NCBI RefSeq assembly: GCF_011745625.1
Contig: NW_027191478.1
Span: forward strand, 310,001-356,271
Origin: Cladosporium halotolerans
Taxonomy: Eukaryota
Reading direction: 5' to 3'
DNA length: 46,271 nt
Below the pieces are notes generated by a model, which saw nothing but the letters and a program-made list of their open reading frames with translations, was not told the origin of the DNA and ran no database searches. The position numbers were made by a program, and so were the translations under genes. Shown here piece after piece: positions 1-46,271 of this stretch; the first letter of the stretch is position 1, and each line of letters starts with the position of its first letter.

Positions 1-396
1 TCTACAACGCCTCCAAGATGGCCGTCATCGGCATGATCAAGGCCTTCGCCACCGACTTCGGCAAGCGCGGCATCACCGTCAACGGCGTCGCCCCCGGCGG
101 CATCAAGAGCGACATGTTCACGCAGAACGCGTGGCACTACATTCCTGTAGGCCGAACAGACCCCCCTCCCACCCTCCCCCACCTTACTTTCACCAAAATA
201 CTAACACCCCCACCCCCAGGGCGGCACCCCCGACATCCCCGCCTCGACGATCGAGCAGATGATGGCCGACCACTGCCCGCTCGGCCGCTGCGCGACGCCC
301 GACGACGTCGCCCGCGTCGTCGGCTTCCTCGCTTCCGAGGACGGCGGCTGGGTCAACGGCCAGGTCATCACCATCTCCGGCGGCTCTTCGCAGTAA
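1..396 (+). CDS. 3' part of a short-chain dehydrogenase/reductase, hydroxynaphthalene-reductase (THN reductase)-like; 5' end lies outside the window
   Basis: YNASK (YxxxK) catalytic motif at 3-17, then GITVNGVAPGGIKSDM. Intron 147-219 (GTAGGC...CTAAC...CAG) restores GGTPDIP...PLGRCATPDDVARVVGFLASEDGGWVNGQVITISGGSSQ, with TAA at 394-396. Confidence 0.85.
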
Positions 397-1355
397 GCGT
401 GGTGCCACGCTTGGGAGAGATAGTGGAAGGTTTTCTCTAACGACGGTGTTTATTTTTTTTATGGAAATGGCATTTACGAAATGACAAAAGTGTGCGGCCC
501 TGAGGGGCTCGGCTGACTTCTGGATGGATGGACGGGTGTTACTTATGGGAGAGATGGAGGGATGGGATGGATATAGAGAAACGAAATTTAGCAGGTCGAC
601 TATACCGGCCTTTTGAAACATCCAGTGATAATATCTCTTCCTCGTATGATCCGTGTGTAGGCATAGTGTCGACGGGAGCAGTTTGAGCTCGTGTCTGTGT
701 TCTCGAGAAGCATTTAGGCTTTCGCCGTGCTGGTCGAAGCTGGCGGTCGTACCAGCCCGCTCGATGTGAAGCCGGCCTTGTTGCCATTGTTGAGAAGCAC
801 ATGTCCTCAATTATGATCACAAAGATCTGCGCTTTCACAAACTATTCTCAGCTTTACACAGACAGGCATTGTTCGCCTTTCTTCTTTGTTGCTTACTCTG
901 GGTCTCGTTGGTAGATATCGTGGAGGACTCTCAAGAAGGAGAAATTCCACTGAATAAAATAATGGAACTGATCACTTTGCCTCTCATGGAAATATCGAGG
1001 CGATCATCCTGTCCAAAGTGTTCAGATTGCTATACAACGTGCCGAGAATATAGCAATAGGTCAATTGGAACACGGCTACGGCTCCGCTAGCGCGAGGGTT
1101 TCAGCCGCCCATCGCATCGTTCCAGCGCGAGATCTGCGATCTCACACGAACTTCGACCATCGTCATCGTTTACACGGTGATTCGGTAGAAGGCACGCGAC
1201 CGATCAGCGCAGGGACTGCTATACAGCGTAGGTTTAGCCATGGGTTTCTTTCTTTTCACTAGCCGATGAATCTCTGTCCCTTTCGAAACACCCCTTCCCC
1301 TTCCTCCCATCTCTCTTCCCGCAGGACACCAGGCAAGAGGAGGACACGACCAGAC

Positions 1356-2893
1356 ATGGCAGACCGCGACGACCGCCCGCGGCCAGACGGCGAAAGACAA
1401 CCGCTCCTCCAGCGCGACGACGGCGAGGCAAACGACACGCGCGAAGTCCTCGCCTTCACCGACGCCGACCCCGAGAACCCGCGCCAATGGCCGCGCCGCA
1501 CCAAGATGGCCAACGTCGCCATCATCGCCGCCATGAGCATCCTCTCGCCGCTCGCGTCCTCCATGTTCACGCCGGGCATCCAGCAGATCGCCGACGGCCT
1601 GGGCTCGACGCCCGAGGTGGTCATCGGCTGCACGACGGGCTTCGTGATCATGCTGGGCCTGGGCCCGCTGTTCCTCGCGCCGCTGTCGGAGACCTTCGGT
1701 CGGAGGAAGCTGTACATCGTGTGCTTCACGGTCTTCTCGCTGCTGCAGATCCCGAGCGCGCTGGCGCCGAACGTCGAGACGTTGATTGCTATGAGGACGC
1801 TGAGTGGGTTCTTTGGCAGCGTGGGGATTGCGAATGGTGGTGGCACGATCAGTGACATGTTTGAGCCGAGTGAGAGGGCGGGCGTGTTTGGGTGGTATTT
1901 GTTGGGGCCTTTGCTTGGGCCGACGTTGGTGAGATTACCTGTATACTTGACTTGACATCCGGATGGAAGTGCTGACATCGATATCAGGGCCCTCTTTTCG
2001 GCGGCGTAATCGTCCAGCGCGCGGATTGGCGCTGGATCTTTTGGGTGCTAACAATCGTCTGCTTCATCAATACCTTCGCCGGCTGGATCTTCCTGCGCGA
2101 GACCTACGCCCCCGCTCTCCTCGAACGCCGCAAACAAATTCTCGAGCAAGAACCCAGCGGCCACCCGAACAAATACCGCATCGACGGCCAAGACGAACGC
2201 CCCATGGGCACGCGCATCTCGCGCTCCCTCACCCGCCCCCTCCGCATCCTCGTCCAGCCCATCGTCCTCACAATGAGCACCTACCAAGCCCTCCTCTTCG
2301 GCACAACCTACAGCATCTACACCAACATGCAGCCCATCTACAGCGGCGCCTACGGCTTCAGCACCGAGCAAGTCGGCCTGCTCTACCTCGGCCCCGGCCT
2401 CGGCTTCCTGACCGCCGTCTGGTTCCTCGTCCCGCGCATCGACACCGTCTACAACTCGCTCGCCGCCCGCAACGGCGGCAAAGCGAAGCCCGAGTACCGG
2501 CTGCCGCTCGCCAACATCGGCGCGGCCGCCATCCCCGCCGCGCTCTTCTGGTTCGCGTGGACGGTGCAGCTGCACGCGCACTGGTTCGCCTCCATCGCCG
2601 CCACCTTCTTCTACGGCGTCGGCCAGGTCATGATCATCAACACCTGCCAGAACTACTACATCGACAGCTTCGAGAAGTACGCGGCGTCGGCGATCGCGGC
2701 CGGCGCGGCGTTCAGGTCGGTGTTTGGCGCTGTCGTGCCGCTCTGGGCGCCGGCGCTGTTCGATCGCTTGGGCTATGGATGGGGGATTTCGGTGTTTGGC
2801 TTCTTGGCTGTGGCCATTGCGCCAGCGCCGGCGGTGTTTTACTTTTTCGGCGAGAAGGTGAGGGAGAGGTTTTGGATCGATCTTGATAGCTGA
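1356..2893 (+). CDS. MFS multidrug transporter, DHA1 family (exons 1356-1928, 1988-2893)
   Basis: DPENPRQW N-terminal motif, APLSETFGRR motif A, GPLLGPTL|GPLFGG motif C across a GTGAG...CTGAC...CAG intron, WRWIFW, PEYRL, and about 12 hydrophobic segments. Confidence 0.93.
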
Positions 2894-3107
2894 GGGTTGG
2901 GGGTTGTAGATATAGATGTATAGATGGGTCTTGCGGGCAATTGCATAGCGTTTGATTCAGACTCCTGGCGTTATATCTCAGGCTGGATCTACCGAGGACC
3001 TCCAATTTCTCTTGGCACATCATTGGCACCAATCCGCTTTGGAGACCTCCCCTAAGCTAGGTAACCACCAACCAATTTTGTCCAAGGGGTCTCTTTGCAC
3101 CTCTGCC

Positions 3108-3694
3108 ATGTCCACGCCACTCGAAAGGGTGCAGCACCTACTCGTCACGCCCAACAATCCTCCCAGGGAGCTCGAGGCCCTCGACTCCTCACGCTGCGTG
3201 GCGCTCCACAACGCCATTCTCGAGCACGCCTGGCTCAGCTCCGGACGCTGAGCAGAAGAATCCCAATCGAAATGCACGCCGTACTACGAGCGTGTCGCCG
3301 AGGTCATCGACGAGAAGTGTAGCGCTTCTCTCAAAGCCTTCTTCCGGGGCGCTCGAGATGCGCCACAGGGAACGTTTCGCTTCAATTTCTTCTACAACGT
3401 TTCTGGGCTGGGCTGTGCTTTTGGTTGGCACGCCTATTATTCTCGAGATGAAAACAGGACCCTGACATTGTACACGGTAAGCGAAGGGCTGTACGGTGAT
3501 CCGGATGGCTTAGTGTAAGCTCTTACGCGTGCTTCGTATCGACGCGTGTGATTCTGATGGTGATGTGTAGCTTTGACCAGCACACGCACAAGGCCATGAT
3601 GCATTTCGACATCTGCGACGAGCTAAACGAGTCGAGCAGACGGGATGCCTATGGTACAAAGTTCCACCTTCTATCTGGCGTACCCTTGCGCTGA
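3108..3694 (+). pseudogene. Disrupted, truncated gene relic of an uncharacterised fungal protein
   Basis: ATG 3108 in GCCATG context. Protein-like frame (RCVALHNAILEHAW...FNFFYNVSGL...GDPDGLV|FDQHTHKA) continues through an in-frame TGA at 3249-3251 and a canonical intron 3515-3570, then stops at 3692-3694 next to the amidase 3' end. Confidence 0.6.
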
Positions 3695-3748
3695 AGACCC
3701 CTTCCTTGCGACGTTGCCGCTCGACCACCTTTTCACCTTTTGCTGTTG

Positions 3749-5908
3749 CTACTTCAAAGTCCGTCCAGTCTTCACCCCTGTCGGCAGGCCTTGTTTGTAT
3801 GCCACCTCTCGCACCAGATTCATCAACATGAAGTCGCAGCCGGACGCGCCTTGGATTTCGACCGCGACTGGCAATTCCTCTTCAGTCAACGTAACGCGGC
3901 TTTCGAATTTCGCTGAGCCGACCGGGACCACGATCTCCGGGCTGGCGTTCATCACCGAGAGGAAGTTCCAGCTGAGATAGCCGGGCAAAGCCGGGGTGTA
4001 CCCTTCCGGTGTGTATTTGATGTCGGTGTCGCGATACCAAGGGATGCCGCCGTTGCCGTTGAACGGGAAGACCACGATGGCGTCGGAGCAGGTGTCGGCG
4101 TTCGCTGTGAGGTAGTACTTCCTGTAGAAGGCTTGGAACTCCTTCTGGAGAGCGAAGCCGATCTCTCCCAAGGTAGCGTTCTGCTGCGCGAACGACGGGT
4201 CGCTTTCGCCGTTCACCTTGACGTACGGGTAACGTCCGAATTTGTCGAAGTAATCTTGTTTGAAATCGTTCGCGAACGTATTGGTCCCGCCAACGTACGG
4301 AATGACCTTGGGTGTTGTCAGACGTGACTGTGACTCATGAAAGGCCATGAGAACATGTTCGGGAAAGACTTACATCTGCGAAGTAATCTGCCAGGCTTTC
4401 GTTACTCTGCGAGTATTCGAGCCAAAGTGCGTTACTGTCGAGAACAGTGCGGTTCACTCCCAGGAATGCTTCGAGATGCTTGACGTATTCTTCGCACGGA
4501 GCGATATACTTGGCGTCAATGTTGGCCCAATATTCGCGGGGATAGATGATCTTCTTCGGGAACTTGGTGTAGTTCCTGAATCCCGAATCGGAGTACATAG
4601 CGGCGCCAAAGGCGTTCATGGAGTCGACGTCGCGGGAAAAGTGTCCCGCGACGTCGAAGGGTCCGAACGAAGTCGCGGTGTTGTGTGTGCTGTTGTTTGT
4701 TGTGCGAATGCCATATACGCCATTCATTGCCGCGGGAACGCGCATAGCTGGAGGGAAGGAAATCCATCAGTCGAGTTACCACAAGATAAAAGGACACATG
4801 TAATGCTGGTACTCACATCCTCCGGTATCTTCGCCAATAGTGTTATCCAGCCATTCGTATGCAGCGAGAGCGGCGCCAGAGCCGGCCGAAGACGCTCCCG
4901 GGATCTGAAATCCATCTCCTCGAGGATTCTGTAGTCGTCAGAGCTTTGTTCAGTGGCAGACACTGCGTAACAAGGGTACTTACGAAGGGCAGCGAGTAGT
5001 CGGGCCACTGCGAAATGGTGAACAAAGGATTGGCAAAAAGCGTCAACTTTGTCTTTCCCACTATCACGGCACCTTTGTCTATGAGATTTTGAATGCTTCC
5101 CGATGTTTCGTTGGCGGGAGGGTAGGTTTCCGCATACGAGCGGCTTCCGAATCCTGTGATCAAGCCCTTGATCTGGTATTGATCTTTGACAGCAATGCGA
5201 TAGCCGGCCAGAGGCTTCTCAACCGTTGGCGTAGAGTAAAGACGTGACGGCACGGCAACAGAAAGAGCACCAAATGAGTCGCTGCCATGTGCCGGAAGAA
5301 TTTCGAAACTGTCGGCCTCTTCCGTAGATGCTATGCAAGACGACACGAACGAATCTGTGTGATCATTGTACAGGCGCCATGCTTGGTGGATACCTTGGGA
5401 CGTAGCGAAATATGGTCCATCGGGCAGCGTGGTGTTACAGGAAGGGTCGCCGAATACGACTTGCGTGGTCCCGATAGTCTTGAGCAACAGATTGGCGTCT
5501 TCTGACAGGGTCTGGTTTAGGGATCTTTGGAAGAAGAAAACTTTTGGGAGAAGCCTTGTTAACTTCTGTTCATCAGCACAATATACGCAGTCTGATACAT
5601 ACTTTGCGAGAAGCCAGAGCTGTAAACATCGTCCCGAGCAAGAAACCCGGCGATAGTCGCATTGATCCACGCCGCAGAAATGGTCTGATGGGGAGAAGTG
5701 ACCACTGTCATCGGAATTGAGTGTTTCGTCTCAAAGCCATACTTTAACTGCCAGGGCTGTCAATGTCGAACTTCGTCGGGTTGAAAGGGTGCAACGGCCA
5801 TACTTCGATCTTGGAAGGTACATAGTAATCGACATCAGACACTCTTACCACGCTCGAGGCGTAGCTCCAAGCTGGCAGCAACGCTGACAGCGCCCATAAT
5901 GCGCGCAT
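3749..5908 (-). CDS. Secreted amidase-signature family protein (exons 5908-5804, 5747-5603, 5540-4984, 4928-4817, 4747-4374, 4306-3749)
   Basis: Signal peptide [28 protein letters not shown] (catalytic Lys), [29 protein letters not shown] and GEDTGG|SMRVPA (Ser-Ser-Lys triad) are reconstructed across GT-AG introns. Summed exon length is divisible by 3. Confidence 0.88.
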
Positions 5909-8631
5909 GTCGTATGGCTAACGTCGGATGTCCGTAGACCACGGACTGGAGATCTGCATGCGCGCATGGCAGTGCCGGCAGCGGCTTCTTATACACCTGC
6001 GTCATGTCTCCGCAGAGTACATTTCGAGAGGAGTAGGTTCCTTGACTAGACTACATTTAGACGCTTTATCTAGCAACCAAAATTCAGACCCAGTGGCCCA
6101 CCGAATAGTTGTGACGGTTCCTCTGTAGGGACGTCACGTAGGTCTGTCGGGCTGTCGGGAGATTAACGGCTACCGGGATGTACCGAGATAAGGTAAAGCC
6201 ACAAAATTCACTCTGGCTCGGTTCGGATGGTCGGTACATACCATGTCAGTAGTAGGAAGGGAATTTGACGACATGAGGCAGCCGATGTGGTGAGTCTCAT
6301 GTCATTGTTGCTTACGAAAGCTCCTGGTCATGTAGATTGGACACTAAACAAAGAACAGAGATATCAAGAGCAGTAAGGCGTTTTGTTGAAGTTAAGTGCT
6401 GGGCCGGAGTATGGTGGTGTTTTTCGGCCATTGTTTACCATACATCAGTCGGTGGTACGCAGCAAATCAGAACACTTCAAAAGACCATGCTCACGTCGCC
6501 CTTCGACAATCCGCCGTGATTGTCCTGCGAGAAATCAATCTGCATTGCTTTGACAAATATCGCGTCTAATGTGTTCAGACTTTCATAGTAGATAGGTGAA
6601 CGTCGTCCGCTTCATCAAGGTAAGTGAATCCGATAAGCGCGCGGAGAGAGGTACCCACCGGTACCTTACTAATAATTCTCCGCGCTTCTGTAAACCCCGC
6701 GCGCTTCTCTCAAGCGCACCTTGGCGTCCTTCCGGCAGCTGCTCCGGCTCTTGCGCTTCTGCCGACGACCAGGGCGCGTTTATGTGCGGCGGTCCCGGCC
6801 GCGAAGTCATCGTCTTCCTCATGCTACACTAGAACGCTCGATGCATCTACACCATAGTTTCTATCCAACTCGCTGACGTTCCTTGGCTATCCGCGAGGTC
6901 AAGGAATCCGCTGAAACATACTCGTATTGCATATGCTGCGAGTAACGAGCACTCACCTTGCCTCCTGACGGCCGCTAGACTTCAATCCTCCAACATGAGC
7001 AATGAACGGTCGACTCTCTTCCGAAAGGAGGGTTCGTGCACCCGTGTTCCGCCCACTTGCTCAGTAGCAACATCGCCACGAAGGGTACTTTCGCTGGTTG
7101 ACTGGACGGCTCCGTAGGTTCGAAGAACCTGCAGCTCCAATGTTTCAGAATGATCGAATCTGACCACGCGGCCTTGGTGCGCAGGCGTGCTCATATCGGT
7201 ACCTGGCAGCTCGTAGGGACGGCTACGGAATGCCGTTGGGAATCAGGTCATGTAAGTGGTGTTTCCCGTGCTCCGTTCCTATCGTCCCAGTAGCAACACC
7301 TCGGCTTACTCTTACTCAGCCTCTTGAATGTAGGTGCGACAGAGTTGCAGGCTGGTCGCGAAAATTGTGACGATGATAGACTGTGATGGAAGCTTTTCGG
7401 AAGAGACTGATCAGATTGATTGTAATGTAGTTGTAACACGGAGGCAAGGATGAAGTTCAGGCCGATTCTATGTGTGAAGATAAGAGAAGGCTGCGTGGCT
7501 GCCTCTCAGACTGCCGTAGGCGGAGAGACACATGCAAGGCGCATCATCTGCTTGCAGCTGATGAGCTGGTCACTACCATGCAAGCCGGGGTTCCGATGTA
7601 CAGCCTTGTCAGGGATCGTGCGAAGAGGCTGTTGGTAATCTTGGTGCTGCATTGTTGGCTTGTCAACTCCTTGGCTTGGTACAGTAAGTGCGTCAGAGCG
7701 ATGTGAGGCCGATTGCGGGGCGTCGAGAGCCTGTCAATGTGCGTATGTCTTGCTGTGCTAAGGGCCGGACTGTCCATTCAAGGGAAACGTAGCCTTGTTT
7801 CCTTTACGCGCGACGCTCGGCGCCCCATCATGCTGCAGCGAGGGCCTTCCATGCATGCACTGGCTGAGTCAGAGAGGCAAAGGGATCGCTGTTATACGTC
7901 CATGCATCTCGTGTCTTGTCAGAGGGATGAACGAGATGGTCATATCGATTTCTGAGGGGCGCGCGGCTATTCATGCAGGTACATACCTTGAGCTGAAAGC
8001 ATTGGGAGAGCCAAAAAATGTGCCCGAGGCAGGAGAATTGGGACCTGTCGCTATTTGTGGAGGCATAGATTGTTGGTGAATCGTGATCGTATGCCTCGCA
8101 ATGAAGAAAAAAGATAACCTCTAACTCAACTGACGGATGATAGCAGCTTGATCGTGTCTCATCCCATTTTCCGAATCGACCGTCGACCCTGACGCGCCGA
8201 ACACAGTCGCTAAAGAGAGCCATCGCGGCCACCAGGAGCCTCGGGTTTGTGCGAGGGGGCGATCCCGCCACGCTCCGCACTCCAATCGAAGGTGAGCGAC
8301 GAAGGGTAGTCGCGACCAGAGCAAGTATCCAAGGGCTTTCCAGAGAGCTATGGATCTGGTTTCTCTGCCCCTTCAAACCAGCTTGAGGGAGTATCGGCGG
8401 ATTCAGTCTCAACTCCCGTCCTGCATACCTGGAACCGTGTCCATGTGCGTAGATGTCGAAAGGGGACGAGTGCTGCGAAGGACCACCTGTTCCGGATGAG
8501 GGAATGGCGGCGTATAAATGCCAGGCCGCAAGAATTACCTACCGCGACCCTTCCACCACGGGCGCCCTAGCCAGGCTTCAACAGCCTGGCTGTACCCGGC
8601 GTCTACCAAAGCTAATACGCGCCTGCGTTTG

Positions 8632-8967
8632 TCAGGGCGAGATGTCTCGCTGCCGGAGTATGTAGACCAATGGTGGTGTGGGAGGATAGTAGCTCGAGAA
8701 AGTCGTGGATGCTCGCTGAGATCGTGGCGTGTTCAGATGGCGTGTCTCGTTGACGTCGTCGAGGGTTTGACTTAACGGAGCGTCTGGGATGAGCTCTCGG
8801 AAATTCGGGGAAACAGCAGAGAGGAGAGCGTGGGATGTTTCGAAAAATAATTGGCCGTCCGGCTTGATTAGAATATCTTCCTTGTACAGAACGCTGTCGC
8901 TCAACCAAATGGTCTTATCGCAGGGGAATCTCTCTTCTTTACCGAACACAGTGATCAGCGCAAACAA
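8632..8967 (-). pseudogene. Possible BTB/POZ-domain gene relic
   Basis: ATG-less frame containing EDILIKPDGQLFFETSHALLSAVSPNFRELI, which resembles the BTB N-terminal pattern (D-h-x-h...F..H..hL...S..F). The frame loses coherence downstream. Confidence 0.35.
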
Positions 8968-9055
8968 ACAAAAAGTCCAAACACAATGGAACGCTCCGTC
9001 TCAACTCAGCTCAGCTTTCGTCCAGCAAAAGGCAAGCCCGCCCATTTACCCTCCA

Positions 9056-9877
9056 TCACCTACGACCGCCACCCCTGCGGTCCTCCGGCGCGCGTGTCCG
9101 CTCCGGCTGCCTAACAGCCCGCTCTTCCTCCTCCTGCTCGCGCATGAATCTATCACGATCCTCCGCCTCGTCATCAAAGTCCTCGAAAGCAGTCGCAGGC
9201 GGGGGATCCCTGCGAGTAAAGATGCCGCTCTGGCGCTTCTTCCTCCGTTCAGCCTTATCCATACCGACATAGTCGCGCGCATCCTTCAGGCCCTCGGGCT
9301 TGTACTTCTTGTCCAGATGGCGCTCGAGCAAGCGCACGTTCTTCGTGTTCGCCTTGAACGCCGCGTCCGCGATGTCGCCGATGAACGGGATCAGGCCCAC
9401 GACGAAGTCGAGGATGATGTTGATCAGCATCTGGATCTGGGTGCCGGAGTCGAGACCGCCGGAGACCGTGCGGCAGCGCCGGAAGACCATGAGCGCGAGG
9501 AAGGTGCCGAGCACGTCGCCGAAGCCGGGCACGAGGCCGATGACAGACTCCCAGCCGAAGCGCACGCCGAAGAGCGTGAAGAGGCCGCAGTCGAGGCGGT
9601 AGGCGGAGGTGCGCACTTTGGCGAGGATCATGGCGTCGGACTCGGGGATGTAGGAGGGGATCTGCTTCTTGACTTTCTTCATTTTGCCCGGACGTTTGGG
9701 GTCTTCGACGAGGCAGAAGAGGGGATCCTTGAGGGGGCGTTAGCTTTGTGGGATGAGTGGACTTTCATCCAAATTGTCAATACTCACATCGCCGCCGTCG
9801 ACTTTCTTGGTGGCATACTTGCCCATTTGCTTCTTGAGCAGCTTGTTCGCCGCGTACTTGCCGACCATTGCCGCCAT
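9056..9877 (-). CDS. DUF4112 family membrane protein (exons 9877-9788, 9727-9056)
   Basis: MAAMVGKYAANKLLK start. AYRLDCGLF...RFGWESVIGLVPGFGD and DFVVGLIPFIGDIADAAFKANTKN are characteristic of DUF4112. Intron GTGAGT...GCTAAC...AAG. Confidence 0.88.
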
Positions 9878-10436
9878 GATGTCGGTGTTGTATTAGAGAG
9901 TAGTTTGGGGAATATGATTGATGAATATGCCAGAGTGCGAGGCTTGGGTGTCTTTTAAGAATAGTTGTCCAGTAGCTTGCAGCTGTTGTTGCCCTTAATA
10001 GCAATACAAGACGATTGGCATGCAGCGCGCGATGTCTGGAGATGATGAAACAGGCGCGTCGCGCGGGCGCTTGATGGCGCAGAGAGGCAAAGGGATGCTT
10101 GTAGAAGACTAAGCGTCTGCAGTCAAGACTGGGCAGAGAAGGGGTATATGAAGCAGAGGCAGGGAAGCGTCATACGGGAGAATCAAAAGACATAGAAAAA
10201 GGCGGTCATGACCTGCGTGCAAGGTTCAGCGAATGCGCGCATCTTCCTGTTTGTGTGATGTCGCGGGTTGACGTAGCTGTCGCTTGTCGCTCCTGTGGCG
10301 CAGCACAGCCACCGGCGATCATCGAACGCCGCCCGGGATTTGCTGCAGCGGCGGCCGCGCGCGACAGTCTGGAAGGGCGGCTGTGACCTGCGACACGCCA
10401 ATCGCTACTCCATTGCCGGCACTCACAACCCTGCCA

Positions 10437-11169
10437 ATGGCAATGCCTGTCTTTTCCCTTGTCGCGAGAAGACTTGCCATCCACCGAATCTCCTCACCCT
10501 TCACCGCCCTCCGCCGCGCTTCCACCAAACAATCCGGCCCCAAACTCCAGATCAAGAAAGCCATCACCGAACCCGCCCCGCCCCTCCTCGCGCGCTACCC
10601 ATATGTCTACATCTTCTACCGGGTGTTCAAATATGGCGTGGGCTTCGCCTTGTCCCTGCACATCTTCGCCGAGTACTTCTTCAGCTTGAACCTGGGCCAG
10701 GGAATGTCCATGTCGCCCACCCTGAACGCCAGCGGCGACTGGATGTTGCTCAGCAAGAGGTACAGGCGCGGAAGAGACGTCGCGGTCGGGGACATTATCA
10801 GTTTCAAGCATCCTGTCGACCAGTACACCTACTCGGTCAAGCGAGTCGTCGCCATGCCGGGCGATATTGTGCTGAGAGACTCGCCGGACACGTCGGGGCA
10901 GTTGATTCAGGTTTGTCGGACATTGAAGGGGAGTGTACAAGGGACGTGAGCTGACAGATCGCTCGCAGATTCCTGAAGGACACTGTTATGTCGTAGGCGA
11001 CAACCTTCCGTGGTCGCGCGATTCGAGGATGTTTGGCCCATTGCCGTTGGGCCTCGTCAAGGCCAAGGTGATTGGGAAGTTCAGCACGTCGGAGATGAAA
11101 TGGTCTAGTTTGCGAGACGGTGGTGACGGTGGGATGAGGCCTTACAATCCCGACAACGATGTCGACTGA
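10437..11169 (+). CDS. IMP1: Mitochondrial inner membrane peptidase subunit 1 (S26 family; exons ~10437-10910, 10969-11169)
   Basis: GMSMSPTL (catalytic Ser), SVKRV (catalytic Lys), IPEGHCYVVGDNLPWSRDSRMFGPLPLGLV, and an Arg/Ser-rich N-terminus. The start may be 10437 or 10443. Confidence 0.88.
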
Positions 11170-12068
11170 GTTGCTTTCGCCGTTGCCTGCATTCATCGTT
11201 AAAAACTCAGGTTGCGATCTTTGAAGCCAGGGAAACCGCTGGACACTGAGAACCGCAGCCTCGACACTGCGAGCTCTAGTGCCACTACGCTCTGCCAAAG
11301 CACCTGCAATCGCCCTGCTGCGCCGCGCAATGGACATATCGCGCCAAATGCTGCACGCGCATGCGCCTACGAGAGCTTCGAGAAAACCGAAAGCTCAACG
11401 TCATCGTGCAGACGCCAGATCTTCGCTTGCAGGCGAGAGCTCTCGGCGCTGCCATTCGACGCAAGGACATGGTCTGAAACAGGGCCATTGCATCTACGAT
11501 ATCGCTAGCATGCAGGGTAAAGCTTGCATCGCTGTCGCTGCGACTGGAACATCGGGGCGGGTGCCGTACGGCTGCGTCCTAGATAAGGAGGATGGTCATG
11601 ACGGGGGTGGCTTTGGAAGGGCCTCTCTCAGTGGGGTTGTGTATTGCGAATTGGATGAAGCCGTTGGTACGAGCCGGAGAGAGACTGGTCCCGGAGCCGG
11701 GATTGGCCCTTGAGACGTAACAATCTCAACGGAGAATCTTCTCTTGATGCGTCGCAACGTTGGCACAATCACGAGGGCATCGGATTTCGCTGAGAAGGAT
11801 TCAATATCCTATCAGACGTGTTCATCCGAGTGGCAGCCAGCGTCTTCGATCTCACTGGGGCCGCTGGCGTGAGCGCGAAAGCCTACGATTCCGTGGAAAC
11901 TCTTTCGCAGTGAGAAGATTTCTTTTAGATTGATGGAGCTCTTTCAAGCATCTCAAGTCGCTAGTATGAGCGGTACGGACATCAGTTGCCAGAAACGTCA
12001 ACCAGTGTACGCTCCATCAGAACCACATATATCAGAGTTCAGGTTCTTACCCGACCATTCACTCTCAA

Positions 12069-13316
12069 TCACTTCTTAAGATCAACCCTCATAACCCTCC
12101 TCTTAATCAACGGACTCCCCTCCCCAATCCTCGCCCACTCATGCGCATCCAAGCACGCCCTCCTCGAAGCCCCAACCGCCACGCCCGTCCTCTCCACCAC
12201 CTCCCCCTCAAACTCCCCCCTCGCCGCCTCAAAATCAAACCCCTCTCCCCACATCCCCCCAAAAACCTCCACAAACCGCCCCACGTCCACGATCGAATGG
12301 TTCGCCCCTTCCCCACGATACATCACCATTGCATGCGCCGCGTCGCCAACCAGCACCATCCTGCCCCCAAACCCGCTCGACGCCCGCGGCTCCCAGTCCG
12401 CCAGCTCGACGGCCCGCACGTCCGTCTCGCGGGGCAGGCTCTGCACGAGCGACTTGAAGGGCTCCGCCCAGGATTCCGACAGCTGCTTCATGAGCAGCAG
12501 CCGCATGGAGCGCGTGTTGGGCGCGTTGGTCGGGTCCGCGCGCCCGAGCCAGTTCTCGCGGTGCGGCCAGGAGGTGAGGATTTGGCAGGTGTAGTTGTCT
12601 TCGGACTGGGAGGCTTTGGAGGGGCACGAGAGCAGGCTGAACCAGAGGTAGGCGTCGGTTTTGGGGTCGGAGCCTTGCAGGAAGAAGGGGTCGAGGGCGA
12701 GGACGGGCTCGAGGGCCGATTTGGGGTAGGAGGCGGTGGCGCCGAGGAGGCGGACGGGGAGCTCGGTGGGTTCGTGGCAGTCTGGGTGCAGGATTCGGCG
12801 GGCGGCGGAGTGGGTGCCGTCGGCGCCGACGAGGAGGAGGCCGGTTGCGGTGGTGGAGTCGGAGAAGGTGGCTGTTATCTTTTCGTTGTCGTTGGTGAGC
12901 TGGGCGTCGACGAGCGTCTTGGACCATTCTACATTCACGCCGTGGAGGAGTAGACTGCGCAGTTTTTCGCGCGAGACGCGGATGCGATCGGCGGCGGGGA
13001 CCTGCCATCGCGCCTCGCCCGTGCTGAGATCGAAGAAGGTGAAGCTGCCTTTCTCGCCGGCCTCGACGGCATCTCGGTTTACGTAGGTTTCTGGTAGGCG
13101 CGCCACGAGCTCATCGGGGAGAAGGGCCTTGAAGTCGGGCAGCGCCCAGTGGATGGTCAGACCCCAGCCGCCGTCACGATGCGTCGCTGAGTCGTCTCGT
13201 TCGAAAATGCGGAACGGGATGTCGTGTTTGATGCATGCTTGCGCGAGGGTGAGGCCGGAGACGCCAGCGCCAACAATGAGAATTGGGTTTTGTTGAGGAG
13301 ATTCTTTTGTCGACAT
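12069..13316 (-). CDS. FAD-dependent monooxygenase (group A flavoprotein hydroxylase-like), single exon
   Basis: IVGAGVSGL (GxGxxG), LVGADG and LVGDAAHAM...GEGAN fingerprint motifs in a 415-aa ORF. Confidence 0.92.
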   Translation of the reverse strand: MSTKESPQQNPILIVGAGVSGLTLAQACIKHDIPFRIFERDDSATHRDGGWGLTIHWALPDFKALLPDELVARLPETYVNRDAVEAGEKGSFTFFDLSTGEARWQVPAADRIRVSREKLRSLLLHGVNVEWSKTLVDAQLTNDNEKITATFSDSTTATGLLLVGADGTHSAARRILHPDCHEPTELPVRLLGATASYPKSALEPVLALDPFFLQGSDPKTDAYLWFSLLSCPSKASQSEDNYTCQILTSWPHRENWLGRADPTNAPNTRSMRLLLMKQLSESWAEPFKSLVQSLPRETDVRAVELADWEPRASSGFGGRMVLVGDAAHAMVMYRGEGANHSIVDVGRFVEVFGGMWGEGFDFEAARGEFEGEVVERTGVAVGASRRACLDAHEWARIGEGSPLIKRRVMRVDLKK

Positions 13317-13780
13317 TTTTCTATCCGGTCTATGTGTTTGAAGAAGGAACGTAACACGCAGGCCTTGCTCACCTTGTAAACACGTTGTAGGTCGTTGGAT
13401 TATGGTACGGTAGCTTTATTTAGAGTTTACGAATGAGGACGAATAACAGTGCTTATAGGGCGTCACGTGCTTACATTTCCACCTGTAGCTCAGTTTGGCA
13501 GGGTCCTGGACCAAAATGTTCAGGTCTAAGGAAAGGCAAGGCACATATTTGTTTTCGCGCAGAAGTGGACATTTTTTTTTCGTTAAAATCGTAAGAATGA
13601 CCAGCGCTCTATGAACGCTTTTGAAACACTCAAATCTCGCACGAACAATTTATGGCACTTGCAAAGGCCGACGCTGCACTGGAAGCAAGATTTCTGATCT
13701 ATCCGATTAACGACATGCATTCATCAATACTTCTTCTCCGTAAGCGCCAGTGAGATCCTTCCTTTCCAATAGTTCTCCAC

Positions 13781-15520
13781 CTACTCCTCCAGCACAGCCT
13801 CATCCATGTTCCTCACAAACAGCATGAACCACCGAACAGCATTGACATGGTTCGTCACGCTGACTTTCTCATCAACGGTATGTATGTTGCCCAGACCATC
13901 ATCCAGCTGCGAGTCGTAACCCGGTCCGAAGCGGAAAATGTGCTTCGTCACGTTCCAGTAGTACCGCGTATCGGTGTTGCCCGTCATGATGCCAGGTGCG
14001 ACGACAACGTCCTCACCGTACACAGCGCGGACAGTGCCCGCTAGCACGGCGTAAGGCGAGACGATATCGACGTCAGTAGGCGTCACCGGCGCGACAGCGA
14101 GGGTGTTGGGAGACTTGGAGAGGGAGATGGACATCGGCGCTTCCGCGGTGCCGTCGAAGGCATGCAGAGTGAGGTTATATTTCTTCGCCAGCGGCTTGGC
14201 GAGCGAGGTGAGGTGCGAGAACGCCGTCTCGGGCGTCTCACCGACGTTGATGCGGTGATTGACGACCACTTCGGTGCGCTCGGGAAGGGCGTTGACTTTG
14301 ACGCCGCCCGTGATCACGTCGACTGCTTGAGAGGTCTGCATCAGGTATTTGACGGCCGGGCCTTGCTTTGCAGCTTCAAGGGCGAGGTAGTCGGGCTTCT
14401 TCTTGGATGCAGGGCACATTGATGAGCTCTTAGCGCGAGAGCCAAGGAGTTTGCTCAGCTTCTTAGGGAATTCAGGAGCGTGCTCGGCGCCGCAGTAGAG
14501 TTGACCGAGGTAGGGGTTGTCGTCGGTCAAGTGGGCTGGGTATTGCTCGGCTTCGATCGCGCGAATAAGTTCGGATGCAACGCCAATGCTGGTGTGGTCC
14601 GATGGGATGGATGAGTGGCCGCCCGGCATGCGGACGATGACTGAGACGTCAGTGTAGCCCTTCTCGCCAACTCCAGGTTTAGCGAAGAGCTGGCCCCAGG
14701 CTGTCTCGAAGGTGGCGCCCTCATCAACCGCAGCGGCGATACCGTTCGTACCGTAGCGGTCAAAGAGGAAAGGAGCCAGGTGACCGGCGCCCTGACGGCC
14801 GGAGATCTCTTCGTCGAAGCCGAAAGACAGGACGATGGTCCGCTTGGGCTTGTACCCAGCGTCAAGCAGAAGCTCTACCGTCTCCATGATGGCGATGAGC
14901 TGATTCTTGCAATCCGAGGCACCACGTCCCCACACGTATGAGCCGTCGTACACGCCGTCAAAGGGAGGATGAGTCCAAGCATCTTTAGTGGCATCTGGTA
15001 CAGGAACGACATCCTGGTGGGCCATGAGGAGAGTCGGCTTGAGGCTACTGTCGGAGCCTTCCCAGGTGTAGACCAAGCCGTGGGTGTTGACAGTCTCCGT
15101 CTTGAGATCCTTGTGAATCCTAGGAAAGGTGTTCTTCAAGTACTCGGCAAAGTCGTACATGATGTCCCAGCGCTTGTCTTCGCCAATGGCACCCATGTTG
15201 TCGAAGCTCTCGGTTGGAATTCTCACAGCTCCAGACAAACGAGCAATGGTGCCGTTTCTGAAAGACTCCGTAGAGACATGATCGTACGCCCGGCTAAGTT
15301 CGTCGCCGCTGTCTCTTGGAAACAATGCGGCTGGCTGTGCACATTTGGGAGCTTGCGAGCTCACATCGCTCGACCTGAAAGGGATCTGAGGCAACGAAGA
15401 TGGGAAGAGGAAGTATGCAGCAACGGCAAGAGGAAACAGAACACCAACAATAGCATTCCTCGGCTTAGATGCTGGACGAGCCGGGCATGGCTGCTCCTGC
15501 AACGGCAACGTTTTCTCCAT
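13781..15520 (-). CDS. CPS1: Vacuolar carboxypeptidase S (peptidase M20), single exon
   Basis: N-terminal type II TM anchor. LLMAHQDVVP, WGRGASDCK, GFDEE, DEG, GGHSS, GNTD and NIHTVDE are M20 zinc-binding motifs. ATG at 15520 (MEKTLPL). Confidence 0.92.
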   Translation of the reverse strand: MEKTLPLQEQPCPARPASKPRNAIVGVLFPLAVAAYFLFPSSLPQIPFRSSDVSSQAPKCAQPAALFPRDSGDELSRAYDHVSTESFRNGTIARLSGAVRIPTESFDNMGAIGEDKRWDIMYDFAEYLKNTFPRIHKDLKTETVNTHGLVYTWEGSDSSLKPTLLMAHQDVVPVPDATKDAWTHPPFDGVYDGSYVWGRGASDCKNQLIAIMETVELLLDAGYKPKRTIVLSFGFDEEISGRQGAGHLAPFLFDRYGTNGIAAAVDEGATFETAWGQLFAKPGVGEKGYTDVSVIVRMPGGHSSIPSDHTSIGVASELIRAIEAEQYPAHLTDDNPYLGQLYCGAEHAPEFPKKLSKLLGSRAKSSSMCPASKKKPDYLALEAAKQGPAVKYLMQTSQAVDVITGGVKVNALPERTEVVVNHRINVGETPETAFSHLTSLAKPLAKKYNLTLHAFDGTAEAPMSISLSKSPNTLAVAPVTPTDVDIVSPYAVLAGTVRAVYGEDVVVAPGIMTGNTDTRYYWNVTKHIFRFGPGYDSQLDDGLGNIHTVDEKVSVTNHVNAVRWFMLFVRNMDEAVLEE

Positions 15521-15900
15521 CTTGTAATAATTTGAGGAGAGAAAGATGAAAGTAAGGAAGAAACTCAATGGCTTACATCGTTCCTTATCACGTTACATGG
15601 TGACGCGATCGTCAGGGCCCACTGCAACCACCTTCTCTGTGGAGTTAGCTGAGGTGTGATAGGCAATGCACGCACGCCGGTATTCGGCGTTCGGCACCTG
15701 TGATCACGTGATAGCGCGTCAGCGCAGCGCGCGATTCCCGACTTGGGGCGCAGGCTTAGGGAGGACTGCGAGCGGCGAGCAAAAGCAAATGCCATATTCA
15801 CTCTAAGCAGCTCGCAAGGTGAGTATTGGCTGCTTGGGCAATATCGGAAGATCGAAATTTATACGCAAGTATCTGGCGTACACCATTTTACGCCGCCAAG

Positions 15901-17946
15901 ATGGAGTACGAAAAAGGCTACGTATTTCAACCGAAGGACACACGACCAGCAAAGAAACGCAAGACAGAAAGTCAAGGTCTCCATGCCTCCTGGCAGCTGC
16001 GGAAGAAAGCCTATGAGGAGGCCTGGCAAATACAGAATTCTCGCATAGAGGCAAGAATATATGAGCCCGCTTCCTGCGAAATACTAGAAACTGACAATGA
16101 CTAGGATGCTCTTGCAAGTATACATTCGAAGGCGTTGGAAGATGTCACAACATACTTGAATGAGATTGTTGAAACCCCATTACCGTCTCGCATACCGACT
16201 GGCATCGTTCTCAGTGGACCAGGCTCAGCATCTTCGAATTCACTCTCTAGTCGGGTTGCAAGTTCTGTCCAAAGCCACAAGCGGCGGCTCTATGTAACAC
16301 TCGATTCAGGGTCGGCTCCTCACTTGAAAGCTGTGTTGAAGGTCTTGATTCAGAAAGCGACAGCAAGCGTAGCCGAGGACGAAGACGACGACGAACTGGC
16401 CACCATAAGCCGCAAAGGACCTAGGCTGCTGAACTACGACCTTCAAATCCTGTACGAGTACGTGAGAGATCGAAACATCGAACAAGTCGTGGTCTCATTC
16501 CCCGACACCGAAGCACTTGGGAGCGCCTTACTTTCGGAGCTTCTCGAACTCCTCCACAGCTGGCTCGACCGCATTCCGTTTGTATGTCTCTTCAATGTTG
16601 CCACTTCTGTCGACTTCTTACAGCAACGACTTTCTCGTGGTGCTGTGCGCTGCTTGAATGGACGACTGTTTGACGCAGCACCATCCTCTGCCGAGGCCCA
16701 GCTTGTCTTCTCTGCCATTGCTCACCCTGACGCTCGCCTTTGGGTCGGTCCCACTTTGCTTGCTTCTGCGCTTGAGCGTCAAAGCGACTACATACAGAGC
16801 ATTGACGAATTAGTCGACATAGTGCAGTACGCTTACATGTCTTGTTACTACGCCAACGCTTTGAGCATCTTCCTGGATCCTTCCGTTAAGAGTGACAGCA
16901 TCCCCGCCGATCATTTTGAGGCACTGCGAAATTTGGACTCGTCCAAGGCTTTTGTGGAGTCCATGATTGAGAATGGGAACACTACAAGAGCGCGCGATTT
17001 GCTCGAATCTAATGACAACCTGCTAGCTGAAGTTCAGGAGCAGATGGCTCACGGGAAAGCCTCCTTGACCAAGATGACAACAGCCCTGGACGTTGTGCGA
17101 ACGATCCAAGACACGTTGCCAAACACCCCGACGTCCCTCAAATCGAATTTGTTCATTCAGGCCATGACATGCAAACTGCGCGGATCTGCAATGATGCGAA
17201 CCATGCTGCTGTCAGTCCGCAAAGCTCAATCGGATGTGGCGGCCGCTCTGATGGGGTCTGTCTGCGCTGCAGATATCGCAGACGACATCAAAGAAGATAT
17301 CACTTCCCTCAAAGGCCAATTGGCAGAGCTAGTGGCTGGTAGCACGGCGAAGAGCCAACCCTTGCGGAGTGAGGACGATATCGGAAGCTCAACAGTGCGA
17401 ACGACGGTGGTCGCGCAGAAAGTCCATCTGAGTAAACAAAAATCTCAGCTTTCGAAGCAAGACGCTGCGTATACGGAGATCCTTCGCAAGTTCAGCGACC
17501 ACCTCGAGGCCTATTTTGACAGCAGCTTCATCGACCCGCAAAGCCTCCCCTTTCACGAGATATTCATTTACGACCACAAATCTCCTCATAGGGAAGTCTT
17601 CACCCCGCGTCCGCGTCACGCTGTCGAACGCGCTTTGACCTCGCCGCACGACTACTTGGACTGCGATTGCTGTGCTCCCGAAAAGGGAGAGGATGGTGAG
17701 GCTACATTGTCATCTACGCAGCCGGCAGCCGCTGTCCTGTACCAGCTCTACTTGGAATCCGGCAATCTCATCAACGTCAGCGACCTCTGGCAGGCCTTCC
17801 AGGCGGTCATGGGCGGCGAGAAAGAAGAAGGAGATCTCATGGTGCTCTTCCAGCGAGCGCTCGCTGAGCTGCGGTACCTCGGGATGGTCAAGAGCACGAG
17901 AAAGAGGGCCGATCATGTTGCGAAGGTCGCGTGGAGAGGATTGTAG
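15901..17946 (+). CDS. ORC3: Origin recognition complex subunit 3 (exons 15901-16050, 16105-17946; GC-AG intron)
   Basis: PRLLNYDLQIL, RIPFVCLFNVATSVD, YAYMSCYYAN, FTPRPRHAVERAL..PHDYLDCDCC, LYLESGNLINVSDLW and FQRALAELRYLG are ORC3-like segments. Exon 1 joins in frame via GCAAGA...CTGAC...TAG. Confidence 0.92.
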
Positions 17947-18009
17947 ATACTCTGTTGAACCATATTGGCTCATGCTATGACCGGGTTTCTAGATGCAATC
18001 GTATCCAAG

Positions 18010-18731
18010 TTAATGGCAGGCGGCGCTCTTAGTGGCACTCGAGCCACCGAACATAAGATATCCAAGGAAAGCGCCCACGCCAACAGCCAGCATAACCCAA
18101 CCATTATAGGTCATAAACAAAAGCCTGCACTCTCATCAGTATGGCCAAATGGGATGTTCTGAGCAGGATGACTTACATAATGAAAAATGAGTAGAAAACT
18201 TGAATGCCATAGAGCGCAGCTTTGACCGTCTTTCCCTTCTTCTCCTCCGCCGCGGCGGAGTTGCCTGTCGCGAGGAGTGAGTTACGTTCGACGTCGGCTT
18301 CGACGGAACCAAAAAAGGTAAGTTTCAAGGCATTGTAAAAACACCAAACCATATCCCTTCCTCAGAACTCTCACTGTGGGGTGGCTTTGGGGGGAACTTA
18401 CGAGTTGCGTTCTTGGTCTTTTCGGCTATGCGTTCTTCGTAGCGTCGCGACAGGTCGCGGATCGCTTCGTAGCCCGCTGTCAGCGCGATGACGGCAATCA
18501 GCGACCAGATCAGCGAGAAGGTCCCGGTCACGCGCCAGCTGGGGAAGACGATGCAGAGGTTTGTCGTATCCCAAGTGAACAGCATCTACAAATATATTAA
18601 ATCAGGCTTGTTTGGTCTCAAGGAGAAAGGAGAAGTTGCCGTACGTTCATGGAGCACATGGGCTGATCGTGGCCCATATCGCCGTGATCCATGTGGCTGT
18701 GGTCCATGCCAGCATGATGCGCGTGATCCAT
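18010..18731 (-). CDS. CTR2: Ctr copper transporter, Ctr2 (vacuolar) type (exons 18731-18645, 18585-18402, 18297 or 18264-18177, 18124-18010)
   Basis: His/Met-rich N-terminus MDHAHHAGMDHSHMDHGDM, CSMN|MLFTW, MLLFM (MxxxM), TYNGW, GxxxG, and a C-terminal ACH. Only partly visible in the ORF track. Confidence 0.92.
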
Positions 18732-20001
18732 GATGCTTGCTTGCTATCGTCGAAGCTTTGAAGCTGAATAAATATAAATGTGGTTTTTGTCTTTTGTTGA
18801 TAAGGAGTTCGCACGCGGTGATCATAAGAGCTGATGATGCCACCTCAACGCGCCAAGGATTCGGGCTGCGGGATATTTCCGGCTGTCTCATGAGGTATAT
18901 AGAGATCCCTCTATACTTGAGGTGGTACCTTCATCTCAGTAAGCGAATCCGGCCTGTGGCTTCTCACGTTCCTCTCGACTTCATACGCCTTATCTTCGAC
19001 GCCGTACTACGCTGTCGCCTGAGACTCGTGGGCCTCGAGATGTCGGTGTAGCACGAGGTTTACCGAGAACAGATGATCGGCGTCTCAGACACAAGTAGCC
19101 AGGGCTACCAGTCTGGAGAGCGACTGTGCTCATAATTCCCTGTGCAGCGACTTTTCTGCACAGCAATGAGCTTCTCTTTGCCGAGAACGATGCCTTCACA
19201 TGGCTTGAATACTCCAAGATGATTGGGTAGGCAGATGTCCTTAAAGCTCCTTCTGACCTCTACAAAAACGGCTGTGAAACCCGCAGAAGAGGCTCTCTTA
19301 TATGATAGTGTGGGATCGGTCCTAGTAGGGACCATTCATGGAGCCATATGCCAAGCATCTCGAGAGCAGAATGTCCACCAGGCTTTCCTCCACCAGTGGA
19401 AGTTCGAACTTCGAAGTGGACACCAGCTCGGAGACAATCGGCTAACTCGATGCACAAAATAACAGTGTACGATCATTCCTTGATACTCCTCAGTCAGCCC
19501 TCGCCTGCCTTGTTGGACATCTAGGATTGCGGACCATGCCCCGCAACAAGCCAAGGACTGGTTGCTGCACTCCACATTTATTTATCCGTCCAGTTATCCT
19601 TCATGTGCACTTCAAACCTCATAGCAAACCATGGACTTGCTGCTATACATCTTCAAAGCCAAGAATGGATACCTCTCCCCACTGTTGACGGTGTCCTCTT
19701 AGCTTCGGCGCCTCGCTTTGATCTTCGCCGACCTTCCGATATAGTTCACTTACCCGACTGCTTTTCCGGCCATGCTTGCATTGACTGTCCACATATCCAG
19801 AGCCAAAAGGACAAGCATAGCGAAGATCGAGTGGAGAAAGACTTGGCCAATTGATTATATATTGTGACGCTTCACCGGGATGGATCGCGGTCGTTTATCG
19901 AAGTGCCGGAATCGCAATCAACTACTCTGGTAAGGAACCCATCAATCAGCAGAAGAAAATTATTTGATCTTCTTGCGATCTTGTTGCTCGCTTCGAACAA
20001 C

Positions 20002-21451
20002 ATGAGGCCCTCGCTAGCCGCCCTTGCGGCCCTCGGCACTACGGTGGCGGGCGCTGTTAATGTAACCCTTCCCAATGGATGGTTCATCATCCCTCCCGCA
20101 ACAGACATCTCACCCGGCGATTTCCACGGCCAACCTCGCTACCTCACATGGATGGCCGACAGCCAGATCAAATCCGGCATCGAGCCCACGCACGCCTACA
20201 CCGTGTCAGCTCTCCTCTCCGGCGTGAAACTGGCCTACGACCGCACCCACGACCCCAAGTACGCCGCATACCTCGCCAGACATGTCGACATCCAGCTCTA
20301 CCCCGGCTACAACGGCGACATCCTTCTGTACAACAACAGCAACTCGATCGACGACATCCGCTTCGGACACAGCTTCCTCGACATGTACAACTTGACCGGC
20401 GGCGAGAACATCTACAAAACCGCCGCGCAGACGCTGAGGAACCAAATCGACCGCACCGGCCGCACGCCCGACGGTGGCTTCTACCACCGCTACCCCGGCT
20501 ACATCGACCAGGTACGTATCATCCAACACACCGTTCTCCAACGATCTGACTCAGAGCACAGATGTGGCTCGACGGCATCTACATGCTGGACGTCTTCTAC
20601 GCGCGCTGGACGCACGAGTTCGAGCCCGGCAACACGACGGCCTGGGACGACATCGCGCTGCAGTTCGACCTGATCGACGCCGGCACGACCGTCGACCGCG
20701 ACCGCACGAACGGCCTGCCTGTCCACGGCTTCGACGTCTCCAAGACGCAAGTCTGGGCCGACCCGGTCACGGGCGCGGCGCCACACGTCTGGGGGCGGGC
20801 GGTTGGGTGGTGAGTTCAATTCTGGAGATGTTCCTTCCCGAATGACGGTTCGATTTCTGAACAGAAAACGCTGACATTCAACGGTAAGGTACATCATGGC
20901 CCTCGTCGACACCCTCGACTACTTCCCCCCTTCCCACGCCGGCCGCGCGCGCCTCCTAACCTACCTGCGCTCCCTCTGCACCGCCGTGCTCGCGGCCCAA
21001 GACCCCGTCTACAAAGGCTGGTACAACATCATGGACCCCGGGCTCGAAAGCCGCTCGGGGAACTACATCGAGAGCTCCGGGACGGCGATGTTCGCGTACG
21101 CGTTCTTCAAGTCGCTGAGGCTCGGGTACATCGAGGGGGAGGAGTACGAGGCTGCGGCGGAGAGCGCGTGGGAGCTGATGACGGGGAAGTTTGTGAGGAT
21201 GGGCGCGAGCGATAATGCGCTGAGGTGGGAGTGGACGGTGCAGACGGGGAGTCTGAGCTCGAATGGCACGTTTGAGGTGAGTTGCTTCTTTTGGGCTGAT
21301 GTGCCGCTGATGGGATGGGATTGGGATGCTGACGCTGTGGTTGTGCTAGTACTACGCGAGCATTCCGCTGTTCGAGAATGATCTGAAAGGCGTGTCGCCG
21401 TTTCTGTTCTCCTCGTACGAGTACGAACTTTATGTGGAGGGGAAGGAGTGA
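20002..21451 (+). CDS. Secreted glycoside hydrolase family 105 (unsaturated rhamnogalacturonyl hydrolase, YteR-like; exons 20002-20511, 20562-20809, 20889-21276, 21350-21451)
   Basis: Signal peptide. SIDDIR, GGFYHR..Y..Q|MWLDGIYM, GLPVHGFD, VWGRAVGW|Y.MALVD, NYIESSGTAMF and ENDLKG motifs. Confidence 0.92.
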
Positions 21452-22155
21452 GGCGAAGAGACGGGTAGTGCGTGCTGACGATATCGACGGATCCGAGGTT
21501 GGAGGAGGATCATTAGACGGGTCGCGCTACTCGACCCATAGACGAAGAGCTAGATACAGCACCCCCTTGTTCGACGAACGTATCGAATCCCGGCCAGGAC
21601 TCATTGTCCCCGGAGACAAATCTTCGCTTACCCTGTAATTCTGTGATCACATACTCAGAAAAGAGTATCCACATCACCTGAAACCATGAAGCACAACGAA
21701 ATCCTCTCGCTCATCATCCAAAACATATATAAATATATTTGACCCACCACACTACCTCAGAACCAACTACAATAGTATACAGAGCCCCCCTTTCCTCACA
21801 TCGAACGCAACAAAAGAGCACCGCCTCAAAAACTTCCAGAAGAAAGTGTGGGTATGTTGATCAAAATCGGAAATCGGGGAACGTCGAAAAAGCCCTCCTC
21901 CTCCTCCTTTTCTTCCTCGCCAATCAATCAGATCTCCTTCTAGAATCGCAAGATGAAGAAAAGAAAAAGAAAAGCAAGAAGCCAGCGCCCTCCCTTACAT
22001 GATCGTGCCTGTACATCGCCAAGAAAAAGAGGTCCAAAAACAAAGGTCAGAAAGGCCCCAGATAAATCGCACAAAAGGAAAGCTCAGTCGCTCCCGAGCA
22101 AAAGAGTAGTAAGTCGTCGTGTCCGCAAAAAAAGCAAAGAGAGCCCCAAATCACC

Positions 22156-25100
22156 TCACCTCCCCTCCACCTCCCCCCCTACCCAACTCCTCCAATACCC
22201 CCCCAGCAACCTCAGCACCTGCCTCTGGCCCATCGCGTCCTCGCACGCCAGCTGCAAGACGCCGCCCTCGAAGACCTCGCCCTCGCTCTCCGCGCCTGCG
22301 CCCGCCTTTCCCTTGCCAGCAAACTCGAGGCAGATGCTGTGCGCGAGCTCCTGGCGGTCGAGGTCGGGCGCGCAGGGCGCCTTGAACTCCGAGAGGTGGA
22401 ACTTCTTGCCCGGGCGCTGCTGGGCGGCGTGCGGGGTGGTTTGCTGCGAGGTGGGCGGGGAGAGGTGCAGGTGGCCGGTTTCGTCGAGGGAGAGCCAGCG
22501 GCGTTTCCAGAGCTGGGAGGATGGGTTAGCCTTTTCTTTTTCGGGTGGAGGGGTTTGCTGGGGGGTTGCTTGAAGAGGACTTACGAGAGTGTCGGGGAAT
22601 TGGACGTTGAGGTCGCCGACTTGGACTGCGGGGGGAGTGTCGCGGTCGAGGTTTGCGGGCGCGGGCGCGGGCGCGGTGGGCGGTGAGGTTGCGGCGACGC
22701 TGCCGGCGCGCGAGGCGCTGGTTTCGGTGGGGTTTGCGCTGGCGACGGAGACGGTGCTTGCGCCGATGAGCGAGCGTCGCTTCGAGGAGCCGCCGCCGAA
22801 GTTGCTCATGCGTTTGAAGAAGCGGCTGGTGCGGCTTCCGCCGTGCTCTTCGGTCGAGGCGATCGATGCAGAGCCGGGCTGGAGGTCGTTGGCGGGGGTG
22901 GGGCCTGGGTTGGAGGCCCTGGTGCGGCCGAGGGATTTGCGGCGAAGGGAGTGTAGAGAGCGGTGATCGGGCGACGTTGGCTCGACAGGTGGAGATGGCA
23001 TTGGTGGAAGGAAAGCTTGGGAGACGGCGGTCGGTGTTGGGACGCCACGGAGGTGGTTGATCTCGATTTGGGATTCGTGGAGGTCAGCGGTCTTTTCGCC
23101 AGAACGCTCGGTGCTGCCAGCCGTGTTAGGGCGGACAATGCGAGCTTTGACGGAAACGGAATCGCGGTTGCTGGTGTTGTCGTGAGTCGTGTTCCAGACG
23201 GGAGGTGACTCGAGCTGCTGGACAGCAGGGCTGCTGGAGCCGGTACGTTCAGCGTGAGGTCGCATTCTGAATGCCGAACCAGAGCGCGAATGGGGAGATC
23301 GCAGGGTCGGCTTGCGGTCGTTCGAAAGGAGCATCGAAGCTTGATCTGGGGACATCGCCCGGGTAGGGATGTGCACCGGAACGGTGTTTGTTTCTCTGCT
23401 AGACATTTCGTTGAGAGCCTGGATGCGGCGAGTGATGCCAGAGCTCACGTTCCTCTTCAGCGATGGGCTGGGAGTGTTACGGTCGATTGGAGAGATGCTG
23501 TGAGAGGACAGCCCAGATAGCGGCTGTTGTGCTGGCTCTGGAGAAACCGAGATGTCTCGTTCGGCACGTTGCTGTAGCTGCTGATCAGGTGAGACATCCT
23601 GTGCAGGCTGAGACACGCCGTTGGTGATGCTAATCGCTCTCACCGGGCTCCGCGAATTCGAAGCTGCGGAGTCACGGGATGGAGACCTTCCAAGATTCGG
23701 CGGAAAGAAAGGCGTGTTGGGTCCCGGAGACTTGGAAACGGACATTTCCCTGGCATCGTGGAATGTCGCGGTTTGCAGCTCTTCGAACAATTCGTTGTCG
23801 GACAGGCTGTCAGCAACACTGTTCCGGCGAGTGTCGACGTCAATGTGCAAAGGCTCGACGAGTCCGCGACGACGCTTCGCAAGGTCGCTCATCTGCTTCA
23901 TTGTTTCCTCCGAAGGTGTCGGAAGTGTACCACTGCTCTCCATGCTGCTCGGATCTCTGCTTTCTGACGCGAAATCTTCTCTTTGCGTGGCCGCTTCGGC
24001 AGTCTGTGGTCGCGAAGACGCAGTGGTGACGATAGCTGGCACATCCGTAATGAGGTTTTCGACAGAAGTGGAGAAAGCGGTTTCATCGACGTTCTGGTTG
24101 ACCGCTTTGGTTTGTGCATTGAGAGTGGTGGCATTGGCCTGTTCAGCAGATGCCTGGGTTTGTTGATGTTCCTCGTCAGGGATCGTCGCGGTCTTAGGCA
24201 GCATGTCGTGCTCGAGAGTCTTGGGGCTGGGAGTGGCTGAGTCAACTGCGCCAGCTCGCTGCTGAACCTCTGTCGCGGCGTCTTGAGACTTCTCCTCGAC
24301 CTCGATCTGTGGTGCGCTTGAAGTTTCCTGCGGTGCAACATCTTGCACGCCAGATGGCGATGCCAATAATCCTGGCGGTTGTGCCAAAGCTTCTTCTTGA
24401 GGTTCACCGCTTGGTGTCAGGGTCGCTGGGTCCTCGCTTCCGACTTCTGGTCCATTGTCGTTTTCGACGTTGGAGTTGGAGGTCACTTCACGGGATGCAG
24501 CCAATTCACTGCCCGGTTGAATGTGTTGCGCGATAGGCTGCGAAGGCGGTTCCTGCGTAGAAACAGGCACCTGCGGCACCTCTGGCGCATCGTCCACAAC
24601 CATAGGAGTCTTGACTTGAGGGTTTGACTTTCGCATTTGCTTCTTCCGCAGCTCGACGGCCTTCATCAGTCGCAGTTTTTCCGGTGTCATGGTCGTGCTC
24701 TTTTGAGAGGGCATGCTCTTCACACTTCCTCTTGAGATGGGCCTGGGATTGTATTCTGGAACATCGGGGATCGGTGGCGGGGCGGGGAAATTCAACTGGT
24801 TCGGCTGGAGGAATCCTCCTGGAGTAGTTGATGATGGCCTCTGCTGCTCTTGCTTCTTGGAAGATCGGTAAGCAGCAGGCAGTAAACTAGTTCCCAAATT
24901 TCCGCCGGACTTCCGGTGTTTCTCAGTGGCGGCGACCGGGCGTGGTCCTAGTTTGACCTTGGGCTTCGCCTCGAGATAGCTGAAATCGAAGGGTTCGTCG
25001 AGATCGGGCTTCGGGCGTTCAGGCACGGTGACTTGCTCAGTCAGCTCTGGCATAGCTTGCGATCCAGCGTCGGAGTAGACAGTTGAGATTGGTCGTTCAG

Positions 25101-26093
25101 TGGCCTCGCTAGGTCTTTCAGGCGAAGGTTCGCGAATGCTAGGCGCTTGAACTGGGGCGTGAGAAATTTCGTCGTTCGTAATGTCATCTTTGAGCTCAGC
25201 CGTCTGGTCTTCCGGATGCTGCAGCTCGACAGTGCTTGGGATGGTTTCCGTCTCCTTGACCGTCGAAGCATCTGATTCCACTGTCGACGGTGCATACTCC
25301 GAAAGCGAGGATGTAGAAGGTGTGAGAGGAGTGATAGATCGGGTGCCAGAGTCTTCGCGAACGAGGAATTGTGATATTGAGGGCTTCGTGCCAGTGGGCG
25401 GTGAAGCGGGAAGTGAATGAAAAGACCGCGCTGATCCGGCTGGGCTGACAGGACGTGCCTGCTCGGACCGCATGAGCTGGTCCACCCTTCTTTCAGCCTT
25501 GTACCGGCTGGTACCAAATTTGGCGCTTGTACTGCTCTTGGTCCTCATTGGCGCCCTCGGTATGAGCGCACCGTTGCCGCCGTCTTCTGCATCCTCGCTG
25601 ATTTCGTCCAAGCGAGTGGTGGAGACTGCGGGAGAGGCAGTGTGTAGTGGGAAGGAGGATGCCAGAGATGTGTCGCTAAGCTCGTCCGGGTGGGAGATTT
25701 CGAGGATGGTCTCATACGGCGCATATCGCTCGGCGACAGCTTGGAAGTGAACGGCAGTCCTGGCTGTGGGAGTGGTCAGCTTTCATCCGGCCTCAATTCG
25801 CGGCCTCATTGCGCATGGCGCAAGAACGTACCCTGCAGCAGGCGCGAAGTGCCCTCCGGAATGTATTTGATGAGGATTTTGCGGCGACGGTAGATGATCA
25901 AGCCGTAGAGCGGCGACTTGTCTTCGTACTTGATCAGCTCGTTGCGCGCCTCGTGCACGCCGCCCTTGCCTCGCGCGAGCAGCTCGACGGAGTCCCTGGA
26001 GGTGTACTTCAGCAAGAACCAGCCACCGACCTCGACAATGGCGGCATTGTGGGCGTCGGTGACTTCTTGGGCATCGAGGCCATTCAGCGACAT
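22156..26093 (-). CDS. Large protein with N-terminal ADF-H (cofilin/Abp1-like) domain, long Ser/Pro-rich disordered region and C-terminal PH-like domain (exons 26093-25832, 25763-22585, 22512-22156)
   Basis: Exon 1 GWFLLKY...LLARGKGG...PLYG..YRRRKILIKYIPEGTSRLLQ|ARTAVHF is ADF-H-like. C-terminal GDLNVQFPDTL|LWKRRWLSLD...LQLACED is PH-like. Canonical introns with CTGAC/CTAAC branch points. Confidence 0.82.
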
Positions 26094-26570
26094 GATCGGG
26101 TCGCGGCAGCGGGTATGGCGGAGGTGGTTGTCTGGCGCTGCAGGTGTGCAGACAGCGCGGCGTGATCACACTCAGTCGCGCGCGGTGGGATGTGACGGGA
26201 GGGGGCGCATCACAGAGGCATGTAGCACTGCCATGGGCTGGCGGCGGCGGCTCACGCTGACATGTGCCTGGCGTGCTGCGGTGCGGTCGTCGCGGAGGGA
26301 GATGCAGGCGGTGATGGGGTGCGTGGGAGGTGAGACAGTGTGCAGACAGATGGCGGGCCACGGCAACGAGCAGCTGGACCACAGGGTTCGCGCGAAGAAG
26401 CGGGCGAGGAGGACACAGGGCAGAGCTTGGACAGCGCGAGGTGAGAGCACGGAGAGCGCAGCGGCCACGTCGGGCAGGTTGTCGAGCGGTCGACAGGGAA
26501 GAGGCCTGCTGCGCGCCGATCAGCGCGCCAGGCTCTGGCACCGCGCGAGTCTATCGACCGGCCCACGCTC

Positions 26571-26664
26571 GAGCACTGCTTCTACTGGTTGTGAGCATGG
26601 CTTCTACTGGTTGTGTGAGCCTGCTTTCTACTGGTTGTGTGAGCATGCTTTCTACTGGTCGTGT
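26571..26664. repeat. Minisatellite, 4 copies of a 22-24 bp unit (GAGCATGCTTTCTACTGGTTGTGT consensus)
   Basis: Units read directly at 26571-26592, 26593-26616, 26617-26640 and 26641-26664. Confidence 0.9.
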
Positions 26665-27574
26665 CCCGCCAGCCATACAGCGCCGCCCACAGCAGCCAGA
26701 ACGGCTCCTCTCCCACGCCCGGTAGAGAGGGACAAGCACGGCGAATCACGAACTCGGCGTGCCTCTTCGCACGAGGCCGGCCATGCGTCTGGCCGCGCGC
26801 CCCCGTCCTTAGCTGCCCAGTCCGCCCACACATCCCGGTCGATGAGGCTGAAGAGCGTGTTCGCGCTGCCTCCGCCCGCCAATTTCGGCAGCGCTGCCAG
26901 ATCTCGAATCCTACGCCCCTGTCCCGCCGCACGCCGCTCCGCCTCTCTTCACTCGTCTTCACGCGGGCCCTATAGCACGCCGCCGCTATTGCCGAGTCAT
27001 GCTCGTCATCTCCCTGCTCCCCCACTGATCTTCACTTCTCGACTACAAGAGGAAGCAAGCCCCGCCGCTACGCAACGCGTGAAGAACGGCGTAGAAGGGT
27101 AGAACGACGCTGCGGAGGGTGCGTCGTCACCGTCGTATACCCGTAGCAGAAGCCGTTTGCTCGTATCCTCGAGCGCTTCCCCTTTTCGCATGCATGAGCC
27201 TGCACCTTGACCGCGGACGCGGGATGTACCCCCCGGAGGTCACTTACATGTATGACGGCTGACCCGCATGCATCCTATGCCGGCCGGCAATCACCCGCGC
27301 AGTCCGATCTGTCTCGGAGTCGGAAGTGCGTGCATGTCGACGGCTCTGAGCTCCGGTTCGTCGGTCTTTCTCCGAAATGGTATGCACCGGGCGACGATTG
27401 CAATCCTTCGAGAAGGGGACGACTCTCCGCAGAGCTGGGCAACTGCCTTGTGGATCTAAAATCTAGGATCCAGGTGGCCTTAGGCTCCGAAGTCTCCTTC
27501 GACGAGGCTTCCAGAGCCGCTTGGCCAGATAGGGCAACCACGCAGCTCTGCCTTAGGTTCAGCTGCAGGAAAGC

Positions 27575-27594
27575 CCATCGGAGCCTGCCGATGG
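27575..27594. promoter_or_regulatory. UaY/Ppr1-type Zn2Cys6 binding site TCGG-N6-CCGA in an extended palindrome
   Basis: CCATCGG-AGCCTG-CCGATGG about 340 bp upstream of the OHCU decarboxylase ATG, with HGATAR sites at 27527-27532 and 27605-27610. Confidence 0.65.
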
Positions 27595-27930
27595 ATTCAC
27601 GCCGCTATCTACCACTTCACCACTGCAAGACAAACAATTGTATTGTGACTGTATCGATCGCACGCAAAAGAATTCATACAAATATCAAGTGTTGCATTAT
27701 CCCAATCCCACAAAAAGTTCCCCCGTTGCACGACCATACTCCAGCGACCTCCTCCCACCACCGCCGAGCTCTCAGCCAACTCATCTAGACCAGACCAGAC
27801 TCGCCTCCACCACGCCTTCCAATCCAGACTCCAACCGAACCACCACTCCAACCGACAACCCCTCATCCACCTTCCAATCCCACCAACCAACCAACCCCAA
27901 CCCAAAACAAACCAAAGGAAAAAAAAACCA

Positions 27931-28575
27931 ATGTCCCTCCCCACCCCCCTCCCCCCAGCCCCAACCCTCCCCACCCTCCCTCAATCCACCCAAACAACCC
28001 TCCTAACAACCCTCTTCGAACCCTCCCCACCCCTGCACGCCACCCTCCTCCCCCTCCTCCAAACCCCGCACCAAACCTACGCCTCCCTCCTCTCCTCCAT
28101 CCGCACCCACCTCCTCTCCCTCCGCTCTACCGCCCCAGAAACCCTCCTCGCGATCCTCGCCTCGCACCCGCGCCTCGGCGCGAAAAAAGTCGAGAGCGCG
28201 CAGAGCCGGGCGGAGCAGGCGAATCTCCAAGCAGAGGATGATGGCAACGAGGGGAGGGGGGAGGAGCTGGCGGCGCTGAACGAGGAGTACGAGGCGAGGT
28301 TCCCTGGCTTGCGGTTTGTGGTTTTTGTGAATGGACGGGGGCGGGGGGAGATTGTGGAGGTGCTGAGGGGGAGGATTGAGCGCGGGGATTGGGAGGCGGA
28401 GAGGGTGGGGGGTGTTGAGGTGAGATTTTTTTTTTTTTTTTCTTGTTATTCGTTAGGTTTGGATTGTGCTGTTTGTTGGTGTTTGAGATTGTTGCGGATC
28501 TTATGCTGATGTGTTGCTACCTAGGCGATGTGCGAGATCGCGGCTGACAGGGCGGCGAAGCTGGGTGGTGTCTGA
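27931..28575 (+). CDS. OHCU (2-oxo-4-hydroxy-4-carboxy-5-ureidoimidazoline) decarboxylase, urate catabolism (exons 27931-28419, 28525-28575)
   Basis: LFEPS, ILASHPRLG (catalytic His), SAQSRAEQA, LNEEYEARFPGLRFVVFVNGR, and AMCEIAADRAAKL after splicing. Confidence 0.92.
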
Positions 28576-28850
28576 GGGATCATTGAACAACGAGACGATG
28601 GAGGATCCGGGACGAGCTCCTTCCGGTGGGCAAGGATGGCGCCATGGTCGCAAAATGATTGACGCCGCTGATTCCACTTCCAAGCTTGGCGCTACCTAGG
28701 ACGTCACCAACAGACCCACGATGAGCATGAACAGGAACGCTGTAGGTAGATACAAATGTTTACGGCCTGCCGATCAAAACTCCAAATCCGTTTACACCAC
28801 ACGCGTATGCAAAAACGTGACCGTGAAAACCCTCAGCTTCACAATCCCCC

Positions 28851-30676
28851 TCACTTCCCACCCTTCGTCAACCTCCCGCTCTCGCCCTCACTCTCGCTCT
28901 CCTCGTCGTCGCTGAACCTCTCGTCCTCGAGCGCAAACATCGTCTCGCCGTCCAGGCTCTCCCTAGGCAGGCTGGAAGGCTTCTTGGGAATGGGCGCGGG
29001 GAGAGGCGAGGCGTCGCGCTGGCTGCGCGAGGAGTTCTGGAGCGAGTCGTACGCGGGTGGTTTGGGGTTGCTGCTGCCGTCGCCGTCGCCGGCCTCGAGG
29101 TCTTCGAGGTCGAGCGAGTCGCGCGACGCGAGGTCGAAGCCGTCGTCGTCTTGGGCGATCTGTGAGGGGAGTGTTAGTGCGGAGTCGCTTGCAGCGTAGA
29201 TAGATGTGTGATGTGCAGCTTACCTCATCGCTCATGGCGAAACGGCGGTTGTTAGCCGTGGGCCGCCAGATGTACGCGACGAAAGCCACGTCGGCGAAGT
29301 AGATCAGGTTGAGCCAGCCGTCGAGGATGAACCAGCGCGTGGACCAGTGGTTGGGCACGAAGTCCTCGTCGCTCTGGCCCGCGAAAGTCCAGCTGTTGAC
29401 GAAGAAGAAGGCGAAGATGACGACGATGGAGATCAGGATGCACCACCACAGCTTCTTGTACATCGCGGCCTTGACCGTCTGCTTGCGCTGAGTAAGGTCC
29501 TTGAGCGTGTAGTTCAGGCTGTTTAGGGTCCAGACGTAGAAGGCGGTGAGCGTTGCTGCGAGCGGAAGGACGACTAGCAGGACCAAGGGACCGGCGTTTT
29601 CGGGTGTCACGGAGAGGGATGCGATCGCGTAGATCATGCCGAAGACGAAGTGCGTGATTGCGAGCCAGCGGACGTATATCATGGTCTTGCCCAGTGAGAG
29701 TTTGACAACACCATACCCCATGCAGACAATTAGCAAGAGGAAGAAGGAGAAGCTGTTGCGGAAGGCCGACAGGATCGACACCACTACAAGCAACACCTTA
29801 GCTCCCGTGTTGAGGCCATGACGGTTTTGGTAATCATAGAATAGCCAGGTCATGAACATCTCCAGTACGAGGAATGCCAGAATTGCAGTGATGTAGTTCT
29901 GCACTGGCAGGATGTCGTGGCGATTGAGGTAATACAGAATCCCCCAACCGATGCCGAGCAGAGCGTACACCAAAGTGAAAGCGGCGTAAAACGGCAGCTT
30001 GACGATCTGTGCAGCAGGCAGTTCGCCAAAGGAATTGCGGAATTCCACGACCGCATCATATTCCTCAACACCGAAGCCAAACGTACCGACACAATAATAA
30101 CCCGTCCGCTTGATTGGGTAGTTGATCGCAGGCGGGTCCTTGAGGTGTACCGCCATTGAAATGACCTGTGATCGGGAGGCTTCTGTCGCGTTGTCTGCCG
30201 TGATGAATGCTCCTATGTCTTCTTGCTTGCAATATCCAGAGTCCACATTTCCTTGATCGCAAATGTATACATGCTGTCCCCGGCTTCGTCAGCACAATGC
30301 TCAGCTGCTCCTATCCCTCCAGCAATACTGTACTCACGTCGTCTGGGGGATCCACAGGTTTCCCTATCAGATGTTTATCCTGCCACTCGAACACCACCAA
30401 GCTTACTATGGGATCTTCGCCCTCGGGGATGTTTTCAGGTTTCATGAATTTGGTCAGGATGAAGGGATCCACGTTTCCGCCCCATCCTTTTCTCGAGTAC
30501 ATGCCGGAGCATACTTGGCGTTTGCTGTCCTTCTGGTTCTGCAATAAATCTGTTCAGTGGCTGTGTGGAGCATGTGTTGTCGATCTGGCGAGACCTACCA
30601 CAGTCTCTTCTGCTGCCTGAACTCCAGCTAGAAGCTGTAACCCAAGCAGACATGCTGCGCTCCGCCATCTCCCCAT
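28851..30676 (-). CDS. PTM1: PTM1 / GOST (Lung 7TM receptor family) membrane protein (exons 30676-30599, 30538-30338, 30273-29224, 29159-28851)
   Basis: Signal peptide. CSGMYS, TGYYCV, FRNSFGELPA, ILPVQNYI, LLLIVCMGYGVV, WRPTANNRRFAMSDE|IAQDD, and an acidic C-terminal tail. Confidence 0.9.
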
Positions 30677-31135
30677 TGTGGTTGTGTCTCCCTCTTATCC
30701 AACGTCTAATATTCTTCTGATCTTGCGCTCGACTTCTACAGATGGTGGTCTCTTCTAGGCTCGGGCAGTATGCAGCCTTGCCGGATGTCGCAAGCAATGG
30801 ACCAGCTTCCGGGAGTGCCGCAGAGCTCCGGTTGTAGGACAAGAGGTCGGTCGGTTATAATCGCTGAATCGTTCGGGGTAATGCAGCCTCGTGAATTGTA
30901 ATGTAGGTATCAATCTCTAAGCAGAGCGTGAATGTGTCGTGATGGCGCGAGGCTCTTCTCGCAGGTCGCAGGCCGACGTTGACATGTGAGCGCGCGCCTC
31001 CCCGGCTTCAAGCTCCCGCTGCGTCGCGTCCGCCACGCATGTCTAACGACGACTTTTACCCCCTGTAAGGAGCCCTATGAACGGAAGCACACAACGATCG
31101 CAAAAGATTGGTCGATTCGCATAGCGGGCACCGAG

Positions 31136-31872
31136 ATGCCAAACCTCAATCTGTCCGGCAGCCTCAATGTATTGAGGCTGTTCGCGAATCCGGCTCTCTG
31201 CCTGCCGCATCATACCGTCTCGTCCTTCGACAAAATTCCCGTCCCGCTGAATGAAGCATTTCAGACGGGCAAAGGCGAGAAGAAACCCGACATTCGCGCT
31301 GTAGTCCTGGACAAAGACAATTGCTTCGCGGTCCCGCACCAAAACGAGATCTTTCCCTCCTACAAAACTAAATTCGATGAACTCCGGAAAGCGTACCCAG
31401 GATCAAAACTTCTGATCGTCTCAAACTCCTCTGGCACTGGCGCAGATCCCGGATACAAAGACGCCGAGCTTCTGGAAAGCAACACAGGAGTCACCGTCCT
31501 ACGTCACGCCACGAAGAAGCCAGGCTGTCATGGCGAAATCATGGACTACTTCCGCAGCAAGCCAGACTCCCAAGTCACGAGGCCAGACCAAGTGGCCATC
31601 GTCGGCGACCGCCTCTTCACCGACATGCTGATGGCAAATATGATGGGCGCCCACAGCGTCTGGGTCCGCGACGGAGTCGTCGAAGACCGCAACATCGTAA
31701 GTAGTGAAGCCCACCAAACATCCAAACCCTCTCAAAACAACCACCTCCCCCTCCTCACAGCACCAAACTAACGCACCCCGACCCCCAGCTCGCCCGCTTC
31801 GAGAAACACCTCAGCACCTACCTCTTCGCCCACGGCTACACGGCACCGAACCCACGCAGCGACTTCGAGTAG
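31136..31872 (+). CDS. GEP4: Mitochondrial phosphatidylglycerophosphatase (HAD superfamily; exons 31136-31696, 31789-31872)
   Basis: NLSGSLN N-terminus, AVVLDKDNC (DxD), LIVSNSSG, RHATKKPGC, IVGDRLFTD. Confidence 0.92.
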
Positions 31873-32686
31873 CACATCCATAAAAAGCCCGCGAGGCTCC
31901 AGCGCATGGATCACTTCCTCGCCACAATACGGCCGAGATCGCGCCTTTCGTTGGGAAACGAGCACTCCACGGGGCACAACTGCCCGCGCTGAAATACCGC
32001 CGACATGCCTCCATCCCCATGAGGGGGTGCGTTGACGAGGTTCTCCGCCGCCCGCTCTCTCCGCCCCCCTCCTCTCCTCGCTTGCAGAGTCGGTCCGACG
32101 TCGCGTGCGCGACCCCGCGGGCGGCGGCGGTTTCTCGCTGCCCCGGTGTCCTCCGCCGGTGAGACGGCGGGGAGTGCAGGAGGGCGGTGGGCTCTTTCCC
32201 CTCGGTGGCGTTGAGGGGTGCGGTGATCGCCGGTCGGGGTGGGGTTGGCGTGTGACGTGTGGTGGGAGGGCGGAGAGTTGGATGGGATGGCGGTTTTGAG
32301 TGATTTCTCTCTGTAGCGTTTTAGCGAATGCTCGTTGAAGGGCTCTTGATGTTGAATTGGATGTGTCAATCATGATGTTGGTGGTTATTTGCAACGACGG
32401 CAGCGAAGAGTAACGTTTGAAGTGACAGTGAGGACAAGGTACCTCGGAGCAAAAGAGTGAAGTTAGAAATCTTCATTAAAACGGTTTTTACATCTGTTCT
32501 CACACGCATGAAACCCTTCTCAAGAATGCAAGAGCTCCAAAACGCGAGACGCCATAAACCCCTCACAGAAGTGGTTCTTTTGTTTTTGGCCATTCAACTC
32601 AATAAAGGCCTTCCCATAATCCATTCATCCCATCCCATTCAAAACATGTACACCGTGGCAATGCTAAAATCAATGAACTTTTCCGC

Positions 32687-34478
32687 TTACTCGCCAATGG
32701 TGGTGGTGGGAGTGCGCTCCATAGCAGCGCCCTCCTTGTTGGCGTGGGCGTCAGAGTTCTCGCGGCTGCTCTCCTCGTCGGCGGGGGTCTTGCTGCCGCC
32801 CCACTTGGCGCTGGTGATGGGGTTGACGCCGAGGATGTACATGGTGTCAATCTCCTCGAGAGAGCGGTCCTTGGACTCAATGACGAAGAAGAAGACGAAG
32901 AAGGCGAGGAACAGGCAGGAGCCGCCGAAGACGAGACCGTACCAGTAGCCAATGTCGTTGGTGATGAAGGTGGTGAAGAAAGAGATGAGGAAGTTCTGCA
33001 TCTTATGTTAGTGAAAGATCGCATAATTGAGGTTGTGAGATTTGCTTACCCAGAGCCAGTTGGAGGCAGTGGCAAGGGCCATGCAGGGGGCACGGTAGCG
33101 AGCAGGGTAGAGCTCAGCAACGACAGCCCAGACGAGGGGACCCCAGGTGGTGGCGAAGGAGACGATGAACAGGCAGGTGAAGACGATCAGGACGTTACCC
33201 GCGGCGCTGCTGCCAGTCTTCTCGAGAACGAGCTCACCGACGGTCGCGTAGATCAAGAAGCAGATCACAGCCCAAAGAGCACCAACGATGAGCGCCATGC
33301 GACGAGAGGACTTCTGGACAACGTAGAGACCACCGAAAGTGCAGAAGACGTTGACGGAGCCGAGGATGATCTGGGTGACGTAGGAGTCAGAGAGACCGAC
33401 ACCCTGGAAGACAGTCGTGCCGTAGTAGAAGAAGAAGTTGGCACCGGTGAGCTGCTGGCCAGCCTGGAGAACGACACCGATCATGACACGACGAAGCATG
33501 GTCGGGGCAGTGAACATCTCCCACCACTTGGTGTCCTTTCCAGCCCTCTCCTCATCAAGCTTGAAGCGGATCTCAGCAATCTGGTCGTTGACGGACTTGT
33601 GGTTGATGTCAACACCACCGAGCCTGGCAATGGTCGCACGAGCCTCCTCCTCGCGACCCTGACGGAAAGCGAAACGGGGAGACTCCGGAAGGACGAGCAT
33701 ACCACCACCGAGGATCAGGGCCCAAAGGAAACCGAGGCCGACAGTGATGCGCCACGAAGCGCTGCCAGACATGTCGTGAGTGCCGTAGTTGACCATGTAG
33801 GCGGTCCAGATACCGAGGGTGACGAAAAGCTGGTAGCAGGCGACGACCACACCACGAATGACCGCGGGAGTGCTCTCAGACTGGTACATGGGGACGGTGA
33901 CACTGAGGGCACCAACACCCATGCCGGTGACGAGACGACCGACAGCGAATTGAGCCCAGGAGGTCATGGAAGAGATCTCGATGATCATGCCGACCATGCA
34001 CCAGAATGCAGAGGCAGAGACGGCCATCTTGCGACCAAGGGTGTCCGCGAGCTTTCCAACGATGAGAGAGCCGATCAAAGAGCCAGCGCAGAGCAGAGAG
34101 ACGATGGTGCCCTGACGGACAGCGTTGAAAGTGTATTGCTCGTGAAGAGGGGCGCTGGGGTCGACAGAGGGCTGGTACTCGCCAAAGCGACGCGCGTAGT
34201 CGTCCATGTTGAAGTAACCGGAAATCTGACCGGAAGTGTAACCAAACCTTTCTTGGTGTCAGCGAGAGCCCTGGTCGTTTCGATTGTGCAATTGGAACTT
34301 ACATGAAACCACCGATACTGGCAACACAGCCCAGGAAGACGGCCATGAAGGTGACCTTCTGGTCAGAGGCAGAGAGCTCATTGTTGCCGGCATGAGCACC
34401 GTTGGCAATCGGAGAAGAGGTCTTCTCGAGCTGGGCAGCCTGGTTGGCCTCCCGCTCCGTACGCTTCAGGAACGGCAT
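32687..34478 (-). CDS. Hexose transporter, sugar porter family (exons 34478-34303, 34247-33050, 32995-32687)
   Basis: GGFM|FGY, ADTLGRK, PMYQSE, PESPR, QQLTGANFFFYYG, TTWGP, ESKDRSLEEID. Confidence 0.95.
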
Positions 34479-36098
34479 GTTGTGAAAAGAGGAAGGTCGG
34501 GGTGGGGTATCTAGAGAGAGGACATAAAACGAAAGGGGGGTGTCCTGGCGTAGAAGGAGGAGAGGTGAGGGGAGTAAGGTTGGAGGCAGAGGGAGATTGG
34601 CGGTTTTTAAGTAAAGAAGGTCAGAGCTTTCAGAAGACTGCTGGACGACACTCGGGGTCCGGGGCCCTGCAACGGGGCTCCCTCAGATGCAGAGTGGAGG
34701 ATACGAAAAGCGGATGCCGGAGCGCCCAGACCCCGGTGTTGTCAGGAAACGCGCTTGCCATGATCGCGTGCCATCTGGCACGGGCTTTGCGGGCGTGGTG
34801 CGTGGTCGAGTGCCTGGTCGACCCGATGCCATATCGAGCTATACCATTTCCAAAGCTGAAGACTGGGTCTCACGTTAAGTGGGTCTGCGCAGGGCGTGCT
34901 ATAACGGTGGAGGCGTCAACGGAATTACCGCAAGAACTGCTGCCGTGTTCCTGTGCCGATCCGGGTCCTAATAGAGCTGTCGCCGTTTGACTTGCCCCGA
35001 CTACGCACTGCACAGTGCCGCATACCGTCCCGGCCATCAACTCGCCCGTCAGCGGTAGCTAGCCTTGGCTTGCGTGGGCGGCGACTACCAGAAAGAACAT
35101 ACCGGCTTGGCCCATATTCGTTTGTCAGCGAGCGTTTCAAGCAAAGCTTGCAAAGCCTTTACTGCCGGACGTGACGTGCGTGGTTGAGGTGAGCCAGAAG
35201 TTAGAGCTGAGCTAGTGGCGTCGGGAAGCGTCGGGATCCACTCCCGCTCCGTCCCGCGCCTCCCAAGCCTTTTTTCATCGCGACTAAGGAAGTGGCGCAA
35301 AATCATACTTCGACGTCTGGTCATCGCAGGACCTCCCAGTCAATTCGCAGAGCCAGCGGTCATGCCATATTGCAACGCACACACGCTTAGTCCGATTTTC
35401 TGAATTTGCATTTACGATTTTCCCGATTCTCAAACAAGCTGGAGTCCTAACGGCAGGCAATTTCTCAACACTCCGTTGAAGCACCGAGACTTGGCGGGCG
35501 TATCGCGGTCCTTTTTCAACAGCCAGAAGCTGCTGATCCGAGCGTACCGAACATTTACCTTTCGGAGCTGGGAGTTTGAACGCTGCGATCTAACCCTAGC
35601 GCCATGCCTAGAAGACTAGAGGAACACGCGTAGAATCATCGTAGAATTTGTTCCTGACTAGTGCGTCGGCGCACGGCTCTCTTCTGCCTCTCTGCATGAA
35701 GCGGTGCAAGAAATTCGTTACGATGATTCCGCTTGCCGGCGATTAGCATGTGTGTCCGGGTTGTAGAAATGGCGCAACGTCGTCATCGTCCCACCATGGC
35801 CAGACACCACGTGTCGGACGAGTCCGCTCTGCACACTGCTGGTTCGGGAGCCCTATCTTCTTGCGTCTGCCTCCTCCAGCAGCCGTGCTAAGCGCCCGGT
35901 TAACGGCATCACATGGTCCATTAAGCTAGCGGTCGCTTGCCTCTAATTCCGACGATACGTTCGAGAAGAAAAGGCGAGCCGCGGAGTTCATGAACCAGAT
36001 GTTGCCATTACATGTGACTATCATTAAAATACATTCGACAGATCCGGCAACCTCCACCGAACTTGCCACTGGCCAACCTTCCGCGGTCTCGACGGCCT

Positions 36099-37021
36099 CT
36101 ATACCGTGTCATCAATCTCATCTTGGGCCGCCTGGGCGTACTGGCCCTTGCCGCTGACGTACGGCGGTCTAAAACGAACTCACAGTCAGCCCTGAAGGCT
36201 CCGGCCGTTGTGTTTTCGCTTCCGCGGCTTACCTACTTCAAGTAGTTCCTGACACCAACGAGGCCTGCGGCGCCGACCGCGTATGCACCCAGAAGGTTGC
36301 TCCAAGCGACGTCCCCGTATTGCCTCTGACCAACGCACAGCGCCACCAGATCGTAAACCATGCAGCCTCCGAAAATCCAATCGCTGGAGGCACTGAGGCC
36401 TGCAAAGCCCAGACCAGTAAGCACCTTGGCCCACATCGGGGTAGGCACGTCGACAAAGTATGCAACACCGTTGTTGTGGAGGAAGTCCAGGATGCCAATC
36501 CCCGCAAATGTCTTTGAAACAACGTGCGTAAGGATGCTGCCCCAGCTCTTCGTGTTCATTGGCTCGAGCTGTGTGGAGATGTACCACATCTGCATCAAGC
36601 TGTTTATCCAGACGAAGATGTTCGACGTCTTGAGGTTCTCGCTGTTCCAGAAGAACATCCATGTGCCGATGCAGATGTTGCCGATGGCGTAGTACGGCAC
36701 GAACTTGACCATCTCGTCAAGCTCTTTCTTCTGCGCCGGGTTGGAAGGGTTGTTCTTCCACAGCTTGTACATCCACGCTAGCTGGAACCTTGAGAAGGTA
36801 TTAGCGTGGGAACCAATGGGTGACCTTTTGGAATATGCTTACATCTGCTGCGGGAAGAAGAATGCACCAATGAAGTATGGCTGGGGCGACCAGAACGAGA
36901 TATTACGGTTGTGAATATCTAACATGTTGGGCGAAGAGTTGAGGCCATATTGCTGGGCGGCGAAGTCGTAAATGAACGACAAAGGCGCAAGGTAGCGCGC
37001 AGTGCTGAGAGAGACACCCAT
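36099..37021 (-). CDS. Uncharacterised multi-pass fungal membrane protein (exons 37021-36843, 36788-36237, 36168-36099)
   Basis: Coherent hydrophobic frames joined by introns (SPQPYFIGAFFFPQQM|FQLAW; YAIGNICIGTWMFFW). The last exon is uncertain: the protein may end at TAG 36233. Confidence 0.78.
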
Positions 37022-37659
37022 GTTGAAGGCGGTAGTGTGATGCTGTGAAAGGTTCTTTTGTCGGATTTGCCGGTAGGTAAGAAGTTACGATACTGGAAAA
37101 GAAAAGGACCTACCTTTTGAGCATGTGCCTGTGCCGTCTTATTATGTTTACCAGTCTGAACGTAAGGATCCGGAGTCGTGATGTCAGAAACCGCTGCGGG
37201 CGGCTTGCCGCAGCCCGAATCTGGGGGAGCTCTCGCTCTCGCAAACGGAGGGCGACCCGATGACACTGGCGTGACGATGGTCAATCGGGACGAAAGAACA
37301 ACATCGGCGAGCCTTATATTGCGATTTTGTTGCTATCCCCGTGCATGCAACAATGCTCCAAAAGTGCCAGTGTTTCCGATGATATCGATGTCGGCCAGAG
37401 TCCGCCAATCCGAAATAAGGGTACATAGGGTTAGGGTTGGGGTAAGCCTTCACCTTTGGAACCTCGAGTGCTTCCACTGTCTGATATTTCAGGCATTATG
37501 GCATGCAATTATGTCTCCTTGAATATTCAGATTTTTTTTATGGTCTAATAGGAATATCTCTCGATCCAACTCCAAGTTATTGCTCTGCTTACAAAATTCT
37601 CGACACGCAGGTCGTCAACATCAGACCCATCATCACTACAAAAAATCCCAACCCAAGCT

Positions 37660-38760
37660 TCACCGACTCGTCACCTCCACCAACACGCTTAACTGAAACC
37701 TCCCATCCTTACTCTCCAATGCACTCGAGTCGAACACAGTGATGCCACCCAGCCGCTTATCACCCAGCTGCTCCCGATGCAGCGCCACAAGCCACCCACT
37801 CCCAAGCACATTTGGCGTCCCAAGAACAGCAACATAGGCATCGTTAGCAGTGAACGGACCCGGCCTTACCCGTGTGAAAACATGCCCCGGCCAATTCGGC
37901 GGCACGCTCGACCGCACGCCGTCCTTCCTCAGAGCCTCGCTGACGACGTCGACGGTCGCTTGGTTGATCGCGTTGATATTTAGCACATAGTGCAAAGCGT
38001 CCCGGTGCTCGTACATCGTCGCCTGAAGCCAGGTCAGGAAAGCGACGTCCGCCCAGTTGCGGAGCTTTGGCAGCGGCGCTGCTGCAGGCCAGTGCTCTGC
38101 GGGCCCTTTCTTGTTCTCGACGTACCACGCTGGACCGTAGGATTTGGACGGAATGAGCAGACCTTGCTGAGGATCGAGGACCAGGGCGTAGGTGCCGCCG
38201 GTTGCCTGTCATGATTAGTTTCCATTATACGCCCGCGACCTTTCTCTGCACCATACCGGGTGTTTCACGCCATCGTGCACCGTCTCCCGGTCGTGAGTCC
38301 ACTGCACACCGTGCAAAGTCGGCGATTCGACCGAGATCCCCTTCGCTTTCAAGACACCGACATACTGCCCCAGTGTGTCTCTGACAACCTCCTGGCTCAG
38401 ATCGGTCGGACTCCAGCCCCAATCTCGCAAGTCGGATACTCTCTGAAACGGCGAGTCGCCGTCGTCGAAAGCCTCGAGAATCTTCCGGCCGCGTGCGCGC
38501 GCCTGCTTGAAGTCTGGCGAGGACCTGAGTCCGCGCTTGCGTTGTGTGGTCGTTGAAGTGAGGTCGGAGACGCTGCTCAAGGCGTCATCGTGGCCGGTGT
38601 GGTCTTCGCTCGTCGCATCGAGGGCAGTGGGAAGCCCTGGTGTCACATGAGAAACCTCGTTGACGTCCTCGGAATCGCTCGCGAATTGTTCGAACAGCGA
38701 TCCGCAAGCGCAGAAGACCATTAGCGCCGCGCAGAGAGCGCCTAAGTACCATCGACGCAT
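37660..38760 (-). CDS. Secreted protein of unknown function with acidic pro-region and Kex2-like RKR site (exons 38760-38257, 38205-37660)
   Basis: Signal peptide MRRWYLGALCAALMVFCACG. Intron GTATGG...CTAAT...CAG joins the frames. LRNWADVAFLTW and VLGTPNVLGSGWLVALHREQLGDK resemble motifs of a widespread uncharacterised fungal family. Confidence 0.8.
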
Positions 38761-39298
38761 TACAGCTTGTGGCTGGGTTTTGCGGTGTGATGTCGTACGG
38801 CGCGGCACCGAGAAAGGAGCCGATGGCGTACAGTGAATTGTGAGCAAAGATTGAGAGTGCTTTGTGCTCCGAGTCTTGGGCTGAAGCGCTCTGACTTTCG
38901 CGCATAGTATCTCGCTGATTCTGATTCTGTGTGAATACTTCCTAGCTCCAACATTGCGCTTCTACAAACAGCACGGATAGGCCAGACGCTGCAAGCCTCA
39001 AAGTGGAGCACATGGAAATTTGATCCATTCGAGAGCAATCGATGTACTCGAGGCCAATGGAAGCTGGGCGGTCTTTCATTTACGAGTACTCGTCATCTAC
39101 GTCTAAAGCGCTCAGCAAACGACCGCTCTCGCTTCTCGACACAAAAGAAATCATCAAAATCCATAATCCAATTCTTACCGCTCATCGCTGTCTATCGCAA
39201 AAGACACAACCGTCGTGATCGTCATCATCATGCCTCCTCCAGCAGGTGCTCTTCCTCCATCGTTCATGGTTGTTCCCTCATTTATCCAGGTCCCTGCT

Positions 39299-41034
39299 CT
39301 AAGCCTTGGGATCGACATTGCCCTTGACCACCTCCAACACACCCCCATCGAGCGAGCTGATAGGTGTCTGCGTCCCACTTCCCGCAACAGGGCTAGCCGT
39401 AATGTTCGGAGTGCCGATACCACTGAACGGGCTCACCGCGCCACTCGGCGGCACCGGGATCTTGATATCCTCCGGGCTGGCCGGGACCATCGGCGACGGA
39501 AGCCCGTCGATGTGGATGCGCTTCGCGGAGTTGTTGTACGAGGCCGGGATGATCTCGATGATCTCGTCGCGCGGGAATTGCAGGCTTGGGATGTCCGTCG
39601 CGGAGCAGGCCATGAGGTAGCCGTACAGGACGCGGAGGACGGACTCGTGCGCGATGATGAGGAGGTCGTTTTGCTCGCGCTCGAGTTCGAGAATGATGGG
39701 TTCGAGGCGGACGGCGAGGTCGTGGTAGGACTGGTGATGTTAGCGTGGAGTCAAAAGGTATGGAAATGTTGTGCTTACCTCAGCACGCGGGTATCTGTGG
39801 TGGTAAGGGTCCTGTTCGTGCTTGCCGACCTCGTCAGGGTACTGCTCTCTGATCCGGCGCTCACTCATTTTCTCGCAGACTCCAGGGTTCAGCTGGCTCA
39901 TCTGACTGCGCTGTCTGACACGGTAACCTTGCTCCTCTAGGAACTGCGACGTTTCTATCGTGCGCCTGCGTGTGCTGGTCCAGACTGTCAATGGCTTGGA
40001 AGCGGTCGACTCCGGAGCGCCAGCCTTGACGAGGTTCTGACGCTCCGACTCGCGGTGAGCAATCAGTGTCGCAGTCATCTTCTTTGCGTAGTCTTTGCCC
40101 TCCTCGCTTAGACTGGCGTCAGCCTTGTAGCTGTCCTCTTCGCTAGTAGTACCGGCACGACAGAAGTACGTCTGCCGGCTTTTGATGTGCAAATTGAGCA
40201 GGTAGAAGACGATACGCTGAGATAAGTACCCAAAGGCAGCGTTGTTGACAATCATACGCTCTCCAGCGTTGATCATTTTGACGTAGTGAAGATCTTTCTC
40301 CTCGATTGTCTCGTAGTGAGGAATGCGCGAGTTGATGCGGTGGAGATAGTCTTTCACCGCATCTTCAGGTGACCAGCCGATGTAGTCCGGAGATGAGATT
40401 TTGACCGATCGAACGTTCTCCTCGATGATTCTCTCGTCGGTACAAGTGCTCTCTATGAACAGAGTCTGGATGTTTTGCTTCTCGAATTCCTTAGCCAGAG
40501 CATGACGTCCTGTGGCCAAGGGGTTGACGGCGTCGAAGATCGCAATCTGGCCTTTCTCATGGTTGAGGAAGTGAAGAATGTCTTCGCGGCACTTCTTCAA
40601 GATCTTGTTCCTCAGGAGTACTGACGAGGTGCTTGCGTTTACAAAAAAGTAGTCATCCGGGATCTCGCCTTTAGGCCCTAGGTGTGCCCGGCGGTAGTCA
40701 CCAAGATGGAAGATGTGGGTCTTGACTCCAAGCCAGCGGAGGTAACGTGCAAGGGCAACACTGACGTGGGTCTTGCCTCGAGCGGGCAGGCCTACGGTAG
40801 CTATGACGATTCTTCCAGAATGGAATAGGCGACCTGACTCTGTCGAGTAGAGCTGTGCAGGAGCCATGGAGGCCTTCTCCGGCAAGTCGTGAATGGCGTC
40901 CACATTTGTGCTAGAGCGGCGGCGGAAGTTGGCAGACCTTGCTGCCAGGTCGGCGGTGCTGTCACATATTAGCTCGGAGCTCTTGCTCTGACAGAACGCA
41001 GGCACGAAAGGAAGACATACAGTAGAGTGTCCAT
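39299..41034 (-). CDS. 6-phosphofructo-2-kinase/fructose-2,6-bisphosphatase family protein, YLR345W-like subgroup (exons 41034-41021, 40958-39779, 39730-39299)
   Basis: P-loop VGLPARGKT, AIFDAVN, SVKISSPDY, RYPRAE|SYHDLAVRLEPIILELER, IIAHESVLR. The RHG motif appears as RAG. Confidence 0.92.
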
Positions 41035-41415
41035 GGCGAAGATTGATCACTTCGTTGACCGCTGTGCCGGAAAGCAGCCTGTTGGTCTCTTCCAGCTGTG
41101 TGGTAAGTGAAGCTGCAGGACGTACGTCAAGGCACTTGGTTGAGGCTCCGAGGGGGCCCGATGGCCACTCGTGGAACGTTGACAAAAAAAGCAGTCTCAG
41201 CGGATAAACCGAGATGCAGACGCCAGTGGAGGACTTCCGCTCGAAGAACGCTAGATATATTGCCGTGACGCTTCCGAATAAGGCGGGCTACCGGGGACGA
41301 GAGGAGGGGGGTGCTCTAACGTGGGATGGCAGTATCTCGGCCTCGAGCTCTATCAGAAGCGGGCTATCGCAACCTTCGCGGGCGCTGGTCGCGTTGGCTA
41401 GCCGGCTTGTCGTCC

Positions 41416-41428
41416 GTCACGTGAGTCA
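41416..41428. promoter_or_regulatory. Overlapping bHLH E-box (GTCACGTG) and Gcn4/CpcA-type site (TGAGTCA) in the divergent PFK2-TOM40 promoter
   Basis: Sequence GTCACGTGAGTCA read directly, roughly midway between the two ATGs. Confidence 0.35.
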
Positions 41429-41830
41429 GATGGATTGTTGTGACAACAGCTGGGCACCAGCGAAAATTGGATGTATCGAATACGCGTACTTGAACATGAC
41501 GAGTATGTCAGCCCACCAGCAGGTTCACCTTATCGCGGCGAGCTGTGCCGCACGTGCAGGCGGGCGCAGACATGAGGTGATGGCCTCGGAAGAGAGGCCT
41601 CGGGTCGCTACGGCAAAGGCCCGAGCCGCCGACATCATCGCGACCTCCGGACTGGACTTTTTGCACGACAGCTCAGCAGCCCGTTACGCCCATCACAGGA
41701 GACGGCGAGCGAAACGCATCACCGACTCCCTTCCCACCCCATCTCCATCACCTCCGACGTCGCCAACGCCTGTCAGATTCGCTGACCTGGACGCTTCTCG
41801 CCCGCGCCGCCCGCCCTCACATCTCTCGCC

Positions 41831-43085
41831 ATGGCTGCTGCAACTCCTTTAGAACAGCCGGTGCCCGTCGTGCCCGCCGGCGCCCTTCCTCCCATCGATG
41901 TCACTAAGCCCGGTTCCATCTCACAGCCTACGCCGCGCACCGGCGGCATCTTCGACTCCGTTCTGGACACATACAGGTCTTTCCAGGACCGAAGAGCAGC
42001 CCTCGGCCTGAGCAACCCCGGCACCGTCGACAACATCGCCGCTGAGGTCCAGAGGAATGTCTTCCTCACCAACCAGACCTTCTCCGGCCTGCGCGCAGAG
42101 TTGAACAAGAGCTTCTCAATTGCGCCTCTTTTCCAGATCAGCCATGCCTTCTCCGCTGGCTCTCAGATGCTCTCCCCGTACACCTTCCTTGGTCTCTACG
42201 GCACGAACAACGTAAGTCGCAACCGTCAAGCGCCATGCGCATTTCTCATCTGAACACTCGCACTAACTCCTACAGACTCTTTGCCAAGCGCAGCTTGACT
42301 CCGACCTCTCCCTCTCCGGCCGCTTCAACCAGCGCATCACCGACCGTCTGAGCTTCAAGTCCCAGATCCAGATCCAGCCTTCTTCCATGGCCGGCCCCGG
42401 TGCCGCCCAGGTCTCGCTTGAGCAGGACTACACCGGCGCCGACTTCAGCGCCAGCATCAAGAGCATCAACCCGAGCATTCTTGAGGGCGGCCTCACCGGC
42501 ATGTTCATTGGTTCATACTTGCAAGCCGTCACTCCCCGTCTCGCGCTTGGTCTCGAGGGTGTTCTGCAGAAGCCTGGCGGTGGCATGGGTCCCGAGGCTG
42601 CTCTGAGCTACGCTGGAAAGTACAAGGGTGACGACTGGATCGCCAGCCTGCAGCTCCTGACCCAGGGCGGTCTTCAGGGCAGCTACTGGAGGCGTCTGAC
42701 GGACAAGGTGGAGACTGGTGTCGATGTCAACCTGCAGTTTGCCGGCGGCAACCCCATGATGGGTGGCCCCAAGAGGGAGGGTGTTGCCACTCTCGGTGCC
42801 AAGTACGAGTTCTCGCGATCCATCTTCCGCGCTCAGGTCGACTCGCAGGGCAAGATTGGCTGCCTTCTCGAGAAGGTCGTCGCACCTCCCGTCCGCATGA
42901 CCTTCGCTGGTGAGATGGACCACGCCAAGGTAGGCCCTGAAATCCAGCATCAATTTCTCGTTACAGCCCGCTAACATTGAACACAGAACGCCGCCAAGCT
43001 CGGTCTCGCAGTCTCCATCGAAGCATCCGGCGAGGAGCTCATGGAGCAGCAGGACAAGGTCCTCCCTCCGACCCCGCCCTTCTAA
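41831..43085 (+). CDS. TOM40: Mitochondrial outer membrane translocase channel Tom40 (exons 41831-42211, 42276-42929, 42987-43085)
   Basis: [81 protein letters not shown], ending PPF. Confidence 0.96.
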
Positions 43086-43865
43086 ACAACTCGCTCAACA
43101 ATACTACAAAGCGAGCATGAAGAACACTAATCTTCACTCTGTACACTAGCACACATTCGGGGGACGCAGGTCGATTTACGCGGAAAGCGGAGACGTGGAT
43201 TGGAATGATACCACTTTCGCATGTAGGGATAGAGGAGAGAGATACGAACGATCAGGTAGTGAACAAGAGGCGGAAACCAAGTCGGCCGCATACCGAGGAC
43301 AGCAGGCGTGTGTGCGTGTGTGTCTTTTATGGGATCGTGCACGCGCTTTTCTTTTCGGGAGCATGGCATAGCGCATCGTGGGGTTTCGGGTGCGGCCGGT
43401 CTGCCCTGTTCGTTTATCGCTTCGGGGGAGCCTTTTGTGTATAAGTATTGCATCGAAGGAGCCTTTTCAAACAGTGCCGTCTCAGTTCGGATCCTGCTAT
43501 ACTTCGCAACACTTCTGCCATAACCAAGGCCTTGCTGTGTGCGCAAGAAAAACGCTCGCGTGACTTTGGCATGCGACAGAAAGACTGGCAGATCTATATC
43601 AATGGGTACCATTGCAACTCTAATTCGAATAAAGCGATCGATCTCAATACGACAAACGGAGCTATCGCCGGTCAGAAAGTGATGATTGATTTCCACGGTC
43701 TGCAAAAGTGGGTTCGCGCCGGACCCTAAATTCTAAACCCTGGTGCCAAAGCGCCTCGTTTCCATACTTTTTCTAGATCTACAACTCCGGCCGTGACCCC
43801 GCTGCTCCGTTTTGCCCTGATATCTCACAAAGCTTCTGCCCGGGAAGCATCGGAGCACCCATACA

Positions 43866-44468
43866 ATGGCGCGCGCAAACGAGCAGCAAGCAACCGCTGG
43901 CGCGCCCTCGAACGGCGGCGCACCCGTTGACCTCGCCCTCCGCAGTAACTCCAACGAAGCCGCCCAGAACCGCGCCAGCAGCAAAAGCTCAGCGGACGCC
44001 GAGTCCCAGCAGGAATCCGCATCCGAGGACAGCGACTCGAGCATGAGCGAGGACGACTCCTCGTCCTCCGACGACAACGCCAGCGACGACGTCGCGACAG
44101 TCACCACGGGCAAGAAACCCGATTTCTCTTCAGCGCGCGTCGCTTCTGGCGCGCCGTCGCTGGAAGACAGGCTGAAGGCTTTCCTACCGCAGCTGGCGGA
44201 GGCGAACAGCGCGCTTGGGAAAGAGGGCGCGAATAAGTACAGTATGGAGGATGTGGGGGACGATGAGCCGCATATTGAGATGAGTTTGGGGCTTGGGGTG
44301 TTGGAGGAGACGAAGGGGAAGGAGGGGGAGGATTCGTCGGAGGATGAGGATGAAGGTGGAGAGGAGGGTGGGGAGGCGCCTGAGGGTCGGGGAAAAGAGA
44401 AGGATGTTATGGGCAAGCTGATGGGTGGGAGGAATAATGCGGCGGGAGCGATTGAGGAGGTTGGCTGA
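43866..44468 (+). CDS. NOPCHAP1/DUF4598-like box C/D snoRNP assembly chaperone
   Basis: RLKAFLPQLAEANSAL and EPHIEMSLGLGVLEE motifs within an acidic, Ser-rich 200-aa ORF. Confidence 0.8.
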   Translation: MARANEQQATAGAPSNGGAPVDLALRSNSNEAAQNRASSKSSADAESQQESASEDSDSSMSEDDSSSSDDNASDDVATVTTGKKPDFSSARVASGAPSLEDRLKAFLPQLAEANSALGKEGANKYSMEDVGDDEPHIEMSLGLGVLEETKGKEGEDSSEDEDEGGEEGGEAPEGRGKEKDVMGKLMGGRNNAAGAIEEVG

Positions 44469-44916
44469 ACGATTCAAGATCTGCCGATAAGATTCTCGCA
44501 ACATATCATGACGGTTCGCGCAACTCGCGCATCGGAAAGAATGGCTATGACCGAGTGTGCTTGCTAGACAGGCACAAGTGACAACCTCGCTCTGGAGGAG
44601 TTGGACGTCATACTTGGAGAACCGATTGTCTCACTGCGAGCGACTCCACTACCGACCCGTCGCGCTTAGGTACGTGACGAAAATCGGTCACAAAAACTAT
44701 CAGAGCCTCGGACCAAGTCCTCCATGGAAAGCAATCATTCTGATAGGAGTACTGGCGCTCACAACAGAGAAAGCCCACTCTGTGATTCAAGAGACTCATC
44801 AAGACAACTGTGAATGCGCCGACGCCAAGGTCCTATCACTATGATGACACAGCATTCTGGCTATAGAGTTATATACAACGCCATCCATAGTCCGCAATCA
44901 AGTACACGCCACCAGA

Positions 44917-46020
44917 TCACGTCTGGTGGTAAAGGTTGACAGGAATGCCATCCCTCTGCCCACTCTTAACCAACGCCTCCAAAATCTCAAGATCCCCCAG
45001 CGCCTCCTGCGGGCTCTGCTGCGGATCCGGCTTGCCCTCCTTAATACTCTTCGCCCATGCAAAAACCTCCTGCTTGACACCCCCAAACGCATCCTTCGCC
45101 TCCTCCGTCGTCCCCTCCGCCTCCCCCCTCTTCTTAACAGTAACCAACCCCTCAAATGGCCTCACAACCACCTCTCCCCCCTCACACGCAACAACCCACT
45201 CGTTCCCCGTCGCCGTCGTCCCAAAACTGATTGAAAGCGTCCCCAGGCCCCCATTCCGCAACCTCACTGTCGCATCCGCCGTATCGACAGGAGGCAGATA
45301 TTTCTGGTGCTGCGCCGTGAAGGCGCTCAGGCTCGCCGCCGCCGCCTCGCTGCCCAGCAGGCACCGCATGCCCGCGATGCTGTGCACGCCGCCGTCGAGC
45401 AGGAACCCGCCCTGGTACTCGGGCGCCGCGCGCCACGCGGTCGAGATGTACTTCGTCCCCGGCTGGATGCAGGTCTGCATGCGCACGCGGAAGTTGAGGA
45501 CGGGGCCGAGCTCGCGGGCGCGCTGGGCGCCGATGATGAAGGCGTTGAAGTAGCGGAACTGCTCGGCGATGGCGAGGGTGGCGTTGTGGGTGGAGGCGTT
45601 GCTGGTGTACCATTGGATGAGCTCGCGGGCGGTTACGACGTCTTTGGCGATGGGCTTTTCGGCCAGGACGTGCTTGCCGGCGCTGAGGGCTTGCTTGATG
45701 TAGGTTGGCTGGACGGGGATAGGGAGCGCGATGATAACGGCGCGGATGTCAGGGCGAGAGAGGAGTTCGGAGAGGGGTTTGCTGTCGTCGGAGTAGAGGT
45801 CGACGTGGGAGAGGGTGGAGGCGACGTTTTGGGCGGATTGGAGGGAGCGCGAGTAGATTGCTCTGAGCTCGAGGTCGGAACTGGCTTGGACGGCTGGGAG
45901 GTGCTGTTCTTTCACGAATATTCCTGCAGAATGTGTTAGAGAGACAGGATATCATCTTGTGCATAGATGATTCTGTGGCGTACCGCTGCCAATGATGGCG
46001 ACTCCAATTTTCTCAGCCAT
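44917..46020 (-). CDS. Gfo/Idh/MocA family NAD(P)-dependent oxidoreductase (exons 46020-45984, 45923-44917)
   Basis: IGVAIIGS|GIFVKEQH Rossmann start, AGKHVLAEKP, GGFLLDGGVH. Confidence 0.93.
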
Positions 46021-46271
46021 CTTTACTGCAGGCTGTTGGTGTATTGACAGGACTGAGCTTGCGAGTCTATTGATTCGCAACAAATACTCTGAAAAGTGTG
46101 CACCTATCCTTGCCAGATGTTGATGATGATGATGAACTTTATTCCGCCCGGCGCTAAGCACCTAAAGGGCAACACTCTGTTTACGTCTAAAAGTCTACGT
46201 CCACCTTGAAGAGATTGAATCAGACACAGCCCCCAAACTCATTGTCCTTCACCGCGGAGTCATCTTGACAA

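Follow-up and report, generated by a model that had tools for sequence, protein, structure and literature searches.

A conserved pair of 3' splice sites that may keep or drop a dileucine-type sorting signal in a Ctr2-type copper transporter of Cladosporium halotolerans

Intron 2 of a Ctr2-type copper transporter gene from Cladosporium halotolerans carries two in-frame 3' splice sites, and the conserved choice between them appears, on balance, to keep or drop a loop signal that is likely read by adaptors, the long form then reaching the vacuole via AP-3 and the short form travelling by another route. The parts of this reading are not equally firm: that two products are made in C. halotolerans can be held with high confidence, a sorting role for the 33-nt segment that separates the acceptors is probable, and a location of the short form at the cell surface is rather doubtful.

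The gene was found in a window of 46,271 nt, the whole stretch of DNA that was analysed, where it occupies 18731-18010 on the minus strand in four exons. Exon 1 (18645..18731) carries the ATG and a His/Met-rich N-terminus ending in CSMN, and is followed by a 59-nt intron 1 that is skipped in all four of the runs discussed below; exon 2 (18402..18585) encodes TM1 and the start of the TM1-TM2 loop; the constitutive part of exon 3 (18177..18264) encodes the loop end and TM2; and exon 4 (18010..18124) contributes the rest of MxxxM, TM3 with GxxxG, the C-terminal CH and the stop. The product matches Pfam family PF04145 (Ctr) with 113 bits against a curated cut-off of 25.3 (E 2.3e-32), has the MxxxM-x12-GxxxG signature from residue 131, and combines three hydrophobic stretches with a match to the solved Ctr1 structure 6m97. 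It also shows the N-terminal Met/His and C-terminal Cys/His features of the family, with MCSM at residue 25 and CH at residue 167. Five Ctr genes, the Ctr2-type gene included, were found in the C. halotolerans genome, and the database model of this product (P0001) is the best genome match both of S. cerevisiae Ctr2 (L043; 95 bits, versus 31 for the next Ctr) and of N. crassa TCU-2 (164 versus 51 bits), these being pairwise scores without a tree, with each paralogue represented by its main open frame only. Judged by its sequence, the gene is a Ctr2-type copper transporter.

Intron 2 begins at the donor GTAAGT (18396..18401, minus strand, phase 1). The weak upstream acceptor AAG (18298..18300, minus strand) closes a 104-nt intron and yields a long form of 168 aa that reads NAT-PDVERNSLLATG-NSAAA, and the downstream acceptor CAG (18265..18267, minus strand) closes a 137-nt intron and yields a short form of 157 aa that reads NAT-R-NSAAA. 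The sequence-only reading had proposed two in-frame acceptors 33 nt apart, and its coordinates and both of its translations proved correct: both introns are in phase 1, both gene models are open, and each form retains the complete set of Ctr features. The alternative segment of 33 nt (18265..18297, minus strand) encodes DVERNSLLATG in the long form and is the 3' end of the intron in the short form; the database model P0001 (168 aa, labelled Cladosporium halotolerans) takes the upstream acceptor. Ahead of that acceptor lie a branch-like ACTTAC (18323-18318), which may act as branch site, and a T-run (18316-18311), together spanning 18311..18323 on the minus strand; CTTAC is also present in the Cladosporium-like locus L016. 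The words GTAAC (18285-18281) and CTCAC (18281-18277) precede the downstream acceptor. An in-frame GAG at 18362-18360 was considered as a further acceptor and set aside, as its 41-nt intron would be too short and had no support.

The alternative segment includes the codons for ERNSLL (18272..18289, minus strand), a putative acidic dileucine sorting motif at residues 94-99 whose Ser codon carries the branch-like CTCAC. ERNSLL is the sole [DE]xxxL[LI] in the protein and, as had been noted, it fits [DE]xxxLL and sits in the TM1-TM2 loop of the Ctr product, a loop taken to be cytosolic as in the Ctr family. An AlphaFold model of the long form (mean pLDDT 54, pTM 0.27) is too weak to judge whether the motif is exposed; in this weak model the ERNSLL region is drawn as a helix with pLDDT of about 50.

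Acceptor use was read from transcript-derived contigs of 4 of the 23 listed runs, belonging to three studies and picked as likely RNA; one of them (X8) is on record as RNA, and the other three are presumed to be RNA, with all three introns absent. The downstream junction, which skips 137 nt, was present in the assembled contigs of all four C. halotolerans runs, and the 104-nt upstream junction in none of the four; as assembled contigs drop minor variants, the long form may nonetheless be made in C. halotolerans. Among relatives, a 1057-nt Logan contig from one Cladosporium contains the fully spliced long form (P0122), with AP-PDVERHSLL and the same upstream junction, and a 789-nt contig from another contains the short form (P0028). 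The earlier proposal that one gene produces both forms was supported by spliced transcripts of both in relatives, and lacked its upstream junction in the four contig sets of the species itself. Gene calls from environmental sequence offer a further view: such calls read straight through introns, and full-length products are therefore inferred to derive from spliced RNA. Fully spliced environmental proteins comprised 16 long and 7 short forms among 107 non-NCBI proteins (a count that omits one protein with intron 3 unspliced and in which P0203 was missed by the pattern), and a second set comprised 16 long and 5 short among 60, all of these being cluster representatives rather than abundances. 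Long and short forms with identical flanks were found twice, P0171 with P0120/P0172 and P0363 with P0359.

The same material held several other observations. Within one species or a set of close relatives, the position of the upstream acceptor seems to shift by a few codons, always with the motif kept (P0096/P0123, P0162/P0203 and P0168/P0171), and more than two forms may exist. Contigs with unspliced intron 2 were present in two of the four runs (18270-18426 and 18235-18374); the product of intron 2 retention would have 115 aa and TM1 only, and environmental matches include proteins with intron 1 removed and intron 2 kept. A special role for this retention was not accepted, as retained shorter introns may vanish in assembly. 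An estimate of the isoform ratio from contig depth was likewise rejected, since each contig carries a single depth value and the main ones extend into the neighbouring gene. All four runs have A for C at 18215 (plus strand), a silent change in an Ala codon that is probably a strain difference, and the contig of run X4 continues past 18775, upstream of the gene, into sequence absent from the window, which is possibly a chimera.

The Ctr2 gene lies between ORC3, which is convergent with it on the plus strand, and a GH88-type gene. ORC3 (16105-17946) and the end of Ctr2 at 18010 leave 63 bases between the two stop codons, and the transcript contigs of runs X2 and X4 continue from Ctr2 into ORC3 sequence, so that the 3' ends of the two genes probably overlap. 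Elsewhere in the window an open frame of 1208 codons (22156-25782, minus strand) is of low complexity and has no Pfam match.

Conservation of the acceptor pair was examined in 80 metagenome loci plus the window. Loci were left out as duplicates (7), as intronless and yeast-like (4), as uninterrupted and cDNA-like (3) or for want of an anchor (2), which leaves 65. Of these, 62 have a phase-1 CAG or TAG that precedes the TM2 anchor by 17-22 codons, with 55 of the hits at 20-21 codons; applied to four control windows, the same YAG test succeeded in 4, 8, 7 and 17 of the 65 loci, and applied to the other two phases in 5 and 10. The loci are related and the counts are hence not independent events; after thinning, the YAG was kept in 31/33 loci at less than 75% DNA identity and in 13/14 at less than 65%. 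The donor of intron 2 is in phase 1 in every locus with an exon-2 anchor (57/57; 7 of 64 have no anchor). On the upstream side, an in-frame AG precedes the acidic residue in all 52 motif-bearing loci. Presence of both acceptors in orthologous introns, which the sequence-only reading had offered as a check on itself, was therefore found: the downstream YAG in 62/65 loci, the upstream in-frame AG in 52/52 that bear the motif. These upstream AGs are mostly weak (AAG 20, GAG 10, CAG 6, TAG 1, no branch-like word 15; n=52), and an AAG signature is present in 20 of 23 close Cladosporium-like read-through proteins, the other 3 not being readable. A test for an open frame upstream of the acceptor found 60/61 loci open in frame, but also 50/61 in one other frame, and is hence weak.

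Conservation of the downstream acceptor position exceeds chance. Named gene models with either form span the Dothideomycetes, Lecanoromycetes, Leotiomycetes and Sordariomycetes, and long and short forms stand under consecutive accessions in N. crassa and Cercospora zeina; the splice event is, to go by these models and loci, common to several classes of filamentous ascomycetes. Three genomic loci (L048, L052 and L053, of 65) have no YAG in the scored window, L048 having one 23 codons up, and L012 has a spliced long form with no in-phase YAG after LL; in these four the switch may have been lost or shifted.

The peptide was read upstream of the conserved acceptor, with no motif assumed beforehand, in 62 loci. 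The expectation that orthologues would share ExxxLL was upheld in part, as the skipped bases encode ExxxL[LI] in 38/62, a degenerate ExxP/S-[FL]-x in 14/62 and neither in 10/62 (one of them cut short). In introns 1 and 3 of the gene, the 3' end shows the same motifs in 0/47 and 2/57 cases, respectively. Loci of Sordariomycete/Leotiomycete type have ExxPF[LF] or ExxPLW, and N. crassa has ETTMPWLL, none of which fits [DE]xxxL[LI]. The alternative segment may be as short as about 9 residues or longer than 30.

Across the 38 canonical motifs, the codon for the first Leu varies (CTC 10, TTA 10, TTG 9, CTG 5 and CTA 4), Pro precedes LL in 4, and the codon before the first Leu is Ser TCA in 33, TCA accounting for 4/59 Ser codons in the constitutive part. 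With the preceding C, this TCA makes CTCAY, which as a rule precedes the acceptor by 13 nt, and in the window the branch A is predicted at 18278; the other introns of the gene mostly use CTRAY. Since CTRAY in the register of the Ser codon would be an in-frame stop, the branch site appears to be kept as the Ser codon before LL. The codon that follows CTCAT is TTA or TTG for Leu in 18/23 cases and Phe once, which argues that the leucines are not a disguised pyrimidine tract. Loci of the ExxPF type carry instead the fixed word CTGAG, which falls in Thr/Ala-Glu codons and 23-29 nt ahead of the acceptor (12/14). The CTCAY and CTGAG words are putative branch points, and the branch-like words pointed out earlier fared unevenly: CTCAC/CTCAT, in the Ser codon, is conserved, and GTAAC is not a conserved word. 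In the ExxPF-type clade (L055, L064, L067, L079 and similar loci) the word is RCTGAG, as if the branch site had shifted without loss of acceptor or motif. The pattern of codons and words shows that the 33-nt segment is under selection both as a splice signal and as a peptide. It is a clear case of dual coding, with a branch-like sequence and a putative sorting motif sharing bases. The Glu codon of the motif (18289-18287 in the window) is GAA in 36/38 loci, the constitutive Glu codons being GAA 9 and GAG 47; this bias suggests a further constraint at the DNA level, such as avoidance of AG or a splicing enhancer.

AP adaptors, AP-1 and AP-2 as well as AP-3, recognise motifs of the form [DE]xxxL[LI] in cytosolic loops. 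In yeast, a six-residue EQSPLL suffices to divert proteins of the plasma membrane into the AP-3 route to the vacuole, according to the accessible part of PMC6314561, and an LL>AA mutant of Ypq1 still reaches the vacuole membrane, via the CPY route and not via the surface (PMC4649669, likewise seen in part). In the genome of C. halotolerans an AP-3 sigma was identified (L091; E 1e-30, versus 2e-17 for AP-1 sigma), the sole AP-3 subunit so identified; a search of the same genome with the AP-3 beta C-terminal family PF14796 gave no match, and as the controls gave none either the result is uninformative. By analogy with the yeast cargoes, the long form is likely routed by AP-3. The weak upstream acceptor, mostly AAG or GAG, would compete with a consensus YAG that is served by the non-consensus CTCAY. 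Choice of the upstream acceptor would keep the loop segment, and AP-3 would carry the long form straight to the vacuole membrane; choice of the downstream acceptor would remove the signal and leave the short form, like the motif-less yeast Ctr2, on a default or endosomal route that may end at the endosome, the vacuole or the cell surface.

Three other readings have to be weighed against this one. The motif could simply reflect the sequence demands of branch point and pyrimidine tract, with function confined to the downstream acceptor and upstream use as noise or as an error of gene prediction; the downstream junction alone was seen in the C. halotolerans contigs, upstream acceptors are mostly non-consensus and many long models are ab initio. 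Against it stand the 32 fully spliced long-form environmental proteins, the variety of synonymous Leu codons, some of them ending in a purine, the near absence of the motif at the gene's other intron ends and the two variants reported experimentally in each of two species (accessible part of PMC6531763), and this reading is already largely refuted; we regard it as very improbable. A rather improbable alternative has both forms at the vacuole membrane, with the segment tuning turnover, endocytic retrieval by AP-2 or AP-1, gating or the behaviour of mixed trimers. It would accommodate the report that both variants function in yeast (PMC6531763, in the part available), the drift of the motif to ExxPF[LF]/ExxPLW in one large clade and its lack in 10/62 loci, and a yeast Ctr2 that needs no such motif; what speaks against it is that the spacing of an acidic residue, three residues and two bulky hydrophobics is kept while the length of the segment varies, which is typical of a linear sorting motif and not of a structural element.

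The strongest version of a switch would make the long form a vacuolar copper exporter and the short form a plasma-membrane importer, with copper status switching the acceptor. A dileucine motif is sufficient for rerouting in yeast (PMC6314561, accessible part), S. cerevisiae Ctr2 is described as perhaps importing copper with low affinity when it sits in the plasma membrane (PMC11509074, accessible part), and both forms were assembled as transcripts in different samples. S. cerevisiae Ctr2 is, however, described as vacuolar in the available portions of PMC7705104 and PMC6981102 and lacks the motif, as do all of the intronless yeast Ctr2-type proteins compared (0/5, S. cerevisiae included); loss of a dileucine often merely diverts a protein to the CPY route (PMC4649669, in part), and the four other Ctr genes of the genome could serve uptake. 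We consider this version quite unlikely. The proposal of a splice switch that toggles a sorting signal is accordingly upheld for the acceptors, the translations and the selection on the motif, and is at odds, in its strong version, with the vacuolar location of motif-less yeast Ctr2. Switching of the acceptor by copper is by itself unlikely, and we are similarly sceptical of the combined picture of a vacuolar signal that contains the branch point of the very acceptor that removes it, and of a Ctr2 that acts as vacuolar exporter or surface importer, or in mixed trimers, depending on copper or developmental stage. Sites of the Mac1 type TTTGC(T/G)C, a pattern taken from the accessible part of PMC11509074, number 13 in the window against 15.9 expected, with none at 18731-19900, and these counts are weakly consistent with a Mac1-independent Ctr2.

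The preferred reading, a conserved acceptor choice that keeps or drops an adaptor-read signal, bears on the reason for two Ctr2 proteins from a single gene and on whether fungal Ctr2 is found at the vacuole, the surface or both; gene models that choose one form may mislead work on localisation or complementation. In fungal glycolytic enzymes, cryptic peroxisomal signals are gained or lost by alternative splicing, and there, too, one gene has a toggled targeting signal; that signal is a C-terminal import signal, whereas the one here is an internal membrane-trafficking motif. The yeast AP-3 cargoes (Ypq1 with EQQPLL, a reporter with EQSPLL) resemble ERNSLL in the acidic residue at -4 and in LL within a cytosolic loop (accessible parts of PMC4649669 and PMC6314561). 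They differ in that several have Pro at -1 where ERNSLL has Ser (PMC4649669, in part), and in that ERNSLL is encoded by an alternative part of an exon, where a branch-like sequence overlaps it. S. cerevisiae Ctr2 shares the CSMNMLF[TS]W start, FMTYNGW, a C-terminal ACH and a loop as short as that of the short form; unlike the gene described here it is intronless, makes one form and has no [DE]xxxL[LI] in the 160 aa read, SQRVLL being present.

The closest precedents are two fungal Ctr2 genes. The accessible part of PMC6531763 describes a pair of splice variants for C. gloeosporioides CTR2 (CgCTR2), a putative vacuolar Ctr2 (Barhoom 2008), and another pair for N. crassa TCU-2 (Korripally 2010); the variants retain the full CTR features and are functional in a yeast triple mutant. 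Long and short CTR2 transcripts have accordingly been known in two moulds since 2008 and 2010, with no functional difference stated in that part of the account (PMC6531763). CTR2 of C. gloeosporioides resembles the present gene in having two in-frame variants, a likeness drawn from the description and not from sequence (PMC6531763, same part). NCBI labels 'CTR2 long/short splice variant' are attached to the homologues P0325, which has the segment, and P0350, which lacks it; they presumably derive from Colletotrichum entries. TCU-2 and 'TCU-2, variant' are P0297 (200 aa) and P0290 (166 aa), under ESA44088.1 and ESA44087.1. TCU-2 is an orthologue with 47-51% identity to P0001, its forms differ at the same loop site and its short form joins ...TPR-QN...; it differs in toggling 34 residues against 11 here and in its degenerate motif ETTMPWLL. 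In the open full-text literature, which leaves most subscription papers and both primary reports outside, no paper was found to connect such variants with a dileucine signal, with AP-3 or with conservation across classes, and Ctr2 splicing is not described in the accessible parts of PMC11509074, PMC8027276, PMC3103425 and PMC5349155. With the splice pair already known from CgCTR2 and TCU-2, the C. halotolerans locus is a further member; comparison across the loci names the toggled item, an acidic dileucine-type motif, and what may be new is the reading of this known pair as the gain and loss of a sorting signal.
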